A DNA stretch of 63,694 nt from a virus. Its lineage: Duplodnaviria; Caudoviricetes. The notes beneath the pieces were generated by a model. The model was given only the letters and a program-made list of their open reading frames with translations. It was not told where the DNA came from and ran no database searches. How positions within the stretch are numbered: position 1 is the first letter of the stretch; each line of letters opens with the position of its first letter. The DNA lies in IMG/VR virus record IMGVR_UViG_3300030101_003495, positions 1 through 63,694 of that record. The stretch is one strand, 5' to 3'. The translations under genes were made by a program, and so were the position numbers. Below, in pieces: positions 1 through 63,694 of the stretch.

Positions 1-98
1 AAAGGTACAGGTATAGACGTAGTAACTGGTAAAAAAGTTAATATGATTAAATCTGGAATAATAGACCCGTTGTTAGTTACTAAAAGTGCTTTAAAAAA
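1..98. repeat. Terminal overlap identical to 63596-63693 (circular assembly overlap)
   Basis: Bases 1-98 match 63596-63693 exactly; base 99 (T) differs from the last base (C), a synonymous AAT/AAC change. The overlap lies inside groEL. Confidence 0.95.
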
Positions 99-180
99 TG
101 CTGTATCTGTAGCTACAACAATACTATCAACTGATTGTGTAATTAATAATTTAAGGATCAATGAAGGCGATAGGAAATAA
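1..180 (+). CDS. groEL: Chaperonin GroEL, C-terminal part (continues from 62219 across the circular junction)
   Basis: Frame 1 reads KGTGIDVVTGKKVNMIKSGIIDPLLVTKSALKNAVSVATTILSTDCVI...RK*, the GroEL C-terminal GIIDP..VT..AL.NA motif, in frame with the ORF starting at 62219. Confidence 0.95.
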   Translation, partial: KGTGIDVVTGKKVNMIKSGIIDPLLVTKSALKNAVSVATTILSTDCVINNLRINEGDRK

Positions 181-421
181 TATTATTATAATACCTAAAA
201 AAGTAGTTACTGATAAAACAAAAGGTGGTTTACTTATAATAGAAAAAGATAGAGAAGACTTAAGATATAGAGAAGCTACTATATATTCAGTAAGTGACAG
301 TATAAAAGGTGTTAAAGAAAACGATAAAATATACTATGATAAACATGCTGGTCATGGTATAGAGTTTAATAAAGAAAAATATACGGTTATAAAATTACAA
401 GATATCGTTGTTGTATTATGA
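161..421 (+). CDS. groES: Co-chaperonin GroES
   Basis: MKAIGNNIII..KTKGGLLI...GVKENDKIYY...YTVIKLQDIVVVL fits the Cpn10 pattern; adjacent to groEL. Confidence 0.88.
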   Translation: MKAIGNNIIIIPKKVVTDKTKGGLLIIEKDREDLRYREATIYSVSDSIKGVKENDKIYYDKHAGHGIEFNKEKYTVIKLQDIVVVL

Positions 422-864
422 GAAAACTCAGTGCAAGCGATATTAAAGAACTAAACTTATTTAAACATTATAGATTAGTTCGTAAATGGGCTTGCAGAAA
501 CAATAACTTAAACGATGCAGATTTAGAATTATTAATTTATTTTGACTGTATGGGTTTATTTACTAAGCAAGATTTTAAAATCGGTACTTATGCTTACAGT
601 TGGGACAACAGGCGCTGGAACAAAATGATAAAAAACGATTGGATAGTTGTATGGAGAAATCGTAATAGAACTACACAAAAGTATAATATCTATCAAGTTT
701 CTTTCAAGTGTAAACAACTAATAGCTAGAATGTACCGAATTATGTTAGGCGAAGAAGATGTACCTATAAGTAAAAGAAGAAATAAAATAATGCGAGGACA
801 AACTTACACAGATAAAGTTTTAATCACTGCAATTAAAAATGTTAACAACGATAAACAAAGATAA
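418..864 (+). CDS. Putative winged-helix DNA-binding protein
   Basis: Basic 148 aa; LNDADLELLIY...Y.VS.K pattern is MarR/wHTH-like (inference). Confidence 0.5.
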   Translation: MRKLSASDIKELNLFKHYRLVRKWACRNNNLNDADLELLIYFDCMGLFTKQDFKIGTYAYSWDNRRWNKMIKNDWIVVWRNRNRTTQKYNIYQVSFKCKQLIARMYRIMLGEEDVPISKRRNKIMRGQTYTDKVLITAIKNVNNDKQR

Positions 865-865
865 T

Positions 866-1093
866 ATGAATAACATGAATAAACAAATAGGCGATATAAA
901 TCTAGACGTTATGCCTGATGTTACAGGTAATCAAGCTTTATTTGATGGTCCATTAAAACCTACTTTTTCTGAAGGTATGGCAATGAAAAGTCCTTTAAAA
1001 CAAAATGCTTTTATAGGAGCTATGAGAGCTGCAAAAGAAGAAGGTAAAGATTCTTTTACTGTTGATGGTAAAGAATTTAAAGTTAAAAGCTAA
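866..1093 (+). CDS. Small virion-associated hypothetical protein (SPLK motif)
   Basis: ATG at 866 just after the upstream stop; AF..A...G...FTVDGKEF motif. Confidence 0.6.
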   Translation: MNNMNKQIGDINLDVMPDVTGNQALFDGPLKPTFSEGMAMKSPLKQNAFIGAMRAAKEEGKDSFTVDGKEFKVKS

Positions 1094-1125
1094 GGGGCAG
1101 CAACTAAAACAAAAAAATAAATATT

Positions 1126-1335
1126 ATGAGCAATTCTCCATTTTTACAAAAAGAATTTCCAGAAATAAAAGAAAAAAACAAAGGTAAATTTACTAGGTGG
1201 GTTAAAAAAAATATGCCCGGTAAAAGTACTTGTTCAGCTGCTTCTATTATAATGAAAGCCAAAAAAGGTAAATATAGTAGTGCGGTAAGATCAATGGCTA
1301 ATTATGCTAACAATATGGGATGTAATAAAAAATAA
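1126..1335 (+). CDS. Small basic hypothetical protein (MSNSPF...)
   Basis: ORF track; A-rich leader; operon packing. Confidence 0.7.
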   Translation: MSNSPFLQKEFPEIKEKNKGKFTRWVKKNMPGKSTCSAASIIMKAKKGKYSSAVRSMANYANNMGCNKK

Positions 1336-1337
1336 CT

Positions 1338-1448
1338 ATGGATACTAAAAAATTAAAAACAATATCAGCTGAATTAAAAAAAGCTTCTGCCATGCACAAA
1401 GCTCAAGCTTTAAAAATTGATAAAATGTTAAAATCAATAAAAAAATAA
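1338..1448 (+). CDS. 36-aa basic helical protein (MDTKKLKTISAELKKASAMHKAQ...)
   Basis: Fills the gap exactly between neighbouring ORFs; below the ORF-track length cutoff. Confidence 0.65.
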   Translation: MDTKKLKTISAELKKASAMHKAQALKIDKMLKSIKK

Positions 1449-1453
1449 ATATT

Positions 1454-1678
1454 ATGCACGAAGATAAGGCGTATAACAAAGCAAGTAAAAATAAAAAAGT
1501 AGGTATAGTAGGAGAAACTCACATATGGGACGGACCGTTAAATCAAACTGGTAGATCTCACGCATCTGGTGATAGTTCTGGAATAACAGGTATGGAAGTA
1601 TCTAAATATCCACAATCTCGTACTGAAATGCAAGTTAAATATCCTATAACAGCGTTAGCTCAAGGTAAAAAAATTTAA
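1454..1678 (+). CDS. Hypothetical protein
   Basis: ORF track; operon packing. Confidence 0.7.
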   Translation: MHEDKAYNKASKNKKVGIVGETHIWDGPLNQTGRSHASGDSSGITGMEVSKYPQSRTEMQVKYPITALAQGKKI

Positions 1679-1679
1679 C

Positions 1680-1832
1680 ATGAGTGTATCAGATATAAAA
1701 TTACTCGCAATAAACGGGTTAGCTTTAGCTATTTCTATGACACATCTAGAGATTTCATTAAAAATTATACTTTTACTAGTAACTATTGGATATACAATAT
1801 CTAAGTGGGTAAAACTTAAGGAAAAGAAGTAA
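1680..1832 (+). CDS. 50-aa membrane protein, possible holin
   Basis: MSVSDIKLLAINGLALAISMTHLEISLKIILLLVTIGYTISKWVKLKEKK: two hydrophobic segments and a basic tail. Confidence 0.6.
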   Translation: MSVSDIKLLAINGLALAISMTHLEISLKIILLLVTIGYTISKWVKLKEKK

Positions 1833-1836
1833 TAAT
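1809..1836 (+). promoter_or_regulatory. Class-2 phage promoter candidate (GTAAA-N15-GTAATAAT)
   Basis: The same bipartite spacing recurs at 22005, 44472 (-), 51181 and 61832, each upstream of a gene. Confidence 0.55.
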
Positions 1837-1848
1837 TAAACTATACAT

Positions 1849-2136
1849 ATGCCAACTAATAGTCCGCTAAAAATTACAGAAAAATCTTACGAAAAACAAA
1901 ATAGAAAAATGCGTAAGGAGTATACGTCTGAAACTGGTAAAAAACTAGGATCTAGACAAACTTCAGGTACTGGTAAACGAAGAGTTTCTTTTGCTTGTAG
2001 ATTTGGAGGTATGGCAGGTGCTTTAAAAAATAAAAAAGGAGATCCCACTAAATTAAAAATGGCTTTAAAAAAATGGGGTTTTGGTAGTAAAGAAGCTGCT
2101 AGAAATTTTTGTAATAAACATAAAAATAAAAAATAA
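1849..2136 (+). CDS. Small basic hypothetical protein (RRVSFACRF.GM family-like)
   Basis: ORF track; N-terminal MPTNSPLK. Confidence 0.75.
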   Translation: MPTNSPLKITEKSYEKQNRKMRKEYTSETGKKLGSRQTSGTGKRRVSFACRFGGMAGALKNKKGDPTKLKMALKKWGFGSKEAARNFCNKHKNKK

Positions 2137-2369
2137 TGGAAAAAGGACACTTTGGTAAATACACAGGTAATGCTAGACATTCTCATACACCTGTAACAAC
2201 ACACAACGTACACGCTGCAGAACGTGATGATGCGGCGCATATTTCTTATTTAAAAAGAGATATTGATTATGATTCAAAACATAATAAAAGTGATATAGAT
2301 ATGACAGCTGATGAAAAACATATTTCTAAATTAGCTGGTGATATTAAATATGACAAAAAACATCACTAA
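2136..2369 (+). CDS. His/Asp-rich hypothetical protein
   Basis: Repeated D..HIS.L..DI.YD motif; TAATG coupling to the upstream gene. Confidence 0.7.
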   Translation: MEKGHFGKYTGNARHSHTPVTTHNVHAAERDDAAHISYLKRDIDYDSKHNKSDIDMTADEKHISKLAGDIKYDKKHH

Positions 2370-2416
2370 ACAATTGCACAAACAAACGACAAACTAAAAA
2401 CTAAAAACTAAAAACA

Positions 2417-2803
2417 ATGGCAAAATTTATAAAATTTAAATGTATAAACAATGCAGCTGTTGCTCCATTAGGACCAATCAACAGCGTGCTTGTAAATGTA
2501 GAAGATATAACAACAGTAACAGCAACAGGTGCTACAGGTGCTAATGCTAAAACAGTTGTTATAGGATTAACTGGAAGAGCTGCGCAAGCTGCTGGTTATC
2601 AAACATTAACATTATCAGTATCCACTTCAACTGGCTCTGCTGTAAACCCAACACTAGTAAGTGGACAAGACAATCCACTAGTAGGAGCAGTAAGAGGCGC
2701 TATGACATCAAACCCAGGAGGTGTAGTTACTACTTGCTCTCTAGGAAATGATCAAGCAGCAACACCTGTACAAATGTACTGGAGAACAGCTACTTATGCA
2801 TAA
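2417..2803 (+). CDS. Putative virion structural protein
   Basis: A/T/G/V-rich composition; leader with (CTAAAAA)x3. Confidence 0.7.
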   Translation: MAKFIKFKCINNAAVAPLGPINSVLVNVEDITTVTATGATGANAKTVVIGLTGRAAQAAGYQTLTLSVSTSTGSAVNPTLVSGQDNPLVGAVRGAMTSNPGGVVTTCSLGNDQAATPVQMYWRTATYA

Positions 2804-2954
2804 AAGTATTGGTTTCGGCGATACAGTAGAGAAATTTACTAGAAAAACTGGAATCAAAACTATTGTTGATCACGTATCACAGGGACTTAATATTCCCTGT
2901 GGTTGTGAACAACGTAAAAATGTATTGAACAAAATGTTTCCTTATAAAAAATAA
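2796..2954 (+). CDS. Small CGC-motif hypothetical protein
   Basis: MHKSIGFGDTVEKFT...PCGCEQRK..LN..FPY; ATG at 2796 preferred. Confidence 0.7.
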   Translation: MHKSIGFGDTVEKFTRKTGIKTIVDHVSQGLNIPCGCEQRKNVLNKMFPYKK

Positions 2955-2955
2955 A

Positions 2956-3264
2956 ATGGCTTTTAAAATTAAACCACCTTATGTGATTGATAATACACCA
3001 TTGTATCATCTTGATTTTGAAGAAGATGGTTTACTTGGTAGAGCTGATAAAAACGGAAGCATATTAATAAATAAAAACATAACAGACCCCAAACAGAAAG
3101 CAAGCGTAATACGTCATGAAAAAGTACATCTTAATGATATGAAAAAAGGTATACTAGATTATGATGATAAAAACGTTTACTGGAAAGGTAAAAAATATCC
3201 TCGTTCTTCATTTAATGAGGGTAATAAAAATTTACCTTGGGAAAAAAAAGCTTATAACGCATAA
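2956..3264 (+). CDS. Small zincin-like metallopeptidase
   Basis: HExxH (IRHEKVH) plus downstream PWE..AY. Confidence 0.65.
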   Translation: MAFKIKPPYVIDNTPLYHLDFEEDGLLGRADKNGSILINKNITDPKQKASVIRHEKVHLNDMKKGILDYDDKNVYWKGKKYPRSSFNEGNKNLPWEKKAYNA

Positions 3265-3274
3265 AATAAATAAA

Positions 3275-3796
3275 ATGGGATACGGTAATAAATCAGTAAG
3301 TGGAATACATCCAATACTAAAACACATGAATAAATTAGGAGGTAATCCTGAAATTAAATATGATCCAATTGCACATGATGAAAAAGGCATGGGTAGAGGT
3401 GGAAAACTAGGTACAGCAGAATATGGTAAAATGAAAGATGGTATGGGGGCGTATGGTAAAATGAAAGATGGTATGCCTGCATATGGTCACGGTAAAGACA
3501 AAGGAATGCCTGGTTATAAAAGTGATGCACAAAGAAAAGCAGTTCACGCATCAAAAGCAGAAAAAGGATCTGCTGCATATGGTAAGAAAAGTTATGGTAT
3601 GCCTAAACATGGTAAAATGCATGGTGAAGGTATGCCTAAACATGGTAAAATGCATAATGACGGTATGGCAGCTTATTATGGTAAAAAAAGCAAAGGAATG
3701 CCTAAACACGGTAAAATTCACAAAAAAGACACTGGTAAAGGATACAGTGTAATGACAGACTCTAAAGGAGTTAAAGTGAATATTAAAAATAAATAG
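3275..3796 (+). CDS. G/K/M/H-rich repeat protein, probable internal head protein
   Basis: YGKMKDGM x2, GMPKHGK x3 and a YKSDAQRKAVHAS motif; ATG at 3275 preferred over 3161. Confidence 0.7.
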   Translation: MGYGNKSVSGIHPILKHMNKLGGNPEIKYDPIAHDEKGMGRGGKLGTAEYGKMKDGMGAYGKMKDGMPAYGHGKDKGMPGYKSDAQRKAVHASKAEKGSAAYGKKSYGMPKHGKMHGEGMPKHGKMHNDGMAAYYGKKSKGMPKHGKIHKKDTGKGYSVMTDSKGVKVNIKNK

Positions 3797-4176
3797 TGTT
3801 TAAATTATTACTAGGCCTTTTAGGTAAAGGTAACGGAAATAAATCTGTTGCTGGCGGTTTGGCTTGGGAAATAAGAGAAGCAATAAAAGGTAAGGAATTA
3901 GATCCTGAAAAATTAATAGAATTACAGACTAAGATAAATGCAGTAGAAGCCCAGCATAGAACATTGTTTGTTGCTGGATGGAGACCATTTATTGGGTGGA
4001 TATGCGGCGTAGCACTAGCATATAATTTTGTTGTAAGAGACTTGATTATATGGTTAACACCTACTTTCGAAACTCCACCCGCCTTACAAATGGATCACTT
4101 AATGACAGTACTTTTAGGTATGTTAGGTTTAGGTGGTCTTAGAACTTATGAAAAAATAAAAGATAAAGTAAAATAA
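3796..4176 (+). CDS. Holin (3TM, GTA-holin-like)
   Basis: GWRPFIGW motif, TM segments and LGMLGLGGLRTYEK C-terminus. Confidence 0.8.
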   Translation: MFKLLLGLLGKGNGNKSVAGGLAWEIREAIKGKELDPEKLIELQTKINAVEAQHRTLFVAGWRPFIGWICGVALAYNFVVRDLIIWLTPTFETPPALQMDHLMTVLLGMLGLGGLRTYEKIKDKVK

Positions 4177-4185
4177 AAAATAATT

Positions 4186-4923
4186 ATGTATCAAAAAAGT
4201 CAAGACGATGTTTTTACTGATGCAGTTGATGTTACGTTGTCAGCTACATTACGAGCGCCGGGCGCATCAGCCGCAGGTATACCATCTGGTCAATTTACAG
4301 ATACCACAGCTAATATAGCTGCAACAGCTCAAAAAGTTATTGCTTTTGCTTCAGGTGGAACTTTTTTAGGTTCTGCAATACCAAGTACTAAAGGTACTGG
4401 TGGTGCTCCCGCATTAGCAGATACAGCATCACAAATGACTAGAACTGGTGCTTCATATGAAATAGAAACAAGTGCGCTTGGAGCAATTACAAATGTAAGA
4501 GTAGTACAAACAAGACCTGCTGGAGCAACAAGCGCTCCTGAAAACCCAGGGGCTGGACCTAATTTAGGAGCCAATACACAGACTATTGTTTTTGATGCGG
4601 CTTCATTAAATAAAGCTTTTGGTCAAACTAATATTACAGGTAGTTTATCTATAGCTTTAGCTGGAACTGATTTACAACCACCAACTAGTGGTACTGATGC
4701 TGGTACTGATGGTGTTTATGAAGCTGATCCTCAATCAAATGGTAGTTTTGGATTATATGTAGGTGGAACTGGTGATATTAAATTAGAATTAGTTGGAGCA
4801 GTTACAAATCAAACAGTTACTATTAAAAGTATTCCTGCTGGAACAATACTTCCTTTACAAGCTAGAAAAATTTTAATTGGTGACGCTGCAACTACTGCTA
4901 CTGAAATATTAGCATTATATTAA
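4186..4923 (+). CDS. Putative virion structural protein
   Basis: C-terminal LYVGGTGDI...AGTILP.....TTAT.I.ALY module common in phage virion proteins; A/T/G-rich insert. Confidence 0.65.
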   Translation: MYQKSQDDVFTDAVDVTLSATLRAPGASAAGIPSGQFTDTTANIAATAQKVIAFASGGTFLGSAIPSTKGTGGAPALADTASQMTRTGASYEIETSALGAITNVRVVQTRPAGATSAPENPGAGPNLGANTQTIVFDAASLNKAFGQTNITGSLSIALAGTDLQPPTSGTDAGTDGVYEADPQSNGSFGLYVGGTGDIKLELVGAVTNQTVTIKSIPAGTILPLQARKILIGDAATTATEILALY

Positions 4924-4947
4924 TAAATTAAATTTAAATTAAATCAA

Positions 4948-5217
4948 ATGAAAAAAGTAGAATCAAAAGCCGAGGAGGCTAAAACACAAATTACTGAAGA
5001 ACAATTATCTAAGATACAAAAACAGCAAGAAATTTTAGCTGGTCTATTAAGAGATATAGGTTTTTTAGAAGGACAAAAACATGGTTTATGTCATAAGTAT
5101 GCTGGAGCAGTTCAGGATATGGATGATTTTAAACTAGAACTTGAAAAAGAATATGGTGCTGTTAATATTAATTTAGAAGATGGTACTTATACACCTATAG
5201 AAGAAAAAAGTGAGTAG
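4948..5217 (+). CDS. Coiled-coil hypothetical protein
   Basis: ORF track; LEKEYG.VNINL.DGT motif. Confidence 0.7.
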   Translation: MKKVESKAEEAKTQITEEQLSKIQKQQEILAGLLRDIGFLEGQKHGLCHKYAGAVQDMDDFKLELEKEYGAVNINLEDGTYTPIEEKSE

Positions 5218-5437
5218 TGTAATAAGAAAAATTAGCATAGGAGCTGATTATAAAAATGACGCTATGCATTATGCTATAGGACAGCAAGTGTATGGCGGTC
5301 ATACTATATCTCATATATTATATAATGAAGAAGAGTTTTCTTATAATATATTTATTAAAAAAGAAGACGAGGTATTACCTTGGAAAAAATTTAATTCCAA
5401 TATGGCTATATCGGTTGAATATGATTTAGAATACTAA
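5210..5437 (+). CDS. Hypothetical protein
   Basis: GTG start overlapping the upstream gene; operon packing. Confidence 0.7.
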   Translation: MSSVIRKISIGADYKNDAMHYAIGQQVYGGHTISHILYNEEEFSYNIFIKKEDEVLPWKKFNSNMAISVEYDLEY

Positions 5438-6051
5438 TGAACAGTGTTTATGATTTTATTATAAAACCATTAGGTGAAAGATATAATAACAAAGTAAATA
5501 TTGATAATAAAGAATTAATTATTAATTCTAGTATTTCAGATCATAAATTTGTTAATAGGCTTGCCAAAGTAGTTAGTATCCCATTAGCTATAAAAACAAA
5601 TATTAAAATAAACGATATAGTTGTAGTACATCATAATTTATTTAGACGTTATTATAACATGAAAGGAAAATCTGTAAATGGTTCTAAATATTTTAAAGAT
5701 GATTTATACTTTGCCTCAGAGTCACAAATATATTTATATAATAATGGTATTTGGAATACAAATAAAGATTTTTGTTTTATAAAGCCATTACAAGAAAATA
5801 ATGAGTTTAGTGTTGAAAAAGTAAAAAAGAATGTTGGTATACTAAAGTATGGTAATAGTTCATTAGAAGTGCTAGGAATAACTACAGGAGATGTTGTTGG
5901 GTTTAAATCTAACAGAGAGTTTGAGTTTGTGGTTGATAAGCAGCTTTTATATTGTATGGAATCAAATGATATTTTAATTAAGTATGAACACGAAGAAAAC
6001 CAAAGAGAGTATAATCCAGGCTGGGCAGAAAGCGGTAGAAGAATTAATTAA
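5437..6051 (+). CDS. Tandem GroES-like domain protein
   Basis: Two F.IKPL...V...G...GD.V-type beta-barrel units (inference). Confidence 0.55.
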   Translation: MNSVYDFIIKPLGERYNNKVNIDNKELIINSSISDHKFVNRLAKVVSIPLAIKTNIKINDIVVVHHNLFRRYYNMKGKSVNGSKYFKDDLYFASESQIYLYNNGIWNTNKDFCFIKPLQENNEFSVEKVKKNVGILKYGNSSLEVLGITTGDVVGFKSNREFEFVVDKQLLYCMESNDILIKYEHEENQREYNPGWAESGRRIN

Positions 6052-6256
6052 AGTAGCTAAAGAAGCAATAGTTGATTCTGATGATGATATTTCTGCAGAC
6101 AGATTAAAAAACGCAGCTGCTACAAAAAAATTAGCTATATTTGATGCTTTTGAAATACTTAACCGTATAGAAGAAGAAGAGAATATGTTAAAAGAAACTA
6201 GTAAAAAAGATAAAGGAGCAAGCTTTAAAGGTTTTGCAGAAAATAGATCTAAATAA
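5984..6256 (+). CDS. Putative terminase small subunit
   Basis: Helical 90-aa protein directly upstream of, and coupled to, terL. Confidence 0.5.
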   Translation: MNTKKTKESIIQAGQKAVEELIKVAKEAIVDSDDDISADRLKNAAATKKLAIFDAFEILNRIEEEENMLKETSKKDKGASFKGFAENRSK

Positions 6257-8478
6257 TGTATAAGCAAACTCTTTATAAAATTTTACCTAATCATATAAAA
6301 TCTAAAATACTTAAAAAAAATAACAGGTATAAAAAATGGGAAGCAGGTTATAATGAAGAACACGATGTTGTTATTATTAGTAAGAGTGGTAAGATTGGTG
6401 AAATATATGAAATACAAGGTCTTAAAATTGCGCTTCCATTATTAGAAGATGTTTATAAAAGATCAGATAAAAAAGAAGAACAGTATTGGGAGGTAAAAGA
6501 ATATCCTAAACAATTAGATAAAATTAAAACTGTATTTGATTGGAATAATTATCCTGCTCAATTTAAAGATAAATGGTATGACTATATTGATGAAGAGTTT
6601 AAAAGGCGTGAACAAGGCTTTTGGTTCTATAACAAAGGTATTCCTAGTTATATTACTGGTTCTCATTATATGTACTTGCAGTGGACCAAGATTGATGTTG
6701 GGCACCCAGAGTTCAGGGAATCTAACAGAATTTTCTTCATATTTTGGGAAGCCTGCAAACTTGATTCTCGATCCTATGGACTGTGCTATCTTAAGAATAG
6801 ACGATCCGGTTTTTCTTTCATGGCATCTTCAGAGCTTGTACACCAGGCCACTATATCCTCAGATTCCAGATATGGTATACTTTCGAAGAGTGGAGCTGAT
6901 GCGAAGAAGATGTTTACCGATAAGGTGGTACCAATCTCCGTTAATTACCCCTTTTTTTTTAGACCCATACAGGACGGTATGGACAGGCCCAAAACGGAAC
7001 TTGCCTACAGAGTACCGGCGTCCAAACTTACCCGTAAGAAACTTGATCAGAACGAACGTGCCGAGGACCTCGTCGGGCTTGACACGACCATCGATTGGAA
7101 GAACACGGGGGACAACTCGTACGATGGGGAGAAGCTCAAACTTCTCGCCCATGACGAATCGGGCAAATGGGAGAGGCCGGACAACATCCTCAATAACTGG
7201 AGGGTTACAAAAACAACATTAAGATTAGGTAGTAGAATAATAGGTAGATGCATGATGGGTTCAACGTCCAATGCATTAGATAAAGGAGGTGCTAATTTTA
7301 AAAAACTATATGATGCGTCAGACGTTACAAAAAGAAACAGAAATGGACAGACTAATTCAGGACTATATAGTTTGTTCATACCTATGGAATGGAATTACGA
7401 AGGATACATCGATACTCATGGATTTCCTGTATTCGAAACTCCGAAAAAAGCGGTTAGAAGTATCGATGGCGGAGAAATTAAAATCGGTGTCATCTCACAT
7501 TGGGAAAACGAAGTAGAAGGTTTAAAAAATGACCAAGACGGTTTAAATGAATTTTATCGTCAGTTTCCAAGAACTGAAAAACATGCTTTTAGAGATGAAG
7601 CAAAACAATCTTTATTTAATCTAACTAAGATTTATGAACAAATAGATTATAACGAAGATTTAAAAAACACAAATATCCTTACAAAAGGAAGTTTTCAATG
7701 GGAAAATGGTGTAAAAGATACAAGAGTGATATTTGTTCCAAACAATAATGGCAGGTTTTTAGTATCTTGGATACCACCAGTTAATTTACAAAATAAATAT
7801 ATAATTAAAAATGGTATTAGGTATCCTGGAAATGATCATACTGGTGCTTTTGGCTGTGATAGTTATGATATCTCTGGTACAGTAGATGGTAGAGGCTCTA
7901 AAGGAGCTTTGCATGGTTTAACTAAATTTTCTATGGAGGATGTTCCTCCAAATAGTTTTTTCTTAGAATATATAGCTAGACCACAAACAGCTGAAATATT
8001 TTTTGAAGATGTTTTAATGGCTATATCTTTTTATGGTATGCCATTACTTGCAGAAAATAACAAACCAAGATTATTATATTATTTAAAAAGAAGAGGTTAC
8101 AGAGGTTATTCTATGAATAGACCAGATAAAGTTTATAATAAATTATCTGTTACAGAAAGAGAAATAGGTGGAATACCTAATACAAGTGAAGATATTAAAC
8201 AAGCACATGCTGCTGCTATTGAAGATTATATTGAAAACTTTGTTGGTTTAATTACTACAGGTTATGGAGATATGTATTTTCAAAACACATTAGACGACTG
8301 GGCAAAGTTTAATATAAACAATAGAACTAAGCATGACGCTTCAATAAGCTCTGGTTTAGCTATAATGGCTTGTAATAAAAACAGGTATACACCTCACGCT
8401 AAAAGAAATATATCATCAGTTCCTTTAAAGTTTAAGTCATATGATAATAAAGGATATAATTCAAAAATAATCACATAA
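6256..8478 (+). CDS. terL: Terminase large subunit
   Basis: Walker A-like KNRRSGFS, Walker B LAHDESGK, motif III MGST, nuclease GCDSYD and HDASIS. Confidence 0.92.
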   Translation: MYKQTLYKILPNHIKSKILKKNNRYKKWEAGYNEEHDVVIISKSGKIGEIYEIQGLKIALPLLEDVYKRSDKKEEQYWEVKEYPKQLDKIKTVFDWNNYPAQFKDKWYDYIDEEFKRREQGFWFYNKGIPSYITGSHYMYLQWTKIDVGHPEFRESNRIFFIFWEACKLDSRSYGLCYLKNRRSGFSFMASSELVHQATISSDSRYGILSKSGADAKKMFTDKVVPISVNYPFFFRPIQDGMDRPKTELAYRVPASKLTRKKLDQNERAEDLVGLDTTIDWKNTGDNSYDGEKLKLLAHDESGKWERPDNILNNWRVTKTTLRLGSRIIGRCMMGSTSNALDKGGANFKKLYDASDVTKRNRNGQTNSGLYSLFIPMEWNYEGYIDTHGFPVFETPKKAVRSIDGGEIKIGVISHWENEVEGLKNDQDGLNEFYRQFPRTEKHAFRDEAKQSLFNLTKIYEQIDYNEDLKNTNILTKGSFQWENGVKDTRVIFVPNNNGRFLVSWIPPVNLQNKYIIKNGIRYPGNDHTGAFGCDSYDISGTVDGRGSKGALHGLTKFSMEDVPPNSFFLEYIARPQTAEIFFEDVLMAISFYGMPLLAENNKPRLLYYLKRRGYRGYSMNRPDKVYNKLSVTEREIGGIPNTSEDIKQAHAAAIEDYIENFVGLITTGYGDMYFQNTLDDWAKFNINNRTKHDASISSGLAIMACNKNRYTPHAKRNISSVPLKFKSYDNKGYNSKIIT

Positions 8479-10890
8479 ATGATTAATATAAACTATAACA
8501 GCAGCTTTCCAGATCAGGTAGTACCTGAAGCAGAGAAAAGATCTTTAGAATATGGATTAGCTGTTGCACAAGCAATAGAGCATGAGTGGTTTAGAAACAA
8601 TAGTGGGCAAAACAGGTTTCTTAACAATTATCAAAACTTTAATAGATTAAAACTATATGCAAGAGGTGAACAACCTGTGCAAAAATATAAAGATGAATTA
8701 GCTATAAACGGCGATTTATCTTATCTTAATTTAGACTGGAAACCAGTACCCATATTATCTAAATTTGTAGATATAGTTGTTAATGGCATGACAAACAAAG
8801 GCTATGAAATAAAGTCTTACGCTACAGATCCTTTTGCTATTAAAGAAAGAACTGATTTTGCTACTAATGCCTTGCAAGATATAGAGGCTCAAGAATTTAT
8901 ACAAGAACTATCTCAACAACTAGGAAAAGATTTTTCTGTATCTGGTATTGATTCAGGAGAATTACCAGCAAACAAAGATGAACTTGATCTTTATATGCAG
9001 TTAAATTATAAGCAAAGTATAGAAATTGCAGAAGAAGAAGTTATAAATAATATTTTAGATTTTAATAAATACGATGAAACTAAAAAAAGATTAGCATATG
9101 ATCTTACTGTTTTAGGTATAGGTTGTGTTAAAACTAATTTTAATTTAGCTGAAGGAGTTACGGTAGACTATGTAGACCCTGCAAATATTTGTTATTCTTA
9201 CACTACAGATCCTAACTTTGAAGATTTATATTATGTAGGTGAAGTAAAAAGTATGTCACTTGCGGAAGTTAAAAAACAATTTCCTAATTTAACAGATAAA
9301 GAATTAGAAGAAATACAAAAATTTCCTGGAAGAAACTCTTACACAAATAATTGGTGGGGACAATCTCAACAAGATCAAGTACAAATATTATATTTTGAAT
9401 ATAAAACGTATCATGATCAAGTATTTAAAATAAAACAAACAGATAACGGTTTAGAAAAAACATTAGAAAAAGATGATACTTTTAATCCGCCTGAAAGTGA
9501 TAATTTTAAAAGAGCTTCAAGATCTATAGAGGTTTTATATAGCGGTGCTAAAGTTTTAGGTCTGGGTAATAATATATTAAAATGGGAGTTATGTGAAAAT
9601 ATGACTAGACCAAATGCTGATACTAGTAAAGTTAACATGAATTATATTTTATCAGCACCTAGAATGTATCAAGGCCGTATTGAATCTTTAGTTAGTAAAA
9701 CTATAGGTTTTGCTGATATGATTCAATTAACTCATTTAAAATTACAACAAGTTTTAGCAAGAATGGTACCAGATGGCGTGTATGTAGATGTTGATGGATT
9801 AGCAGAAGTTGATCTAGGTAATGGTACTAATTATAACCCATCTGAGGCTCTTAATATGTACTTTCAAACAGGTAGTATTGTTGGTAGATCATTAACACAA
9901 GATGGTGAATTAAATAGAGGTAAAGTACCTATTCAAGAATTACAAACCTCAAATGGTATGTCTAAAATATCAGCTATGATACAGACATATCAATACTATT
10001 TACAAATGATACGTGATGTAACTGGTTTAAATGAAGCAAGAGATGGTAGTACACCTGATAAAAATGCTTTAGTTGGTTTACAAAAATTAGCTGCTGCCAA
10101 CTCTAATACAGCAACCAGACATGTATTACAGTCGTTAATGTATTTGACTGTTAGAACCTGTGAAAACATAAGCTTACGTGTATCTGATATGCTTAATTTT
10201 CCTTTAACTAAAGAATCTTTAATAGGTAGTATAAATACCTTTAATGTTAATACTTTAGAAGAAATAGATAAATTAGCATTGCATGATTTTGGTATATTTT
10301 TAGAATTAGAACCAGAAGAAGAAGAAAAAAGTTTATTAGAACAAAACATACAAATAGCATTACAAGCTAAAAATATTGGATTAGAGGACGCAATTGATAT
10401 ACGCGAAATAAAAAACATTAAGCTTGCTAATCAAATGCTTAAATTAAAACAAAAAGAAAAGGCAGAACAGGCAAGGATTAATCAGTTACAAAATATTCAA
10501 GCCCAAGCTCAAGCTAATGCTCAATCAGCTGAAAAAGCTGCTTTAGCTGATGTTCAAAAAGAACAAGCTATGGCTGAAACAAAAGTACAAATAGAACAGG
10601 CCAAGTCTGATTTTGAAATACAAAGAATGCAACAAGAAGCTGCTATTAAAAAACAATTAATGGCTGAAGAGTTTGAATATCAAATGAAGCTAGCTGAAAT
10701 GCAAGCTGAAGTACAAAAACAAAAAGAACAATCAATAGAAGATCGTAAAGATAAAAGAGTAAAAATACAAGGTACACAACAAAGTGAACTTATAAACCAA
10801 CGACAAAATGATTTATTACCTCAAAACTTTGAATCAGCAGGTAATGATAATTTAGATGGTTTTGGGCTAGAGCAATTTACCCCACAGTAA
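8479..10890 (+). CDS. Portal protein
   Basis: 803 aa after terL; P.L.KFVDIVVNG, R.VTGLNEARDG motifs; long Q/E coiled-coil C-terminus. Confidence 0.88.
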   Translation: MININYNSSFPDQVVPEAEKRSLEYGLAVAQAIEHEWFRNNSGQNRFLNNYQNFNRLKLYARGEQPVQKYKDELAINGDLSYLNLDWKPVPILSKFVDIVVNGMTNKGYEIKSYATDPFAIKERTDFATNALQDIEAQEFIQELSQQLGKDFSVSGIDSGELPANKDELDLYMQLNYKQSIEIAEEEVINNILDFNKYDETKKRLAYDLTVLGIGCVKTNFNLAEGVTVDYVDPANICYSYTTDPNFEDLYYVGEVKSMSLAEVKKQFPNLTDKELEEIQKFPGRNSYTNNWWGQSQQDQVQILYFEYKTYHDQVFKIKQTDNGLEKTLEKDDTFNPPESDNFKRASRSIEVLYSGAKVLGLGNNILKWELCENMTRPNADTSKVNMNYILSAPRMYQGRIESLVSKTIGFADMIQLTHLKLQQVLARMVPDGVYVDVDGLAEVDLGNGTNYNPSEALNMYFQTGSIVGRSLTQDGELNRGKVPIQELQTSNGMSKISAMIQTYQYYLQMIRDVTGLNEARDGSTPDKNALVGLQKLAAANSNTATRHVLQSLMYLTVRTCENISLRVSDMLNFPLTKESLIGSINTFNVNTLEEIDKLALHDFGIFLELEPEEEEKSLLEQNIQIALQAKNIGLEDAIDIREIKNIKLANQMLKLKQKEKAEQARINQLQNIQAQAQANAQSAEKAALADVQKEQAMAETKVQIEQAKSDFEIQRMQQEAAIKKQLMAEEFEYQMKLAEMQAEVQKQKEQSIEDRKDKRVKIQGTQQSELINQRQNDLLPQNFESAGNDNLDGFGLEQFTPQ

Positions 10891-10920
10891 AAATTATTAT
10901 TAATTTTATATTATTATATT

Positions 10921-12174
10921 ATGTCTAAACAAGAAGAAGTAAAAACAAAAGAAGAAGTAAAAATTACTGCTACTGATACTACTCCTACTAAAAAAGAAGG
11001 AGATTTTAAAATAAAAAGTGCAAAAAAAATAAAAAACTTAGGTGAAGAAAAAATACCTGATATTATTAAGGTAGATTTAAGTAAACCTAAAAAAGAAGAA
11101 AAAGATGCCGTTCAAACACAAAAGACAAATGATAGCGATGTTGTTGTCGAAGAGCAAGAAAACAGTGGCGACAGCGAAAAAGTGGTTGAAGAAGTACGGT
11201 CCACCGACGAAGGAGTAGAGTCTGACTCGCCTATACAACTAATAACAGATGAAAACGATACACCTGACGAGGCAGGAGTGGATGGAAGCGCTGAAACTAC
11301 CACTACCTCATCGAAACAAGAAGAAATACCACAGGAAGTTCAAACACAAAAACTCCCTGAAAATGTAGAAAAACTAGTAAAGTTTATGGAAGAAACTGGC
11401 GGAAATATACAAGACTACGCTAGATTAAACGCTGACTATACTAATGTAGATGAAACTACACTTTTACATGAATATTACAAACAATCTAAACCTCATTTAA
11501 ATGCGGAAGAAAGAAGCTTTATAATAGAAGATTCTTTTTCATTTGATGAGGAATTAGATGAAGCAAGAGCTATTCGTAAGAAAAAGCTTGCATATAAAGA
11601 AGAAGTTGCAAAAGCCAAGAACTATTTGGAAAAAATCAAGAGTAAATATTACGACGAGATCAAGTTGAGACCGGGCGTTACTCAAGAACAACAAAAAGCC
11701 ACTGACTTTTTCAACCGCTACAATGAAGAACAAAAAGCAAATAATGTTAAACACGACCGTTTTGTTACCAAAACTAAAGAATTATTAAACGATAATTTCA
11801 AAGGTTTTGATTTTAATTTAGGAGATAAAAAATTTAGATACGGTATTAAAGATCCTGGTAGTGTTGCAAATAACCAAAGTGATATTTCAAATTTTATAGG
11901 AAAGTTTCTTAATAAAGAAGGAGAAATAACTAATACTAAAGGTTATCATAAAGCATTATATGCTGCACAAAATGTAGATACTATTGCTAATCATTTTTAT
12001 GAGCAAGGTAAAACTGATGCTATTAAAGATCAATTAGCAAAATCCAAAAATATAAGTACTGATAGCCCAAGGCAAACAGCTACGGGTGATGTATTTGTTA
12101 ATGGTTTTAAAGTAAAAGCAATTAGTGGTGTTGATTCTTCAAGATTAAAAATAAAAAAGAAAACATTTAACTAA
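10921..12174 (+). CDS. Putative capsid scaffolding protein
   Basis: Acidic disordered N-terminus; located between portal and major capsid genes. Confidence 0.7.
   Translation: MSKQEEVKTKEEVKITATDTTPTKKEGDFKIKSAKKIKNLGEEKIPDIIKVDLSKPKKEEKDAVQTQKTNDSDVVVEEQENSGDSEKVVEEVRSTDEGVESDSPIQLITDENDTPDEAGVDGSAETTTTSSKQEEIPQEVQTQKLPENVEKLVKFMEETGGNIQDYARLNADYTNVDETTLLHEYYKQSKPHLNAEERSFIIEDSFSFDEELDEARAIRKKKLAYKEEVAKAKNYLEKIKSKYYDEIKLRPGVTQEQQKATDFFNRYNEEQKANNVKHDRFVTKTKELLNDNFKGFDFNLGDKKFRYGIKDPGSVANNQSDISNFIGKFLNKEGEITNTKGYHKALYAAQNVDTIANHFYEQGKTDAIKDQLAKSKNISTDSPRQTATGDVFVNGFKVKAISGVDSSRLKIKKKTFN
11105..11218 (+). CDS. Overprinted 37-aa basic protein (MPFKHKRQ...AKKWLKKYG), +1 frame in scaffold gene
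   Basis: ATG at 11105 has A at -3, -6, -12 and -13; the host frame locally uses rare codons (CGG TCC ACC GAC). Confidence 0.55.
   Translation: MPFKHKRQMIAMLLSKSKKTVATAKKWLKKYGPPTKE
11249..11368 (+). CDS. Overprinted 39-aa basic protein with ArfA-like tail (HRNKKKYHRKFKHK), +1 frame in scaffold gene
   Basis: ATG at 11249 after TAA TAA; local GC/codon shift; NKKxYxRKxKH motif. Confidence 0.5.
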   Translation: MKTIHLTRQEWMEALKLPLPHRNKKKYHRKFKHKNSLKM

Positions 12175-12186
12175 AAATAATAAATT

Positions 12187-13644
12187 ATGTCTTTAATACC
12201 ACAATTTGGTGCGATAGTACCTGCTCCTAATCAGCAGTTACTAGCATCAGCATATTTGGCATTTGATGGTGGAGCAAATGATTTTGCTCAACAATATTTG
12301 CCAGAGTTATACGAACAAGAAGTAGAGCGTTATGGAAACAGAACGTTATCTGGATTCTTGAGAATGGTAGGCGCTGAAATGCCTATGACATCAGACCAAG
12401 TAATTTGGTCAGAACAAAACAGATTACACATAGCATATGACAACTGTGTTAACGGCCAACAGGGCGCTAACCCAACCATTACTATTCCTGCTGCTACTGC
12501 TCCAGGCGTTACACGAAACGTAATTAGCCCCGGTCAAACAATAGTAGTAATGGATAATTCTGGTAACGAAGCAAAATGTTATGTATCTGCAAGTAACACT
12601 GCAACAGGTGTTTTAACAGTAGAACCATATTTAACAGCTGGTCTTGGTGCCGCTGTAATGGGTGCAACTGTAAAAATATTTGTATACGGTTCAGAATTTC
12701 AAAAAGGTGCTTCTACAGTTAACGCTGGTGCTGGTGCTTTAGTTGATGCTCCTGCTGCTCAGCCACAGGTGACTATCACTCCTTCTTTTACTCAGTTTTC
12801 TAACTCACCTATCATTATAAGAAATGTTTATACAATAAACGGATCTGATATGGCTCAAATAGGTTGGGTTGAAGTTGCTACAGAAGATGGAACAACTGGT
12901 TACTTATGGTACTTAAAAGCGGAGTCTGAAACAAGATTACGTTTTGAAGACTACTTAGAAATGATATGTGTTGAAGGTGAGTTAACAGCTGCTGGTTCAG
13001 GTGTTGCTGGTCTTGGTACAGGTCTAGGTGGTACTCAAGGTTTATTCGCTGCTATCACAGCTAGAGGTAACGTAGAGATTGGTTTCTCTGGTGCTTCTGG
13101 TATAGATGACTTTGATGAAATTCTTAAAAACTTAGATACTCAAGGAGCTATAGAAGAAAACATGCTTTTCTTAAATAGATCTACTTCTCTAGAGTTTGAT
13201 AACATGCTTTCAAATGTTTCTTACGGAGCACAAGGAGGTACAGCTTATGGCTTGTTTGAAAATTCTGAAGAAATGGCATTAAATCTTGGATTTAGTGGTT
13301 TCCGAAGAGGATCTTACGATTTTTATAAGACTGACTGGAAATACTTAAATGACGCTTCTACTAGAGGTGCTCAAACAGGTATCTCTTCAATTGAAGGTGT
13401 TTTAGTTCCTGCTGGAACTTCAACAGTTTATGACCAAATTCTAGGAACAAACATCAGACGACCATTCTTACACGTTAGATATAGAGCTTCTCAAACAGAA
13501 GACAGACGTATGAAGTCTTGGTTAACTGGTTCTGCAGGTGGTGCTTATACTTCAAATCTTGATGCTATGGAAGTAAACTTCCTATCTGAAAGATGTTTAG
13601 TTACACAAGCTGCTAACAACTTTGTTTTATTCCAAGGAATTTAA
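12187..13644 (+). CDS. Major capsid protein
   Basis: 485 aa after the scaffold; highly expressed codon bias (AAC, TTC, GGT); followed by a terminator. Confidence 0.88.
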   Translation: MSLIPQFGAIVPAPNQQLLASAYLAFDGGANDFAQQYLPELYEQEVERYGNRTLSGFLRMVGAEMPMTSDQVIWSEQNRLHIAYDNCVNGQQGANPTITIPAATAPGVTRNVISPGQTIVVMDNSGNEAKCYVSASNTATGVLTVEPYLTAGLGAAVMGATVKIFVYGSEFQKGASTVNAGAGALVDAPAAQPQVTITPSFTQFSNSPIIIRNVYTINGSDMAQIGWVEVATEDGTTGYLWYLKAESETRLRFEDYLEMICVEGELTAAGSGVAGLGTGLGGTQGLFAAITARGNVEIGFSGASGIDDFDEILKNLDTQGAIEENMLFLNRSTSLEFDNMLSNVSYGAQGGTAYGLFENSEEMALNLGFSGFRRGSYDFYKTDWKYLNDASTRGAQTGISSIEGVLVPAGTSTVYDQILGTNIRRPFLHVRYRASQTEDRRMKSWLTGSAGGAYTSNLDAMEVNFLSERCLVTQAANNFVLFQGI

Positions 13645-13654
13645 TAAGTACTTT

Positions 13655-13690
13655 GTAAAGTTATGGGGCATTAATTTGCCCCAGCTTTAC
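13655..13690 (+). terminator. Hairpin terminator after the capsid gene
   Basis: GTAAAG.TGGGGCA-TTAATT-TGCCCCA.CTTTAC. Confidence 0.75.
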
Positions 13691-13719
13691 TATTATTAAC
13701 TATTTAATTATATCATATT

Positions 13720-14484
13720 ATGAAAAATAAAAAAACAACTCAAGATACGTCTTGGGAAATAAAAGATAGAACATATCTTGTAAAAGGTACAAATCAACCA
13801 TTAACCTTAAAAATACCTTCTCGTCATACAACACGTCATGCTTTATTATGGTACGACAATGAAAAAAATGAACAAAGAGAAATAAGATATGCTACAAATC
13901 AAAATTCACCGTTTAAAGATGAACAAAAAGGTGAAGCAACTTTAGGACATATTGTGTTTAAGGATGGTGCTTTAACTGTAAGAAAAAAAGAACAGGCTTT
14001 ACAAAAAATACTATCACTTTATCATCCTTTACTAAATATAAAATATAAAGAATTAGACACAGTAGAAGATGCTAAAGATGAATTAGTAGACTTAGAAATG
14101 GAAATAGATGCTTTAAATATTGCTAGAAACATAGATATTGATCAAGCTGAAGCTATTTTAAGAGTTGAAATGGGATCTAAGGTATCTGAGATGAGTTCTA
14201 AAGAAATAAAAAGAGATTTACTTATATTTGCTAAAGATGATCCTAAATTATTCTTAGATCTTGCAAAAGATGATAATGTACAGTTAAGAAATTTTGCTAT
14301 AAAAGCATCTGAAGCTGGCATTATACATTTAGCAGATGATCAAAGAACATTTAAATGGTCTTCAAACAACAAAAAACTAATGACTGTACCTTTTGATGAA
14401 CATCCTTACGCTGCTATGGCTGCGTTCTTTAAAACAGATGAAGGTTTAGAAATATATAAATCTATAGAGAAAAAACTCTCTTAA
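13720..14484 (+). CDS. Conserved morphogenesis-region protein
   Basis: ORF track; position after the capsid gene. Confidence 0.7.
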   Translation: MKNKKTTQDTSWEIKDRTYLVKGTNQPLTLKIPSRHTTRHALLWYDNEKNEQREIRYATNQNSPFKDEQKGEATLGHIVFKDGALTVRKKEQALQKILSLYHPLLNIKYKELDTVEDAKDELVDLEMEIDALNIARNIDIDQAEAILRVEMGSKVSEMSSKEIKRDLLIFAKDDPKLFLDLAKDDNVQLRNFAIKASEAGIIHLADDQRTFKWSSNNKKLMTVPFDEHPYAAMAAFFKTDEGLEIYKSIEKKLS

Positions 14485-14494
14485 CATGTAATAC

Positions 14495-14526
14495 TAATAA
14501 GGGAGGTGTAAAAGCCTCCTTTATTA
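14495..14526 (+). terminator. Hairpin terminator
   Basis: TAATAAGGGAGGT-GTAAAA-GCCTCCTTTATTA. Confidence 0.7.
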
Positions 14527-14541
14527 TAATAAAAATAACAA

Positions 14542-15315
14542 ATGGCTATAAATGTAAACACTGTTTATCAAACCGTTTTACTTATATTAAACAAAGAGCA
14601 AAGAGGTTATATGACACCTACAGAGTTTAACAATATAGGTACTCAGGTTCAATTAGAAATATTTGAAAAATATTTTGAGGATATAAACCAACAAATACGT
14701 ATACCTCAAACAGATACTGATTATGCTGATAGAGTAGAAAATATTGATGAAAAAATAGCTATTTTTAAAACTTACGGTGATGCTAATTATGTCACTGGCC
14801 CTCCTGCTTATTGGACCTTACCAACAACTGATATTTATGGTAATGATGTAGCTGATAACTCTGATACTCCTTTTTATAGATTAGGAACAGTTACTTATAA
14901 AAACGAAGTATTAGTTCAAAGATTAGATAGAAACAGTTTTTATACTATAAATAAATCTTTACTTACAAAACCAACAAAAACTTTTCCTGCATATTTATAT
15001 GAGAATAATTATTTATATGTTTTACCTACTGATATAACTACAGCTGGAGATATACAAGTTGAATTTATTAGAAAACCTATATCACCTATTTGGGGTTTTA
15101 GTGTAGGTTCTTTAGGGCAATATATATACAACAATACACCATTTAATATTACAACTGCTCCAACTGGTTCAAGAAACTTTGAAATACATGTATCAGAACA
15201 AACTTATTTAATAATAAAAATATTACTTTATGCTGGTATTGTAATAAGAGACCCACAAATTGTTCAAGCTGCAGCCCAACAAGTTCAAGCTGAAGAAATA
15301 AATGAAAAAAGTTAA
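14542..15315 (+). CDS. Head-tail adaptor/ring protein
   Basis: NKEQRGYMTP.EFN...Q N-terminus; position. Confidence 0.7.
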   Translation: MAINVNTVYQTVLLILNKEQRGYMTPTEFNNIGTQVQLEIFEKYFEDINQQIRIPQTDTDYADRVENIDEKIAIFKTYGDANYVTGPPAYWTLPTTDIYGNDVADNSDTPFYRLGTVTYKNEVLVQRLDRNSFYTINKSLLTKPTKTFPAYLYENNYLYVLPTDITTAGDIQVEFIRKPISPIWGFSVGSLGQYIYNNTPFNITTAPTGSRNFEIHVSEQTYLIIKILLYAGIVIRDPQIVQAAAQQVQAEEINEKS

Positions 15316-15321
15316 TAAATT

Positions 15322-16545
15322 ATGGCAACACCCAACGGAGGATTAATAACAGAAACAAATTCGCAGTATTATGCAGGTGCACAAGTAATTATTGCTACAA
15401 ATAATCAAACAGTTTTTACAGCTACATTTAATACTGAAATTATATTTGGCGCTAGCGATCCAGCAAATTCTTTATATAATAACAATAATTTTAGATTATA
15501 TACTAGCGCAACTGGGGCTCCAGGTACTTTTACAGAATACACAACCGCATATACTGTTGTTGATAATGTGTTTACTCTACCTGCACAAGCCACTGGTACA
15601 TATGTAGTTATACAGTTGTTAACTAAAAATGGCGGCGAATATGGTACAGAAAACGCTTTAGGGTCTGTTGTAGAAGACAATTATGGAGAATATCAATATA
15701 TAAAAGTAAATGAAATAGTTAATAACTTTTTAGTTGCATATGTAGGTGCTGGCAAGTTAATATCAAGTGTAAAAAGAACTGATATAATATTTCATACTAA
15801 AAGAGCATTACAAGAATTTAGCTACGATACACTAAGAAGTATACACTCACAAGAGCTTACTATACCTCACAACTTAAGTGTACCTCTTCCGCAAGATTAT
15901 GTTAATTATGTAGGTGTTTATTGGATAGATGACAATGGTATAAAACACAACATATACCCAACTACACTAACAACTAACCCATACACTAAGCCTATACAAG
16001 ATGCAGAAGGAGTACCAACACAAACAAACGAAGGCCAAAATATAACTGGAACATCAATAACAGAAGAAAGATATGACGCTATTGATAGTGCTTTATTACA
16101 AGAAATTAGAGATGATATTACAGGTAGATTAATATCTGATGGTTTATGGGGTATATATGGTAATGGATTATTAGGTTATGGCCAACTATATGGTTTACAA
16201 CCAGAAATAGCCCAAATAAATGGTTGGTTTACTATAAACAATAGAGAAGGTAAAATGTCTTTTTCTAGTGATTTAAAAGATAAGTTAATAATACTAGAAT
16301 ATATATCTGATGGCTTATCTTATGATCAAGAAATGAGAGTACCTAAACTAGCTGAAGAAGCTGTATATGCTTATGTCATGCATGCTGTTATTGCTAGTAA
16401 AATAAATCAACCTGAATATATTGTACAAAGATTACGTAGAGAAAAAAGTGCTAAATTAAGAAATGCAAAAATAAGATTATCTAACATTAAATCTAATGAG
16501 TTTGTTCAAATAATGAGGGGCAAATCTAAGTGGCTTAAAAACTAA
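15322..16545 (+). CDS. Tail ring/tubular protein
   Basis: LPQDYVNY, LEYISDG motifs; position. Confidence 0.7.
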   Translation: MATPNGGLITETNSQYYAGAQVIIATNNQTVFTATFNTEIIFGASDPANSLYNNNNFRLYTSATGAPGTFTEYTTAYTVVDNVFTLPAQATGTYVVIQLLTKNGGEYGTENALGSVVEDNYGEYQYIKVNEIVNNFLVAYVGAGKLISSVKRTDIIFHTKRALQEFSYDTLRSIHSQELTIPHNLSVPLPQDYVNYVGVYWIDDNGIKHNIYPTTLTTNPYTKPIQDAEGVPTQTNEGQNITGTSITEERYDAIDSALLQEIRDDITGRLISDGLWGIYGNGLLGYGQLYGLQPEIAQINGWFTINNREGKMSFSSDLKDKLIILEYISDGLSYDQEMRVPKLAEEAVYAYVMHAVIASKINQPEYIVQRLRREKSAKLRNAKIRLSNIKSNEFVQIMRGKSKWLKN

Positions 16546-16550
16546 ATTAA

Positions 16551-19500
16551 ATGGCAGAAGTTAAAAATTCTTTTATTAAGTCCAAAATGAATAAAGACCT
16601 GGATGCCAGGTTGTTACCAAATGGTGAATATCGTGAAGGAAATAATATACAAGTAAGTAAGTCTGAAGGTGCCGACGTTGGAGCGTTAGAAAATGTTTTA
16701 GGTAATCTAGAACTAGTAGATTTTAAAGTACAATCTGGTTGTAATTGTAATCTTACAGCTATTGGTATGTTTACTGACAACCTAAGCGACTACGTGTATG
16801 TGTTTTTAACTGATTATGATGAAAAACAAAATGCAGATTATATACCTCAAGCTTTAAATTACTCACCTACAGCTAATAATTATGTTTATAGGTACGATGT
16901 TGCAAACCCGAATGCAACAGCTGAAATGTTATTATCAGGTGCTTATTTAAATTTTTCTATAAATAATCCAATATATGCTGTAAATTTATTAGAAAACATA
17001 TTATTTTGGACTGATAATAGAAACCAACCTAGAAAAATAGACATTTTAAAAGCTGCTGGAGGAACAGCACAAGCAACTAATGGGTTTTATACTACAGAAG
17101 ATCAAATTAGTGTAGCTACTTATGCTCCATACCAACCTATTGAACTATATTATAAAAGAACATCAGAATATAACACTAATGGTGGTCAAGGTACTACTGA
17201 AAGTGTATCAGCTGGAACTACACCTACTTGGACTGTAAGTTTAGATGCAGCAACTTTAGTCGGTATATCACCTACAGATTTAGTAGGTGCTACTGTATCA
17301 TGGGCTGGACAAGCGGTAGGTACTTTTGTTATTGCTTCGTATGGAGGTAATGTACTTACAATTACAGGAACACCTGATCCAAGTCTAACAGCTGGTGTTG
17401 TTTTAACTTTTAATGCAAATACTTTAGTTGGTAATAATCAATATGTCACTAGCATGTTAGATGTTAGTAGCCAAACTAATCCTGATGGAAGTGCAAATGC
17501 TAATTATGATGCAAATTATAATGGAGATCCTGATTTTTTAGAAGATAAATTTGTACGGTTTAGCTATAGGTTTAAATATATAGACAATACTTACTCTATA
17601 ATGGCGCCTTTTACACAGGCTGCTTTTATTCCTAGACAAGATGGTTATTTTTTAGGTACATCAAATCCGTTTTTAGACAATAATAGTAAAGACGAACAAA
17701 ACGCTTACCGAAGTACGGTTGTAGATTTTATGGAAAATAAAGTAAATAATATTTTATTACAAATTCCTACGCCTACTTTAGATTCTAATGGTATACCGTC
17801 TAGTAATGGTATAGTTGGAACTGATTTATATAATAAGTTAAATATTCAAGAAATAGAAATATTATATAAAGAGTCTGATGGTGTTGCTGTTAAAGTTGTC
17901 GATTCAATACCAAGAAGTACAGTTGGTGAAAGCACAGGATATGAACAATTAAGTATAGTTAATGGTGTTTCTACTGATATTATATCTTATAATTATCAAG
18001 GAACAAAACCTTTTAAAACTTTACCAGAAGCGGAAATAGTTAGAGTTTTTGATAAAGTACCTGTAAAAGCATTAGGTCAAGAAATTATAGGAAATAGAGT
18101 TGTATATAGTAATTTTCAAAATAAACATACTCCGCCGCCGTCTCTTGATTATAACGTAGGTATTTCAAATAAAAATACTAATTTTGCTGTTAATGATTCA
18201 TCAAATCCTACTTTATTAAAACCTTTAGAAAAAACAGTGTCTAGAGAATATCCTATGCACACTGTAAAACAAAATAGAAACTATCAAGTTGGTGTAGTTT
18301 TATCTGATAAATATGGTAGATCATCAACTGTTTTATTATCTACAGCCACAACTCAAGCTACTGACACAATAAATCTTGTAGATGTAAAATTAGTAGGAGA
18401 TACTGTTTATTTTCCTTATAATGTAGTAGATTTAGGTGTTAATAATGATATAAACTCATGGCCTGGAGATTCTATAAAAGTATTATTTAGAAACCCTATA
18501 AATTCAACGGCTGATTCAGGTAGTTTTACACCAGGTATTTATAACGGAGACTCTACAAGCTCTGATTATAATCCACTTGGCTGGTATTCATATAAAATTG
18601 TAGTTAAACAACAAGAACAAGAATATTATAATGTTTATCTACCTGGTATATTAAATCCTTATCCTAAAGACATAAGTGTAACTGAAGACCCTACAAATAC
18701 TATTAATACAATTGTTTTATTAAACGATAATATTAACAAAGTACCAAGAGACTTAACAGAGGTAGGACCAGAACAACAACAGTTTAGAAGTGCTGTAGAA
18801 CTATATGGTAGAGTAACTCCTCAGGCCGCTGCTTTACCTCTATATAACCAACAATATAATCCTTCAACAGCGAGTAATGTTATTCCTACCATTAGTACTG
18901 TTGCTTCTATTGGTAAACAAAATGATTTATTTGATAACACTACCAATGTAGTATTTAGTGAAATATATCAATCAATATCAAACCCTGAAATAGCTAGATT
19001 ATCACAAGACGAAGCATTACCAATAGGTTCTTTACCTGTAGGCACACAAGGAGCAGCATATAATCTTTTATTAGGTGTATATGAAACAAAACCATTTGAA
19101 TCGTTACTAGATATTTATTATGAAACCTCAAGCTCAGGTACAGTAGCTCAGTTAAATGAAGCTATTGATTCAAGTAGTGTTGGTGCTGCTGGTTTTACTA
19201 CTTCTACAGATGGTGGAAGCGCGCCTGATACTTGGACTTTTAATCTATATGAAAATATAACATCTTCTCAATCACCAAATCAAACATTTAATGGTTCTTA
19301 TACTACTTTAACTAACTTAACACCTGGGGTAACAGATGTTCCAGATAAACCTTTTTGGCCTTATACTCAAGATGCTGGTGGAAGTAAAACTATTATAAAT
19401 CAAAGTTTAGTTGATGGTGCTATTACTTTTAGTGAATATGCTAGTTTTACAGGTACACAACAAGGGTTTAGTGTAACAAGAGCAGACGGGGTTGATGTTT

Positions 19501-22004
19501 CTGATCAATTTACATTAATAAAAGATGAAAGTGTACAACCATATAGATATTGGATAGTTGTTAGAAGTGGTGTTAATTTTTATTATGGTCCTAATTCTTC
19601 AACTCAAGATTCATTTACGTTTAGTTTTAATGTAACTAATTTAGACGTTGCTGTAGAAGACAGAATAAAAACAGTTGTTACACAAACTGGTAAATTAAAG
19701 AATATTAAACCTACTTTTACTAATTGTCCTACATCTGATTTAACACCTAGTGCTACAGATATTAATTTAATTACTTTTACTGCTGTAAGTGGCGCTTTAG
19801 TAAACACACAAAGCGGTTTGTCTTTTCATATTACTAATCAAACACCCGCTGCTAATATAGACGAAGGTATACCACTTATAGAAATAGACTCAACAACAGG
19901 TATTTTAAGCAATAATAGCGGTTTATTTCCTTCAGGTATAAGCGTTACGGTACAAGTAAGAGACGGCGGTTATAACGTGGCTAATACAGAAACATTCGGT
20001 GGCCAAGCTTTTGATAACTGCGTTGTAAATATAAATGCTGGTGCTGGTTTTACTGCTGAATTGCTTAATGAAAACTTTGGTAATTACAAAAACTTATTAA
20101 TTAACGCTGGTGCTGAATCATCTACATTTATATGGTCTACTAGCGCAGATATAGTAAATGCTTATAACGCACCTCCACTATTACAAACTGCATCTGCTAC
20201 AATACCTGTAAATCCTAGTGTTACTTTTACCGACAATACTGCTTCTACTTTGGCTGCTCAAGGTTTAACTAGAGTAGAAACAACAGCTTCAAATTGCACT
20301 GACTGGTATTGGTGGAACACAGTTAGAGCAAATACTTTAACATATGGTAATGCTATAGGGCTTTCTAATTTTGGAGGTCAAACATCTAGCACAAGTTTTC
20401 AACCAGAAACTGGTGGAGGTACAACTAGTAATAGTGGTTTAGATAGCTTAACACAAGGTACTGCATATATAATGGTTGATTATTTTTTAAGAGATTATGG
20501 TGGTACAAGCACAGATCAGCCTTCTGTTATATGGCCTACCTATTTACAATATAGAGCTCCTGGTGAAACTGATTTTGTTCAAGCAATTGATATAGAAGGA
20601 AGACCAATACAATTTGGTGGTACTCAAGACAATGATAATACCATACAAACACAAGATACTCAATATGCTTCTACAGGTATTATATTTGACAAAGATGAAG
20701 CTCAAAAAGGTACAAGTTCTTCAAGTACAAACACGGAGCAAGCTTGGGTAAAAGATTCTTTTCAGTCTAGATATGATGGATCTGGCTCTGGTTTCTTTAA
20801 TTCTAGAGGTAGAAAAATATTTGCTGTAGGAAAAAACCAAGCATATAGATTAGGTGGTGGTGCTGAAAATCCAGACGCACAAGATAAGTTTGGAGAATAT
20901 AGGTTAATAGTAAGATACCCATATGGTGATAACACAGGTACTGTTATACCTACACTTTCAACAACTAACTGCCCAAGTGGAATATATAGTAGTAATTTAG
21001 ACGCAAGAAATAACCAACAAGTTTATTTAAATTACGGTGATTTTTACAAACCTACGTTGTTACTTAACAAATACCAAACAAATGGAATTATTGAGGGCGG
21101 TGGTTTAACAGATAATGTTGTGTCTTATAGATACTATATAAGTGAAGGTTTTGAAACTAAAGAACAAGCAGAGGCTCAGGTAAGTTTTAATCAAGTGGTT
21201 TTTGCAAAAGAGTGGTCAATGAGGTATGTTTCACATTTTTATACAGACGCTAATTTAACTAATGTGTATTTACCTCATACTGGGTCTACACTTTGGCATT
21301 CATATATAAGTTATTCTCAACCACCACAAACAGCTGCTCAAAGTGTATCTCAAATATTTGCTAATAGATATTGGGGTAATGAAAACTCTAGTCCAAACGC
21401 TCCTGGCATATTACCAGGTGTAAATTTACCAGATCCTCAAAATGCTATAGTTGGTAAATCAAACAAAACAATAGATGAAAGAAAATGGGTTGCACAGTTT
21501 GATGCTGGTGGTAAAAAAGTACCTTATTATGCTAGCATAGCTGGTGGTGAAGAACCAGCATATCCTTGTGAATTAAAAGGTGCTACACCTGCTGCTTTAC
21601 CTACGGGTGGTGTACAGTATGGTAAAGCTTTAGTTTCTGATTGGGGTAATCCTCCTGAAACTGATGAAAGTGCTACTGCTAACAATATTGCTGTATGGTT
21701 TAATGGCTCAGACGCTATTACAAATGCGCAATTATTTATGACCGCATTGTTACCTGGTGGTGGAAATAATGCCTATAATCAACCTGCACAATTTATAAAA
21801 TCATCTATAACTAATGTAGAGGTTTTTGATGGCGCATATCCACACGCTAGTTTATTTACTTTTACATGTACGCCTAATGTTTCAAAAGCAAGACTTCAAA
21901 ATTTTGAAAACGTAGCATATAGAGTTATATTTTCTAGTATAGAAATAAACACAGGTACACAAAACCAAAATTCAATAAGTAATTTTTACTGGAAAGGTTT
22001 ATAG
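16551..22004 (+). CDS. Tail stabilization (muzzle-like) protein, N-terminal part with a large extension
   Basis: MNKDLD.RL.P.GEYR...N, LFWTDN.NQPRKI, RFSYRFKY, K.NR.YQ.GVV..D.YGR motifs. Confidence 0.78.
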   Translation: MAEVKNSFIKSKMNKDLDARLLPNGEYREGNNIQVSKSEGADVGALENVLGNLELVDFKVQSGCNCNLTAIGMFTDNLSDYVYVFLTDYDEKQNADYIPQALNYSPTANNYVYRYDVANPNATAEMLLSGAYLNFSINNPIYAVNLLENILFWTDNRNQPRKIDILKAAGGTAQATNGFYTTEDQISVATYAPYQPIELYYKRTSEYNTNGGQGTTESVSAGTTPTWTVSLDAATLVGISPTDLVGATVSWAGQAVGTFVIASYGGNVLTITGTPDPSLTAGVVLTFNANTLVGNNQYVTSMLDVSSQTNPDGSANANYDANYNGDPDFLEDKFVRFSYRFKYIDNTYSIMAPFTQAAFIPRQDGYFLGTSNPFLDNNSKDEQNAYRSTVVDFMENKVNNILLQIPTPTLDSNGIPSSNGIVGTDLYNKLNIQEIEILYKESDGVAVKVVDSIPRSTVGESTGYEQLSIVNGVSTDIISYNYQGTKPFKTLPEAEIVRVFDKVPVKALGQEIIGNRVVYSNFQNKHTPPPSLDYNVGISNKNTNFAVNDSSNPTLLKPLEKTVSREYPMHTVKQNRNYQVGVVLSDKYGRSSTVLLSTATTQATDTINLVDVKLVGDTVYFPYNVVDLGVNNDINSWPGDSIKVLFRNPINSTADSGSFTPGIYNGDSTSSDYNPLGWYSYKIVVKQQEQEYYNVYLPGILNPYPKDISVTEDPTNTINTIVLLNDNINKVPRDLTEVGPEQQQFRSAVELYGRVTPQAAALPLYNQQYNPSTASNVIPTISTVASIGKQNDLFDNTTNVVFSEIYQSISNPEIARLSQDEALPIGSLPVGTQGAAYNLLLGVYETKPFESLLDIYYETSSSGTVAQLNEAIDSSSVGAAGFTTSTDGGSAPDTWTFNLYENITSSQSPNQTFNGSYTTLTNLTPGVTDVPDKPFWPYTQDAGGSKTIINQSLVDGAITFSEYASFTGTQQGFSVTRADGVDVSDQFTLIKDESVQPYRYWIVVRSGVNFYYGPNSSTQDSFTFSFNVTNLDVAVEDRIKTVVTQTGKLKNIKPTFTNCPTSDLTPSATDINLITFTAVSGALVNTQSGLSFHITNQTPAANIDEGIPLIEIDSTTGILSNNSGLFPSGISVTVQVRDGGYNVANTETFGGQAFDNCVVNINAGAGFTAELLNENFGNYKNLLINAGAESSTFIWSTSADIVNAYNAPPLLQTASATIPVNPSVTFTDNTASTLAAQGLTRVETTASNCTDWYWWNTVRANTLTYGNAIGLSNFGGQTSSTSFQPETGGGTTSNSGLDSLTQGTAYIMVDYFLRDYGGTSTDQPSVIWPTYLQYRAPGETDFVQAIDIEGRPIQFGGTQDNDNTIQTQDTQYASTGIIFDKDEAQKGTSSSSTNTEQAWVKDSFQSRYDGSGSGFFNSRGRKIFAVGKNQAYRLGGGAENPDAQDKFGEYRLIVRYPYGDNTGTVIPTLSTTNCPSGIYSSNLDARNNQQVYLNYGDFYKPTLLLNKYQTNGIIEGGGLTDNVVSYRYYISEGFETKEQAEAQVSFNQVVFAKEWSMRYVSHFYTDANLTNVYLPHTGSTLWHSYISYSQPPQTAAQSVSQIFANRYWGNENSSPNAPGILPGVNLPDPQNAIVGKSNKTIDERKWVAQFDAGGKKVPYYASIAGGEEPAYPCELKGATPAALPTGGVQYGKALVSDWGNPPETDESATANNIAVWFNGSDAITNAQLFMTALLPGGGNNAYNQPAQFIKSSITNVEVFDGAYPHASLFTFTCTPNVSKARLQNFENVAYRVIFSSIEINTGTQNQNSISNFYWKGL

Positions 22005-22032
22005 GTAATAAGATAAATAAATGAGTAATAAT
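22005..22032 (+). promoter_or_regulatory. Class-2 promoter candidate (GTAAT-N15-GTAATAAT)
   Basis: Same 20-nt offset as the other copies; intergenic. Confidence 0.45.
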
Positions 22033-22037
22033 AAATT

Positions 22038-23504
22038 ATGGCAGCAACTATAGAAGTTAAATATTTTAACAGTTTTATACTGAGAAAAACACTAAACTCT
22101 TCTGGCGCTCCTGTTTGGAACGGTTCTAGAGGAGATGGTACATATGCTCAAACCGCTGTTGTTGATGCTAAAAACTGGGCCGTAGAAGAATCACGTATTA
22201 AAGGTGGTTTTAACAACACGAGTACTAGCTATGGTGTGAAAGCTTATTTAGTTGATGATAGTCCACAAGGGTCTATTAGATTTAATTCTATGATATACTC
22301 TGGTATATTTAACTCTAGAACAGGTATAAATGATACTAATGTATTTTCTGTAGGTACAGATATAACTAGAAGTGTTGATCCTTCTAACGGTTCTATACAA
22401 AAATTATATACAGAAGATAACTATGTGAATATTTTTCAAGAGAAAAAAGTAAGTAGAGCTCCTATAGATAAAGATATTATATATTCAGCTGAAGGTAGTC
22501 CTACTATTACAGCAAGCACAGCTGTTATAGGCGATATACAGGCTTATGTGGGTAATTTTGGTATTAGTAGAAACCCTGAAAGTTTTGCTGTATATGGTAG
22601 AAGAAAATACTTTACAGATAAAGACAGAAATGCTGTAATGAGGCTATCACAAGATGGTCTTACAGAAATATCCAACTATGGTATGATTGATTTCTTTAGA
22701 GATCAGTTTGGTGCTATGGGCGAGGGTAAACTTACTGGTGGTTGGGATATATATAACAAACAATATGTATTATCAATACAACCTCAGGACACTAGCATTG
22801 ATTATAAAACATTATCTTTTGATGAATCAGTACAAGGATGGACAAGTTTATATTCTTATAAACCTGGTTTAATGCTTAGTTTAAAAAATAAGTTTTACAC
22901 GATGGGGCCGTCTGACACTACAGACACTGATACAGCTGGTTTATATCAACATTATATTACATCACAACCAAGATGTAATTTTTATGGTGTACAAGATAAA
23001 GCTAGTATAAAATTTGTATTTAATCCTAATGTAAGCTTGTCAAAAGTATTTAAAACAATCAACTACGAGGGTAGTAATGGTTGGCAAGTAGATAGTTTTG
23101 TGTCTGATCAAACAGGTATAGGGTTTCCTAATATTGATTTTAGTAATTATGAAACAGTAAACACTCAAGACTCAACAGTTGCTATATACAGTTATAATGA
23201 AGGTTCATTTGATAATTATGGTAACTTATTTATAAATCCTTTAAATAGTCCTATAACAGAAAGTAATACACCATTAATACCGCCTGTAAATCATGCAGGT
23301 TTTACTAGAAAAGAAAATAAATATATGGCTAATCTTGTTAATAATAGTCCTGCAGCTCCAGGTGAAGTAGTATTTGGTGCTGATATGACTGGTATTAAAG
23401 GTTACTTTGCTACTGTCACTATATCTACTGATACTTTAACAGATCCAGGAGGCATGAAAGAATTATTTGCAGCATCGTCAGACTATGTAGAATCAGCTTA
23501 TTAG
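22038..23504 (+). CDS. Tail stabilization (muzzle-like) protein, C-terminal part
   Basis: GSIQKL, FGIS.NPESFA.YG...YFTD..R..V.RLS.DG, KVFKTI.YEG motifs. Confidence 0.75.
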   Translation: MAATIEVKYFNSFILRKTLNSSGAPVWNGSRGDGTYAQTAVVDAKNWAVEESRIKGGFNNTSTSYGVKAYLVDDSPQGSIRFNSMIYSGIFNSRTGINDTNVFSVGTDITRSVDPSNGSIQKLYTEDNYVNIFQEKKVSRAPIDKDIIYSAEGSPTITASTAVIGDIQAYVGNFGISRNPESFAVYGRRKYFTDKDRNAVMRLSQDGLTEISNYGMIDFFRDQFGAMGEGKLTGGWDIYNKQYVLSIQPQDTSIDYKTLSFDESVQGWTSLYSYKPGLMLSLKNKFYTMGPSDTTDTDTAGLYQHYITSQPRCNFYGVQDKASIKFVFNPNVSLSKVFKTINYEGSNGWQVDSFVSDQTGIGFPNIDFSNYETVNTQDSTVAIYSYNEGSFDNYGNLFINPLNSPITESNTPLIPPVNHAGFTRKENKYMANLVNNSPAAPGEVVFGADMTGIKGYFATVTISTDTLTDPGGMKELFAASSDYVESAY

Positions 23505-23512
23505 AATAAATT

Positions 23513-24520
23513 ATGGAAGAAATTTTAAATATATTAATAGAACGTTTGTTTAACACTTCATATGGTACTAACTATATGTTTTTACCTGTTGTATTTGGAG
23601 CTATAAAGACTTTTGCGGCAACTGGTTTAGGAAAATCAGTTCTTGGGGCCGCGGCCACTGGTGTATCATCACTTTTTGGTAATAGAGGCGCTAAAAAAGC
23701 TCAAGAAGCTCAAGAAAGAGCAGCAGAACAAGCTAGAAAAGATAAACTTAGATTACAAAATGATTTAAAATTATTAGAAGGAAAAAGACAAGCTATTATA
23801 AATCCTTACGAAAATGTAACTGATCTTTCTGGTATGATAGAAAATACTGATCAATATCTTTCTAATCCTTTTGCTAATTTAGGTGTAGCCACTCAAGCCG
23901 CTGAGTTTCAAGCAGAAGAAGCAGATGTTGCTTTAGCTAATACTTTAGATATTCTACAAGCAACCGGCGCATCAGCTGGCGGCGCTACTGCTTTAGCGCA
24001 AGCCGCATTACAAAGTAAAAGAAGTGTAAGCGCTAACATAGAGCAACAAGAAGTAAGAAATCAAGAAATGGCCGCAAGAGGAGAAGCAAACTTACAACAG
24101 CAAAAACAAGCTGAAGCTATAAGGGTACAAGCTGCAAAATATGGCGAAGCCGCTAGAATGCAAGATATAGATGTTGCTGGTAGAGAATTTGTATTTGGTC
24201 AACAAGAAAGAAGAGAAGGTGAACAATTAAATAGACTGCAATCACAAATTACAAATCAAGCACAAGCAGCACAAGCTTATGGTACTAATGCTGCCAATAT
24301 AGGCATGGCAAGGTCTAGTGCTGTAGGAAATATAGTTGGTCAAGGTTTAACTACTTTAGGTGATATATATAGTAATTATCAAAGCCAAAAGAAACTTGGA
24401 GCCTATAAAGACTTAAATGTAGGAGAATCATCACCGGATACTACAGGTCAGTATGTGCCAAATGAGACTCGTTTGTTGTCAATACAAGAATTATTAAAAA
24501 GAAACCCATCAAAACCATAA
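23513..24520 (+). CDS. Internal virion/ejection protein
   Basis: G/A-rich N-terminus and Q/A coiled coil with GASAGGATALAQAA. Confidence 0.65.
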   Translation: MEEILNILIERLFNTSYGTNYMFLPVVFGAIKTFAATGLGKSVLGAAATGVSSLFGNRGAKKAQEAQERAAEQARKDKLRLQNDLKLLEGKRQAIINPYENVTDLSGMIENTDQYLSNPFANLGVATQAAEFQAEEADVALANTLDILQATGASAGGATALAQAALQSKRSVSANIEQQEVRNQEMAARGEANLQQQKQAEAIRVQAAKYGEAARMQDIDVAGREFVFGQQERREGEQLNRLQSQITNQAQAAQAYGTNAANIGMARSSAVGNIVGQGLTTLGDIYSNYQSQKKLGAYKDLNVGESSPDTTGQYVPNETRLLSIQELLKRNPSKP

Positions 24521-24522
24521 TT

Positions 24523-26262
24523 ATGGCTAAACAAAATTTTTCAGGAGGAACACAATATTACAGGTCTGGCGCATATGCAAATCCAGGTTCAGAAGTAAAC
24601 CTTAAAAATATTGAAAGACAAGGAGATGTTGCAATGGGTATTGTACAAAATAACTTTCTTAGAACAAATGCTTTACTTAAAAGAGAATCAGCTAAACAAA
24701 CCGCCGCGGCTCAAGAGGCTCAAAACTTATTAGATTGGGGATTAAATAATCAAGCTGAAATGATGAATGATTTTCAGCAAGAAGCATTAAAATATGGAGT
24801 AAACAACGAAAGCCTTAATAAATTAATAGAAGGAAAAATATCAACATTTTCAAAAGCAACTATAGGGTATAAAACAGCTACAGATTCAAAAGAAAGAGCA
24901 TTTTATAAAAAACAAATGGATGCTGCAAGTAAAACTTTAAATAGTATTGTTCCAATGTTTCAAGCAATGGAAAGCCAAGCTGCTTCTTTAAGTAATATGG
25001 AAGATAAAGGTAATGCAAATCAAGGCGGCTCGTTGTGGTTGGCTAATAAAACTGGTAATGAAATTTTATTAGGTCAAACTATTAATGCTGGAAGAGGTGG
25101 TCCAAGCGCTTATCAAAGATTTACAGCGTCTGAAGACGGAACTCTTTTAATGAGCGCAGGTGCTAACGTACCTGCTCAATATAAAACTACGCAAAATAGA
25201 AAAGGTACTTTTGGGTTTTATAATAAAAAAACTGGTAAGTTTGAAAAAAATCCAGACCAAGGACAATCTACAACAACCATTGATCCTAATTATAAACCTC
25301 AAAGAATTACAGATGTAGATGCTATTCAGTTTTTCTCAAGACCTATACCTACTGCACCTAATTGGAAAAAATCAATAACTGATAAATTAGATCCATTACT
25401 TTATGATGATAAAGGTAACTTAAAAAGACAGTTTTATAAAACTAGTGGAGAAACTGATGCTGGAGGTAATGCTATACTTGAAGAAGTACAAAAAACTAAA
25501 TATCTTCCTAATGGTGAAAGAGTTATAACCTATGTTAATGTGCCAGATATGGAAAAAATAGGTGCGCTTATATCTAACGAAGTAGAGCAAGTAGGTTCTG
25601 GTTATTTTAAAAATCTAGAAGAAACAAAAATAATATACAACATGCTAGGCAATGAAGGTGATGTAAAAGCCGGCGCCAATAATAGTTCTTTATTATATGG
25701 TAATATAGAACAAAATGCTGCTGATGAAATACTTACTGGTTTTGCTCAGTTTGCTTTAAATACTGGTAACTTTAATGATATAAAAGTAAGAGAAGATAGA
25801 GTTAAATTTGACAAGCCAGATAAAGGTGGTAGTGGTAGCACACCTCAATTAACTATTATAGATTTTCTTAATTTACCTAATGATCCTTCAAAAATAGCTG
25901 AATCATTTAATAGACTTTTTGGTGTAGGAACTAAAAGAGCTACATATGATCAAGGTAAGTTAATTATAAGTGATAGTGCAACAGATAAAGATGGAAATAA
26001 AATTACTGATGATGCTGTGTTTGAGATAGGTGATCTTGATAAAAAAGTTTTAGGTGATTGGGATAAAAAATCCTCCACAATACAAAAAGAATTAGATAGA
26101 ATAAAAAGAAATTTATTTCAACAATATTTAGGTGATAATAAAGGTGACAATGCTCTTTTAAAGAAAATAGATTCTTATTTAGATTTAGATCAAAATAGAA
26201 GAGAAAAATATAGAGATAACTTATTTTCTAAAAATAAAAAACCTTTACCAATTAAAAGATAA
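24523..26262 (+). CDS. Putative internal virion/ejection protein
   Basis: Position between ejection-type genes; helical composition. Confidence 0.55.
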   Translation: MAKQNFSGGTQYYRSGAYANPGSEVNLKNIERQGDVAMGIVQNNFLRTNALLKRESAKQTAAAQEAQNLLDWGLNNQAEMMNDFQQEALKYGVNNESLNKLIEGKISTFSKATIGYKTATDSKERAFYKKQMDAASKTLNSIVPMFQAMESQAASLSNMEDKGNANQGGSLWLANKTGNEILLGQTINAGRGGPSAYQRFTASEDGTLLMSAGANVPAQYKTTQNRKGTFGFYNKKTGKFEKNPDQGQSTTTIDPNYKPQRITDVDAIQFFSRPIPTAPNWKKSITDKLDPLLYDDKGNLKRQFYKTSGETDAGGNAILEEVQKTKYLPNGERVITYVNVPDMEKIGALISNEVEQVGSGYFKNLEETKIIYNMLGNEGDVKAGANNSSLLYGNIEQNAADEILTGFAQFALNTGNFNDIKVREDRVKFDKPDKGGSGSTPQLTIIDFLNLPNDPSKIAESFNRLFGVGTKRATYDQGKLIISDSATDKDGNKITDDAVFEIGDLDKKVLGDWDKKSSTIQKELDRIKRNLFQQYLGDNKGDNALLKKIDSYLDLDQNRREKYRDNLFSKNKKPLPIKR

Positions 26263-26272
26263 TTAATAAAAT

Positions 26273-29200
26273 ATGTACGAACTAGACGGTACTGAATATT
26301 CTATTGAAGAAATAGAAGAAGCTGCAGCTCAATCAAATCTTTCAGTTGAAGAGTATTTATCTGAATTTAATATAACTCAACCTGAAAAAGAAGTAAAGAC
26401 GCCAACCACAACTTCGGGTGCGGATGTGGTAGAAGAAATAGCACCCGATTTGGAATTAACATCGGTAGATACTTCATTGGAATTACCACCTGTTGAACCA
26501 ATTACATCTGTTAAAACAGGTACTGTAGCAGATACAACAATTGAAAAAGAAAGAGATTTAATTAGAGAACAAGATATTGTTAATGAATATAATAATATAG
26601 AAAAAGAAATTATATTTAATAATCCTGATTATACTCCTGAAGAAATTAAAGCTAATGTTGATAAAAAACAACGACTATTATTAGAAGAATTAGATACTTT
26701 TGATAAAGACATGCTATTAAATAGTGCTATTAATGTTAAAAATGATGTTAATAAAAGAATGCAACTTGATATAAGTCAAGCTAAAAATAATATTAATGAA
26801 ATACAAAATATAAAAAACAATTTAAAAGCAGCTATTGACAACGGTACGCCTTACTCTAAAGAACAAGAAAAAGAAATAATAGATAATCATAATGCTTTAG
26901 TTGAACAAACAAAGTTATTAGAGCAAAATATTATAAGAGATGCTGGTGTTATTGAAGATAAAAATAAATTTATAGATACTTTTAAAAGAAGTTATAGTGA
27001 AATAGATAGATTAACAAACTCTGTTCTTTCTGCAGGTACAGATATAGCTTTAGGCGCATTGCTTACTTTAGATATGGCTAAGGATGAAGAAGGAAAAGAA
27101 AAATCAATAAGCAAAGATTTATTATCTTATAGAGAAGAATTAGCTAGAATATCTGAAGAAGATTTAGGAAAAGCTATTGCTGTTGAAAACATTAGTGATC
27201 CTCAAGACGCTTTAAGATGGGCTGCTGATGGTTTAATTAATTTTGTTCCTTCCGGAGTTATGGCTTTTAGTGGTCCAGCAGCAATGCCTTTATTTTTTGC
27301 TAGCGGTTATGGTGGTCGTTTATCTGAGTTTGAGCTTGCTGATAAAAAAGCTGAAGAAGTTATACCTAAACTTGAAGCTCAATTAAAAGAAACTCAAGAC
27401 CCTTTATTAAAACAAAAAATATTAGAAGAAATAGAGTTTCACAATAAAGCTCTTAGCACCACTGATATGAAGAAATTTTTAACTAGTACTTTATATGGTG
27501 GTTATGAGGTTGGTACTGAGTGGCTTACTACTTTACAGTTAGTTAAAGGATTAAAAGGATTAAATGGTAGTAAAGCTTTAGAAACGTTTTATAAAGAAGC
27601 AGGTCAAGCTAGTTTTGGTAAAGCATTAGTTAATACAATTAAAGATCCTAAAGTATTAAAAACACTAGGACTAGGTACTTTAAGTGGGCCTATTGAAGGT
27701 GGTGGTGAGGGTTTAAATCAATTGTTAGGTAATATTACAGATATAACTTTAAACGATGCTAATGTTTCGGTGTTAGATGGAGTTGGAGAAGCAACCGCAC
27801 AAGGCGTATTAATAGGTAATGGGTTTGCTCTGGCTAGAGGTGCTCAAATAGCAAGAGCAGGTATGATGGATGTTATTGCTGATAAACAAACTAAAATAGA
27901 GTTAAATAAACTTTACGATGAAATACAAGGTCTTACATCTGATTTAAAACAAACAACAGACTCTAAGGTAAGAAAGCAACTTTATGATGTTATAAGAAAA
28001 AAAATTAAAGAATCTAACACAGTCCAAGATTACAGCGCTTCGGCGTTTATAAAATTAGATCCAAAAAAACAAAAAGAAGTTTTTGAATTAGATAGAAAAG
28101 CTACAAATATTAACAACAGATGGATAGAAATAGCTAAATCAAACGCTAGTGAAGCTACAAAAACTCAATTAAAAAAAGATTTATTAGAACAATTTAATAG
28201 TTTGCAAGGACAAAAAAGAACTATATTAAATAATTCTAATAGTTTAAAATTAAAAAATTTAGAACTTCCTGAAGGTTTAGTACAAGGAGATGTTGTAAGA
28301 AACCTTAAAAGAACTCAAAACAATTTATTATCTGTTGAACAAAATAATAAAAAAACAAAGTATTTAAACAAACAAATAACTTTTGCAAATAATGATTTAG
28401 AAAATATAAATAATTTTATTAATTCTAACGAAACAACTTTAACTCTTGAAAGTGGTAGTGTTATAAACAAAGAAGATGCATCAGAAATTATAAATATTAT
28501 AGCAGAAAACGCAGATGGTGGTTTTAATAAAAATAATAAAAATAGTTATATACATTTAGAAATGGCTGTTAGTGGAAATCCTGCAGCTCCAATACATGAG
28601 TATTTTCATGCTATGGGTAAAGATAATGCTTTTACTAAAGATCAATATGATAATATTAAAGATGATTTTTTAGACTTATTAAAAACTAAATTAAAAAATA
28701 AAGAAATAACTAAAGATCAGCACGATACTATTAAAAAAAGATTTAAACTATATGATGGTAGCCCTGCACAATCTGAAGAACTTTTAGCAATAACAGGTGA
28801 TGCTATAAATCTTGATATACTTTCTGAAGATGATATAACTTTTTTACAAAAATCAGCTTATAATATAAAGAAATTTGTAGCAGGTTTGATAGGTAAAGAA
28901 GAATCTGAGAATTTTGGTATTGATACAGCTGAAGATGCTTTTAGTTTACTGCAAAGTTTTCAAAGAAGTATAGTAAAAAATCAAGATATTAATATAAGAG
29001 CTAATGTTTTAGAGCCTACAGAACAACAAACAGATGATACAACTGTTTTATCTAGATCTACTTTATTTGAAGAAATAAATAAACTTGTTCCAGATAATAT
29101 TAAAACTAAAACAGAGTTTGATAATTTTGTACGTTCACCTGATGGAGCTAAGTTATTTAATGCCATATATAATGAAGGCGGAGCTATAAATAATTATATT

Positions 29201-32200
29201 AGACAAAGAGCTACTACTATAGAAGAGTCTCAAAAAATAATAGATAATACTATAGAAAGAGTATTAAACTTTAATCCTGAGAGTACAAGAGATGATGGTA
29301 GCGCAGTTGGCATTGAAGGTTTTACTGAAAGAGTAATGGCTGATACTAGATTTGCTAAGTTAGATGCTAAAAAAGATTTGTTTAAAGAATCTGAAAAAGC
29401 TAAACAAGAACAACAATTAGACTCACCACAAGCAGCTCAAGTTACTGCAGAAGAATCTGCAACAACTGAAACTACAAAAGAAAAAACATCTAAATTAAGA
29501 AGAGATTTAGGTATAAAACAAGGTGATGATCTTTATAATGCAGTAAAACAAACAGCTAAAGAAATATTTGGAAAAGATTTAGACAATGTAGAACTTAAAA
29601 AACTTAAAGCTATTGTAAATAAAAAAGCTAGAGGTAGTGAGTTGTTTAAAGATATAGCTAAATTAATGGGTACTGAAAAAGCTATAGATCAACAGTTTTT
29701 AAATAAAAATATATTAAATATTTTAAAAGATCTACCTGTTTCTGATTTAGTAAAATTAGAAAGAGGAACAAAAGGCGAAAAAATATTTACTAAAACTGGA
29801 CCTAGACTAGGACCAATTGCTGCTCGTGAAGCTGTTAACGAAGGCTTACTACCTAAAAATACTAATATTAATTCAGGGCCTAGAGTATCTGAAAAATTAC
29901 CTGTTACATTAGAACAAGCTAAAGAGTTTTTTACTCAAAAAAGAAAAGCAGGTCTTGTTGGTGTTATAGCAGAAAATTTAGTTGCCGATGCTGCTCCATC
30001 TGTAACTAAAGAAATAAAAACACCACCTAAAAGAAGAGCTGAAGTTTTAGATGTTATTGATAGAGATCCTGAATTAAAGTTTAGTAAAAGTTTAAGAAAA
30101 ATATTTAATCTTCCTTTAAAAGGTAGAAGTAAAGTTAATACTTTGTTAAAAGAGAAAGGATTAAATGAAACTTTGGATTTAAAAAAAGATATTCTTACTG
30201 AATCTGGTAGAAAAAAAATATTAGATAATTTTATATATATAATGACATTTGGCCCTAAAGATATGTGGTTTGGGCCTAGGGGTGGTTCTGTTTTTACAAC
30301 AAGTGGAAAAGACTACGATGTTAGCATGACTGAATTTAGAAAAGATGGATCTAAAAATCCTAAATGGACAAAAGAAAAATCAGACGCATTAAAAAAGCTT
30401 AGACAAGATTTAATAGATTATTCTAAATCTGATGATGCTGTTTTTGGAGAACCTATAAAAGGTGTTACTGATTATAAATTAAGTAGTTATAGTACATTAT
30501 TAGGTAATGCTAAAAACGCGGCTATTAAAAATAAAAATGGAGATATTAAATCGTTTAATAATAAAGTAAGTAAAATTCACAAAGAAATGTGGAGGCGATT
30601 TAATAATGCAATAAAATCTGATAAAAACAACGCTTCAAAAATAGGTACATATTTAAAACTTGTTGCTAATCATACTGGTCATTGGCATAAACTAGGTGCT
30701 CAAATAGTTGGCTGGTCTACTAGTCCTAAAGGTAAAAGTGGTACGTTATATGAATATGAGCATGCTATGCCTGCCACTGCTGCTTATTTATATTTATTAG
30801 ATACAGCTATTGATAAAGGTAATTTTGATTTATCATATCAAGCTGTTATGGATAATTATAAATTAATAGCGTTAGATAAAGCAGAAAATGCTAAACTAGG
30901 AAAAGCTGGTCTTTCTACAGGTATGCCACAAGGATGGTTTCTTGGTGATAATTTTTGGTGGCAAAGATATTTTAACCCTGAAGTAGGCGCTATTGAAGGA
31001 GGTATAACACCTAACTCTATAATGATGACTAATGGTAGAACAATGGGTAATCAACTTGGTGTAGACGCTATGGGTCGACGTACTAATCAAACAATAGAAG
31101 CTAGTAAAAAATTAGTATCTAAAATAAATAATAAAATATTACCTAAAAATTTACAATTAAAAGGAGATTTTACTAACCAAATGGTGTTAGATAAAATGGC
31201 TGAAGTTGATAATATTAATAAAGAAGAAGCGTTAAAGTTTAGTAAATCAGAAGATTTAAGTAAACAGTTTAATGATATAATAGAAAACAAAACTGGTATA
31301 GGTACCGACAAAAGATATGCTAAAGTAAAAGCTAAAGTTGCAGGTGCGGGTAAAGGTAAATTTAATTTCTTTGTACCACCATCAGCTGAAGACTTTGTAG
31401 GTTTATTATATAAAACTCTTGGTAAAGGTAAAACAGGTGATGCGCAAATGGCTTGGTATAAAGTTAATTTATTAGATCCTTTTGCAAGAGCCATGAATGA
31501 TTTAAATAGAGATAGATTAACTTTGTTAAATGACTACAAAGCGCTTAAAAAAGATCTTAAAATTGTTCCTAAAAATTTACGTAAAAAAATACCAGGTGAA
31601 CCATTTACTAGAGAACAAGCAGTAAGAGTATATATTTGGGACCAACAAGGTATGAGTATACCCGGGTTATCACAAACAGATTTAAAAGAATTAACTAAAT
31701 ATGTAAATGATAATGCTGATTTAAAAATATTTGGAGATCAATTGTTAGGTATAAATAAAGGAGATCCATATAATGCACCTAAAAATGAAGGTTGGACAGC
31801 TGGAGATATTTCTAGCGATTTATTAGAAGGTTTAAGAACAACTAAAAGAGCAAAGTATTTAGAACTTTGGCAACAAAATGTTGATCAAATATTTTCTGAA
31901 ACTAACTTAAATAAATTAGAGGCTGCCTTTGGTGAAGGCTATAGAGGTGCATTAGAAAATATACTTTACAGAATGAAAACTGGTAGAAACAGAACATTTG
32001 GTAAAGATGGTTTAGTAAATAGAGCCACAGACTGGTTGACAAATTCTGTTGGTGCTATTATGTTCTTTAACACAAGATCAGCTATACTTCAAACTATATC
32101 TTCTATAAACTTTATAAATTTTAGTGATAATAATATATTAGCAGCAGGTAAAGCGTTTGCTAACATACCTCAGTATAAAAAAGATTTTGTAAAATTAATG

Positions 32201-33322
32201 AACTCTCCGTTTTTATTAGCTCGTAGAGACGGTTTAAAAATGAATGTAAATGAAGCTGATATAGCTGATATGGCTAAAGATCCTGGTAGTATGGCTAGAA
32301 GATTTATAGCTAAAACATTAAGATTAGGGTTTTTACCTACACAAATAGCAGATAGTTTTGCTATAGCTTCAGGCGGTGCTACTTTTTATAGGAATAGAAT
32401 TAAAAAATATGTAAAAGAAGGTATGTCTGAGCAAGCCGCAGAAAAACAAGCTATGATAGATTTTACAGAAATAGCTGAAACATCTCAACAATCAAGTAGA
32501 CCTGATAAAATTAGTGAGCAGCAAGCTGGTGGTTTAGGGCGTGTTATATTAGCTTTTGCTAACACTCCAATGCAATATACCAGAGAGATTAAAAAAGCCG
32601 CTCTTGATCTTAAAAATGGCCGAGGAGATACAAAGACTAATATATCTAAGATTATATATTATGGCTTTGTACAAAACTTAATATTTAACGCTTTACAACA
32701 AGCTTTATTTGCATTAATGTTTGACGACGAAGAAGAGTTAACTAAAAAAGAACTAGAAAAGAAAGAAACAAAAGATCAAAAAAGATATTTAAGAATACTT
32801 AATTCTATGTCAGATCAATTTTTAAGAGGTATTGGCGTTGGTGGAGCTATTGTTTCTACTTTAAAAAATGCTACTATAAAATTATTAGAAAAAAGTAAAG
32901 AAAAAGAACCTGAATATGCTAAAAATGCTATCATTGAATTAGCACAAGTATCACCTCCTCTTGGTTCTAAGTTTAGAAAAATAAATAATGCAGCTAATGC
33001 TTTTGAATGGAACAAGGATGAAATGAAAGCAACAGGTTGGAGTTTAGATAATCCTGCTTATTTAGCTGGTGCTAATGTAATATCAGCAATGACAAACTTG
33101 CCTGCTGATAGAGTTGTTAAAAAAATAGACAACCTAAGAAATGCTAGCAATACAGATTTACAAATTTATAAGCGTATTGCTTCTGCTGGAGGTTGGAGTA
33201 GATGGGATTTAGATATTCCAGCACCTAAACTTCCAACTACTACTTCTAAAAAATTACGTAGAGTTAGTACTGGATTAAAAGGTGGTTTTAAATCAAGTTT
33301 AAAAGGAGGAAAATTAAAATAA
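26273..33322 (+). CDS. Giant internal virion (ejection) protein with zincin HExxH
   Basis: 2349 aa; PIHEYFHAM; C-terminal region typical of large polyvalent virion proteins. Confidence 0.7.
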   Translation: MYELDGTEYSIEEIEEAAAQSNLSVEEYLSEFNITQPEKEVKTPTTTSGADVVEEIAPDLELTSVDTSLELPPVEPITSVKTGTVADTTIEKERDLIREQDIVNEYNNIEKEIIFNNPDYTPEEIKANVDKKQRLLLEELDTFDKDMLLNSAINVKNDVNKRMQLDISQAKNNINEIQNIKNNLKAAIDNGTPYSKEQEKEIIDNHNALVEQTKLLEQNIIRDAGVIEDKNKFIDTFKRSYSEIDRLTNSVLSAGTDIALGALLTLDMAKDEEGKEKSISKDLLSYREELARISEEDLGKAIAVENISDPQDALRWAADGLINFVPSGVMAFSGPAAMPLFFASGYGGRLSEFELADKKAEEVIPKLEAQLKETQDPLLKQKILEEIEFHNKALSTTDMKKFLTSTLYGGYEVGTEWLTTLQLVKGLKGLNGSKALETFYKEAGQASFGKALVNTIKDPKVLKTLGLGTLSGPIEGGGEGLNQLLGNITDITLNDANVSVLDGVGEATAQGVLIGNGFALARGAQIARAGMMDVIADKQTKIELNKLYDEIQGLTSDLKQTTDSKVRKQLYDVIRKKIKESNTVQDYSASAFIKLDPKKQKEVFELDRKATNINNRWIEIAKSNASEATKTQLKKDLLEQFNSLQGQKRTILNNSNSLKLKNLELPEGLVQGDVVRNLKRTQNNLLSVEQNNKKTKYLNKQITFANNDLENINNFINSNETTLTLESGSVINKEDASEIINIIAENADGGFNKNNKNSYIHLEMAVSGNPAAPIHEYFHAMGKDNAFTKDQYDNIKDDFLDLLKTKLKNKEITKDQHDTIKKRFKLYDGSPAQSEELLAITGDAINLDILSEDDITFLQKSAYNIKKFVAGLIGKEESENFGIDTAEDAFSLLQSFQRSIVKNQDINIRANVLEPTEQQTDDTTVLSRSTLFEEINKLVPDNIKTKTEFDNFVRSPDGAKLFNAIYNEGGAINNYIRQRATTIEESQKIIDNTIERVLNFNPESTRDDGSAVGIEGFTERVMADTRFAKLDAKKDLFKESEKAKQEQQLDSPQAAQVTAEESATTETTKEKTSKLRRDLGIKQGDDLYNAVKQTAKEIFGKDLDNVELKKLKAIVNKKARGSELFKDIAKLMGTEKAIDQQFLNKNILNILKDLPVSDLVKLERGTKGEKIFTKTGPRLGPIAAREAVNEGLLPKNTNINSGPRVSEKLPVTLEQAKEFFTQKRKAGLVGVIAENLVADAAPSVTKEIKTPPKRRAEVLDVIDRDPELKFSKSLRKIFNLPLKGRSKVNTLLKEKGLNETLDLKKDILTESGRKKILDNFIYIMTFGPKDMWFGPRGGSVFTTSGKDYDVSMTEFRKDGSKNPKWTKEKSDALKKLRQDLIDYSKSDDAVFGEPIKGVTDYKLSSYSTLLGNAKNAAIKNKNGDIKSFNNKVSKIHKEMWRRFNNAIKSDKNNASKIGTYLKLVANHTGHWHKLGAQIVGWSTSPKGKSGTLYEYEHAMPATAAYLYLLDTAIDKGNFDLSYQAVMDNYKLIALDKAENAKLGKAGLSTGMPQGWFLGDNFWWQRYFNPEVGAIEGGITPNSIMMTNGRTMGNQLGVDAMGRRTNQTIEASKKLVSKINNKILPKNLQLKGDFTNQMVLDKMAEVDNINKEEALKFSKSEDLSKQFNDIIENKTGIGTDKRYAKVKAKVAGAGKGKFNFFVPPSAEDFVGLLYKTLGKGKTGDAQMAWYKVNLLDPFARAMNDLNRDRLTLLNDYKALKKDLKIVPKNLRKKIPGEPFTREQAVRVYIWDQQGMSIPGLSQTDLKELTKYVNDNADLKIFGDQLLGINKGDPYNAPKNEGWTAGDISSDLLEGLRTTKRAKYLELWQQNVDQIFSETNLNKLEAAFGEGYRGALENILYRMKTGRNRTFGKDGLVNRATDWLTNSVGAIMFFNTRSAILQTISSINFINFSDNNILAAGKAFANIPQYKKDFVKLMNSPFLLARRDGLKMNVNEADIADMAKDPGSMARRFIAKTLRLGFLPTQIADSFAIASGGATFYRNRIKKYVKEGMSEQAAEKQAMIDFTEIAETSQQSSRPDKISEQQAGGLGRVILAFANTPMQYTREIKKAALDLKNGRGDTKTNISKIIYYGFVQNLIFNALQQALFALMFDDEEELTKKELEKKETKDQKRYLRILNSMSDQFLRGIGVGGAIVSTLKNATIKLLEKSKEKEPEYAKNAIIELAQVSPPLGSKFRKINNAANAFEWNKDEMKATGWSLDNPAYLAGANVISAMTNLPADRVVKKIDNLRNASNTDLQIYKRIASAGGWSRWDLDIPAPKLPTTTSKKLRRVSTGLKGGFKSSLKGGKLK
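26395..26448 (+). other. Predicted -1 programmed ribosomal frameshift signal (A_AAG plus H-type pseudoknot)
   Basis: A_AAG 26395-98, 6-nt spacer, stem 1 ACCACA/TGTGGT, stem 2 TCGGGTGC/GCACCCGA, A-rich loop 3. Confidence 0.7.
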
Positions 33323-33338
33323 CAATAAATAAATAAAT

Positions 33339-33692
33339 ATGAATAACGAAAAAAAAGAAGTACGTCATTACATCGGTGCAGCCGGCATATTTACTTTAAT
33401 CATATTATTACTAATATTTCTAAGTTATGTAGAAATACCACCAGTAAATAAAGACTTATTCGTGGCCATCGTAGGAACACTAGTTTCTAGTTTGGGAATT
33501 GTTGTGTATGTTATAATAGGACAACAGCCGGATGAGGTTAATAAATTACAAAAGAAAAATGAATCATTAGAATCAATGACTCATCAAATGGAAAAACGTA
33601 ATGATCAATTAGAAGAAATGATAATTGACATGCAAAAAGAAATGATAGAAAAATTTACTTCAAAAAGTTGTAACTGTAAAGATAAAGAATAA
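33339..33692 (+). CDS. Two-TM membrane protein with coiled coil (holin/lysis accessory candidate)
   Basis: Two hydrophobic helices; near the endolysin gene. Confidence 0.6.
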   Translation: MNNEKKEVRHYIGAAGIFTLIILLLIFLSYVEIPPVNKDLFVAIVGTLVSSLGIVVYVIIGQQPDEVNKLQKKNESLESMTHQMEKRNDQLEEMIIDMQKEMIEKFTSKSCNCKDKE

Positions 33693-33856
33693 TGAAAAAA
33701 CAAAGTCCGTTATTAGGTAAAATAAGTGGCCCGTGTAAAGCTGCTGCTAAAAGAAAATTTAAAGTTTGGCCTAGCGCTTACGCTTCAGGTTGGGGTGTAA
33801 GATGTACTAAAGCTGGTGGTCCAGGTAAAATGGGTAAAAGCAAGAAGAAAAAATAA
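33692..33856 (+). CDS. 54-aa basic protein (KQSPLL...KFKVWPSAYASG)
   Basis: TAATG-coupled at both ends; missing from the ORF track. Confidence 0.75.
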   Translation: MKKQSPLLGKISGPCKAAAKRKFKVWPSAYASGWGVRCTKAGGPGKMGKSKKKK

Positions 33857-34230
33857 TGGGCTTTAATATAAAACAAAGACACACTAATAGCCCTTTAGCT
33901 TGCTGGGATGGTTACGAAAGAGTTCCTGGTACAGTTAAAGGCGCTAAAGGTAGTTGTAGAAAAACTACATCATCTGGTCCTGCTCAAAAACAAAAAGGTG
34001 GTGGTACAACTAAAACTTGTTTACCTGCTTCTAAACTAAGAAGTATGAGTAAAGAACAAAAAGATAAATTAGTATCAGCTAAAAAATCAGCTGGTGCAAA
34101 AGGTAAATATAAAAGATCATCTAAAACAAACGTAAAAGGTGCTAGAAAAAAAGGTGCTACTTTGCGTGACTGGTTTGAAAAAGAAGACTGGAGAAGAGTA
34201 GATGATCCAAGTAAAAAATGTGGAGAATAA
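33856..34230 (+). CDS. Basic hypothetical virion protein (CWDGY, LRDWF.KEDW)
   Basis: ORF track; NSPL motif. Confidence 0.72.
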   Translation: MGFNIKQRHTNSPLACWDGYERVPGTVKGAKGSCRKTTSSGPAQKQKGGGTTKTCLPASKLRSMSKEQKDKLVSAKKSAGAKGKYKRSSKTNVKGARKKGATLRDWFEKEDWRRVDDPSKKCGE

Positions 34231-34232
34231 TT

Positions 34233-34586
34233 ATGCAATACTTTAATATTACAGAGTTTGATAGTCCCGACCAAATTGGTAGTGGTCGAGTAATGAAAGA
34301 AAATATATTAGAAATGTTGGATATGGCAAGAGGTAAGTTTGATAAAGCCATACACATAAACAGCGGTTATAGAACTAAAGAACATAATAAAAAAATAGGT
34401 GGAAAAAAAGATTCTGCTCATTTAAAAGGATATGCTGTAGATATACATTGTAATAATTCAAGAGATAGGTATCATCTTGTTAATTGTTTATTAGATGTAG
34501 GATTTAATCGTATAGGTATAGCTAATACATTTATACATGTAGATGCTGATCCAGATAAAGATCCAGATGTAATTTGGATATATTAA
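34233..34586 (+). CDS. Endolysin, peptidase M15 family
   Basis: INSGYRT..HN..IGG...SAH..G.AVDI and FIHVD zinc-binding motifs. Confidence 0.88.
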   Translation: MQYFNITEFDSPDQIGSGRVMKENILEMLDMARGKFDKAIHINSGYRTKEHNKKIGGKKDSAHLKGYAVDIHCNNSRDRYHLVNCLLDVGFNRIGIANTFIHVDADPDKDPDVIWIY

Positions 34587-34633
34587 AAGGAACACGATAA
34601 AAATGGGCTTCCACCCCCAAAAGTTCCTGCAAT

Positions 34634-34662
34634 TGAAGGGAGATCATTACGGTCTCCCTTCA
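34634..34662. terminator. Bidirectional terminator between the convergent blocks
   Basis: TGAAGGGAGATC-ATTAC-GGTCTCCCTTCA. Confidence 0.8.
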
Positions 34663-34668
34663 TTATTT

Positions 34669-36387
34669 CTAGCCGTCACAAGACAAACACTCTTCATCCA
34701 TAGCTGCAGCTGCTATGTCGCCTCTAAGAACAGATTCTGTTCTCATATAGTATAAGGTCTTAATACCTTTTTTCCATGCATCTAAGTGAACTTTATTAAT
34801 CCATTTAGGTGTTGCTTCAGAAGGAAATGCTAGGTTTAAACTAACCCCTTGATCTATATATTGCTGTCTTATACCTGCTTGATTAACTAATTCTAGTTGA
34901 TTTATTTCTTTAAATGTTTTAAATACATCTTTAGCTGGTATATCATTATTAAACATTAAACCATCTAGTTCTTTTACATCTTGAACTGAGCCGCCATCTC
35001 TTAATATTTTATCCCATATCTTTTCAGTATTAAGTTTATTTCTACGTAAAAACTTAACTAGTGTAGGGTTTTTTCTAATAAATGTACCTTTAGCTGATTG
35101 TTCTGTAAATACATTTGCAGCCCATGGCTCAATACCAGGTGATATATTACCGGATAGTTTACTATTACTAACAGTTGGTGCTATAGCTCTAAGATGAGTA
35201 TTACGCATACCAGTTCCTACACACCATAATGGTTCACCATATGTTTCAGCTAGGTTTCTACTGGCTCTATCAGATTCTATTTTAATCTGACTAAATATTC
35301 TACGTGTTTCATATTGTGACAATAGCCCTTCAAATGGTATACCTTTTTCTTGTAAATAAGTATGCCAACCAAGTACTCCTAGGCCTAATGCTCTACCTTT
35401 ACTAGCTGATCTTACAGAGTTTTCAAAACCTCTTAATCCTTTAGCTCTATGTATAAACTCTTCCATAACGCCATCTAAAAACCATATACTATCATATATA
35501 AGATTAGTATTTTTCCACTCATCATACTTAGCTAAATTTAAACTAGATAAACAGCATACAAAACTATGGTTTTCATCTGTATGTAAAGTAATTTCACTAC
35601 AGATATTAGTCATATGAACTTTTAAGCTGTTCGACTTGTAAGCATCTGGATTAGCCTTGTTTGTATTTCCTTTAAAGAGGACATATGGCTCGCCTGTAGC
35701 TTTTCGTTTTTGAAGTAATTTGGACCACTTATTCCGTGCATTTGTATCTCCACTTTCGAGTCTTCGCATAAACTTATCGCCAACGACAGCACACTGATGT
35801 AAGTTAAGAGATTGACGATTGACGTCCCCTTTAGGTTCTCTGATTTCCAACCATTCATCGAAATCAGCGTGGTCAATATTGATATTAACGGATGCAGCCC
35901 CTCTACGTACTGATCCTTGGTTGGTTGCGAGTATAGTTGAGTCATAGATTTTGCAAAAAGGGACAACTCCATCTGATGTTCCATTACCTGTAATTTTAGA
36001 TCCGGCGGGTCTTATCATATTTATACCGACGCCTACGCCACCACCGTGTTTAGCGAGCAGCATCATTTCTAGATTTTTTTGCCCTATATCGCTTATACTA
36101 TCAGCGACATCAATACCAAAACAAGATATAGGTAAACCTCTATCAGTTCCAGTGTTAGAAAGAACAGGTGAGGCTAAACATAGCCAACCATTCCATATGT
36201 ATTCAAAAAACGTAGGTGCTAATTCAGGTTTATATAAACGTCGTGCCACAGTTTTCGATACTCGCATATAGGCTTCTCTGGGTGTTTCACCTTGAAGTAG
36301 GTATCCTCCACTAATAGTTTTTTTATAGACATCAGTATTTCCCCAATTAGGGTAATCTTCTCCTTTAATCCAATCATTATTCCACAT
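34669..36387 (-). CDS. nrdA: Ribonucleotide reductase class I alpha subunit (short, no ATP cone)
   Basis: SCF, GGGVG, TNICSEI, IAPT.S.S, DQGVS.N, KTLYY and C-terminal CLSC motifs. Confidence 0.95.
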   Translation of the reverse strand: MWNNDWIKGEDYPNWGNTDVYKKTISGGYLLQGETPREAYMRVSKTVARRLYKPELAPTFFEYIWNGWLCLASPVLSNTGTDRGLPISCFGIDVADSISDIGQKNLEMMLLAKHGGGVGVGINMIRPAGSKITGNGTSDGVVPFCKIYDSTILATNQGSVRRGAASVNINIDHADFDEWLEIREPKGDVNRQSLNLHQCAVVGDKFMRRLESGDTNARNKWSKLLQKRKATGEPYVLFKGNTNKANPDAYKSNSLKVHMTNICSEITLHTDENHSFVCCLSSLNLAKYDEWKNTNLIYDSIWFLDGVMEEFIHRAKGLRGFENSVRSASKGRALGLGVLGWHTYLQEKGIPFEGLLSQYETRRIFSQIKIESDRASRNLAETYGEPLWCVGTGMRNTHLRAIAPTVSNSKLSGNISPGIEPWAANVFTEQSAKGTFIRKNPTLVKFLRRNKLNTEKIWDKILRDGGSVQDVKELDGLMFNNDIPAKDVFKTFKEINQLELVNQAGIRQQYIDQGVSLNLAFPSEATPKWINKVHLDAWKKGIKTLYYMRTESVLRGDIAAAAMDEECLSCDG

Positions 36388-36613
36388 TTAAATCTAGTTT
36401 CTTTTCTTGTTCTTTTTTATTTCTTTTTTCTTCAGCTTTTTTCATTTTATTTACTATTTTATCCCACTCTTTTTCACCCATAAACAATTGTAAAGCTGTT
36501 ATAGTTCCACGTGATAATGAATCTATTTGTTGTATTTCTAATATAAGTTTTTGAGATACTCTAATTAAAGAATCTATTTTCTTTTGCATCTCTACTAATG
36601 TACTTTCTTTCAT
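36377..36613 (-). CDS. Hypothetical protein
   Basis: ORF track; operon packing. Confidence 0.65.
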   Translation of the reverse strand: MKESTLVEMQKKIDSLIRVSQKLILEIQQIDSLSRGTITALQLFMGEKEWDKIVNKMKKAEEKRNKKEQEKKLDLNVE

Positions 36614-36750
36614 ATGTTTTTACTTAATATAATTGGACTTGCATCTTCGTGATGATTTACTTCGTAATGATTATCAAATTCTTTTATAAGAACTTTTTTA
36701 TTTTTAAATCTACGAGGATATCTTTTTAATACGTATTCTTCTATATTCAT
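36610..36750 (-). CDS. 46-aa hypothetical protein (MNIEEYVLKRYP...)
   Basis: ATGA-coupled at both ends. Confidence 0.55.
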   Translation of the reverse strand: MNIEEYVLKRYPRRFKNKKVLIKEFDNHYEVNHHEDASPIILSKNI

Positions 36751-37013
36751 GTGTTTAATAAATAAATTGTGTAGCCTATCATAACGTTTATATTAACAGC
36801 TACTAAGTTCCATTGTTTTGCTAACCATACTTGAGGCATGCAAATAATACCTCCTATTATATATAATATAGGACCAATATTACCTTGGTTTAATACATAC
36901 GGAGCTATCATAATAAAACCTGTACCCATATATCCTAGTCTATTTGATATACGTTCTTTAGCAGATAATCTTCTCTGTTTTACTAATAGTTTTAAAAAAC
37001 TTCTTTTTTTCAT
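36747..37013 (-). CDS. Small multi-TM membrane protein
   Basis: Three hydrophobic segments; KQWNLV..N. Confidence 0.65.
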   Translation of the reverse strand: MKKRSFLKLLVKQRRLSAKERISNRLGYMGTGFIMIAPYVLNQGNIGPILYIIGGIICMPQVWLAKQWNLVAVNINVMIGYTIYLLNT

Positions 37014-37324
37014 TAATTACTTATTTTTTCAAACATCCAACAGTTTTTAGAATAAGGTTTATAAACATATAATGTAGTATTTTTTATAGTAAAAGGTAAT
37101 TTATATGCGTCACTAGGTTTAGTAACATATATTTTGTTGTCTTTTATTTCAAATTCACCTGTACTAACACTATCTTTATTTATCCTTATAAATGTATTGT
37201 CTTCGTTTATTGTAAGTCTTTCTCTATCTATATAACTAATCCACTCTCCGTATAAATCTACGTTTTGTTGAGAATATAATTGTGTTGTTAATAATAAGAT
37301 TAATAATTTAATTGTTTTATTCAT
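37013..37324 (-). CDS. Secreted lipocalin-like beta protein
   Basis: Bacteroidota-style signal peptide ending YSQ; LYGEW start of the mature protein. Confidence 0.55.
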   Translation of the reverse strand: MNKTIKLLILLLTTQLYSQQNVDLYGEWISYIDRERLTINEDNTFIRINKDSVSTGEFEIKDNKIYVTKPSDAYKLPFTIKNTTLYVYKPYSKNCWMFEKISN

Positions 37325-37334
37325 TTTTATTTAT

Positions 37335-38303
37335 TTACCAAATATCTTCAAAATCTTCTCCTTCGTTAGCCTTTGCGTAATCAGTAGGCCTAACACTAAA
37401 AAAGTCAGTATGAGTATGCCCCCCGGTAAGATGGTAGAACCAATCAAGAGCTTTTGCTCCGTCTTTGTCAAACTGAAAGTACTCCCCGTGGTGCTCGTAG
37501 CCGAGTTCTGTAATTTTTTCATTGAGTCTTTTTCTAATGAATTGTTTAAGGTCGTAAGCTTTGAGATTTTCAATATCTCCAAGTTCGAACATTTTGTCAA
37601 TATAGTTTTCTTCTGCTTCGAGCATTGCTGTTGCAGCATCCAATATGTCTTGTTCACAGTCTTTTAATAATTTATTATTTTCTTTACACATATGACGAAA
37701 AAGTGTACAACCCATCTTACTATGCAACGACTCATCGCGCACACTCCATTTCATCTGTTGTCCTACTCCTTTCAGTAAATTTCTTAACTGAAAACTATAT
37801 AGAACAGCGAAGGCAGAGTACAAGCTAACACCTTCAGCAAAGGCGCTAAAGACTGCAAGGCTTCGTGCAATTCCAGTATGTTCACTTCCATCATAACTAA
37901 CTAAATTATCAAAGCGTTCCATTGTTGCTTCGTCTTGTAAGAACGCTTCAAAATTTTCAAGACCAAGAGTTTCATTTAAATAACTATATGCAACAGCATG
38001 TATTGTTTCTTGCGAACCAAACATCATTGCCATTTGTTGAATTTCATGCTTCGGAAACCATGATACAACTTTCTGTGTCCAATAGTCTGACACAGCACAT
38101 TCTGTTTGAGCAAAGCCCAACAGTATATTGCCTACTAAATTTTTTTCTTCTGGTGTAAGCTTTTCGTTCCAATCTTTAATATCGCTTGACATTGATATTT
38201 CAGTATGAAGCCAGAATGCTTGAGCCTGTTTAAGCCACCCTTCAGTATAGTATTCAGGGTACTCAAAAGGCTTGTAAGGTACTCTTACGTCAAATAATCC
38301 CAT
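37335..38303 (-). CDS. nrdB: Ribonucleotide reductase class I beta subunit
   Basis: AFW...EI, ETIHAVAYS, EGVSLYS.F, RDESLH, DFF motifs. Confidence 0.95.
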   Translation of the reverse strand: MGLFDVRVPYKPFEYPEYYTEGWLKQAQAFWLHTEISMSSDIKDWNEKLTPEEKNLVGNILLGFAQTECAVSDYWTQKVVSWFPKHEIQQMAMMFGSQETIHAVAYSYLNETLGLENFEAFLQDEATMERFDNLVSYDGSEHTGIARSLAVFSAFAEGVSLYSAFAVLYSFQLRNLLKGVGQQMKWSVRDESLHSKMGCTLFRHMCKENNKLLKDCEQDILDAATAMLEAEENYIDKMFELGDIENLKAYDLKQFIRKRLNEKITELGYEHHGEYFQFDKDGAKALDWFYHLTGGHTHTDFFSVRPTDYAKANEGEDFEDIW

Positions 38304-38306
38304 ATA

Positions 38307-38447
38307 TTAATCGTTAAATATTTCTAAACAAATATCTACAAATGGTAGATATATTACGTGCTGCACAGAATCTGAATGAGGATAACTTCTAGCTCCTATC
38401 AAAACACCTGGGTAGAACCCAACAGTTAATTCCCAATTTTTATCCAT
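38307..38447 (-). CDS. 46-aa hypothetical protein (MDKNWELTVGFYPG...)
   Basis: Fills the gap before nrdB. Confidence 0.55.
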   Translation of the reverse strand: MDKNWELTVGFYPGVLIGARSYPHSDSVQHVIYLPFVDICLEIFND

Positions 38448-38567
38448 AGCATTTTATATTGTTTTCTTCTTGTAATTTTACTAAATCTTTGTAATACATA
38501 TAGCCTTTAACTTCAAACCTCCATTTAATCCACTTATCAATTTGTCTTTCAGCATATTTTCTACGAG

Positions 38568-39023
38568 CTATTTGTTTTGTGATTCGAGTATTAATCTTAT
38601 CGTTTCGTCGCATTCTTTTTGATTTTGTGGTTTATATATGGTAGTTGAATCTAAATTATCTAAAACATATTTTTTAAACATCTTCCATTTAATTGGAAAA
38701 CTTTCATTAGCTCTACCTTTTGTTTCTATTATAAATCCTTTACCTATAAAATCAGGTGTGTATTTAATATTAATTATATTTTTATTACCTCTGTTTTTAA
38801 AAACTCCTTTACCATTAGCACACCTTTCATATGCTGGTTGATCAAAGTTAAATCCAGGAAACAATTCAAATGTAACGCCTTCATATTTAGCTTTTATTTT
38901 AGCTTTTTTTAAGGCTATATACATATATTTTTCAAGTCCAGAAGCAAAAGTAATACCGTCATATGATATTTTTTTTGATTGTACAGGTCCTTTTTTTCGT
39001 TTATATTTAGTCTTCATGTGCAC
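38568..39023 (-). CDS. PD-(D/E)XK endonuclease (T7 endonuclease I/resolvase-like)
   Basis: F.SGLE, YE, YTPDF...IIETKG motifs. Confidence 0.8.
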   Translation of the reverse strand: MHMKTKYKRKKGPVQSKKISYDGITFASGLEKYMYIALKKAKIKAKYEGVTFELFPGFNFDQPAYERCANGKGVFKNRGNKNIINIKYTPDFIGKGFIIETKGRANESFPIKWKMFKKYVLDNLDSTTIYKPQNQKECDETIRLILESQNK

Positions 39024-39267
39024 GTTTTATCATAGCTTCTTCAATCTCATCACTTAAACAACGCTTAGCAGCTTCAATATAAAGTAGTGCATCCATTAAT
39101 TCTTCTTGTACGTCTACTAAAAATCTATTAAGATCTTTTTTTTGATGTTTAATTTCTTGCATCATAGTAGCACCATACTTTTTTTGGCCAATAAGACTAC
39201 GCTCATCCATCTTAGCTAAGACAGCTTGAACTATTTTATCTTCTGTTTTAATCCTCATCTTTAACAA
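39007..39267 (-). CDS. Small all-alpha nucleotide pyrophosphatase-like protein
   Basis: R...G.KKYG.T...QEELMDA..Y pattern. Confidence 0.5.
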   Translation of the reverse strand: MLKMRIKTEDKIVQAVLAKMDERSLIGQKKYGATMMQEIKHQKKDLNRFLVDVQEELMDALLYIEAAKRCLSDEIEEAMIKRAHED

Positions 39268-40024
39268 ATGTTCCGTTAACCATTTTACCGGTACGTTTAT
39301 TAATTACTTTATATGCTGAAGCTATACAACTTTCTATATTATAGCCTTTTAAATAAGCTAAGTTAGTTAATACAACTACAATATCACCTATTGCATCTAC
39401 AACTTCTGGCTCATCATCTTTTAATAAAGCTTTAGCAAGCTCACCACACTCTTCTTGTAGTTTTACATATTGAGTTTTAGCATCGCCTGTGGCATATATA
39501 CCTCTTGTGCTAGCCCAATCACGTATATTATTAAACATTTTTAAGGGTTTTTTACTACAAGTTTTTGTTTGTGGTGTGTGTTCTGGATTAAAATAAGCTT
39601 CATAAAAAGCTTTATTGTATATATAACATCTTTTATCGTTAAACATAGATGTTTTTGCGTTGTGTAATATCCAAGGTATGTTCTCTTTTGTTATATTAAA
39701 CTGGCCGAACTCTGTTTTCCATGTTAAACCTATGTTATTCTTTAATTGTTTTTCAAGCTCAGCGCTTGAACAAGGGAATGTTGAGGTTTGTTCTGTTGCG
39801 TTTATTTTCATTTTATTAAATAAGTTTTTATATTTTTTCATGTCTACTTTGTAGCCATAAGACTTTTGAAGTTCTATCTCCCTGTCAGATATATAGTCTA
39901 TATCTTTACTAGAATCAAGAACTTCGTACTCTCCTTCTTTATAACCTTGTATAAGTGTAACCCTTTTATTAAGATTACTTGTTACACCTATTTTTTTACC
40001 CGGTATATGATATAAATAATACAT
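39248..40024 (-). CDS. GIY-YIG-like domain fused to MazG-like NTP pyrophosphohydrolase
   Basis: N-terminal YLY...KIGVT..L..R; C-terminal KLQEECGEL...DAIGD..VVL. Confidence 0.75.
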   Translation of the reverse strand: MYYLYHIPGKKIGVTSNLNKRVTLIQGYKEGEYEVLDSSKDIDYISDREIELQKSYGYKVDMKKYKNLFNKMKINATEQTSTFPCSSAELEKQLKNNIGLTWKTEFGQFNITKENIPWILHNAKTSMFNDKRCYIYNKAFYEAYFNPEHTPQTKTCSKKPLKMFNNIRDWASTRGIYATGDAKTQYVKLQEECGELAKALLKDDEPEVVDAIGDIVVVLTNLAYLKGYNIESCIASAYKVINKRTGKMVNGTFVKDED

Positions 40025-40026
40025 AT

Positions 40027-40698
40027 TTAGAATTTTAATTTGTCGTTGTAAATGTGTAGGTTGTGTGCAAAATGATAGTATGTGCCAACTTCAATAGATA
40101 ACCTCTCTGCTACCATTTTTTGTAGCATTGAAAAACAGTATTGGTCATTGCAAAAACCATACCATAGATCATTAGAACGCATCAGAACAGCCATATTAAG
40201 AGCTGGGTTCTGTCTACCTGTTAGCTTTTGATCATATAATATAGTAAATTGTATTGCATAAGTACATGGTGTATCTTTTGCATATGTATCAATTTCTTTA
40301 CCATCATAAATAGATATTGCAGCGTGTCTAGTATCTTTTACTGTTTCTAGTTTAGCTATAACTTTATCTATTTGATCATTTCTATTCCATTGCCAACCAT
40401 AATTAGATCTTACACAACCATTGCTGTCCATCATTTTGTACCAGATTGGGGCTTTTTTAGCAATATCTTCCGCGTTAGGATTTCCTGACAGATACCAGTT
40501 CCATTCTCTTTCAGCATACGTAATATTCCAATTACGAGACTTGTTGTGTATAGAATTTTGAAGCGGGTCGTTAAGCGTAAACCCCACGTTAAATAAAGCT
40601 CTTGTATCAGCAAACTCAACACCTTCAGTAGCGATTTTAGTGTAGAAATAATTGTATGCATCACTTGCGTTATTAAAATTATTTTTTATGTTTATCAT
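40027..40698 (-). CDS. Thymidylate synthase-family enzyme, probable dCMP (hydroxy)methylase
   Basis: PCT...QF, MRSNDLWYGFCND, H....LHIY; Asp at the specificity position. ATG at 40698 preferred over 40779. Confidence 0.8.
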   Translation of the reverse strand: MINIKNNFNNASDAYNYFYTKIATEGVEFADTRALFNVGFTLNDPLQNSIHNKSRNWNITYAEREWNWYLSGNPNAEDIAKKAPIWYKMMDSNGCVRSNYGWQWNRNDQIDKVIAKLETVKDTRHAAISIYDGKEIDTYAKDTPCTYAIQFTILYDQKLTGRQNPALNMAVLMRSNDLWYGFCNDQYCFSMLQKMVAERLSIEVGTYYHFAHNLHIYNDKLKF

Positions 40699-40990
40699 AA
40701 TAATATTTTTGCATTCTTCTAACCTCTTGATGTATGTTTTCGTGTGTATATACGTTAGGAGATAGATGAGGTTTTTCACCTTTTTTATATGGTCCTAATC
40801 TTATTTCTATATACCACTCTTCTGGTTGCAAACCAGGTTTGGTAGGTACAGGACTAATTCTAACGTTATTATTTATACACCAAGAATTTATTTCATTTTC
40901 TTGTTTACTCATTGTAGGATAATTATAACTTAATCCTTTATGACTTGATTTTTTTTTGGTTCTACGTTGTTGTCTTTGATCTACTCCCAT
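40679..40990 (-). CDS. Hypothetical protein
   Basis: ORF track; overlaps both neighbours. Confidence 0.6.
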   Translation of the reverse strand: MGVDQRQQRRTKKKSSHKGLSYNYPTMSKQENEINSWCINNNVRISPVPTKPGLQPEEWYIEIRLGPYKKGEKPHLSPNVYTHENIHQEVRRMQKYYYDKHKK

Positions 40991-42687
40991 GGCATAGGTT
41001 CATTTTCTTTAACCACATTATGATGAGGTATAAAACAACCAGATGCTGCATCCCATTTAAAATGAGCTTCAGCTCCATTTTCACCTAAGTTTTGAAATTT
41101 AACCTTAAGTATTTTAGCTTTGACTGTTTTTTCTTCATAATTTCTATGTACTAATATACCATGATAACTAGCATCATACCATTCACCACCACCTTTTATA
41201 TTATACATATTAGGTTCTTCTATTTGACCGTCTTTATCTCTGTACATTTTAGTAGGATGAGCTACAATAAAAACTAATACATCAAACTTTTTAGCAAAGC
41301 TTTCTATTTTAGTAAGATATTCCATTGTATAACGATTTATATCTTCTGTTTTACTATCAACATCTCTTATTTTATTAAATGGATCTATAACTAAACATTT
41401 AATACCTTTACGTTTTACAAGCTCAGCTCCTTTTCTTAATACAGATTCAAGAGTATAACGCTCCATATCAATAAAGAAAAAATTATCATTAATATGGTTA
41501 GCAACTCTATTCCATTTATCACTTTTAATATCACCTCTTGTTGGCATACCCTGCCAAGTTTTACGCATTAATTTATGTGCGTGTAAATATGTAGGTGCGT
41601 TTTCAGGCGAAGCAAATGCTGTTTTCCAACCATAATTTATGTTATAACCAATAACCATTTGATCCACAAAATCAGATTTACCGCTACTCGGTATACCAGT
41701 AACAGTAATAAACTGCCCAGTATAAGTGCTAAATATATCATCAAAATTTTGTAAACCAACTTGATATCCTGGTTTAAACCCGTTTTCCACAAAGTCTGTA
41801 ACTTCATTTTCAATATCTTTAAATGTAGTGACATTTTCAAGAGGAACAGGTCTAGCTTGGTTAATCCTTTGAACGAGTTTTTGTTTTCCATGTTTTAATA
41901 AATATTCGTTAGCATCTTTACAGTCTTCAAACGTAGCTAAAAAACAAACTTCAGCACCAAGACGTCTTATAAGTTCTTGCTGTAATGCTTGACCAGCTTC
42001 GTCTTGATCTACTGCTAGTATTATTTTTTCTTTCTTATCAAAATAATCTATACAGTTGTCTAAATAATCTAAATTATTAGAGTTTAAAGTAGCTCCATTT
42101 GGTACAGAAACCACGTTAGGTATGCCAGCTTCATGACAAGATAAAGCGTCCATTTCTCCTTCCACAATAACACAGCTATCATAACCCACAATACTATTAA
42201 TATTGTAAAATACTTTTTCTGCTCCTTTGAATAATTTAAAATTCTTTCTACCATCTCTATATTTTATATTGATGAGCTGATCACCCATCATGTAATTAAA
42301 ATGTATAGTATTCTCTTTCTTACCGGTTTGAGGCATAAACTCAAGACCTTCACCGACCTTGAGATCGGTTAAAGTCTTTTGAGATATTCCTCTTGTATTA
42401 AACCAATCAACAACTTTACTCTGTAGAAGTTTATAAACGTATTCATCAGGTCTTGTATAGACCTTTTCACTAGCTCCTTTGCGTTGATAAGTATGTAGTT
42501 GAAAAGTAGTATTACAATTATGACAAGTACCAAGGCCACGATCCCAATCATAAGAAGCACATTTTGCTTTTTGATTTTTAGGTTTTCTTTGAGATGAACA
42601 CAGGGGACAAATCCCCTGCGTTTTTTCATCTAGACCGTATTGATTGTATTTATCAATCAAAAATCCGTTGATCTCTTGTTGTTGCAT
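40981..42687 (-). CDS. Primase-helicase (T7 gp4/Twinkle-like)
   Basis: CPLC...CHNC zinc finger, TOPRIM VEGEMD/D.D..G, Walker A GIPSSGKS, LVIDP, VAHP. Confidence 0.92.
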   Translation of the reverse strand: MQQQEINGFLIDKYNQYGLDEKTQGICPLCSSQRKPKNQKAKCASYDWDRGLGTCHNCNTTFQLHTYQRKGASEKVYTRPDEYVYKLLQSKVVDWFNTRGISQKTLTDLKVGEGLEFMPQTGKKENTIHFNYMMGDQLINIKYRDGRKNFKLFKGAEKVFYNINSIVGYDSCVIVEGEMDALSCHEAGIPNVVSVPNGATLNSNNLDYLDNCIDYFDKKEKIILAVDQDEAGQALQQELIRRLGAEVCFLATFEDCKDANEYLLKHGKQKLVQRINQARPVPLENVTTFKDIENEVTDFVENGFKPGYQVGLQNFDDIFSTYTGQFITVTGIPSSGKSDFVDQMVIGYNINYGWKTAFASPENAPTYLHAHKLMRKTWQGMPTRGDIKSDKWNRVANHINDNFFFIDMERYTLESVLRKGAELVKRKGIKCLVIDPFNKIRDVDSKTEDINRYTMEYLTKIESFAKKFDVLVFIVAHPTKMYRDKDGQIEEPNMYNIKGGGEWYDASYHGILVHRNYEEKTVKAKILKVKFQNLGENGAEAHFKWDAASGCFIPHHNVVKENEPMPWE

Positions 42688-42690
42688 AAG

Positions 42691-42999
42691 TTAAAACGGT
42701 AAGTCGTCTTCTACTTTAGTTTTAGCTGGAGCTGCTTGAGGTTGGTCTGTTCTAGGTGCAGGCTCAACGTTTTCTCCGTTAGTCCATACAACTTTACAAT
42801 TACCAAGATAAACCTTAGCAACCTTTGCTTCTCTTTCTTCTTTTGTTTGTTCTATTATAACTGGGCCTTGGTTACCAAATTGATCAACCTCATCATTAAG
42901 AGTTAAGCTGATTGGTAAGTATTTACCTTTTGCTCCAGTTATAATTTTACTTTTATCAATCTTAGTGAGATCAATACTAGTTTTAATTATTGATGCCAT
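42691..42999 (-). CDS. Putative single-stranded DNA-binding protein
   Basis: GK.GKYL...DQFGN...YLGN pattern; acidic DDLPF tail. Confidence 0.65.
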   Translation of the reverse strand: MASIIKTSIDLTKIDKSKIITGAKGKYLPISLTLNDEVDQFGNQGPVIIEQTKEEREAKVAKVYLGNCKVVWTNGENVEPAPRTDQPQAAPAKTKVEDDLPF

Positions 43000-43001
43000 T
43001 A

Positions 43002-43169
43002 TTAATATGTAGCCAATTGGTTAAACATTCTTACTAACTGTGGCTTTGTAGCTCCAGTTGTTCTACGCAAATTGTCAACTGCTTTTACATGGCTTTGATT
43101 AGTGTAAAAATTGTTAACGCTTGTGTTCATACCTGTAACATCACAGGTTCTTTTTCTAGTTCGTGCCAT
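43002..43169 (-). CDS. 55-aa hypothetical protein (MARTRKRTCDVTG...)
   Basis: Fills the gap exactly. Confidence 0.6.
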   Translation of the reverse strand: MARTRKRTCDVTGMNTSVNNFYTNQSHVKAVDNLRRTTGATKPQLVRMFNQLATY

Positions 43170-43171
43170 AA

Positions 43172-43903
43172 TTAAAGTGTTTCTGTTTTAAAAAATTGTT
43201 TAGAGTCAAAATCTTTAGTCTTAAAAAATAATTGGTATTGTGCTACTGCTTCTTTCACTTTATCTTGACCCTTTTCATAAAATGAATCGGAGCAATCGCA
43301 TATTTTAATTTGGTGAGTTATTTTATCTATAACAATAAAAACCATTTCATAGTTAAATAATGTTCTATATATAAATGCTTGGCTGTCATAATTATAACGT
43401 GAAGCTGAAAATCTAAACTTTTCTATATCTGAAGTAGTCTTCAAATCTACAATTAGTTTTTCGCTATGATTAATTATATCAGCTTTACCTTTCCACATTT
43501 CACCTTCTATCTCAGCAATACCTGGTATCTCATACTCTACTTCTCCGGTTTGAATAAGATCTTTACAGACGTTATTGGCTAAAACTTTTTCAACCATTAA
43601 TTCTATTTGATCAACCTCGTGTTGTAGTAGACATAATTCACCTTCTGAGATCTCTTTATACACTTTATTGTTCCTTGTAGCCGACTCAATAACTTTAAAG
43701 TTTTTAAGTTTGTCAGGCTCTAGTATGGCGGTGTGAAAATAACCGCCTACTAGAAACGCTGGACGTGGTTGTGATGGTTCGTACAGTGCTAAAGGATTTT
43801 TTAATAGCGTAGATATGTTTGAATTACTTAAGTATTGTTGGCCAATACCATTATAATACTCATCATCGTTTTTTAACGCTGTTAAAACCTCTTTATGTGT
43901 CAT
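43172..43903 (-). CDS. PD-(D/E)XK exonuclease (RecE/exonuclease VIII-like)
   Basis: LSNS, G..FH..ILEP, KGKAD, DLKTT, Y..QA..Y motifs. Confidence 0.82.
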   Translation of the reverse strand: MTHKEVLTALKNDDEYYNGIGQQYLSNSNISTLLKNPLALYEPSQPRPAFLVGGYFHTAILEPDKLKNFKVIESATRNNKVYKEISEGELCLLQHEVDQIELMVEKVLANNVCKDLIQTGEVEYEIPGIAEIEGEMWKGKADIINHSEKLIVDLKTTSDIEKFRFSASRYNYDSQAFIYRTLFNYEMVFIVIDKITHQIKICDCSDSFYEKGQDKVKEAVAQYQLFFKTKDFDSKQFFKTETL

Positions 43904-44419
43904 TTAGAGTGTTGTTAGTTCCTGCTCAACTTCTTTAGTTAGTGCATACTTGGCTTTAATAGTCTCTAATTTACCTCCTGCTTTAATAAACTGTTTAGCT
44001 TTAGCTATTTGATCTTTAGACATTACTCTATTGTGATCGTTAACAGCATCGCTATCCTGTGTATCATCTATTAAAAATAGATTACCAAGAGCGTATTTCT
44101 TTCCGTAACTCGATGCAGAACCAAACTGCTGAGGTGTTTGCATACCTTTCTGTAACAGATCAACGCCAACTAAAGCTGTTGCTGTAATAGAATTTTCACC
44201 ATCAGATATGGTTGCTATACTATTAAATATAGGTATAGGTTCAGAGCTAACTAGTTCTTCATCTAGTTTTACTGATACTCCTAATTCTAATAGATAGGGT
44301 TTTGTTGCTTCGAGGATGTCTTCGGCTGATCGGAAGTAGTATTTGCCGAATGAATTAAATCTTGATTTTTTAGATTTAAATTTAGTCTGAATAGTTGATA
44401 ACTTTTCGTTTATAGTCAT
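43904..44419 (-). CDS. erf: ERF-family single-strand annealing protein
   Basis: N.FGKY..RSAEDILEA.KP; Q..GSASSYGKKYAL..LF.IDD..D.D. Confidence 0.88.
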   Translation of the reverse strand: MTINEKLSTIQTKFKSKKSRFNSFGKYYFRSAEDILEATKPYLLELGVSVKLDEELVSSEPIPIFNSIATISDGENSITATALVGVDLLQKGMQTPQQFGSASSYGKKYALGNLFLIDDTQDSDAVNDHNRVMSKDQIAKAKQFIKAGGKLETIKAKYALTKEVEQELTTL

Positions 44420-44442
44420 AGGTTTATGGTTTATTCTCACTT

Positions 44443-44472
44443 ATATAATTACATATAAATAAGATGATTTAC
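44443..44472 (-). promoter_or_regulatory. Class-2 promoter candidate upstream of the recombination/replication operon
   Basis: Minus strand GTAAA-N15-GTAATTATAT. Confidence 0.55.
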
Positions 44473-44481
44473 ATATATAAC

Positions 44482-45234
44482 TTACAGATATTCAATAACT
44501 TGCGAATGATCTACACTATCAATTAGCTTTTGAACAGCTTGCTTTTTAAGCTCAGAAACTCTGACATAACCGCTAGCTCCTTTTATATTAATTTGAGGTG
44601 CAATATCTTTGGCTGAATGTTTATCACAGTCAAGACCATAAGATAATCGTAACACTTCATATTCGCTTTCATTTAAGTGTTTTTTCATCAAGCTTTTTAA
44701 ATAACTATTTAATAACCCTATATTGTAGGGCTCAGATTGATCAGGTATTTGATAAATCATATCCTCATCATCTGTAAAAGACCTAGCATCTATGCTTAAA
44801 AATATACTATTAAAAAACATTTCTACCATTTTCTTGTCTTTAGGATTTCTACGCATATCATTGAGCTTATGTTCAGGTATACGTATATCACCTCGTTTTA
44901 TATCAATAGATCTACGAATAGCTCCTTTGATACGTTTAAAAAAGAAAGATTTTAAAGTCTTTTCTTGATCTTCTGATTGTTTTAATATATCATAATCTAA
45001 TTTATCAACAGCTTTTATAAGTCCAATTGAGCCTTCTTGTATTAAATCAGTAATATCAAGAACTCCACTCGCCTGCTGTGATGTAGAAAACTTACGAGCT
45101 ATATTCTCTACTAATGGTAAAAATCTTACAATTAAATCATCTCTACTGTCAAATATTAGATCATTGTAGTCTGGCATAGAAGCTTTGATATCTTCTTTAT
45201 ACCGAATATAATTTTTAATATTATATTTTTTCAT
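44482..45234 (-). CDS. Sigma70-family RNA polymerase sigma factor
   Basis: LPLV..IARK, DLIQEG.IGLIKAVDK (region 2); L...E..VL.L.YGL and RVS.L...A..KL (region 4). Confidence 0.88.
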   Translation of the reverse strand: MKKYNIKNYIRYKEDIKASMPDYNDLIFDSRDDLIVRFLPLVENIARKFSTSQQASGVLDITDLIQEGSIGLIKAVDKLDYDILKQSEDQEKTLKSFFFKRIKGAIRRSIDIKRGDIRIPEHKLNDMRRNPKDKKMVEMFFNSIFLSIDARSFTDDEDMIYQIPDQSEPYNIGLLNSYLKSLMKKHLNESEYEVLRLSYGLDCDKHSAKDIAPQINIKGASGYVRVSELKKQAVQKLIDSVDHSQVIEYL

Positions 45235-45847
45235 TGTCCTTATTTAAAAGTTCTTTTTCTCGTTTAAGATTACTACCCATTGTTCTATAAACAGTTCTAC
45301 TAGAACAATCTAGTAAGCCTGCTATTTTACCAATCGTAATCTTCTTACCAATATCATGTAACTCTAACATGCATTGATAGATCATCTCTTCATTTATTAA
45401 TCTATCTCGGCCTATTAATTGGCCTACGATACTTAACTTCTCTTTCATGGTTAAACCAGTAAAATCTTTAAATATAACTTTACGTAGTTTATTTTTAGGT
45501 GGTTGTTTAAGTTCTGTTAAAGTAACATCGTCAATCATATTAACTAAATATTTATCTAACATAGTGAACGTAACAAACCCGTTACTTTTTGTAGCTATAT
45601 GTCTAGCTAGCTCTTCAAACTCTTTAATAGAAAGTTGAGGATTTAAATACCACAGCACTAATAAGTGCCATTTAAGGGATCTAAAAGTATTTATCTTAGC
45701 TTTGCTTCTAAATAACTCATAGCATTCATGTGTGCCATATTTATAATAATAACCCCATTTATATACCTCTGTAGGTTTATCATTAATAGGATCACGCCGA
45801 TAAATTATCTTATGTTTATTTAAAAACTTAAGTCTTAAATGTGACAT
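45221..45847 (-). CDS. HTH DNA-binding protein, candidate replication initiator or regulator
   Basis: C-terminal ITIGKIAGLLDCSSRTVYR helix-turn-helix. Confidence 0.7.
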   Translation of the reverse strand: MSHLRLKFLNKHKIIYRRDPINDKPTEVYKWGYYYKYGTHECYELFRSKAKINTFRSLKWHLLVLWYLNPQLSIKEFEELARHIATKSNGFVTFTMLDKYLVNMIDDVTLTELKQPPKNKLRKVIFKDFTGLTMKEKLSIVGQLIGRDRLINEEMIYQCMLELHDIGKKITIGKIAGLLDCSSRTVYRTMGSNLKREKELLNKDNEKI

Positions 45848-45884
45848 TAGCCTCTTACTCTTTATATCTTATTACCTATTGTCA
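45838..45884 (-). promoter_or_regulatory. TGACA-N33-TGTCA element overlapping the HTH gene start
   Basis: Homologous to 51110-51159; the right arm contains the ATG. Confidence 0.6.
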
Positions 45885-46178
45885 TACAGGCTCAGGAATT
45901 GTTTCATTCCACCTTATTGTATCGTATTTACGAAGTTTCTGTGAATATTTCTGAATTAATTGAGCTTTGTGTACTAAGTTATCCCAATGTTTTAGTCTAT
46001 CTTCACGGGTTTTAATTATAGATTTAGGCCCATGTATTAACGTATAATTTGTTATTTCACATCTAAGCTCCCATATTCTATCCCATAAATATTCTTCGTG
46101 CTTATTTATTCTTTTTAAATCTTTGTACGCTTTTTTTATGTCTATTCTCATGTTTCTTTTTTGGTTTTCTTCTTGCAT
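45882..46178 (-). CDS. Hypothetical protein
   Basis: ORF track. Confidence 0.6.
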   Translation of the reverse strand: MQEENQKRNMRIDIKKAYKDLKRINKHEEYLWDRIWELRCEITNYTLIHGPKSIIKTREDRLKHWDNLVHKAQLIQKYSQKLRKYDTIRWNETIPEPV

Positions 46179-46219
46179 TTATACCGAATAAATCAGTATT
46201 AATAATGTGGTTATATAAT

Positions 46220-46447
46220 TTATATCTGCTCATGTTTTAAAAATATTATTATTTTACTTAGTGTACCTGCCATAACTCCTGTCATTATATCTATATTGTC
46301 CATATAATGCTGAGAGTATATGCTTATACCGTCTAATATAATCATTAAAGGCATTAATAATGCAAACATAATTATGTGTTTTCCAAGTTGTATTACTATG
46401 TAGCCTGTTAAGCTCATTAACAATGTTATTATGAGTATTGTTTTCAT
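46220..46447 (-). CDS. Small membrane protein
   Basis: Highly hydrophobic; ATGA-coupled to the ligase gene. Confidence 0.55.
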   Translation of the reverse strand: MKTILIITLLMSLTGYIVIQLGKHIIMFALLMPLMIILDGISIYSQHYMDNIDIMTGVMAGTLSKIIIFLKHEQI

Positions 46448-47292
46448 TCGTAGTTACGTATTGCTTTGAATAATGGGTGACGGTATGAACCTGATGGTGT
46501 GCGTTGGAAGTATGTAAATGTAGCTGTTTTGCCGATATACCACTCAGCTATATCGTACATCTCTTCGAGCATTGATTGTTTGCCCATAACAGGCATACCG
46601 AATTTAACACCGTTGGAATCTACAGCAAGGAACTTACCGATAGTACCGGTACGTTTACCTTGGCCTTCAACCCAGCCAACAATCGTAGCCTCTGTGTCGT
46701 GAAAGTCTTTGAACTTTTGTAGATTATAAGAACGTTTTTGTTCGTAAGGCTTGTTGTAACGTAGTATTGAGCCTTCATAGCCATCATTTAAGTTAAGTTG
46801 ATGGTTGTATTTTGCAGCATCTAAGCTGAGTACAGCTTGAAATGGCACTGATTTAGTATATTTAAGATCAAATAAATCAATGATTTCAGATATATCACAG
46901 CTGCGTTGATAGTATTTATCAGCTGGTATCATAGGGTTGAACATGTCATAACAGTGAAACTGCACGAGAGATTGTGCTTCGCTCATATCTATAAGCGTAG
47001 GTTTTTGCTTACGTACGAGAGATATTATCTTGTTAAAGTTATCTTTAAGCTTATGGTTGTATAGCTCACCATCGAGAATAATATCTGGGTATTTATGAAA
47101 GACATGTTCTAAATCCCTAAGTATATGGTCTATATTGTGAAAAGGTTTGTGGTTACGACTGAAAGCACCGGTTGATGTAATGTAACATCTTACACCGTCA
47201 AGCTTTGGCTGAATATAAGTATCAGACCAGTCGGTTTGTTTTTTGCCTACAGGATGTGCAAGCATGCACTCAAATTGTTTTTTGGTTTTCAT
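46444..47292 (-). CDS. ATP-dependent DNA ligase (minimal)
   Basis: KLDGVR, LDGEL, YD, EG..LR, K.K motifs and RHP.F OB-fold end. Confidence 0.9.
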   Translation of the reverse strand: MKTKKQFECMLAHPVGKKQTDWSDTYIQPKLDGVRCYITSTGAFSRNHKPFHNIDHILRDLEHVFHKYPDIILDGELYNHKLKDNFNKIISLVRKQKPTLIDMSEAQSLVQFHCYDMFNPMIPADKYYQRSCDISEIIDLFDLKYTKSVPFQAVLSLDAAKYNHQLNLNDGYEGSILRYNKPYEQKRSYNLQKFKDFHDTEATIVGWVEGQGKRTGTIGKFLAVDSNGVKFGMPVMGKQSMLEEMYDIAEWYIGKTATFTYFQRTPSGSYRHPLFKAIRNYE

Positions 47293-47531
47293 ATATTATA
47301 TCGGTTTTTAATTGTGGTTATTTTCTTTTGTATTATACTAGCTTTTTCATATTCTTCATCAGCTTCATATCGTGACAATAGGTTATTAAGCCTATCTAGT
47401 TCCATTAGTATAAGATCTGTTTCATCAATAGAATTTGTTTTCATTTCACTAGAATATTCTCTAATAAAAGTTTCAACAACTTCTTTAGCAACTGCTTTAG
47501 CTATTTTATTTATTTCTTTATCGGTTAGCAT
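47289..47531 (-). CDS. Hypothetical protein (UVR-like C-terminus)
   Basis: EEYEKASIIQKKI; directly after a class-1 motif. Confidence 0.65.
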   Translation of the reverse strand: MLTDKEINKIAKAVAKEVVETFIREYSSEMKTNSIDETDLILMELDRLNNLLSRYEADEEYEKASIIQKKITTIKNRYNI

Positions 47532-47536
47532 GTGTA

Positions 47537-47570
47537 TATATTATCTATTTGTATTCGTATTTAGTTTGTA
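47537..47570 (-). promoter_or_regulatory. Class-1 early promoter copy 1 (TACAAACTAAATACGA-N8-AGATAATATA)
   Basis: Four copies with invariant arms and spacer length, each upstream of a minus-strand ATG. Confidence 0.8.
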
Positions 47571-47571
47571 G

Positions 47572-47644
47572 TTGCGTGGGAAGGATTCGAACCTCCGACC
47601 TTTGGGTTATGAGCCCAACGAGCTGGCCACTGCTCTACCACGCT
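47572..47644 (-). tRNA. tRNA-Met(CAT), initiator (fMet) type
   Basis: Cloverleaf; anticodon arm TTGGG-CTCATAA-CCCAA with three consecutive G-C pairs; 1:72 mismatch (A.A); CCA not encoded. Confidence 0.92.
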
Positions 47645-47650
47645 ATTTTT

Positions 47651-47989
47651 TTATCCAATAGGTAAATCGCCTCTGTATAATTCTTCGTAATCAACATCCA
47701 TATACCTAGGATCAGCCAATCCCATCATGCCGTGTAAAGTTTCAACATTAGATTTTATTGGCTCTCTGTAATCATCTGTTTCAATAAGTTTAGCTATGTA
47801 TTCCCATGTTTGTAAATCTGCTTGTAAGTGGTTTACACTTTTTTGTAACATTTCTACAGGCACAGAACCATTACCGCCTTCACGTATTTCTTTTTTAACT
47901 CTTTTTATATCGTCTTTGATATGTACTATCTTAGAAAAAGCCTTATTATGTGCTCTCTCTGACTTTTCTTCTATGCTTAGTTTGTTCAT
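47651..47989 (-). CDS. Early hypothetical protein
   Basis: ORF track. Confidence 0.65.
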   Translation of the reverse strand: MNKLSIEEKSERAHNKAFSKIVHIKDDIKRVKKEIREGGNGSVPVEMLQKSVNHLQADLQTWEYIAKLIETDDYREPIKSNVETLHGMMGLADPRYMDVDYEELYRGDLPIG

Positions 47990-47993
47990 TTTA

Positions 47994-48188
47994 TTAATTC
48001 TTTATATATGTTAGTCCTTTGTAATTAAACCACTCTCTGATGCCGAAATCAGTTACAGCACCATCATCGGTTTCTATCTCTTTTTTAATATAACTAAAAG
48101 TAGGAGGTAAATCACCTAACATATAACCTTTATAGTTTATACCATTTAATTTAACTCTGTCTTTTGATATTTTTTTTATTGCATTCAT
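47994..48188 (-). CDS. Early hypothetical protein (paralog of 50528-50731)
   Basis: Shared .N...F/Y.G..L..L and FN.KGLT.I motifs. Confidence 0.7.
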   Translation of the reverse strand: MNAIKKISKDRVKLNGINYKGYMLGDLPPTFSYIKKEIETDDGAVTDFGIREWFNYKGLTYIKN

Positions 48189-48191
48189 GTA

Positions 48192-48225
48192 TATATTATC
48201 TTTTTATTATCGTATTTAGTTTGTA
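48192..48225 (-). promoter_or_regulatory. Class-1 early promoter copy 2
   Basis: Identical arms; 8-nt spacer. Confidence 0.8.
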
Positions 48226-48343
48226 ATTTTTACTTTATTTACTAATAATTTAAGTCTTTTTTGTACTTGTGTACGAGATATTTTACCTTTTTCAAACTCA
48301 TTGATAAGATCGGACATATCTATGCCGTTATATATTGCTTTTA

Positions 48344-48739
48344 TCATGTTAAAATTTTTCTAGCTTGTTCATATTTTATATTTCCGTATTTATTTTTTTG
48401 CAGCACCAAATAATCTAGTAGTATTTGCATGTTTTTATCTGTATTATCAAAACCACCAACAGACCAAACAGTTAATTCTTTTAATGTATAATCTAAACTG
48501 TAAGTTTTCCAGTCATATATGGTAAATATATCACCATTTACTTTAAATATCCATTCACATTGTACTTTTTTATCATTTCCATCATAAAAAATAGTTGGAG
48601 GACCAACTCTTTTCATTATATCTAGATATGTCATATCTTCTAATGTACCTATTTTAAAACTACCGTTGGTATTTACAGCATCAGTAGTTATATATTTACT
48701 TATTTCATTCATGTTTATTTGCCATTTTTTTATATTCAT
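48344..48739 (-). CDS. Early hypothetical protein
   Basis: G.P......K...EW...FTIYDWK...WSVGG, a common phage early-protein pattern. Confidence 0.7.
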   Translation of the reverse strand: MNIKKWQINMNEISKYITTDAVNTNGSFKIGTLEDMTYLDIMKRVGPPTIFYDGNDKKVQCEWIFKVNGDIFTIYDWKTYSLDYTLKELTVWSVGGFDNTDKNMQILLDYLVLQKNKYGNIKYEQARKILT

Positions 48740-49025
48740 TCATTTCTATTTCTTCTATTATATGTTCTAGTATTTCATGGTAATTTACTTCACAAATAAA
48801 AGCTCTTGCATAATCTTCAACTAAGCCTAAACTTCCATGATTTTCAAAAACACAGTTTTCAACAACCTCTTTTAAGTATTCTACAGTCGGAAGTTGCCCG
48901 CATTCTAAAAATTGTTGAGCAAAATCATGATCGCTTAATATTTCTAGGTTAATTCTCCAAGTGGCATAATTACTCCAGCCATTGCATTTATTGTCGTTTA
49001 AAGGTTCAAATTCTATTTGATTCAT
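48705..49025 (-). CDS. Early hypothetical protein (NGWSNYATW)
   Basis: ORF track. Confidence 0.7.
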   Translation of the reverse strand: MNQIEFEPLNDNKCNGWSNYATWRINLEILSDHDFAQQFLECGQLPTVEYLKEVVENCVFENHGSLGLVEDYARAFICEVNYHEILEHIIEEIEMNEYKKMANKHE

Positions 49026-49026
49026 A

Positions 49027-49275
49027 TTATCTTATTTTTTCGTCTATATATTCTAGTAATCTATTTTTATTATAGTTATCATCTTGATTTTCTATAATAT
49101 TTTCTATTTTATCAGCCATGCCAATAACCTCGTAAGCAAGATCTAGTATATCATAGAGGCCTTGCTGTTCATATTCTGATAATGTTTCGCCACAATCAGA
49201 ATTATGTAGCGTATCAACTACATCTTTTAAATCGGTTGCAGTATTTTCATACCTGCAATAACTCATATTTGCCAT
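49027..49275 (-). CDS. Early hypothetical protein (NMSYCRYENT)
   Basis: ORF track. Confidence 0.7.
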   Translation of the reverse strand: MANMSYCRYENTATDLKDVVDTLHNSDCGETLSEYEQQGLYDILDLAYEVIGMADKIENIIENQDDNYNKNRLLEYIDEKIR

Positions 49276-49379
49276 TTTTTATTTATTTTAGTGTTTCAAA
49301 TTCTTTTTTTAGCTGCATTAACTGTCTTCTGCTAGTTAAGCAAAATCTACTTTTTGTAGATAAATTTTTAATTCTATTT

Positions 49380-49568
49380 TTATAGTATGCTATTGTCATA
49401 TTTTTCAGCTAGTATTTTTTTACTCCATGTGCTTAAATAAGCATTATCATGCTCTATTACAATTTCTTCACATAAATCTTTAATTTCTTCAAGTTTATAT
49501 ATATCAGAGTCAGTTTTTTGTAACTGATCTGCAATTGCATATATTTTATATAGTTTTACTTTGTTCAT
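49380..49568 (-). CDS. Early hypothetical protein
   Basis: ORF track. Confidence 0.55.
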   Translation of the reverse strand: MNKVKLYKIYAIADQLQKTDSDIYKLEEIKDLCEEIVIEHDNAYLSTWSKKILAEKYDNSIL

Positions 49569-49799
49569 ATTTTATATTTTTCTTTTTCTATAGCTTTTCA
49601 GTATCTTCTTTTGATCTACCCATTTCAGCTTCCCACTCTTCATCATCAATGTACATACCTTTTTTATATTTATTTACCATCATACCATTTATCTATTATT
49701 TGCTCATTAGTACTATCATCAATTAAATATATATATTTATTAATTTTAATGAATAGAACATCTTTGCTTTTAATATCTATTTTCATAATTTTAATTTAG

Positions 49800-49901
49800 T
49801 GGACGTGGCAGGAATCGAACCTGCGTTAGTAATCATCGAGCCGTTTTTCGCATCCCGCTAAGGAATTACGCCTTTAATCATACTCTAACCATTTCACGCC
49901 C
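49800..49901 (-). ncRNA. Miniature tmRNA-like RNA (tRNA-like domain only, Ala identity)
   Basis: GGGCGTG/CACGTCC-A acceptor with G3.U70 and A73; A8; stemless D-loop with TGG; T-arm GCAGG-TTCGATT-CCTGC. Confidence 0.75.
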
Positions 49902-50234
49902 TTTTTGATAGTTCAACTTTATTTATAGTGGAGAGAACTAACAACGCCCACATTTTTTATAAATCTTCTTCTGTATAATCTAGCTTACATAAATCATACA
50001 GCCATTTTTTGTAATTTCTGTCTGATTCGAGTATTCTACCTGCTAAGTAAGATTCACGATCTAACCTTTTTTGTTTATCTTTTTTTAGTTTATTCATTTA
50101 CTTAATTATTTTATATATTCGCCTTCTTGCCACTCTCCACATTCTTGGCATGATGAGTCGCATATTGTATATTGGTGGTATACTAATTCTGTACTACCAC
50201 AAAATTTACATTTAGTTTCTTCCATTTAATTATT

Positions 50235-50480
50235 TTAACAATTTCTTTTTTCAAAGTTTTCTAGATATTTTAATCTATCGCATTCTCTTTCAATTAAAAC
50301 TCTTTCATATCTATATCCATAAGGATCATTACAATCAAACCAAAGTTTTACTTTTTTATTTATTTGATACATTCTATCATTTCCATTTATTCTTACATAA
50401 CCAGAATCAAAAATACTACCAATTCTATTATCATTTAATCTAAAAAACTTTCCAGTTTTTGTTCTTTTAATTAATTTCAT
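50235..50480 (-). CDS. Early hypothetical protein
   Basis: ORF track; follows a class-1 motif. Confidence 0.65.
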   Translation of the reverse strand: MKLIKRTKTGKFFRLNDNRIGSIFDSGYVRINGNDRMYQINKKVKLWFDCNDPYGYRYERVLIERECDRLKYLENFEKRNC

Positions 50481-50493
50481 TTTACTTATTTAT

Positions 50494-50527
50494 TATATTA
50501 TCTTTATTGTTTCGTATTTAGTTTGTA
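50494..50527 (-). promoter_or_regulatory. Class-1 early promoter copy 3
   Basis: Identical arms; 8-nt spacer. Confidence 0.8.
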
Positions 50528-50731
50528 TTAAATGTATAAGTTTTTTAATTTATTTTTATTTATAAATGTTAAACCTTTATTATTAAAATCATATTCTAAA
50601 TTATATAATTTATATTCAATTAATTCATTTAATTTAAAACCAATAAATGTTTGATTATTTATTTTTAGTTTTTTATTTGGTATTAATTTTGACTCATAAT
50701 GTTTTGTTTTAAGTCTAAATATATTTGCCAT
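50528..50731 (-). CDS. First early gene, hypothetical (paralog of 47994-48188)
   Basis: FNNKGLTFI motif. Confidence 0.65.
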   Translation of the reverse strand: MANIFRLKTKHYESKLIPNKKLKINNQTFIGFKLNELIEYKLYNLEYDFNNKGLTFINKNKLKNLYI

Positions 50732-50753
50732 AGTAATTATTTTATTTGTTTAT

Positions 50754-50787
50754 TATATTATCTAATACACATCGTATTTAGTTTGTA
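50754..50787 (-). promoter_or_regulatory. Class-1 early promoter copy 4
   Basis: Identical arms; 8-nt spacer. Confidence 0.8.
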
Positions 50788-50838
50788 AAAAGGTGTATAA
50801 ATATTTATTTATAAAAATAGTTTGAATAGTATTGCGCA

Positions 50839-51159
50839 TGACATAATGACATATAAAAGTATTTATAGTGACAATTTGTCATATTATAATAAAAATATAT
50901 AATGTATAGGTCAAAAACCATGCCAAACTAGTTGTCCATGACAAAAAGTCATAACATTGGATGACATGTTGACCAGTAAAAGCCAAAACATTTACGGTAA
51001 AATCTAAAAAACAAAGGCCGGTGGGCCAAAACCAAGTCAATCTGGTAACACGTTGGTAATCAGCTAGTTAGGGTATAATACTTTACTCCTATATATCTAA
51101 CGCAAAAAGTGTGACAATAGGTAATTAGGCTAAGAATAGTAACAGGCAACTGTCACATT
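50839..51159. repeat. Cluster of TGACA/TGTCA repeats in the divergent non-coding region (putative origin or genome end)
   Basis: TGACA at 50839, 50847, 50869, 50939, 50962 and 51112; TGTCA at 50877 and 51151. Confidence 0.6.
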
Positions 51160-51180
51160 ATTACAATTACATGCTTTTAC

Positions 51181-51208
51181 GTAAAAATACCGCGTTTCGT
51201 GTAAGTAT
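51181..51208 (+). promoter_or_regulatory. Class-2 promoter candidate heading the tail-fibre operon
   Basis: GTAAA-N15-GTAAGTAT. Confidence 0.5.
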
Positions 51209-51236
51209 ATATAGTATACACAAACAATAAAAACAC

Positions 51237-51341
51237 ATGGCAACAGATATAAGAGTGGGTACATTAACCCCAACTGCCTTTTACGTAGGTACTCAAGCGG
51301 TAAGCGAGATATATTTAGGCGATAAACTAGTATATTCATAA
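51237..51341 (+). CDS. 34-aa tail-fibre adaptor-like peptide
   Basis: MATDIRVGTLTPTAFYVGTQAVSEIYLGDKLVYS, three repeated beta-hairpin xVG/YLG units. Confidence 0.7.
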   Translation: MATDIRVGTLTPTAFYVGTQAVSEIYLGDKLVYS

Positions 51342-51344
51342 ATA

Positions 51345-53912
51345 ATGCCTAAAATTCGTAGCTATGGCACCGTAACTCCGTACAATAGTGACTTCATAAT
51401 CGGTACAGACAGAGATATTTCTAATGTAACTCGCAACTATAAGGTAAGTAAGATCGTAGATATCATACTCGCATCGCTTGGCATCGGTACTGTAACGTCA
51501 ATTGCTACAACATCGGGCACATTTGTGTCTGTAACAGGCGGTACTATCAATACAGCTGGTACTATCACCATGGATATATCAGCTACTGGTACGCCCGGGA
51601 CTACAACTTTTTTAAGAGGCGACGGTACTTGGTCACAACCAGGCCCTGCACCTACAACTGTAATAGGTAGATACAACAGTAACTTGCTTACAAGTGATAT
51701 AGATTCACTTAATTTTACTGGAGCAGGCGTATCAGCAACAGCATCAGACCAAGATGTGTTAATAATTATACCAGGAGATGGTTCAGTAGTGGATTCTGTA
51801 ATTGCAGGAACTGGAATCTCAGTGAGTGGACCAACAGGTAATGTAACAATTACAAATACTGGTGTAACTCAGGCTAGAGCCGGTGGAAATGTTACTCTCA
51901 GTGGTGGAACAGGAGCAGTAACAGTAAGTACAACTGCAAATGCAGGTACAGTATCTAGTGTAAGTCCAGGTCTTGGTATAGATACCATAGCAAATAACAC
52001 CACAAACCCAAATATAGACGTAGAATACACAGGTTCTAACAATATTGTAGACGTAAGTGAGTCAATTGTGACTGCTTCTGGCGATGATTTTGTAGAATTT
52101 AACCAATTAACGTCAAGTAATGTAAAAAGTGCGCGTTTACGTGACATAAATGAAGACATGTTAACGCTTGTTAAGCAAACTATTGATGATGCTGACTTAA
52201 ATAAGGTAAAAAACACAGAACCTTCAGGTTTTACAACCACAGCCGGAGCAAATAATATAGTAACACTAACAATTACTGAATACCAAGCTATACCAGTTAA
52301 AGATCCTAACACATTGTACTTAATTATTGGTGCTGGTACGTCTTTTACAGTAAACCCATCAATAGTAGACAATATAACAGGTGGTACTTCAGGTGTAGAT
52401 TATACAATAAGTACATCACCTACGTCATTTACCGGTATTAATGGTGCATCATATACATTTACTACTACCGTAAATCCAGGTAGTGGTACTTTTACAGGCA
52501 CAAACCCAGTTGTTACAACAGATAATGTAGTAAATAGCTCTGGTAATCCTTATAATAGATCAATAACAGTTTCAGGTACATGGACAGCACCAACTTCTAA
52601 TAGTGTAAGAGCTAGATTAGGAACAATTGCTTTAGATCAAGACAGTAGCGGTTCTATAGGAACAAGTAATTTAAATGCAAATTTATCAAATCTTACTTTT
52701 GGTGGAAACGTAGTAGGCGATGTTGATCCACCTTCATATTCTACAGCTAATCCTACATCGTATTCATTTGCATCGACAGTATCTATAACAGATACTAATA
52801 CTTACGAGTTTACTGTAGGTCCTACGGTGATTGATGCTGCAGGAACTTTAACACCTACAACTCCTAATCAAGATGTAGATGTAACAACATACATGCACGG
52901 TACTGTAGCTTTAAAAACCTACACAGTTGATTTAGCTGTAACTAATAGCGTTAGTGTAACAGGTGCTGGTGCTGGAACACCTACCTATAATATGGATTTC
53001 ATTTCTACAGGTAGCCAAGTACAATCATCAAGTATAAGTCAAGCTGGTGGTACTATTTCTAACGCTATAACAGGATTAAATCAAGGTGGTACTTTTGGTT
53101 TTAGTTTAAATAATTTAGACTGGGCTTTACCAACAGATTATAGTTGGAGTGTTAGTCCAAGTTTAACTGTAGACTCTAATAGTTCACCAATAAGTGGTGC
53201 AAATGGAACAGTGGCTGTAACTGTTAATGGTACTATTTTATATACAGCGCCACCTCCAGATCAATATAGAAAATTAGATGCAACTTCTGTAATAACAGCT
53301 GCTATCAGTGGTATTGCAAATGGAACTATAAACAATGCTGTTCAAGGTCCAGTTAACGGAACAGCTGGCACATATACATATACAGTACCAACTGTAACGG
53401 CAAATACAGGTTATGTATTAACAGGCGGTGTAGTTACTTTAGCTGCTAATCCAGTTACATTTAATTCAACACCTGGTCAAAGCGGTGCTGGTACTTCAGG
53501 TAATCCACTTATAGAAAATGATCCTACTGTAACTGCTGGTACTATAACACAAATAAGTGCTAACTTAAGTCAATCACAATTAGCGCCTGCTTCTAATATA
53601 AGTTATAACACAAGTTACTTTGCACAAGGCGGCGGTGGTTCAACAAATGTTACTACAAGTGGTACTAATGCTTCTAACACTGGATCGCTTACTATTGGTA
53701 ATGGAACAGTTAATGCAACAGTAAGTAAAACAGCACCATCAAGCCAAGCTAGTGGTAGTGGCGTAATAACTTGGAACTATAAGCCAGCAGGCGGTGCGTT
53801 TACTACGGTTAATACATATACGTTTAGTTCTGGTACTTATGTATATTCTTCATACACATACACTGGTGTATCAAATGGAGATGAGCTAAAAACAATAATA
53901 ACAGAAAATTAA
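51345..53912 (+). CDS. Tail fibre protein
   Basis: GTVTS..., FLRGDGTW, AG.GI and LT.TEY.AI..KDPNTLY modules; T/S/G-rich. Confidence 0.8.
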   Translation: MPKIRSYGTVTPYNSDFIIGTDRDISNVTRNYKVSKIVDIILASLGIGTVTSIATTSGTFVSVTGGTINTAGTITMDISATGTPGTTTFLRGDGTWSQPGPAPTTVIGRYNSNLLTSDIDSLNFTGAGVSATASDQDVLIIIPGDGSVVDSVIAGTGISVSGPTGNVTITNTGVTQARAGGNVTLSGGTGAVTVSTTANAGTVSSVSPGLGIDTIANNTTNPNIDVEYTGSNNIVDVSESIVTASGDDFVEFNQLTSSNVKSARLRDINEDMLTLVKQTIDDADLNKVKNTEPSGFTTTAGANNIVTLTITEYQAIPVKDPNTLYLIIGAGTSFTVNPSIVDNITGGTSGVDYTISTSPTSFTGINGASYTFTTTVNPGSGTFTGTNPVVTTDNVVNSSGNPYNRSITVSGTWTAPTSNSVRARLGTIALDQDSSGSIGTSNLNANLSNLTFGGNVVGDVDPPSYSTANPTSYSFASTVSITDTNTYEFTVGPTVIDAAGTLTPTTPNQDVDVTTYMHGTVALKTYTVDLAVTNSVSVTGAGAGTPTYNMDFISTGSQVQSSSISQAGGTISNAITGLNQGGTFGFSLNNLDWALPTDYSWSVSPSLTVDSNSSPISGANGTVAVTVNGTILYTAPPPDQYRKLDATSVITAAISGIANGTINNAVQGPVNGTAGTYTYTVPTVTANTGYVLTGGVVTLAANPVTFNSTPGQSGAGTSGNPLIENDPTVTAGTITQISANLSQSQLAPASNISYNTSYFAQGGGGSTNVTTSGTNASNTGSLTIGNGTVNATVSKTAPSSQASGSGVITWNYKPAGGAFTTVNTYTFSSGTYVYSSYTYTGVSNGDELKTIITEN

Positions 53913-53918
53913 AATAAC

Positions 53919-55463
53919 ATGGCAATAATATATAGCTATCCTTTAGATGCTAACCCTACAACATCAGATCTTTTATTAGGTTCATCTAGTATAGACGGTA
54001 AACCTACTAAAACATTTACTATTGGTAGTATTGCTGCTTTAGCAAATGCTGCTGGTGGTACTGGTACAGTTACAAGTGTTGCCACTGCAAATTCTACATT
54101 TATTGATGTAACAGGCGGTACTATAACAAACGCTGGAACTATAACCGCTGATTTGTCTGCAACAGGTACACCATCTAATTTAACTTTTTTAAGAGGTGAT
54201 AATACTTGGGCACCAGCTACATCTACAGGATCACCTAATATAGATGTGCTTGATGAAGGTGTTAGCATAACAACTCAGGCTGATTCATTAAACTTTACAG
54301 GCGCTGGTGTAACAGCAACTGCTTCAGGTAATGATGTAACTATAGATATTCCAGGAGCATCATCGGCCGTAACGTCTATAATTGGTGGTACAGGTATTAC
54401 AACAAGCGCAGCAACAGGTAATGTAACTGTAACAAACTCAGGTGTTACTTCTTTAGTTGCTGGTACTAATATAACTTTAACACCTAGCACTGGCGTAGGT
54501 AGTGTTACTATTAATGCTACTAATAATCCAGGTACAGTACAAAGTGTTATTGCTGGTGATGGTTTAAACTTAGAGTCAGCAGCTGGTACAGAAACATCAA
54601 CACCTACATTAGGTATAGAAAAAAATGGTTCTAATAATTATATAATAGTTCAATCATCTGCAGCAACACCTACAGTAAATGATTTTATAGCATTTAATCA
54701 AAACAGCTCAAGCAATGTAAAAACATCTACATTTTCAACAATACCAATGGCTGCTTTATCAGCTGTTAAATCTTATGTAGATACAGGTGATGCTGATACA
54801 GTTAAAAACGATACTGATACATTTACAACTACAGCTAAAGTAGAAAAAGTCGTAACATTAACAAGTACAGAATATGCAGGTATTACACCAGATGTAAATA
54901 CATTTTATGTAATAGCAGCAGCATCAACTGCTTATACAGTAACATTAACTCCTGTTACAAACTCAATAGTAAGTCCAGACGGTACAGGTACAGGTACTGG
55001 TTATACTATAACAGGTAGTGTAGTAAATGATACTGTTAGTGGTATAGCTGGAGAACCATATTCTTTTACAACTACAGTAACTCCTGCCGCTGGTTATTAT
55101 TTTTCAACTCCAGTGTCAGGTAATGTAGTATCAGGAACAATTGCATCAACAACTAATGTAAGCCAAACTTTAACCGGTACAGTAACAACAGTACCAACAC
55201 CTTCTGTGGTTGCTACATTATTAGTTGTAACAAATATTCAAGGCGGACCAGCTGATGGTTCTGGCTTTACACTTGGTGGTAGTTTAACTGGTGCGACACA
55301 AACAGGTACAGCACCACTTACAGTAAGCGCTTTTTCAACAACTTGTGTAGCTGCAACTGGTTATACATTTAGCTCAGGGCCTACAATAGTAAACGCATCA
55401 GGTACAATAAACGGATCACAAACAGTAGTAACAACAATAACAGGTACACTACAATTAACATAA
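53919..55463 (+). CDS. Tail fibre protein (paralog of the preceding gene)
   Basis: Colinear with the first ~400 aa of 51345-53912. Confidence 0.8.
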   Translation: MAIIYSYPLDANPTTSDLLLGSSSIDGKPTKTFTIGSIAALANAAGGTGTVTSVATANSTFIDVTGGTITNAGTITADLSATGTPSNLTFLRGDNTWAPATSTGSPNIDVLDEGVSITTQADSLNFTGAGVTATASGNDVTIDIPGASSAVTSIIGGTGITTSAATGNVTVTNSGVTSLVAGTNITLTPSTGVGSVTINATNNPGTVQSVIAGDGLNLESAAGTETSTPTLGIEKNGSNNYIIVQSSAATPTVNDFIAFNQNSSSNVKTSTFSTIPMAALSAVKSYVDTGDADTVKNDTDTFTTTAKVEKVVTLTSTEYAGITPDVNTFYVIAAASTAYTVTLTPVTNSIVSPDGTGTGTGYTITGSVVNDTVSGIAGEPYSFTTTVTPAAGYYFSTPVSGNVVSGTIASTTNVSQTLTGTVTTVPTPSVVATLLVVTNIQGGPADGSGFTLGGSLTGATQTGTAPLTVSAFSTTCVAATGYTFSSGPTIVNASGTINGSQTVVTTITGTLQLT

Positions 55464-55473
55464 CAAAAACAAC

Positions 55474-58317
55474 ATGGCAATAATTTATAGTTATCCATCA
55501 GAAACAAACCCACAACCTACCGACTTACTTATCGGTACATCAACTGTTGTTACTAATGGTGTAGAAGAAAATGTAACTAGAAACTACTCTATACAAACTT
55601 TAACAGATTATATAAAAACATTAGGTGGTATTGGTGTTGAATCGATAACATTTACAGCACCACTAACTGGTGGTACAATAACAAAAGACGGTACAGTAAG
55701 TATACCCCAGTCAGATGCAACAACTGATGGTTATTTAAGTTCTACAGACTGGAATACTTTTAATAGTAAACTAGGTGGTATAAGTGGTACTGCAGATTCA
55801 ATACCACTTTGGCAAACATCATCATCTCTTGGTAATTCAGCACTTACACAACCTGCAGGTAATTATATATATTCAAACAAAAGCTTTGCACCATTTGCAG
55901 ATGCAACGTGGGATTTAGGTGTATCAACTGTAGCTAATAGATGGAAAGACATATATTCATCAGGTACCGTTTATAGTGCTAATCTTAGTTTATCAGGTTA
56001 TATAAACACTGCGACTGGTAACGGTACTGCTGGTCAAATACTAGAATCACAAGGTGCTGGTCAACCAGTAAGATGGGTTGATAATGCTGTTGGTGATATT
56101 ACAGGTGTTACATCTGCTACACCACAACAATTAAGTGTAACTAGCTCAACTGGCCCAGTTCCAGATCTTTCAATAGTTACAGCTACTGTAGCAAACGCTG
56201 GTACTGCTCTGGCTACCGGTGATCAAATATATGATTTTGTAATAGCACAAGGATATGGTTCAGGTACAGTAACAAATGTAAGTGTTGTATCTACAGAGTT
56301 TCCAGGTATTACAACAACTGTAACAAACGCAACAACTACACCTCAAATAACTTTAGAAACAACAGGTACGCCTACGTCTACTCAATATTTAGACGGTACT
56401 GGTAACTGGTCAACACCCGCGGGTGCAGGTACTGTTACAAGTGTAACTGGTGCTAGCGCTGATACAATTACAGTTGCAGATTCTACAACAACACCAAGCA
56501 TCACAGCTGTAACAGGTGCTGTAAGTGGTAGTTCACCTAATTTAGCAACAGGTGCTCAAATACAAACAGCTATTGATGCAGCTCTTGTTGGGTCAGTAAC
56601 ATTTAAAGGTGGTTTTAATGCTAGCACTGGAGCTATTGATGGTGGTGGTAACTTAACAACAGGTGGAACTAGAGTTGCAATATCAGTTGGTGATTTATAT
56701 GTAGTAACTACAGCTGGTGATTTTTACGGATCAGAAGCATTAGGTGTTGGTGATCAAGTTATATGTCAAACGGCGGCTAGCGCTGGTGCATCTACAATTA
56801 ATGATTGGACAACAGTTGAATCAAATGTAGTACCCGCTCAAGCAGGCGCTACAGATGCAACAACCACAAAAGGTGTTGCAGGTTTTGACCACCAAATGTT
56901 TGCAGCTACAACTGATGGCTTTATTACATCTACAACTCTTAACAATATAAATATAACTGTTTCAAACGCTTCAGGCGCAAACAAGTATTATGTAGAAGGT
57001 ACACAGCAAGCAAATATATACTTAGCTAAAAGTTCTACATTTTATATAAATCAAGACTCAGCAACTAACAATGGTCATCCATTAGTATTAAGTACCGCGG
57101 CGGCTGCAGATCCTAGAGTAGTATATAGTACAGGTGTTGTATATTTATTAGATAATGTAGTTACTTCTCAATCTGACTATGTTAATACAACAAACTTTAA
57201 CGCGGCTACACAAAGAAGAATAAGGGTTACTTTAACTCAGACAGCACCAACATTATCATACGCTTGTTATTATCATGCTGGCATGGGTGCTGATATTGTT
57301 CAAACTACATTTACTGGTAGTGGAGTAACATCTGTTGCTACGGGTAATGGTTTAACGGGTGGTACAATAACTTCAACAGGTACAATATCACCAGATTATT
57401 CATCGGCTACAAACTTAATATTATCTGCCACAGATGGTACAGGTGATACATTAGTAGATGCTGATCACTTTATGTTTAATGACGTATCAGCAACACCTGA
57501 TACAGTTAAATATGCTACGCTTGGCCAACTTAAAACTTATATAAGCGCAGGTGGTGGTTCAGTAACAAGTATTGGATTAACAGAAACTGGTACTGCTCTT
57601 ACTATAACAGGCTCACCAGTAACATCGTCTGGTACTATAAATATAGCAGGTGCTGGTACATCATCACAAGTAATACTTGGTGATTTAACTTTAGCAACAT
57701 TACCAACAGGCACAGTTACAAGTGTAGGATTTACAAGTAACATTGCGGCGTTTGCTGTTGGTGGTCAACCAATAACAACCTCTGGTACATTAACATTAAA
57801 CTTAACAGGCGGTAGCGCAGGTCAGTTCTTAAGACAAGACGGTACTTGGGCATCAGTTCCTGCAGGTTATACTTTAAATGTAGATGCTGACGGTGGTGGA
57901 CCTGGTGCTGTTGATGCTGGCGGAACAATTGATGTTGCAGGTGGTACAGGCATAACAACTGCTTTAACAGGCTCATCATCAAGTAGAGTTATAACAGCTA
58001 ACTTAGATAATACTTCAGTTACAGCTGGTAGTTACACTAACGCTAGTATAACAGTAGACGCACAAGGTAGATTAACGGCTGCATCTAGTGGTGGAAGTTC
58101 ACTTCCTACTAGAACAGTAGACACTAAAACAGGTGACGGAACAACAACTGTTTTTGCTTTATCTGTAAGCCCTACAAGCACAGCTTATATAGATGTTTAT
58201 ATAGCTGGTGTATACCAACAAAAATCATCTTACTCTTTATCAGGTGCAAATGTTACATTTAGTACTGCACCTCCAACAACAATAACTAACGGTATTGAAT
58301 TTGTCTCATTAACATAA
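55474..58317 (+). CDS. Tail fibre protein with cupredoxin-like insert
   Basis: GYLSSTDWNTFN.K, AGSYTNA.ITVD.QGR.T repeats; GHP...CYYHAGM. Confidence 0.8.
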   Translation: MAIIYSYPSETNPQPTDLLIGTSTVVTNGVEENVTRNYSIQTLTDYIKTLGGIGVESITFTAPLTGGTITKDGTVSIPQSDATTDGYLSSTDWNTFNSKLGGISGTADSIPLWQTSSSLGNSALTQPAGNYIYSNKSFAPFADATWDLGVSTVANRWKDIYSSGTVYSANLSLSGYINTATGNGTAGQILESQGAGQPVRWVDNAVGDITGVTSATPQQLSVTSSTGPVPDLSIVTATVANAGTALATGDQIYDFVIAQGYGSGTVTNVSVVSTEFPGITTTVTNATTTPQITLETTGTPTSTQYLDGTGNWSTPAGAGTVTSVTGASADTITVADSTTTPSITAVTGAVSGSSPNLATGAQIQTAIDAALVGSVTFKGGFNASTGAIDGGGNLTTGGTRVAISVGDLYVVTTAGDFYGSEALGVGDQVICQTAASAGASTINDWTTVESNVVPAQAGATDATTTKGVAGFDHQMFAATTDGFITSTTLNNINITVSNASGANKYYVEGTQQANIYLAKSSTFYINQDSATNNGHPLVLSTAAAADPRVVYSTGVVYLLDNVVTSQSDYVNTTNFNAATQRRIRVTLTQTAPTLSYACYYHAGMGADIVQTTFTGSGVTSVATGNGLTGGTITSTGTISPDYSSATNLILSATDGTGDTLVDADHFMFNDVSATPDTVKYATLGQLKTYISAGGGSVTSIGLTETGTALTITGSPVTSSGTINIAGAGTSSQVILGDLTLATLPTGTVTSVGFTSNIAAFAVGGQPITTSGTLTLNLTGGSAGQFLRQDGTWASVPAGYTLNVDADGGGPGAVDAGGTIDVAGGTGITTALTGSSSSRVITANLDNTSVTAGSYTNASITVDAQGRLTAASSGGSSLPTRTVDTKTGDGTTTVFALSVSPTSTAYIDVYIAGVYQQKSSYSLSGANVTFSTAPPTTITNGIEFVSLT

Positions 58318-58318
58318 T

Positions 58319-60136
58319 ATGGCATTAACTAAACTATCAACAGACGTAATAGATCTTAGTAGTAACACTAGAGCTTTAACTATACCTTCAGGTACAACAG
58401 GGCCTAATACAACAGACACAACTGGAACTTGTAGTTTTCCTACAACAGCAGCTAACTTGTTTCAATTTAATGATGATGTAGTAGATACTTGTAATAACAA
58501 TAATGGAACAGCTGTTAATGCGGCTTATGCTACAGGTTATTTTGATAAGGCTTATGACTTTTCAGCTAACACAACATCTTATAGTGGCACTAGTGCTTTT
58601 GTTACTTTTGCTGATGATATGTCTAGACAAAATGATTTTTCTTGGTCTTTTTGGCTTAAGTCTACAGGTGGGCCTACAAATTATGCTACAATAATTTCAT
58701 TTTATGGAAGTTATTATAATTACATATATTTCAACCCTGGTATTTCAAATATTTATATATCGCTTGGAGATGGTGGTGATACCTCTTTTAACACAGGTAT
58801 GACTTCTGGAAGTACTTGGTATCATTTAGCTCTTACTAAAAGTAGCACCAATGGTAGAGCATTCTATGTAAATGGATCTGCAGTTTTTAGTGATGGTAAT
58901 ACAAGTAATGGTGGTTCGGCCTCTAGAACAGGTAATGCAATAGGTATGCATTGGGGTTCTGGTTCAGCATGGCAATACCCTTTAAATGGCGATACATTAA
59001 TAGATCAATTTAGAATATTTCCAAGTGGATTAACGTCTTCTCAAGTATCACAACTTTATAATGAAACTAATGTTACTGTTACATCAGGTAGACCAACATC
59101 GCCTACAGAAGGATTGTTAAGAGACAATACTACAACTGGTGCTTTAGAGTTTTATAATGGATCTTTATGGCAACAAATAGCAGGTACATTAGTTCCTGAT
59201 TACCAACCACCAACTGCTACGGGTAATTTTATTACTACATTATTTAACGGTAACAACACAACTGTTACAACAGGTTTTCAAGCTGATTTAGCTTGGGTTT
59301 CAAACAGGCAATATGCAAATGGTAATTTTATTTATGATTCAGTAAGAGGAGCTAGTAATAATCTTTGGCCAACTAGTAATGATGCCGAAGGCGTTAGGTC
59401 AGGTGTAACTGCTTTTAACGCAACAAGTACTACAATAGGTACTTATGCCTCTATTGGCTCAGGAGGTAGCGGTACTAATGTACAGTGGGCTTGGAAAGCT
59501 GGAGGTACGGCTGTATCAAATTCTGACGGCACGACAACTTCAACAATATCTAAAAATGCAACTACTGGTTTTAGTATTGTAAAAACTTCTGCTGCTGGTG
59601 GAACAATTAATGTAGGTCATGGTCTAGGATCCGATATAGGTATGATAATACTTAAAGGAGTGGATGTTGCAGAGGCATGGCAAGTTTGGCATAAAGATGT
59701 AGGTACAGGAAAATACTTACAACTGTCTTCTACTGCTTCAGCAACAACTAGAGCTAATAGTTTTTCTACTGTTAATTCTACAATATTTGAAAATGATTGG
59801 ACAGGCGGCGCTGTAGTTTGGATCGCATATTGTTGGTCTTCTATTACCGGATATTCTAAAATGGGCAGTTATACTGGTACAGGTAGTGGAAATACACAGT
59901 CTATAAACACAGGCTTTGAAGTAGGTTGGATTATGATAAAAGATTATACCGCGACAGGATCTTGGTTTGTTATGGACAATGAAAGAGGAAGTCAAAATAG
60001 TATAGCAATAAATGCAGGTACCGCAGAGTCAACTACTAATTATGTAACTTTTACTTCTACCGGATTTGATGTTACAAGTGATTTAAACAGTAACTCTTCA
60101 AGTAATTCATTTATATATATGGCATTTAGATCTTAA
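58319..60136 (+). CDS. LamG/concanavalin-like virion (receptor-binding) protein
   Basis: FSWSFW, WYHLALT, FYVNG, IDQFRIF...L...V..LY motifs; C-terminal DSVRG/AWKAGG domain. Confidence 0.75.
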   Translation: MALTKLSTDVIDLSSNTRALTIPSGTTGPNTTDTTGTCSFPTTAANLFQFNDDVVDTCNNNNGTAVNAAYATGYFDKAYDFSANTTSYSGTSAFVTFADDMSRQNDFSWSFWLKSTGGPTNYATIISFYGSYYNYIYFNPGISNIYISLGDGGDTSFNTGMTSGSTWYHLALTKSSTNGRAFYVNGSAVFSDGNTSNGGSASRTGNAIGMHWGSGSAWQYPLNGDTLIDQFRIFPSGLTSSQVSQLYNETNVTVTSGRPTSPTEGLLRDNTTTGALEFYNGSLWQQIAGTLVPDYQPPTATGNFITTLFNGNNTTVTTGFQADLAWVSNRQYANGNFIYDSVRGASNNLWPTSNDAEGVRSGVTAFNATSTTIGTYASIGSGGSGTNVQWAWKAGGTAVSNSDGTTTSTISKNATTGFSIVKTSAAGGTINVGHGLGSDIGMIILKGVDVAEAWQVWHKDVGTGKYLQLSSTASATTRANSFSTVNSTIFENDWTGGAVVWIAYCWSSITGYSKMGSYTGTGSGNTQSINTGFEVGWIMIKDYTATGSWFVMDNERGSQNSIAINAGTAESTTNYVTFTSTGFDVTSDLNSNSSSNSFIYMAFRS

Positions 60137-60139
60137 AAT

Positions 60140-60994
60140 ATGGCAACAACAAAAATAATAAATGATTTAATCGATTTAAATCAGACTGGTAATACTACAG
60201 CTTTAAAAGGTTGTGTAGGTACCACAGCGCAACAACCAACAGGTGTTGAAGGTATGTTAAGAACAAACACTGATTTATCATCAGCTAGTTCTACTAGCGC
60301 TATGCAATTTTATAAATCAACAGGTAGTCCTTTCACAAGTGGTTGGGTTACACTTACAAACTTTACAACTCTTGATCAATGTAATTATCCTACTACAGCA
60401 ACTGCGTTATATCAATTAGACGGTAATGCAAATGATACTTGTGGAAATTATAATGGTACTGCATCTAATATGTCATGGACTACAGGAAAATTTGGACAAT
60501 GTGGGGTATTTAATGGGACAAATGGAGCGAGTGGAAGTAGAATTTTATTATCTAATGATGTTGATCAATTTCCAATGTCTGTATCTTGTTGGATTTATCT
60601 TGATGCAGTTCAAGCTTCGGGCAATGGAGCTGTAGTGTTTGAAGGTCAACAAGGCATGGGTATTAATTTTACAGGTGGTAATCCTACTCATTTATCTACT
60701 CAAACACAAAATAGTCAAACTGGTCAAGTAGATTCTAATTCTGCTTTAAACACTGGTCAATGGTATTTTGTGGTAGGTATTTTTAACAGCTCTAGTTCTT
60801 CTGCACTATACATTGATAACGTATCTCAAAGTGGAAGTTCTAGTATTGATTATCTTACTTCAGATGAAAACGCAATAGGCGGTAGAGATCATTATGGTTA
60901 TACAGCAACATTTAATGGTAAAATAGATCAATTAAGAATATTTCCTAGCGCACTAACAACTGCTCAAATGACACAATTATACAACGAGGCATAA
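60140..60994 (+). CDS. LamG/concanavalin-like virion protein
   Basis: Y.LDGNAND, WYFVV, FNGKIDQLRIF motifs. Confidence 0.75.
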   Translation: MATTKIINDLIDLNQTGNTTALKGCVGTTAQQPTGVEGMLRTNTDLSSASSTSAMQFYKSTGSPFTSGWVTLTNFTTLDQCNYPTTATALYQLDGNANDTCGNYNGTASNMSWTTGKFGQCGVFNGTNGASGSRILLSNDVDQFPMSVSCWIYLDAVQASGNGAVVFEGQQGMGINFTGGNPTHLSTQTQNSQTGQVDSNSALNTGQWYFVVGIFNSSSSSALYIDNVSQSGSSSIDYLTSDENAIGGRDHYGYTATFNGKIDQLRIFPSALTTAQMTQLYNEA

Positions 60995-61830
60995 TGGCAA
61001 TAACAAAAGTAACATCACCAGATTTAATAAATCTTCCGTATAATAATACAGATGGAATAATACTACCTAAAGGAACAACAGCTACAAGACCAGCTAGTGC
61101 TGTTGATGGTGAGTTTAGATATAACACTACAGATAAAAAAGTGGAATATTACGATGGATCTGATTGGTATCAATTAAGTAGCAGCCCAGCCGTACCTCAA
61201 TCAGGCACAACAACTACTTGTAATTACCCTACAACAGCTACCGCACTGTATCAATTTGAAGGTAATGCTAATGATACTTGTGGAAATTATAATGCTACAT
61301 CAGTAACAGATGTAACTTATTCTTCAACAGCCCCTGCTCAATTTGGTCAATATGCTCTTGCAGGTTCCAGTCCAGAAATTGTTACAGGTATAACACAAGA
61401 TTCAAACGCTGCGTTTACTTGGTCGTTTTGGTTTTATGCAACCGCTAATTCAGGTATAGATCCTATAATTGCTGCTATTAGTACAACAAATATTTTTGAT
61501 TCTATAAATGTAGGATTAGAATTTAATACAATATTTTTATTTACAGCAGGATCTAACAGAGGAAGTGGAAGTTCTATTTCTTTAAATACATGGACACATT
61601 ATGCTGTTACTTTTGATGGTAGCAATGGATTTGTTACGTATTTAAATGGTTCAGTAGCAGAAAATATAACACAAACACCACCTTCATTTACAGGTGGAAA
61701 CGTAAAATTAATGTTAAATATATTTGGTTCATGGGGATATTATGAAGGAAGACTTGATCAATTAAGAATATATCCTACTGTATTAACCGCAACCCAAGTA
61801 AATGCTTTATACACAGAAACAGCACCTTAG
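60994..61830 (+). CDS. LamG/concanavalin-like virion protein
   Basis: LPKGTTA.RP...G..RYNT....EYYDG..W anchor plus LamG domain. Confidence 0.75.
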   Translation: MAITKVTSPDLINLPYNNTDGIILPKGTTATRPASAVDGEFRYNTTDKKVEYYDGSDWYQLSSSPAVPQSGTTTTCNYPTTATALYQFEGNANDTCGNYNATSVTDVTYSSTAPAQFGQYALAGSSPEIVTGITQDSNAAFTWSFWFYATANSGIDPIIAAISTTNIFDSINVGLEFNTIFLFTAGSNRGSGSSISLNTWTHYAVTFDGSNGFVTYLNGSVAENITQTPPSFTGGNVKLMLNIFGSWGYYEGRLDQLRIYPTVLTATQVNALYTETAP

Positions 61831-61831
61831 G

Positions 61832-61859
61832 CTAAAAAACAAAAAAAACAAGTAATAAT
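61832..61859 (+). promoter_or_regulatory. Class-2 promoter candidate upstream of the groEL operon
   Basis: CTAAA-N15-GTAATAAT. Confidence 0.5.
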
Positions 61860-61899
61860 AAACTATAAACCTATTGTCAAACATTTAAAACCAAAACCA

Positions 61900-62187
61900 A
61901 TGACACTATATTACCAGACTCATTCGTGGAATAGTCAACCACAAATTTCAGATGAAACCAAAAACTTATGGAAACACCTTGCTGATAAAAAGCATTGGCG
62001 TATAACCCAGTTACCAAACGGTTTTTATCAAACTGAATACCAAGATCCAGAAAAAGATAATTGGATCGACATAACTAGGAGAGAAACAATTGAAGGAGCT
62101 GAAAGTGCTATTGACGCATCAGTCGAGCATTACAGTAAAAAAATTGAGTTCTTGAATGGTCCAAAAGTCGTTAAGACCTTTAAATAA
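61900..62187 (+). CDS. Conserved hypothetical protein upstream of groEL
   Basis: ORF track. Confidence 0.7.
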   Translation: MTLYYQTHSWNSQPQISDETKNLWKHLADKKHWRITQLPNGFYQTEYQDPEKDNWIDITRRETIEGAESAIDASVEHYSKKIEFLNGPKVVKTFK

Positions 62188-62218
62188 AATCAAATAATCA
62201 AATTAAATTTAATTCAAT

Positions 62219-63694
62219 ATGTCAGACTTAATAGTCAAGAATCTTAATTTTGGGCAACGCGCTCAGAATCAAGTGTTTAAAGGAATTGATAAACTCACGC
62301 AAGCTGTTAGCTCCACTCTTGGGGCTAGCGGCAAGTGTGTATTACTTGAAGATGACAACGGTAAACCTATTATAACTAAAGATGGTGTTACTGTTGCTAA
62401 CTCAATAGTTTTATTAGATCCAGTAGAAAATATGGGTGCTACACTTTTAAAAGAAGCAGCCAGAAAAACAGTAAATGAAGCGGGTGATGGAACTACCACT
62501 GCAACAATTTTAGCACATGCTATACTTAAAGAGGTAAGAGATACTGATTTAACAGTAAGCGCAAGAGAATTAAAAGATGGTATTAATTCAGCTGCAAAAA
62601 AAGCAATAAACTATTTAGAAAAAAATAGTATACCTGTTACAGGTAATATGATAGACAATATTGCTACAATATCTACAAATAATGATCCAGAACTTGGAAA
62701 ACTTATTGGTGATGCTTTTAGAGCTGTAGGTAAAACAGGTGTAGTAATGATGGATTATTCACCAAAATCAGAAACACAAGTAGAATTAGTTGATGGTATA
62801 CAATATGATAAAGGTACTTTAAATGCTAATTTTATTACTAATCAAGAAAAGAAAAGTTGTGAATTAGATAATCCAGTTGTATTATTAATTGAATCACCAG
62901 TAAGTAACATAAGACAAATACAATCAGTATTAGAATATGTTATAAAAGAAAAAAAATCTTTACTTATTATAGCAGACGTAGAACCACCAGTTATGGCCAC
63001 ACTTGCTATGAATAAACAAAAAGGTAATATTAAAGTAAATATTATCAATGCTCCTACATACGGAGTAAATAAAAGAGAGCAGCTAGATGATCTTTCTATG
63101 TTAACTGGTGCTACAGTTATAAATGAAGATTTAGGCGATGATATGGATCTTATTCAGCCAGAAATGTTGGGTACGTGTTTAAAATCTACTACTACAGAAA
63201 AAGATACTGTAATACAAGTGGGTGAACCTTCAGAAGAAATTTTAAACATTATTGCCAAAATTAAAGATGAAATAGCTGATGGACCATTACCAAGTAAGTT
63301 AGTTGGTTTAGAAAAAAGACTAGCTAGATTATCAGCTAAAATAGCCATAGTTAAAGTAGGTGCAGATTCAGATATAGAATTAAAAGAAAAATCTGATAGG
63401 ATAGAAGATGCTATATGTGCTACTAAAGCTGCAATAAAAGAAGGTATAGTATCAGGTGGTGGCATAGCATTATTAAATGCTGCGCTAGATATTAAAGAGG
63501 TAAATGAATCTGAAAAGATTTTAACTAAAGCAATATTATCACCTTTTAAAACTATATTAGACAATGCTGGTATAGAAGTAAAAATACCTTCAAAAAAAGG
63601 TACAGGTATAGACGTAGTAACTGGTAAAAAAGTTAATATGATTAAATCTGGAATAATAGACCCGTTGTTAGTTACTAAAAGTGCTTTAAAAAAC
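62219..63694 (+). CDS. groEL: Chaperonin GroEL (518 aa when joined to 1-180); absent from the ORF track because it crosses the contig end
   Basis: ITKDGVTVA, AGDGTTTAT and EK.DRIEDA..AT.AA..EGIV.GGG motifs. Confidence 0.96.
   Translation, partial: MSDLIVKNLNFGQRAQNQVFKGIDKLTQAVSSTLGASGKCVLLEDDNGKPIITKDGVTVANSIVLLDPVENMGATLLKEAARKTVNEAGDGTTTATILAHAILKEVRDTDLTVSARELKDGINSAAKKAINYLEKNSIPVTGNMIDNIATISTNNDPELGKLIGDAFRAVGKTGVVMMDYSPKSETQVELVDGIQYDKGTLNANFITNQEKKSCELDNPVVLLIESPVSNIRQIQSVLEYVIKEKKSLLIIADVEPPVMATLAMNKQKGNIKVNIINAPTYGVNKREQLDDLSMLTGATVINEDLGDDMDLIQPEMLGTCLKSTTTEKDTVIQVGEPSEEILNIIAKIKDEIADGPLPSKLVGLEKRLARLSAKIAIVKVGADSDIELKEKSDRIEDAICATKAAIKEGIVSGGGIALLNAALDIKEVNESEKILTKAILSPFKTILDNAGIEVKIPSKKGTGIDVVTGKKVNMIKSGIIDPLLVTKSALKN

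Follow-up and report, generated by a model that had tools for sequence, protein, structure and literature searches.

The window, i.e. the whole stretch of viral DNA analysed here with a length of 63,694 nt, carries on the + strand at 10921..12174 a 417-aa ORF in the position of a scaffold gene, flanked by a portal gene (phrog_6547) and a capsid-like gene (phrog_13704). The host ORF itself matched no family in Pfam or PHROG. Its N-terminal part of ~150 aa is acidic and poorly conserved, and cultured relatives, in which the protein is annotated as 'structural protein' or 'hypothetical', align to it from residue ~131 onward only. Two small ORFs are embedded in the +1 frame of this gene. ORF-A (11105..11218, + strand) encodes 37 aa beginning with MPFKHKRQ and ends 30 nt upstream of ORF-B (11249..11368 including the stop codon, + strand), an ATG-to-TAG ORF which we describe as an overlapping gene for a 39-aa basic, ArfA-like peptide, MKTIHLTRQEWMEALKLPLPHRNKKKYHRKFKHKNSLKM. 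The peptide reported in the initial annotation agrees with this product letter for letter, as does its +1 offset within the 417-aa ORF. The start codon of ORF-B (11249..11251, + strand) is made by the scaffold codons GAT-GAA, and an in-frame TAA TAA is located two codons 5′ of it. The region upstream of the ATG is A-rich and contains no Shine-Dalgarno-like G run. Both small ORFs are covered by a GC-enriched patch (11075..11374, unstranded) with a GC content of 0.41-0.47 versus about 0.25-0.30 in the flanks, which supports the unusual local composition remarked upon earlier.

The N-terminal part of the ORF-B core, L-T-x-x-E-W-x-E-A (11270..11290, + strand; residues 8-14), is conserved and predicted to be helical. 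In the alignment of the ORF-B family, which is described below, W11 is invariant and L6, T7 and E10 are nearly so. The basic tail R-N-K-K-K-Y-H-R-K-F-K-H comprises residues 22-33 (11312..11347, + strand), of which N23, K25, K26, R29, K30, K32 and H33 are invariant across the family and Y27 is nearly so. The pair K32-H33 (11342..11347, + strand), which corresponds to the 'KH motif' known from ArfA and BrfA, is invariant in 32/32 aligned members. The stop codon follows six codons past this motif and would lead to a product of 'mature' length in the lineage of the window. An AF2 model of the peptide consists of two helices, one of them formed by residues 8-14, with a mean pLDDT of 78, and at 39 aa and rich in helix it is unable to discriminate in a fold search.

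The open frame of ORF-B alone is no more than chance would provide, because the probability of an open +1 frame at this position, given the scaffold amino acids and the codon usage of the genome, has a mean of 0.43 (range 0.08-1.0), and because the window harbors 15 +1-frame ATG ORFs of at least 39 aa within its 31 long ORFs (48.6 kb). These figures also confirm the earlier caveat that a Glu-rich main frame biases the +1 frame towards Lys, and they are what speaks for regarding ORF-B as a non-gene, a by-product of a Glu/Asp/Thr-rich frame with few +1 stops. What goes beyond chance is the conservation of ORF-B as a protein and the presence of homologues elsewhere. In 15 sequences selected via the scaffold protein and not via the peptide, nucleotide diversity at scaffold codon positions 1/2/3 was 0.38/0.22/0.12 over the peptide core, compared with 0.19/0.12/0.39 and 0.16/0.11/0.37 in the C-terminal domain of the scaffold. 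Hence, over ORF-B it is the wobble position of the scaffold frame that is the least variable of the three. Over the shared bases, pN/pS amounted to 0.21 in the peptide frame versus 1.90 in the scaffold frame (66 pairs), the peptide was better conserved than the scaffold frame in 736/741 pairs, and free-standing copies gave a pN/pS of 0.26 (7 copies, 21 pairs). Conserved wobble positions beside variable first positions, the difference in pN/pS and the hundreds of homologues in unrelated contexts, free-standing genes among them, all argue against a mere by-product, a reading which we regard as almost certainly wrong. Judged by these substitution patterns, ORF-B is a genuine overprinted gene under purifying selection.

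Comparison with close relatives also answered the question raised earlier of whether the +1 frame stays open while the scaffold frame diverges. Among the 14 scaffold-selected relatives that possess the segment, ORF-B is intact in 12 and its ATG is kept in 13, while the ORF is lost in two (L009 and L042). Five related contigs without the segment contain no copy of ORF-B elsewhere. From these losses, and from the segment-less contigs without a substitute, we conclude that ORF-B is dispensable. ORF-A was found in all 15 scaffold-selected sequences examined and also occurs in relatives without ORF-B. Its variants match phrog_1375 (E 1.3e-4 to 3.3e-4), and 658 small database proteins match ORF-A at E<=0.001. 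Both embedded ORFs are absent from the cultured relatives Flavobacterium phage elemoF, Maribacter phage Panino and Podoviridae ctfjg026, and these comparisons thus yielded no cultured system for the lineage of the window.

Profile searches place ORF-B in a large, unnamed peptide family of marine phages. In total, 788 of 8000 scored protein clusters match the family at E<=0.01, and the best 120 of these 788 are all devoid of a functional name and of a Pfam domain. At E<=0.001, there are 83 matching representatives at 50% identity. Members of the family are 36-50 aa long. A set of 205 distinct copies contains 157 that are embedded at +1 in other viral contigs and 48 that are not classed as embedded. 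Free-standing homologues, for which a check had been proposed earlier, were found in other phages (L138/L139, L148, L156, L157, L161 and others). The collection further bears on whether the ORF-B tail could be a second C-terminus attached to the N-terminal region of the scaffold by programmed +1 frameshifting. A few database gene calls do fuse a scaffold-like N-terminus and the tail in one frame (P0180, P0183, P0205). However, 75 of 80 fetched viral loci with a fused call contain the tail motif, always as an ATG ORF of 40-47 aa and never fused, and in these 75 loci the tail ORF is at +1 of a long ORF of about 400 aa where the whole gene is present. The separate +1 ATG ORFs rule out an in-frame fusion or frameshift product in these loci. 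Since stops in the peptide frame also occur just 5′ of the ATG and free-standing copies have their own start, we consider a frameshifted C-terminus very improbable for ORF-B in general.

The genomic contexts of the free-standing copies are diverse. Two of them adjoin a PolyA_pol-type nucleotidyltransferase (tRNA CCA-adding / poly(A) polymerase family), one of these two also being near PNKP-type RNA-repair genes, and the neighbours of others are mixed (GroEL, DNA ligase, AAA ATPase, RecN). The nearest cultured relatives of the window's lineage infect Bacteroidota. An origin of the family as a cellular gene of this phylum was considered and rejected, with a match in one of 401 Bacteroidota genomes; this single genome is the source of the copy beside recN on a 268-kb MAG contig. 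All 16 loci of the family in the genome collection stem from MAGs. Searches against characterized proteins added little. NCBIfam gave nothing with the family, and the best hit of a PDB profile search was the C-terminus of colicin E3 (LKGPDPKRNIKKY) at a non-significant E of 0.75. A tblastn search of the window peptide and L138 against GenBank phages had no match, which is uninformative owing to the low-complexity filter and the short queries. Kinship with bS22/mS38 was considered and dropped as there was no Pfam or NCBIfam signal. Literature searches found no paper on the motif strings of the family or on DUF7230, and nothing specific on overlapping genes in scaffolding genes.

The initial annotation had described ORF-B as a hidden gene with an ArfA-like basic tail. 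The gene and the likeness of the tail can be upheld on the grounds of purifying selection, free-standing homologues and the shared string Y-x-R-K-x-K-H; formal membership in ArfA cannot. In the HMM search suggested at that time, 0/32 family members matched the Pfam ArfA model PF03889 (curated cut-off 25.5 bits) at E<=10. All six phage ArfAs used as positive controls passed, and a six-frame search of the window with PF03889 had no match. With hhalign, the probability was 6.9% against canonical ArfA, 31% with phage ArfAs added and 77% against the protein of Pseudoalteromonas phage J2-1 alone, all alignments to ArfA spanning just a short, lysine-rich tail of 18-23 residues. In the ungapped alignment with canonical ArfA, K, Y-x-R-K-x-K-H and N are shared with ArfA residues 28-49. 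Residues 22-33 of the ORF-B tail align to ArfA residues 34-45, so that Y27, R29, K30, K32 and H33 of the family pair with Y39, R41, K42, K44 and H45 of ArfA. The E. coli ArfA stretch quoted earlier (...EKNKKGKGSYMRKGKH) is correct, and GKGS is indeed missing from the ORF-B tail: KGKGS is invariant in 12/12 aligned ArfAs, and the ORF-B family has R/K-N-K-K-K there. No likeness was seen to the RF2-contacting region of ArfA (residues 15-31, P-L-F-R-x-R), as no alignment reaches upstream of the tail, and the N-terminal half of the ORF-B peptide has no detectable relative.

Several comparisons nevertheless connect the family with ArfA. An HMM of 171 family sequences scored E. coli ArfA at 11.3 bits and the J2-1 protein at 17.3 bits, whereas 4550 shuffles had a 99th percentile of 4.2 and a maximum of 11.1 bits; the 91 ArfA targets of this test are mostly close relatives and represent few independent comparisons. 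Because of the shuffle test, residue order and not composition alone appears to matter in the likeness. In the ESM Atlas, a cluster in which 23% of the members have PF03889 was returned at rank 8 (score 0.91), and at rank 16 from a second family member. The J2-1 protein (ATN93434.1) is without KGKGS, has the tail RDKTKYRRKKKHKN and exceeds the cut-offs of both the Pfam ArfA model (41.3 versus 25.5 bits) and DUF7230 (28.6 versus 27 bits). The profile of the family aligns to it over the tail with an E of 2.1e-5. By these profile scores, the J2-1 protein is a bridge between ArfA and the ORF-B family. DUF7230 (PF23876) itself is a 42-position model of small phage proteins with no known function and a curated cut-off of 27 bits. 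Of the 32 members, 25 match its positions ~13-35, i.e. the basic half only, at 15-17 bits and thus sub-threshold throughout (best E 4.6e-4). The window's own peptide has no Pfam match. Matches of the family to phrog_6310 range from E 4e-4 to 5e-3, and the window peptide matches at E 0.0054.

A short basic match and failing membership tests would also be expected if ORF-B encoded a small protein that binds nucleic acid for a different purpose, e.g. head DNA condensation, RNA chaperoning or regulation, and if its lysine-rich tail resembled ArfA by convergence. The location in the head module in the window's lineage, the insignificance of even the best PDB match and the mixed neighbours of free-standing copies are in line with such a protein. 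On the other hand, it does not account for the apparent effect of residue order in the shuffle test or for a J2-1 protein that passes the cut-offs of both families, and a hairpin in front of the stop codon would serve no evident purpose if the product bound DNA. We therefore rate this explanation as unlikely, albeit the most serious of the alternatives. ORF-B is instead probably a divergent ArfA-type rescue factor, as far as can be judged from its relatives.

The hairpins in question are present in 21 of 48 copies that fall outside the embedded class. They consist of 9-10 bp followed by a T tract, begin 0-7 nt after KH and lie 5′ of the stop codon in 21/21 cases, as called by a simple rule and not by mapped 3′ ends. 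At least four stem types occur, which differ by compensatory changes. Such a hairpin is lacking in the window copy and in all of the 157 embedded copies. Known genes with a hairpin before the stop codon and a non-stop mRNA are arfA and brfA (PMC3989581 and, in excerpt, PMC8012679). The layout in these free-standing copies would be the non-stop-mRNA layout of the arfA/brfA type.

In the reading we lean towards, with fair but far from full confidence, ORF-B is a genuine gene, overprinted where the scaffold-position ORF encodes an acidic, disordered linker, for a divergent member of an ArfA/DUF7230 group of small basic proteins acting in ribosome rescue, for which a candidate mechanism can be outlined. 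In this mechanism we infer translation, ribosome binding and release-factor recruitment. Translation of ORF-B would probably start internally on the late mRNA of the head genes and might be coupled to that of ORF-A. The tail R-N-K-K-K-Y-x-R-K-x-K-H-K would enter the mRNA entry channel that is left empty when a ribosome stalls at the 3′ end of a truncated mRNA, and the N-terminal strand/helix part (K-x-I-x-L-T-x-x-E-W-x-E-A-L-K) may engage a release factor. The nascent chain would then be released and the ribosomes recycled to phage protein synthesis late in infection. In those free-standing copies that have it, the terminator hairpin before the stop would render the mRNA of the gene non-stop and tie its level to the tmRNA system of the host, in the manner of arfA and brfA. 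In the literature excerpts consulted here, ArfA residues 31-48 are situated in the tunnel (PMC5378476), the KH motif of ArfA and BrfA is engaged in conserved contacts with the mRNA channel (PMC8012679) and ArfA residues 15-31 have a role in RF2 binding (PMC6299226).

The same tail evidence, i.e. the hhalign alignments, the J2-1 protein and the shuffle test, would fit a real ORF-B product whose tail occupies the mRNA channel as an anti-host plug or mimic, blocking initiation, tmRNA-SmpB or host rescue factors. The missing likeness to the ArfA segment contacting RF2 points in this direction, and inhibition of trans-translation by the tails of rescue factors, supplied as peptides, is possible according to an excerpt of PMC8012679. 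Yet the in-ORF hairpins of 21 copies suit a factor made when rescue capacity runs out and not an inhibitor, and the N-terminal half, with the invariant W11, is as conserved as the tail, which suggests a second specific partner. An inhibitory role is thus improbable in our view. A complex prediction for RF2 with a peptide alignment (Flavobacteriia MAG ORF with SPF motif, L189) scored 0.00, which gives no answer and is uninformative either way for a rescue factor.

Beyond the single locus, we tentatively propose a picture that we consider slightly more apt to fail than to hold. It comprises a very large unannotated ArfA-type branch in marine phages that is missed by standard models, free-standing copies that gauge host tmRNA capacity through their own non-stop mRNA, and one podovirus lineage in which the gene, along with a second small one, has been fitted into the +1 frame of the acidic scaffold linker. 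If true, ribosome rescue would be a common phage-encoded function in the sea, provided by a family of peptides that current annotation overlooks, and a single late mRNA would serve both for a rescue factor and for head proteins. To this branch would belong phages whose closest cultured relatives have hosts among the Bacteroidota, a phylum not known to possess ArfA. The family would supply KGKGS-less tails with which to study the reading of the mRNA channel, and its hairpin-before-stop genes would be the third independent use of this layout beside arfA and brfA, which employ it for tmRNA feedback. Two small genes within one head gene of a tailed phage, a well-supported overlap with the embedded frame being the more constrained one, also bear on the miss rate of gene callers.

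Among known systems, ArfA (E. coli YhdL) shares with the ORF-B family the basic tail Y-x-R-K-x-K-H including the KH motif, and both are small, mature ArfA comprising about 52-55 aa versus 36-50 aa in the family. The hairpin inside the arfA ORF ahead of its stop codon has a predicted counterpart in free-standing relatives of ORF-B, whereas the window copy has an ordinary stop and no hairpin. Further differences are KGKGS and the P-L-F-R-x-R region, neither of which is present in the ORF-B family, and the hosts of the family, which are probably outside the beta/gamma-proteobacteria. Small phage-borne genes of the ArfA type are known from phage J2-1, Citromicrobium phage RXM (g10) and, reportedly, pelagiphage HTVC027P (gp30). 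In contrast to ORF-B, the J2-1 and RXM proteins pass the ArfA model, keep L-F-R-x-R-V-E and are encoded by free-standing genes that are annotated; the J2-1 tail K-Y-R-R-K-K-K-H-K-N nearly matches that of the ORF-B family. Proteins of DUF7230/phrog_6310 are likewise small phage proteins, yet their likeness is confined to the basic half and stays below the cut-off. BrfA (Bacillus) and ArfT (Francisella) are small RF-dependent rescue factors with basic tails, compared here by description and not by sequence. According to excerpts of the respective papers, ArfT has 40 aa and both are regarded as independent inventions (PMC8012679, PMC6299226); BrfA shares the KH motif with the ORF-B family and has a terminator preceding its stop codon (PMC8012679). 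The closest parallel in gene arrangement is an unannotated, Pfam-positive ArfA ORF in the cultured Roseobacter phage CRP-212, which like ORF-B occupies the +1 frame of a large phage gene where the encoded protein is acidic and rich in Asp/Glu. Its product, unlike that of ORF-B, is a canonical ArfA with KKGKGSY and exceeds the cut-off at 33.3 bits. The host gene encodes a 1203-aa protein (gp38), with the ORF located at the C-terminal end, and belongs to a different phage lineage. Since the CRP-212 ORF is embedded in the same manner as ORF-B, it suggests that the hiding of ArfA-type ORFs is a recurring pattern. Small genes wholly contained in another gene in the +1 frame are also represented by Rz1 in Rz of phage lambda and E in D of phiX174, both with lysis functions. 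Compared with these pairs, ORF-B is the more conserved of its two frames and also occurs as a free-standing gene elsewhere.

ORF-B, a small basic reading frame at 11249..11368 (+), lies at offset +1 within a 417-aa ORF (10921..12174, +) of a nearly complete viral record (63.7 kb, completeness 99%), and re-reading of the window gave the same 39-residue translation as the initial annotation. The 417-aa ORF is flanked by a portal gene (phrog_6547, E 6.5e-141) and a capsid-like gene (phrog_13704). Its product matched no Pfam or PHROG family, and the name scaffold is taken from gene position only. Relatives occur in the cultured Flavobacterium elemo phages and Maribacter phage Panino as well as in one uncultured podovirus, with 31-33% identity restricted to residue ~131 onward. 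The GC content is 0.41-0.47 across 11075..11374 and about 0.27 in the flanks. This GC-rich patch coincides with ORF-B and a second embedded ORF, ORF-A, and fits either a double-coding constraint or a segment of foreign origin.

An open +1 frame at ORF-B is not in itself beyond chance. Within 31 long ORFs, the window contains 15 ATG-started ORFs in the +1 frame that reach 39 aa or more, and redrawing of synonymous codons along the scaffold residues in 14 related sequences left the +1 frame open with a mean probability of 0.43, which justifies the earlier caveat on +1-frame bias. A viral-contig search with the scaffold protein as query kept 80 loci, a set assembled independently of the peptide. 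The segment holding ORF-B was found in 14 of these loci, and in 12 of the 14 the +1 ORF is intact, with an ATG start and exactly 39 codons. Loss in close homologs, named initially as evidence against a gene, is confined to the other two (L009 and L042); because of these losses and the complete absence of a copy from five related contigs, the gene is considered dispensable. In the same set, nucleotide diversity at positions 1/2/3 of the scaffold codons amounts to 0.38/0.22/0.12 over the peptide core, as against 0.19/0.12/0.39 and 0.16/0.11/0.37 over the scaffold C-terminal domain, so that within the peptide core the scaffold wobble position is the most constrained of the three. On identical bases, pN/pS amounts to 0.21 in the peptide frame versus 1.90 in the scaffold frame; conservation of the peptide frame under scaffold divergence was a check proposed in the initial annotation. 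Seven free-standing homologues gave a pN/pS of 0.26 (pS 0.71), and the constraint therefore acts on the protein rather than on an element of the DNA or RNA. When a wider set of 39 copies of equal length was compared pairwise, 736 of 741 pairs showed higher conservation of the peptide than of the scaffold frame, a figure subject to ascertainment bias since these copies were found partly via the peptide. ORF-B is almost certainly a real overlapping gene.

ORF-A (11105..11218, +; 37 aa, MPFKHKRQMIAMLLSK...) shares the +1 frame of the scaffold gene with ORF-B. It is kept in all 15 scaffold-selected sequences examined, occurs also in relatives without ORF-B and, judged by eye, is better conserved than the scaffold frame. 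Its variants match phrog_1375, of unknown function (E 1.3e-4 to 3.3e-4), and at E<=0.001 its matches include 658 small proteins from databases, of the type MPFKSEAQRR...HPEIAKRW.

Homologues of ORF-B were confirmed by peptide-profile search in at least 360 viral loci. All fetched loci (L-numbers) together contain 205 distinct copies, 157 of them embedded at +1 of a long ORF; the remainder include free-standing homologs in unrelated contexts, whose absence had been named initially as evidence against the reading. Neighbours of free-standing copies include an AAA ATPase, DNA ligase and GroEL, and in two loci a family copy adjoins a PolyA_pol-type nucleotidyltransferase (tRNA CCA-adding/poly(A) polymerase family), once together with PNKP phosphatase and kinase. 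A free-standing member is also adjoined by a very basic 44-aa ORF (L139:2258-2392, MARVIASEHTKQHKKKRPG...). In protein collections, 788 of 8000 scored clusters matched at E<=0.01; the best 120 of these are 38-72 aa long and carry no functional name or Pfam domain. At E<=0.001, 83 representatives at 50% identity were obtained. The family is essentially viral: the 16 family loci of the genome collection (eight from Bacteroidota) all stem from MAGs and only 1 of 401 Bacteroidota genomes matched, the other 400 giving no match. In that one genome, a lone divergent member lies directly 3' of recN on a 268-kb MAG contig (L177:3983-4147), a setting that looks chromosomal. The family core reads L-T-x-x-E-W-x-[ED]-A-[LM]-K-x-P-x-P-H-R-N-K-K-K-Y-x-R-K-x-K-H-K, with W11, P18, P20, N23, K25, K26, R29, K30, K32 and H33 unchanged across 32 diverse members. 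For the N-terminal half no relative is known, and a literature search on the motif, DUF7230 or the embedded-gene overlap found no paper.

The initial annotation had proposed an ArfA-like basic tail lacking GKGS. The lack was borne out, as the KGKGS of ArfA and its upstream P-L-F-R-x-R are absent from the family. Concerning the likeness itself, Y-x-R-K-x-K-H including the KH motif is common to both in an ungapped hhalign alignment, but none of the 32 members matched the ArfA family PF03889 at E<=10. A six-frame search of the window against PF03889 gave no match either, and hhalign of the family against 12 ArfAs yielded 6.9% probability over 22 ungapped columns. The KH motif is described as conserved in ArfA and BrfA, with conserved contacts within the mRNA entry channel (PMC8012679), and residues 31-48 of ArfA as occupying the mRNA tunnel (PMC5378476). 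A search with E. coli ArfA detected ArfA-like ORFs in 17 phage-collection records, a few of them bacterial contigs, and all six retrieved ORFs scored above the ArfA cut-off. Among the six, the Pseudoalteromonas phage J2-1 protein (51 aa, L356:283-435) lacks KGKGS, ends in ...RDKTKYRRKKKHKNREEG and exceeds the ArfA cut-off with 41.3 bits and the DUF7230 cut-off of 27 with 28.6 bits, which suggests a relationship of DUF7230 with ArfA. This protein matches the family profile with 77% probability (E 2.1e-5), DUF7230 gives sub-threshold matches for 25 of the 32 members, and the hhalign probability is 31% once phage ArfAs join the ArfA alignment. With an HMM of 171 distinct family sequences, 91 distinct ArfAs scored a median of 8.1 bits (E. 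coli ArfA 11.3, J2-1 17.3) versus a 99th percentile of 4.2 and a maximum of 11.1 for 4550 shuffled ArfAs, although most of the ArfA targets are closely related to one another and amount to few independent comparisons. In the ESM Atlas, the nearest neighbours of two members include a cluster in which 23% of the proteins carry PF03889, which serves as a lead only. No formal ArfA match was obtained, yet the tail motif, the J2-1 link, the shuffle test and the ESM Atlas point towards ArfA, and on balance we lean, with some reserve, towards an ArfA-type rescue factor that would bind the mRNA channel.

Active, truncated ArfA ends 7-10 residues past KH, and the ORF-B peptide ends similarly close, after six codons. 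No Shine-Dalgarno-like run was found upstream of ORF-B. Its leader is A-rich, which is compatible with hosts that do not use Shine-Dalgarno sequences, as is generally the case in Bacteroidota. ORF-A ends 30 nt upstream in the same frame, which would allow termination-reinitiation. Translation from the late head-gene transcript would supply the peptide, whose role would be to recycle ribosomes that stall on broken mRNAs.

Outside the embedded class there are 48 distinct copies, some of them in fact embedded but on cut loci, and 21 of the 48 carry a G+C-rich hairpin of 9-10 bp with a T tract behind it. In all 21 it starts 0-7 nt past the KH codons and ends ahead of the stop codon, located only at +48 to +93 nt. 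The hairpins at this place comprise at least four stem types that differ by compensatory changes (dG -14 to -19 kcal/mol). In the remaining 27 copies the stop lies 12-27 nt past KH, and neither these nor the 157 embedded copies have a comparable hairpin. A transcript ended at such a predicted terminator would lack a stop codon. In seven loci (L157, L161, L162, L288-L291), a conserved AT-rich motif (…CGTATATTTACA..GTAAATAAAGGTTAT) lies 3' of the hairpins, with the eventual stop codon inside it, and may serve the next gene as promoter or start region. At the sequence level, the predicted layout is that described for arfA and brfA. The former has an in-ORF stem-loop subject to RNase III cleavage or premature termination, with tmRNA control and degradation of the hydrophobic read-through tail (PMC3989581), and the latter a terminator ahead of the stop codon (PMC8012679). 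As in arfA, read-through extensions of the hairpin-bearing copies are rich in hydrophobic and aromatic residues.

Phage-borne ArfAs have been annotated as gp30 of pelagiphage HTVC027P, with early and late expression (PMC12753301), and g10 of Citromicrobium phage RXM (PMC8953757). ArfA-positive ORFs without an annotated gene were also seen in Pseudomonas phage pf16 (L358:286-435, 72.2 bits), overlapping gp199 on the opposite strand, and Caulobacter phage Cr30 (L359:265-414, 27.2 bits). In Roseobacter phage CRP-212, an unannotated canonical ArfA ORF (L354:289-411, MZ892988.1; 33.3 bits, E 3.3e-8, cut-off 25.5) occupies the +1 frame within the C-terminal end of gp38 (1203 aa), a region rich in Asp and Glu; it is overprinted on an acidic stretch just as ORF-B is in the scaffold gene. 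Since acidic frames give lysine-rich +1 frames, such linkers may be a natural lodging for basic peptide genes. ORF-B, probably a divergent variant of the phage ArfA-like factors and at the same time one of the embedded phage genes, represents a large family without annotation, and its double overlap, together with ORF-A, is unusual.

Follow-up and report, generated by a model that had tools for sequence, protein, structure and literature searches.

Programmed frameshifts in tailed phages are textbook knowledge for tail chaperones and are found in some capsid genes. The G/GT shift of phage lambda takes place on the heptamer G_GGA_AAG and is not known to need a pseudoknot. In bacteria, the tau and gamma products of dnaX arise by programmed -1 ribosomal frameshifting in E. 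coli and by transcriptional slippage on an A-run in Thermus. The copA slip site, C_CCA_AAG, is accompanied by a downstream pseudoknot, and insertion sequences of the IS3 family carry a downstream pseudoknot or hairpin at the shift site. The slipperiness of A_AAG in a given organism is governed by the tRNA-Lys set of the host.

According to PMC5009743, ribosomes of E. coli shift very readily on G_GGA_AAG and on A_AAG. The same paper records shifting on A_AAG behind a P-site codon that is not itself slippery, at A_CGA_AAG and at G_CGA_AAG, the latter being the site at which IS1222 shifts, and the g-t genes of HCTV-5 use the heptamer G_GGA_AAG (PMC5009743). In E. coli copA, an efficient early -1 shift produces the 70-aa CopA(Z), which corresponds to the N-terminal domain of the 834-aa product (PMC5009743). 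In the literature searched, which included PMC5009743, PMC8008677 and PMC10885494, we found no example of a giant gene for a virion or ejection-type protein with a conserved shift at its very beginning.

The window analyzed here is a 63,694-nt stretch of DNA from an uncultured marine phage (Caudoviricetes; IMG/VR record IMGVR_UViG_3300030101_003495), and the locus of interest lies at the 5' end of its giant gene (Table 1). The giant protein matched no family in Pfam or PHROG and is a putative ejection protein, a label drawn solely from its size and its position in the structural module. Cultured-phage records contained no match to positions 26000-27500 (blastn) or to the giant protein (tblastn), and a locus search with the single giant protein returned no relatives, an alignment query being required. 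The giant-protein homologues (n = 25) range from 1433 to 3047 aa. The TerL relatives are short-tailed phages of Flavobacterium and Cellulophaga, in whose names the letter P marks a podovirus. Searching the window with an HMM of the N-terminal module (N-module) detected no second copy. An internal SD-plus-GTG start is present in some relatives and absent from the window.

Table 1. Features of the giant gene and of the predicted frameshift cassette, in window coordinates
Feature	Position	Strand	Remarks
Giant ORF, zero frame	26273..33322	+	2349 aa; within the structural module, 3' of the genes for terminase, portal and virion proteins
N-terminal 42 codons (acidic N-module and joint)	26273..26398	+	shared by the giant protein and the predicted short one
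Shift heptamer A_GTA_AAG	26392..26398	+	slippery tetranucleotide A_AAG at 26395-26398
Spacer, 6 nt	26399..26404	+	homologue spacers about 5-8 nt
Pseudoknot stem 1, 6 bp	26405..26430	+	ACCACA 26405-26410 / TGTGGT 26425-26430
Pseudoknot stem 2, 8 bp	26414..26448	+	TCGGGTGC 26414-26421 / GCACCCGA 26441-26448
-1 ORF entered at the slip	26395..26496	+	33 codons from AAA; TGA at 26494-26496; no ATG, GTG or TTG inside
Conserved -1 tail core	26446..26487	+	RFGINIGRYFIGIT; predicted beta-hairpin

Judged from the DNA and its relatives, this locus is likely to be a programmed -1 ribosomal frameshift cassette that yields a 74-aa short isoform of the giant protein. An earlier note, made from the window sequence alone, had proposed such a shift, and its A_AAG, spacer, both stems and -1 stop are all present in the sequence; slippage would indeed give a product of the 74 aa it had named, from 42 plus 32 codons up to the TGA. 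The GTA AAG of the heptamer forms codons 41-42 of the giant ORF. Both stems are perfectly complementary, and the 5' arm of stem 2 sits inside the loop of stem 1 in an H-type arrangement with loops of 3 nt (L1), 3 nt (L2) and 10 nt (L3). Stem 2 is also the hairpin of the minimum free energy (MFE) fold. Taken by itself, the window sequence gives a modest nested fold, with an MFE of -16 kcal/mol (z = -1.8) that 11 of 200 shuffles equalled. The GC content of the patch, 0.45-0.48, is equalled by other 60-nt patches in the giant gene. With a purpose-written pseudoknot scorer, the observed score was reached by 0 of 200 dinucleotide shuffles, and a score as high occurs at just 8 of 2309 in-frame positions of the giant gene. 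Eleven in-frame NNA_AAG sites are present in this gene, and a pseudoknot is combined with a long -1 frame at the shift site only, which has 33 open -1 codons versus at most 14 at the ten others. No -1 run of 33 codons or more occurs elsewhere in the gene, the longest being 31. Rfam gave no match within 26200-26700. The only homopolymer at the shift site of the window is AAA, short of the run of about eight or more A/T that characterizes transcriptional slippage. A_GTA_AAG permits single-tRNA slippage only, and the efficiency of the shift in the window may therefore be low.

The locus combines the elements of a bacterial-type -1 signal, i.e. an in-frame slippery site, a structure at a spacing of 6 nt and a conserved -1 ORF that has no start codon, and it can be set beside each of the known systems. 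As in copA/CopA(Z), the predicted shift comes early in a long gene, before about codon 70 (here at codon 42), and would lead to a short N-terminal product; there is no homology between the two, however, the long product being a phage virion protein here and an ATPase in copA, and the -1 frame here would add a conserved 32-residue tail, whereas copA stops almost at once. The IS3 family (IS3, IS1222, IS150, IS911) shares the A_AAG or A_AAA_AAG, the short spacer and the pseudoknot or hairpin, but the shift in these elements fuses two long ORFs into a transposase, while here it would truncate through a 33-codon -1 ORF; nor is the gene an IS3-family DDE transposase fusion, its ORF belonging to a virion module and having no Pfam match. 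Lambda G/GT is likewise a -1 shift in a phage structural module, by which two proteins with a common N-terminus are made in a fixed ratio. It extends a small protein encoded ahead of the tape-measure gene, whereas here a giant protein would be cut after 42 codons, and a pseudoknot is conserved; the overlapping small ORFs and extending shift of a tail assembly chaperone are not what is found at this locus. Finally, in dnaX as in the prediction for this locus, shifting yields the shorter of two proteins that begin with the same N-terminus. Different species also arrive at one dnaX outcome through ribosomal or through transcriptional slippage, a parallel to the heptamer and A-run classes described below, but the dnaX shift lies two thirds into the gene and adds 1-2 residues, in contrast to a predicted shift at codon 42 that would add a conserved peptide.

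To follow the cassette in relatives, we used 33 distinct homologue 5' ends from 48 of 51 fetched loci, leaving out one locus whose 5' end lies beyond its contig (L019) and two with a more distant gene (L021 and L022). The earlier note had guessed that G_GGA_AAG or A_AAG would be conserved, and an in-frame A_AAG is kept at the joint between N-module and linker in 26 of the 33, with the heptamer GGGAAAG (G_GGA_AAG) in 20, AGTAAAG in 4 and GGAAAAG in 2. All 26 use AAG although it is the minority lysine codon in the giant genes (20 AAG versus 232 AAA in the window), and each of the 20 genes with an in-frame G_GGA_AAG contains exactly one. Conservation of the cassette extends down to about 35% protein identity. 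Scanning for H-type pseudoknots was positive for 25 of the 26 cassette-bearing relatives and placed 24 of these structures as expected, with a spacer of about 5-8 nt, a stem 1 (S1) of 6-11 bp and a stem 2 (S2) of 6-8 bp; the slip site of L042 is displaced and its pseudoknot weak, and L036 has no pseudoknot under the scan rules. In 22 of 24 distinct sequences, the pseudoknot score was equalled by no more than 5 of 200 shuffles. The MAFFT alignment of class B has 98.3% of cells paired, versus 19-56% with slid partners, and six pairs changed on both sides; that of class A has 87.3% paired versus 35-52% when slid, despite four rows with another S1 register; and 95.8% of cells are paired in the alignment of stem 2, with two pairs changed on both sides. 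Stem covariation in homologues, which had been put forward as a check on the proposal, is thus borne out by compensatory changes in both stems around a preserved spacer, although the S1 register differs among clades and part of this "covariation" is therefore structure potential rebuilt rather than strict column-wise covariation.

The peptide encoded by the -1 frame is conserved together with the RNA signal. Its translation in the window is KDANHNFGCGCGRRNSTRFGINIGRYFIGITTC, and the consensus in relatives is C-x-C ... RYG-x-x-G-x-[YW]F[IF]G[IF]T, in which the residues C, C, G, G, F and G are invariant among the aligned peptides. A peptide HMM gave one match per cassette-bearing locus and zero in cassette-less relatives. 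The -1 frame is open for 26-42 codons in 26/26 cassette-bearing relatives and opens 1-19 codons 5' of the slip (three or fewer in 15/26); in 25 genes, a -1 run of that length is found at 0-2.4% of the remaining in-frame positions, and L042 has such runs at 6%. When the codons of the 14-codon core are read in the -1 frame, the entropies at their first, second and third positions are 0.68/0.45/1.00, and the corresponding values by codon position for a zero-frame control region of the same genes are 0.78/0.56/1.07. Mean pairwise amino acid identity over the same nucleotides (276 pairs) is 0.63 in the -1 frame versus 0.42 in the zero frame, and variability in the tail core is greatest at zero-frame second codon positions. 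This substitution pattern fits a translated -1 frame as the earlier note envisaged, with variation falling on -1-frame third positions, and indicates that the -1 frame is under purifying selection. The stems share nucleotides with the codons for Cys in the -1 peptide, and for this reason RNA and peptide constraints are not fully separable there. A zero-frame motif in the same region, D-x-S-L-E-L-P, was considered as a prohead-protease site and rejected as the shadow of the -1-frame motif YFIGIT; it was found only alongside the cassette, where the zero frame is the less conserved of the two.

The same tail is found in a wider set of viral contigs, in a search with a degenerate DNA pattern that represents the W-type motif and does not cover the Y-type motif of the window itself. 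The pattern occurs in at least 120 viral contigs, with at least 95 distinct HMM-positive segments. Among the matches listed, 87/95 segments occupy the -1 frame of an ORF that begins with ATG and encodes at least 100 aa, and the tail opens 12-89 codons into the long ORF. Shift sites in these listed matches fall into A-run (38), NNA_AAG (17), G_GGA_AAG (16), T_TTN (11), G_GGA_AAA (4) and none (1), and pseudoknots accompany 10/16 and 10/23 of the heptamer and tetramer classes and 2/35 of the A-run class. This split between the classes suggests that one and the same product is reached through two different devices, namely a heptamer plus pseudoknot and a long A-run. Shift-site runs of 8-11 A are found in other lineages with the same tail. 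In two viral contigs (L147 and L058), the tail appears in a single ORF; the frame of the large ORF is open from an A11 or A8 run onward, and these are consequently the same cassette in another phase. BLAST synteny did not tie L147 or L058 to the window.

Candidates for a separate gene encoding the short protein were also traced. A profile search with the -1 peptide returned 15 proteins at E <= 0.001, 14 of which (58-127 aa) have the predicted architecture, and the 10 of these that were looked up are all singletons. One of the small proteins (P0039) maps to four identical viral contigs only via a switch from the giant-ORF frame into the -1 frame; requiring the same -1 shift in identical DNA, it was produced by a gene caller that tolerates frameshifts. 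The small database proteins do not provide independent evidence for the short product. Five of the 31 loci carrying closer relatives of P0028 were inspected, and all contain the cassette. The apparent stand-alone genes traced in this way are probably gene-caller artefacts or the same cassette in the other phase, and none of the candidates followed (public small proteins and viral contigs) proved to be a separate gene for the short protein. The small proteins matched no family in Pfam or PHROG, except that the N-terminal part of P0040 corresponds to phrog_8954 (unknown function).

In the mechanism we propose, a ribosome decoding codon 42 (AAG) would meet the H-type pseudoknot 6 nt downstream, which would resist unwinding. 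In a fraction of ribosomes, the lysine tRNA would let go of AAG within A_AAG and pair with AAA, one base upstream; the G_GGA_AAG of most relatives would allow both tRNAs to shift. Shifted ribosomes would translate 32 further -1 codons before stopping at the TGA, giving a 74-aa product composed of the acidic N-module, a basic Cys/Gly-rich stretch and the conserved aromatic beta-hairpin, while unshifted ribosomes would continue to the 2349-aa protein. One gene would thus provide two proteins with the same N-module at a ratio set by the RNA signal, and the shift may also restrict how many copies of the giant protein are made, as the earlier note proposed. Ribosomes very probably do shift at this site, and the short product probably works as a protein, most likely by partnering or competing with the giant protein through the N-module they share.

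Recoding could alternatively be real but purely regulatory, draining ribosomes from the giant gene or producing a tail that acts as a cis-acting arrest peptide, with no function for a free 74-aa protein. Such a role would suit a position at the extreme start of a 7-kb gene, where the gain from stopping early is greatest. It would also suit the tail, which is basic and, as in known arrest peptides, rich in W, F and G. The whole cassette is moreover absent from 7/33 relatives, from which it follows that the short product is dispensable in some lineages. Attenuation, however, requires no conserved peptide, yet the tail core appears to be under purifying selection; the distance from tail motif to stop varies from 1 to 6 residues among relatives, a poor fit to arrest at a fixed point; and neither the constant presence of an N-module ahead of the tail nor the arrival of two unrelated shift devices at the same product favors regulation only. 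We regard this explanation as unlikely, and prefer a short isoform that functions as a protein.

It is far less probable that the -1 ORF is an overlapping gene with its own internal start, or that these nucleotides are a recombination linker between exchangeable modules. N-modules are mosaic among relatives, with breakpoints at both cassette ends, as a linker would have it, but a linker leaves both the codon-phase pattern and the compensatory changes in the stems unexplained, and an internal start is opposed by a -1 frame that lacks ATG, GTG and TTG ahead of the slip in 26/26 relatives and throughout the -1 ORF of the window. Least probable of all is the absence of recoding, with stems and A_AAG arising by chance in a Thr/Pro/Gly/Ala-rich linker with GC-rich codons: the modest single-sequence fold, the other GC patches and the 11 NNA_AAG sites would allow it, but the comparative data already contradict it, as slip site, spacer, stems and -1 ORF are shared by 26 relatives of such divergence, zero-frame second positions are the most variable in the core, and a cassette-less relative (L028) has a linker with AT-rich codons and no -1 ORF.

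With a frameshift cassette as the preferred reading, a broader proposal can be made, to which we give even weight for and against. The giant genes of many uncultured tailed-phage lineages may hide a family of small proteins, overlooked by ordinary gene callers, in which the N-module of the giant protein itself is joined to a conserved basic beta-hairpin tail (RYG-x-x-G-x-WFFG-type) and which are made only by recoding, through a heptamer and pseudoknot or an A-run in either genomic phase. Such proteins could serve the giant protein as dedicated partners, whether as chaperones of assembly or ejection, as plugs or as membrane-active pilots, with a dose fixed by frameshift efficiency, amounting to a second "G/GT-like" principle of phage morphogenesis. 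Should the shift prove real, at least about 110 of the contigs encountered here would carry a conserved phage protein that standard annotation overlooks. Pseudoknot and A-run sites with the same product would then form a natural series useful for studying the exchange of recoding devices, and the cassette would offer a handle on the dosing, assembly or delivery of very large internal proteins.

Structural modeling used P0035, which carries the same cassette on another contig and comes from a frameshift-tolerant gene call. Its N-module was modeled with moderate confidence as two short strands and two helices, and a fold search with this model returned nothing at E <= 0.001 (best 0.88). Metatranscriptome contigs from run X18 match positions 26948-27272 of the giant gene, outside the shift site. 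DNA contigs from other runs span the cassette with no indels and no stem changes, and the natural variant T26457C replaces L with S in the zero frame and is silent in the -1 frame.

Re-examination of the sequence places every element of the predicted -1 ribosomal frameshift where the earlier note had put it: A_AAG in frame at codons 41-42 of the giant gene, a 6-nt spacer, stems of 6 bp (S1) and 8 bp (S2) forming an H-type fold, and 33 codons of -1 frame closed by a TGA stop. On a simple purpose-written scorer the pseudoknot score was reached by none of 200 shuffles and, among the gene's 2309 in-frame positions, by only 8; nested folding gave z = -1.8, and of the 11 in-frame NNA_AAG sites no other pairs a long -1 frame with a pseudoknot. 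The GC-rich patch ascribed to the site exists but is not unique, equally GC-rich patches lying elsewhere in the gene. Taken alone, the site is suggestive, not compelling. The same gene also contains an in-frame canonical A_AAA_AAG heptamer, with a -1 stop after two codons and a weak pseudoknot score (26).

Features of the phage record and of two tail-bearing contigs
Feature	Record	Position	Strand	Remark
Large terminase	window	6256-8478		structural module
Portal	window	8479-10890		structural module; several virion proteins next
Giant ORF	window	26273-33322		2349 aa; final gene of structural module
Mosaic 5' end of giant gene	window	26273-26500		
Slip site A_AAG	window	26395-26398		
Divergence of P0018 and of X7 and X11 contigs	window	26486-26487		end of tail core
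Stop of -1 frame (TGA)	window	26494-26496		
Match to X18 contig	window	26948-27272		inside giant gene
H-E-x-x-H	window	28595-28609		residues 775-779
A_AAA_AAG heptamer	window	30392-30398		
Part most widely common to listed tail-bearing contigs	window	about 31190-33230		P0001 (the window's giant protein) residues about 1640-2320
tRNA-Met (CAT)	window	47571-47644	-	sole tRNA gene
A11 run at joint	L147	about 3150-3165		
A8 run at joint	L058	about 2420-2430	reverse	

The giant protein has 25 database relatives, and alignment of 16 of these led to 9 viral and 42 metagenome loci, one of which (L011) is identical to the window. The gene start could be defined in 48 of the 51 loci (L019, with its 5' end cut, and L021 and L022, with a more distant gene, were dropped), giving 33 distinct 5' ends. 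Their N-terminal 35-40 or so residues belong to several unrelated module types, mostly followed by a linker; five ends, all of one module type, run directly into the protein body. An in-frame A_AAG lies precisely at the module/linker joint in 26 of the 33 ends, as G_GGA_AAG (20), GTA_AAG (4, including the window) or GAA_AAG (2), with the site of locus L042 shifted five codons from the joint. All 26 use AAG, though the usual lysine codon of these AT-rich genes is AAA, and none of the 20 genes with G_GGA_AAG carries this heptamer in frame anywhere else. The -1 frame opens 1-19 codons upstream of the site and extends for 26-42 codons, a length found at 0-2.4% of other positions (6% in L042), and holds no ATG, GTG or TTG before the slip site in any of these 26 ends. 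The seven ends without the slip site (L005, L010, L045, L031, L051, L017 and L028) have neither the -1 frame nor the tail peptide, so the cassette occurs either whole or not at all. The 5' end of the giant gene is itself mosaic: the 89% identical database protein P0002 carries another N-module and is identical only from just upstream of the slip site onward, and database protein P0018, with contigs of sequencing runs X7 and X11, diverges at the end of the tail core, so that recombination joints flank the cassette.

The pseudoknot is kept among relatives, with pairs changed on both sides in each of the two alignment groups, class A and class B. Our scan found an H-type pseudoknot 5-7 nt past the slip site in 24 of 26 ends (S1 6-11 bp, S2 6-8 bp), none in L036, and in L042 only a weak one at a displaced site; the stems have many different sequences, and 22 of the 24 distinct sequences scored above at least 195 of their 200 shuffles. 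On unbiased MAFFT alignments, with slid partners as controls, 98.3% of cells were paired in class B (7 rows) against 19-56% with partners slid, six pairs were altered on both sides, and the covariation score was reached by 0 of 500 shuffles; in class A (16 rows) the figures were 87.3% against 35-52%, with S2 95.8% paired and two of its pairs altered on both sides. Clades vary by 1-2 nt in the register of S1, and in class B the 3' arm of S2 lies about 22 nt farther on than in class A, where it is near. Judged by these alignments, the pseudoknot is conserved more in its topology than in its individual columns. No Rfam family matches the cassette region.

The -1 peptides align well, with a variable start, C-x-C-[GS]-G, a basic stretch, RYG-[FIV]-x-[VIA]-G-x-[YW]-F-[IF]-G-[IF]-T and a stop 1-6 residues on. 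Entropy by -1-frame codon position in the 14-codon core is 0.68/0.45/1.00, a profile matching that of ordinary coding regions of the same genes (0.78/0.56/1.07); third positions, which are zero-frame second positions, vary most, and over identical bases amino-acid identity is 0.63 in the -1 frame versus 0.42 in the zero frame. These patterns argue that the -1 frame is translated sequence, and from the codon-phase variation and higher -1-frame identity the zero-frame D-x-S-L-E-L-P is the shadow of the -1 motif. T26457C, a natural variant in other metagenomes, is synonymous in the -1 frame while changing the amino acid of the zero frame; the contigs of other metagenomes covering the site showed neither indels nor stem changes. 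With slip site, stems and -1 frame all conserved in relatives, the interpretation as a frameshift gains support, and the event is very likely real.

A degenerate pattern search for the W-type tail (W at the [YW] position, Y in the window) returned at least 120 viral contigs with at least 95 distinct segments matching the peptide HMM. Among the 95 segments listed, 87 occupy the -1 frame relative to an ORF of at least 100 aa that starts with ATG, beginning 12-89 (median 41) codons into it and having no ATG of their own; 44 of these host ORFs reach at least 1000 aa and 72 extend past the locus end. GC of the listed loci is 0.29-0.54, and the C-terminal third of the window's protein is matched by 19 of the 120 listed. 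The shift sites among the listed matches are G_GGA_AAG (16), G_GGA_AAA (4), NNA_AAG (17), T_TTN (11), none (1) and long A-runs (38), with pseudoknots in 10/16 and 10/23 of the first, non-A-run classes versus 2/35 of the A-run class. Because A-runs mostly come without a pseudoknot and, in the listed matches, A-run tails are without the Cys-rich part, this part may exist at the protein level largely as a shadow of the pseudoknot, which would leave the basic stretch with the RYG...WFFG hairpin as the tail's functional core. In contigs L147 and L058 the genome is in the other phase, with the short product as default and the long ORF open from the A-run on, an arrangement that transcriptional slippage would tolerate. 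The strongest reason to think the product itself important is that different shift devices would lead to it.

An AlphaFold model of the tail alone (pLDDT 62, moderate) has a beta-hairpin at residues 17-23 and 26-32, and that of the 75-aa database protein P0035 (pLDDT 63) has two short strands and two helices as well as a disordered linker and, at the C-terminus, a hairpin. A fold search gave no match, and a family search with the small proteins no family match. By analogy with G/GT, tau/gamma and CopA/CopA(Z), our preferred reading is that the shared N-module would serve as a docking element and the hairpin tail would direct the short form to another partner or location; that the nascent tail acts in cis as a regulator is a weaker rival. 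A profile search of 1.84 billion proteins found 14 small proteins of precisely the predicted architecture, which were at first read as stand-alone genes. This reading was rejected in favor of output from a frameshift-tolerant gene caller, since the 10 looked up were all singletons and P0039, on four identical contigs, is encoded only by reading first in the frame of the giant ORF and from there on in the -1 frame; such entries show just that a gene model favors the -1 frame there, and P0035, a singleton, is probably another such call. Public collections thus contain "proteins" that change reading frame mid-sequence (P0027-P0041, loci L173-L177), a gene-caller artifact mimicking the ribosome.

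The mechanism is a known bacterial type of -1 shift, but the cassette is not a member of the IS3, G/GT, dnaX or copA systems. Passages of PMC5009743 describe G_GGA_AAG and A_AAG as shift-prone, also after non-slippery P-site codons, and an early -1 shift in copA giving a 70-aa product. No prior description of such a cassette was found in the openly available main texts searched, including portions of PMC8008677 and PMC10885494; as far as we found, nothing described earlier has this context, this conserved tail or the interchange with A-runs.

The viral record, 63.7 kb and about 99% complete, has a terminase whose nearest relatives, at 45% identity, belong to Flavobacterium, Cellulophaga and Tenacibaculum phages, with one metagenomic record at 64%, and the host is therefore probably a marine member of the Bacteroidota. 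The giant protein matched no Pfam or PHROG family and no cultured-phage record, and its "ejection protein" label is a guess from size and position. An H-E-x-x-H motif, invariant across 16 aligned giant proteins, hints at a zinc metallopeptidase domain. A 672-nt contig from metatranscriptome run X18 is identical to part of the giant gene, which could mean that the gene is transcribed or that the library contained residual DNA.

What the first reader, a model, noticed from the sequence alone, without database searches (positions are those of the whole stretch)
49797..49950. Miniature tmRNA-like RNA: alanine-acceptor tRNA-like domain with no mRNA-like domain
Seen: minus strand 49901->49800 (102 nt) folds into a 7-bp acceptor GGGCGUG/CACGUCC with G3.U70 and discriminator A, followed by A8, an unpaired AAAUGGUUAGA loop instead of a D-stem, and a perfect T-arm (GCAGG-UUCGAUU-CCUGC) preceded by AAC. 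The ~60-nt interior holds one hairpin (CGUA..UCCU-UAGC-GGGA-UGCG) and no stop-terminated tag ORF. Established: G3.U70/A73, no D-stem and a short NAC linker define the tmRNA tRNA-like domain that binds SmpB and AlaRS; normal tmRNAs are several hundred nt with a tag ORF. Inference: an early RNA that titrates SmpB to block trans-translation, adds Ala without a degradation tag, or acts as an anticodon-less tRNA decoy. A second GGGCGU at 49949-49944 and a UAGUUC/GAACUA hairpin just upstream could give an alternative fold or processing leader.
Basis: partly seen in the sequence, partly recalled or inferred. Interest (0 to 1): 0.87.

Follow-up and report, generated by a model that had tools for sequence, protein, structure and literature searches.

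The report
Phage mini-tmRNA lacking a tag
A marine phage carries a 102-base RNA gene that copies only the tRNA-like, alanine-accepting end of the bacterial ribosome-rescue RNA (tmRNA), belongs to a large family in related uncultured phages, and probably interferes with or re-routes the host's ribosome rescue.

Summary
Minus strand 49901-49800 has a 7-bp acceptor stem with G3.U70 and A73, a stemless GG-containing D-loop and a 5-bp T-arm. A short helix with a 49-nt insert stands where tmRNA has its roughly 310-nt body. Rfam tmRNA matches both ends at 35.1 bits (cut-off 47); the tRNA model scores 21 bits, the mt-tmRNA model finds nothing, and ARAGORN is silent.

It is not a one-off. I found 103 distinct relatives in IMG/VR contigs of Flavobacteriia-type podophages. 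In a set gathered through a neighbouring ligase gene, 35 of 51 loci carry one 0.4-3.2 kb upstream. Pair 4:69 and three T-stem pairs covary, while 3:70 stays G.U in 35 of 38. One subtype has the D-loop of Bacteroidia tmRNA. No conserved tag ORF exists.

The kind is already known. Mycobacteriophage DS6A has a TLD-only tmRNA, and a similar molecule is reported to inhibit tmRNA (PMC4131195, PMC11915505). New here are the size of the family, the exchangeable inserts, and its place in arrays of undescribed structured RNAs.

Function is inferred: SmpB/AlaRS competition or tag-less rescue. Expression and charging were not shown.

The parts
49895..49901 (-). Acceptor stem, 5' strand GGGCGUG (RNA nt 1-7); G3 at 49899
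   Evidence: In the ligase-anchored set all 7 pairs are paired in 100% of cells. Pair 3:70 is GU 35 / AU 3, and pair 4:69 is CG 22 / GC 9 / AU 7.
49885..49894 (-). Stemless D-loop analogue AAAUGGUUAG (nt 8-17) with conserved GG (G12, G13)
   Evidence: G12 is invariant; A8, A10, G13, A16 and G17 are each at least 90% conserved in 64 sequences. Aligned to the tmRNA D-loop by Rfam.
49881..49884 (-). Helix H2/P2 stub, 5' strand (nt 18-21, AGUA), pairs with nt 71-74
   Evidence: All 6 modelled pairs of this helix show changes on both sides across the family. 0 of 500 shuffles reach the observed covariation score, and slid controls fall to about a quarter of the covariation score or less.
49832..49880 (-).
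   Evidence: The core motif occurs in 2 distinct contexts inside tRNA-like domains and 17 outside them, in other RNA scaffolds. Contigs from RNA-type libraries carry it in other flanks.
49828..49831 (-). Helix H2/P2 stub, 3' strand (nt 71-74, UACU)
49825..49827 (-). AAC linker before the T-arm (nt 75-77); host tmRNAs have GGAC here
   Evidence: A76 and C77 are each at least 90% conserved. Host comparison.
49808..49824 (-). T-arm GCAGG-UUCGAUU-CCUGC (nt 78-94)
   Evidence: 100% paired. Three of 5 pairs have double changes in the ligase-anchored set. The loop is UUCGAUU in 83 of 103 members.
49801..49807 (-). Acceptor stem, 3' strand CACGUCC (nt 95-101); U70 at 49804
49800..49800 (-). Discriminator A73
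   Evidence: A in 100 of 103 distinct members.
49797..49799 (-). 3' trailer CUA (CCA is not encoded)
   Evidence: The trailer is CTA in 92, CAA in 8, CCA in 2 and CTG in 1 of 103 members. The same CTA follows the discriminator of 11 of 12 ordinary tRNA genes of these phages. In 27 host-class tmRNA genes C74 is present in all 27 and CCA is encoded in only 3.
49909..49949 (-). Upstream GGGCGU (49949-49944) and 6-bp AU-rich hairpin (49940-35 / 49914-09). Possibly the vestige of a second unit; not a conserved part of the element.
   Evidence: 6 GGGCGT in the window against 3.8 expected; alternative fold, z = -1.30. None of the related loci shows it.
47572..47644 (-). tRNA-Met(CAU), the only ordinary tRNA of the phage, on the same strand with the same CUA trailer
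   Evidence: In the closest relative, L085, a TLD unit lies 37 nt upstream of the homologue of ORF 47289-47531, the place the tRNA-Met holds in the window.

Best explanation
The gene encodes a CDS-less tmRNA homologue, that is, a tRNA-like-domain-only 'mini-tmRNA' of a Flavobacteriia podophage.

Shown here:
- tmRNA-type architecture.
- Homology to Bacteroidia tmRNA tRNA-like domains.
- A large phage family in which G3.U70 and A73 are held fixed while neighbouring pairs covary.
- A tRNA-gene-like 3' trailer and tRNA-gene-like positions in the genome.
- No tag ORF, and no phage-encoded SmpB or CCA-adding enzyme.

Inferred:
- It is transcribed with the leftward early/replication genes.
- It is matured by the host tRNA pathway: RNase P at G1, a cut after A73, then CCA addition.
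- It is charged with alanine by host AlaRS through G3.U70/A73.
- It is bound by host SmpB at the D-loop/T-loop elbow.

Because it has no resume codon or ORF, it cannot support tagging. It would therefore compete with the host tmRNA for SmpB, and as Ala-TLD-SmpB-EF-Tu for stalled ribosomes. This would damp or re-route trans-translation during infection.

The helix that replaces H2 would point away from the ribosome. That would explain why it tolerates exchangeable inserts of about 25-130 nt.
For: (1) Model fit. Rfam tmRNA scores 35.1 bits across both ends. The tRNA model scores 21 bits on the 3' part only, and the mt-tmRNA model has no hit at the locus.

(2) Family size. The 3' 22-mer occurs in 64 IMG/VR loci, and every one has a GG[GA]CGTG strand 46-127 nt upstream of the T-arm. 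The 5' 17-mer finds 36 loci, 31 of them shared.

(3) Ligase-anchored set, not chosen by RNA sequence. There are 42 hits at E <= 1e-3 (41 outside the window) in 40 of 68 loci. Of the 51 loci with at least 3.3 kb of upstream flank, 35 carry a unit on the ligase strand.

(4) Covariation. The acceptor stem and T-stem are 100% paired. Pair 4:69 is CG 22 / GC 9 / AU 7. Three T-stem pairs and all six H2 pairs show double changes. 0 of 500 shuffles reach the observed covariation score. Pair 3:70 stays GU in 35 of 38 and is never GC in this set.

(5) Whole family. Across 103 distinct members, 3:70 is GU in 96 and position 73 is A in 100.

(6) Host likeness. The GGGGGUG subtype has the D-loop ACCUGGUUUUGAC and GGAAG before the T-arm. 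The 27 host-class tmRNAs have GAC(N)GGUUUUGAC...GGAC.

(7) tRNA-like gene context. The CUA trailer is shared with 11 of 12 of these phages' tRNA genes. Host-class ssrA genes mostly lack encoded CCA (3 of 27 have it).

(8) Precedent. Phage DS6A has an 83-nt TLD-only unit that scores 43.2 bits with Rfam tmRNA and 39.4 bits with my family model. Per PMC4131195 and PMC11915505 (passages read), a similar molecule strongly inhibits tmRNA in E. coli whether or not it can be charged, perhaps by titrating SmpB. Per PMC3968760 (passages read), a TLD-only RNA with SmpB and EF-Tu was crystallised on a stalled ribosome.

(9) Dependence on the host. The phage has no SmpB and no CCA-adding enzyme.
Against: - No evidence of transcription, ends, CCA addition, charging or SmpB binding. 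Only contigs could be laid, and they say nothing on these points.
- The main subtype, including the window's copy, departs from the host D-loop (UGGUUAG against GGUUUUGAC) and has UAAC where hosts have GGAC. SmpB affinity could therefore be reduced or changed.
- The element is dispensable: 16 of 51 related loci with enough flank have no unit at E <= 1e-3. Five cultured relatives have no hit above 26.6 bits.
- The insert is a recurrent module found mostly outside tRNA-like domains (17 contexts against 2). A second anticodon-less tRNA-like chassis with a different acceptor stem exists in related phages. Both point to a scaffold role.
- Sixty-four of the 103 members were gathered with an exact 3' pattern, which inflates apparent conservation on that side.
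- The fold energy is not significant.
Confidence: 0.5

Rival explanations
1. Tag-less rescuer rather than inhibitor. Ala-mini-tmRNA with SmpB enters stalled ribosomes and takes over the nascent chain with one added alanine. The peptidyl-RNA is then released by a stop-independent factor or by drop-off and hydrolysis. Ribosomes are freed without marking phage proteins for proteolysis.
For: The structural evidence is the same as for the best explanation. Strict retention of G3.U70 and A73 suggests charging matters, whereas published inhibition by a TLD-only molecule did not need charging (PMC4131195, passage). CDS-less mitochondrial and plastid tmRNAs persist together with SmpB and are thought to help with incomplete mRNAs (PMC11915505, passage).
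Against: No release factor partner was identified in the phage. No data on charging. The mt-tmRNA model does not recognise this RNA. No experiment I read shows turnover of a peptidyl-TLD.
Confidence: 0.18
2. tRNA-like chassis. The business end is the insert, and the tRNA-like domain only provides processing by RNase P and the 3' pathway, stability and perhaps localisation. It would be one of several scaffolds that display exchangeable RNA modules in phage non-coding arrays.
For: Interiors range from about 25 to 130 nt and are unrelated between members, while the ends are nearly invariant. The window's insert motif occurs 17 times outside and 2 times inside tRNA-like domains. In most related loci the unit ends a 300-700 nt array of other conserved scaffolds with nested variable hairpins. 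A second anticodon-less tRNA-like chassis occurs in 29 loci. The units stand 2-57 nt before varied small ORFs or tRNAs.
Against: A mere scaffold would not need G3.U70. A Watson-Crick pair would be more stable, yet G.U is kept in 96 of 103 members and across three acceptor subtypes. The shortest members (40-70 nt) carry almost no insert. The window has none of the other scaffolds.
Confidence: 0.2
3. Processing punctuation or 5' leader. The tRNA-like fold is cut out only to create the 5' end of the downstream mRNA, or to separate transcripts.
For: In the window the next ORF starts 13 nt after the unit. In most related loci an ATG or a tRNA follows within 60 nt. The trailer is shared with tRNA genes.
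Against: The downstream ORFs belong to many unrelated small-protein families. Ordinary tRNAs or simpler hairpins would do the job. This role does not explain G3.U70, A73 or the tmRNA-type D-loop.
Confidence: 0.07
4. Non-functional relic: a decayed tRNA or tmRNA, or an attP-type fragment of host ssrA picked up by an integrating phage.
For: Phages often integrate into ssrA and carry its 3' end (general knowledge; also stated in PMC9004378, passage). The Rfam score is below the cut-off.
Against: Both halves of the domain are present and pair. There is no integrase in the genome. The 3' 22-mer occurs in only 6 contigs, all from metagenome-assembled genomes, among 185,579 species genomes, and never at a host ssrA. 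Compensatory changes show purifying selection on the fold.
Confidence: 0.03

Closest known systems
TLD-only tmRNA of Mycobacterium phage DS6A (listed as 'TLD only' in Hudson et al. 2014, PMC4131195; called a CDS-less form in PMC11915505)
   Same: It is phage-borne and short: JN698994.1 28478-28560, 83 nt. It has a 7-bp acceptor stem with G3.U70, A73, a stemless D-loop, a T-arm with loop UUCGAUU, one short interior hairpin and no ORF. The trailer is CUA. Its Rfam tmRNA score is below the cut-off (43.2 bits against 35.1 here). My family model recognises it at 39.4 bits.
   Different: It comes from another host phylum and has about 70% G+C. It sits in a phage that has a tyrosine integrase. It is reported as a single case. 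The family here has at least 103 distinct members, three acceptor subtypes, exchangeable inserts, tandem copies and membership in larger non-coding arrays.
Bacterial one-piece tmRNA (Rfam RF00023), Bacteroidia type
   Same: The acceptor stem with G3.U70 and A73, the stemless D-loop with GG, the AC just before the T-arm, the T-arm, and C74 without a full encoded CCA.
   Different: The body is missing: no pseudoknots, resume codon or tag ORF. The interior is 45 nt where the model has 310. The score is below the gathering cut-off. The acceptor sequence and the main-type D-loop differ from all 27 host-class genes examined.
CDS-less organellar tmRNAs (mt-tmRNA RF02544; about 65-bp plastid forms of Mallomonadaceae, PMC11915505 passage)
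   Same: Reduced to the tRNA-like domain, with no tag reading frame.
   Different: The mt-tmRNA model finds nothing at the locus. Those forms are organellar and co-occur with imported SmpB, whereas this one is viral.
tRNA (RF00005), in particular tRNA-Ala
   Same: The acceptor and T-arm geometry, the alanine identity pair, the gene position among phage tRNA genes, and the shared trailer.
   Different: There is no D-stem and no anticodon arm. The tRNA model scores 21 bits on the 3' part only, and ARAGORN makes no call. Only the shortest relatives (70 nt) creep over the tRNA cut-off, at 32 bits.

Membership tests
tmRNA (RF00023) | Acceptor stem with G3.U70 and discriminator A73 (alanine identity) | tested here: met
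   GU in 96 of 103 and A73 in 100 of 103 family members. All 27 host-class tmRNAs have the same.
tmRNA (RF00023) | [quoted passage not shown] | tested here: met
tmRNA (RF00023) | mRNA-like domain: resume codon and tag ORF ending at a stop in helix 5 | tested here: not met
   The interior is 45-60 nt and unrelated between members. Only 1 of 103 has an Ala-Ala-stop frame.
tmRNA (RF00023) | Pseudoknot ring (PK1-PK4) | tested here: not met
   The Rfam alignment skips about 310 model positions. The folds show a single branched hairpin.
tmRNA (RF00023) | Score at or above Rfam's gathering cut-off (47 bits) | tested here: not met
   35.1 bits. Relatives score 36.9-37.9 bits.
tmRNA (RF00023) | 3'-CCA end, alanylation by AlaRS, and binding of SmpB and EF-Tu | not testable with these tools
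   CCA is not encoded (the trailer is CUA), but 24 of 27 host-class ssrA genes also lack it. Laid contigs cannot show RNA ends.
TLD-only / CDS-less tmRNA (phage DS6A type) | Only the tRNA-like domain plus a short connecting hairpin, of tmRNA rather than tRNA descent, encoded by a phage | tested here: met
   The tmRNA model beats the tRNA model. One subtype has the host-type D-loop. The DS6A unit has the same layout and is hit by family model R1 at 39.4 bits.
TLD-only / CDS-less tmRNA (phage DS6A type) | Inhibits endogenous tmRNA when expressed (reported for a similar molecule, Mao et al. 2009, as cited in PMC4131195 and PMC11915505) | not testable with these tools
   This needs an experiment. 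I did not see the primary paper.
mt-tmRNA (RF02544) | Match to the family model | tested here: not met
   No hit at the locus at E <= 10. The best hit in the genome lies elsewhere, at 16.5 bits.
tRNA (RF00005) | Cloverleaf with D-arm and anticodon arm; score at or above 29 bits | tested here: not met
   21 bits, covering 49800-49855 only. No ARAGORN call.
ssrA attP fragment of an integrating phage | Identity to the 3' end of a host ssrA, with an integrase nearby | tested here: not met
   No integrase. The 22-mer is absent from host ssrA genes and occurs in only 6 contigs from metagenome-assembled genomes. The 5' half is present too.

The most novel reading that the evidence does not exclude
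The mini-tmRNA is one chassis of a combinatorial RNA system in marine Flavobacteriia phages. In this reading, a pool of exchangeable structured RNA modules is grafted onto at least two anticodon-less tRNA-like chassis and onto several other scaffolds. One chassis is the alanine-type tmRNA domain; the second has a different acceptor stem. The units are strung into 300-700 nt arrays and cut apart by the tRNA-processing machinery. The alanyl-chassis would then carry its module to SmpB or to stalled ribosomes, so the phage could reprogramme ribosome rescue or sequester host factors with interchangeable RNA 'warheads'.
Probability: 0.15. Interest if true: 0.85.

Novelty: new variant of a known kind. 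Interest (0 to 1): 0.6.

Why it matters
Until now, TLD-only tmRNAs in phages rested, in the sources I read, on a single mycobacteriophage example. Here a family of more than a hundred distinct copies shows purifying selection on the alanine identity pair. That argues that tampering with trans-translation, or tag-less rescue, is a recurrent phage strategy in a major group of marine bacteria.

It also gives a natural series of minimal SmpB/AlaRS ligands, 40-177 nt long, for testing what a tRNA-like domain alone does on stalled ribosomes.

Standard tools miss these genes. ARAGORN makes no call and Rfam scores fall below the cut-off, so phage annotation under-counts them.

The surrounding arrays of undescribed modular RNAs may be the larger discovery.

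Tried and rejected
- ARAGORN finds only tRNA-Met in the window.
- blastn of the 301-nt region and of a 69-nt relative at E <= 1 against 50,697 deposited phage records found no unit. The only hits were T-arm-length matches to tRNAs.
- Family model R1 on five cultured relatives (MW202828.1, Flavobacterium phage elemoA_7-9A, Cellulophaga phages phi13:2 and phi38:1, Tenacibaculum phage Gundel_1) gave nothing above 26.6 bits.
- The mt-tmRNA model finds nothing at the locus.
- The attP/ssrA-fragment reading was rejected.
- The tag-ORF reading was rejected.
- The sigma-70 promoter scan is uninformative: 18 sites against 14.4 expected, and this host group uses other promoters, which is recalled rather than tested.
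- Fold energies are not significant.
- Public runs: 20 rows from 13 studies of marine or aquatic metagenomes hold the stretch or part of it. I laid 4 RNA-labelled runs, all held only as contigs. One contig carries the whole unit from a relative; the others carry only the insert module in other flanks. This gives no verdict on transcription, ends, strand or CCA.
- Rfam at E <= 1 on two related arrays named nothing beyond the tmRNA-like unit and T-arm fragments.
- None of nine other array scaffolds or modules is present in the window at up to about 17% substitutions.
- Supplementary tables of the tmRNA database paper (PMC11915505) could not be read. I cannot exclude that some of these sequences are listed there, although its viral input was RefSeq viruses (passage).
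- Literature searches for a described family of this kind found only the DS6A mentions.
Full report
**What is there**

- a 7-bp acceptor stem with G3.U70;
- discriminator A;
- a GG-containing loop with no possible D-stem;
- an AAC linker;
- a perfect 5-bp T-arm with a 7-nt loop;
- an interior hairpin.

The unit fills a 170-nt gap between two small minus-strand ORFs. It is 48% G+C in a 27% G+C stretch.

**Which known model fits**

- Rfam's tmRNA model aligns to both ends at 35.1 bits, E 1.3e-12 for the region. It skips about 310 model positions for 45 nt of sequence. The cut-off is 47 bits.
- The tRNA model gives 21 bits on the 3' part only.
- The mt-tmRNA model finds nothing at the locus.
- ARAGORN makes no call.

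So the unit is a tmRNA-type tRNA-like domain (TLD) without the body. Fold energy alone is unremarkable (z = -1.33).

**Host and setting**

The terminase is most like those of an uncultured podovirus (64%) and of Flavobacterium elemo, Cellulophaga and Tenacibaculum phages (31-45%). The likely host is therefore a member of the Flavobacteriia.

The unit lies on the strand of the replication and nucleotide-metabolism genes: ligase, ERF, a sigma-like protein, primase-helicase, RNR and thymidylate synthase. It is about 0.9 kb from the divergent non-coding region at 50732-51344. 'Early' is thus plausible but inferred.

The phage has no SmpB, no integrase and no CCA-adding enzyme.

**A family, not a singleton**

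- The 3' 22-mer occurs in 64 IMG/VR loci. In every one a GG[GA]CGTG strand lies 46-127 nt upstream of the T-arm.
- The 5' 17-mer finds 36 loci, 31 of them the same as above.
- Interiors differ completely in length and sequence, yet the first six pairs of the connecting helix all show double changes. 0 of 500 shuffles reach the observed covariation score, and slid controls fall to about a quarter of it.

To avoid choosing members by the RNA's own sequence, I collected 68 loci through the neighbouring ATP-dependent ligase. I searched them with a covariance model, R1.
- There were 42 hits at E <= 1e-3, 41 of them outside the window, in 40 loci.
- Of the 51 loci with at least 3.3 kb of upstream flank, 35 carry a unit 0.36-3.2 kb upstream on the ligase strand. 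The other 16 have none at that threshold.

In this set of 38 distinct sequences:
- the acceptor stem and T-stem are paired in 100% of cells;
- pair 4:69 is CG 22 / GC 9 / AU 7;
- three T-stem pairs change on both sides;
- pair 3:70 remains GU in 35 and AU in 3, and is never GC.

Over all 103 distinct members:
- 3:70 is GU in 96, AU in 4, GC in 2 and other in 1;
- position 73 is A in 100;
- lengths run from 40 to 177 nt, with a median of 88.

A wobble pair kept in place while its neighbours are exchanged is the signature expected of selection for the AlaRS identity element. That G3.U70 is the identity element is established knowledge; charging itself was not tested.

**Descent from tmRNA**

Three acceptor subtypes exist: GGGCGUG, GGGAGUG and GGGGGUG. 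The last has the D-loop ACCUGGUUUUGAC and GGAAG before the T-arm. The 27 tmRNA genes sampled from the class of a Bacteroidetes genome read GGGG..GAC(N)GGUUUUGAC ... UUUGGAC-T-arm.

The window's subtype is more diverged, with UGGUUAG and UAAC at these places. This is a caveat for SmpB binding.

No host genome carries the phage sequence. The 22-mer occurs in only 6 contigs of metagenome-assembled genomes among 185,579 species. The two such genomes I searched (the two Bacteroidetes ones) each have a separate full-length tmRNA of 142-174 bits. The ssrA-attP reading is therefore rejected.

**Processing context**

After A73 the family has CUA in 92 of 103 members, CAA in 8, CCA in 2 and CUG in 1. 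The same CUA follows the discriminator of 11 of 12 ordinary tRNA genes in these phages, including the window's tRNA-Met.

Host-class ssrA genes keep C74 in all 27 but encode CCA in only 3. The missing CCA therefore argues for the usual tRNA 3' pathway, not against charging.

Units sit where tRNA genes sit. They are next to tRNA-Met or tRNA-Gln in several loci. In the closest relative, L085 (ligase 94% identical), a unit lies 37 nt upstream of the homologue of ORF 47289-47531, the place the window's tRNA-Met holds. Nine loci have two hits, two of them weak.

**No tag**

Only 1 of 103 members has a GCN-started frame ending Ala-Ala-stop. The interiors are structured hairpins, not conserved coding sequence.

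**What is already known**

I read passages, not whole papers.
- Hudson et al. 2014 (PMC4131195) list 'Mycobacterium phage DS6A (TLD only)'. They state that a similar molecule, chargeable or not, strongly inhibits tmRNA, perhaps by titrating SmpB. They cite Mao et al. 2009, which I did not see.
- The 2025 tmRNA database paper (PMC11915505) repeats this and adds CDS-less plastid and mitochondrial forms. Its viral input was RefSeq viruses.
- The review PMC3968760 gives the defining TLD features. It describes a crystal structure of alanyl-TLD-SmpB-EF-Tu on a stalled ribosome. It also describes H2 as a mimic of a long variable arm that points out of the ribosome.
- PMC3895274 mentions peptidyl transfer to a TLD-only RNA.

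I located the DS6A unit at JN698994.1 28478-28560, where the record has no annotation. It scores 43.2 bits with Rfam tmRNA and 39.4 bits with R1. It has the same layout and also a CUA trailer.

Six literature searches found no description of the Flavobacteriia-phage family. No deposited phage record matched at blastn level. Five cultured relatives lack a clear copy.

**The insert and the neighbourhood**

The window's interior motif (UUAAAGGCG...GGCUCGAUG, 49877-49834) recurs in 17 distinct contexts outside TLDs and in 2 inside them.

In most related loci the unit is the last member of a 300-700 nt non-coding array that follows a small conserved ORF. The array is made of several conserved scaffolds, each with a nested variable hairpin. 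One scaffold is a second anticodon-less tRNA-like chassis, with 23 distinct copies in 29 loci.

Rfam names none of these scaffolds. The window has none of them. These facts keep a scaffold reading alive and suggest a larger modular RNA system.

**Mechanism**

Most likely (about 0.5): a TLD-only mini-tmRNA is matured like a tRNA, charged with alanine and bound by host SmpB. Lacking a resume codon, it competes with host tmRNA and damps or re-routes trans-translation.

Rivals:
- tag-less rescue (0.18);
- a chassis for exchangeable modules (0.2);
- transcript punctuation (0.07);
- a relic (0.03).

Expression, ends, charging and binding are not shown. Public RNA-labelled runs were available only as contigs and give no verdict.

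**Upstream GGGCGU and hairpin**

Both are real. None of the related loci shows them, and the alternative fold is not significant. They may be the vestige of a second unit, since tandem units occur elsewhere.

**Verdict**

The identity is supported, and the function is plausible with a published precedent but untested. This is a new and much larger variant of a known kind, set in an undescribed RNA neighbourhood.

Noticed in passing
Related loci, e.g. L012:8300-9060, L009:10268-10765, L026:4400-4864, L014:8750-9183: The mini-tmRNA is usually the last unit of a 300-700 nt non-coding array. The array starts just after a small conserved ORF and consists of several conserved RNA scaffolds, each with a nested variable hairpin. 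The same variable modules recur in different scaffolds. No Rfam family matches them.
   Followed up: partly
e.g. L028:4030-4117, L012:8760-8860; 29 loci in all: A second anticodon-less tRNA-like chassis. Its layout is N-AACUAG-GU(C/A)(A/U)GG-[variable]-CUACCGACGGGUAUGAGG-UUCGAAU-CCUCA-CUAGUUA-C-AAA. There are 23 distinct copies. The acceptor stem is quite different, position 1:72 is often mismatched, and the discriminator is C. It is not present in the window.
   Followed up: partly
window 49834-49877 (-), and 17 other contexts in loci such as L018:921-964 and L042:1143-1186: The motif UUAAAGGCG...GGCUCGAUG is flanked by GA/GA and has a conserved G.G opposition. It carries its own variable sub-insert and may be a kink-turn-like or protein-binding module. 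It occurs mostly outside tRNA-like domains. Contigs from RNA-labelled runs carry it at higher word depth than the tRNA-like part, but depth in contigs is not a measure of expression.
   Followed up: partly
window 47572-47644 (-): The phage's only ordinary tRNA, tRNA-Met(CAU), has an A1.A72 mismatch at the top of the acceptor stem and the same CUA trailer as the mini-tmRNA. Whether it is an initiator, an elongator or an Ile2-type tRNA was not examined.
   Followed up: no
L085:3-89 (closest relative, ligase 94% identical): A TLD unit with a different insert lies 37 nt upstream of the homologue of window ORF 47289-47531, where the window has tRNA-Met. tRNA and mini-tmRNA genes therefore seem to exchange places. 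The contig ends there, so a second unit cannot be checked.
   Followed up: partly
L074 = G001:C16:53388-53650; also L024, L048, L059, L046, L060, L065: Two mini-tmRNA units in one phage, either in tandem 67 nt apart or 0.4-1.7 kb apart. One tandem partner has an encoded CCA and a G7.U66 pair.
   Followed up: partly
KC821614.1 (Cellulophaga phage phi38:1) 26806-26888 (-): The 3' half looks like the 3' end of a Bacteroidia tmRNA (GGAC, T-arm, acceptor 3' strand), but no pairing 5' strand is present. It may be an ssrA 3' fragment.
   Followed up: no
NC_062747.1 (Tenacibaculum phage Gundel_1) 73061-73129 (+): A 69-nt tRNA-like sequence with a perfect acceptor stem (G3-C70) and a T-arm but no evident anticodon arm. 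R1 scores it at 26.6 bits.
   Followed up: no
JN698994.1 28478-28560 (+): The published TLD-only tmRNA of phage DS6A is not annotated in the deposited record. It lies between gp33 and gp34 and is also followed by CUA.
   Followed up: yes
e.g. L063 and L065, about 200-300 nt upstream of the unit (sequence printed): One array scaffold is about 32 nt long, starts GUUGGAAGG and ends GACUAC. From memory only, its ends recall the termini of type VI-B CRISPR repeats of Bacteroidota. If so, it could be a repeat mimic. This was not tested.
   Followed up: no
window 50732-51344: A 613-nt stretch with only spurious ORFs lies between the leftward early/replication block and the rightward structural block. 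It is presumably the divergent promoter region.
   Followed up: no
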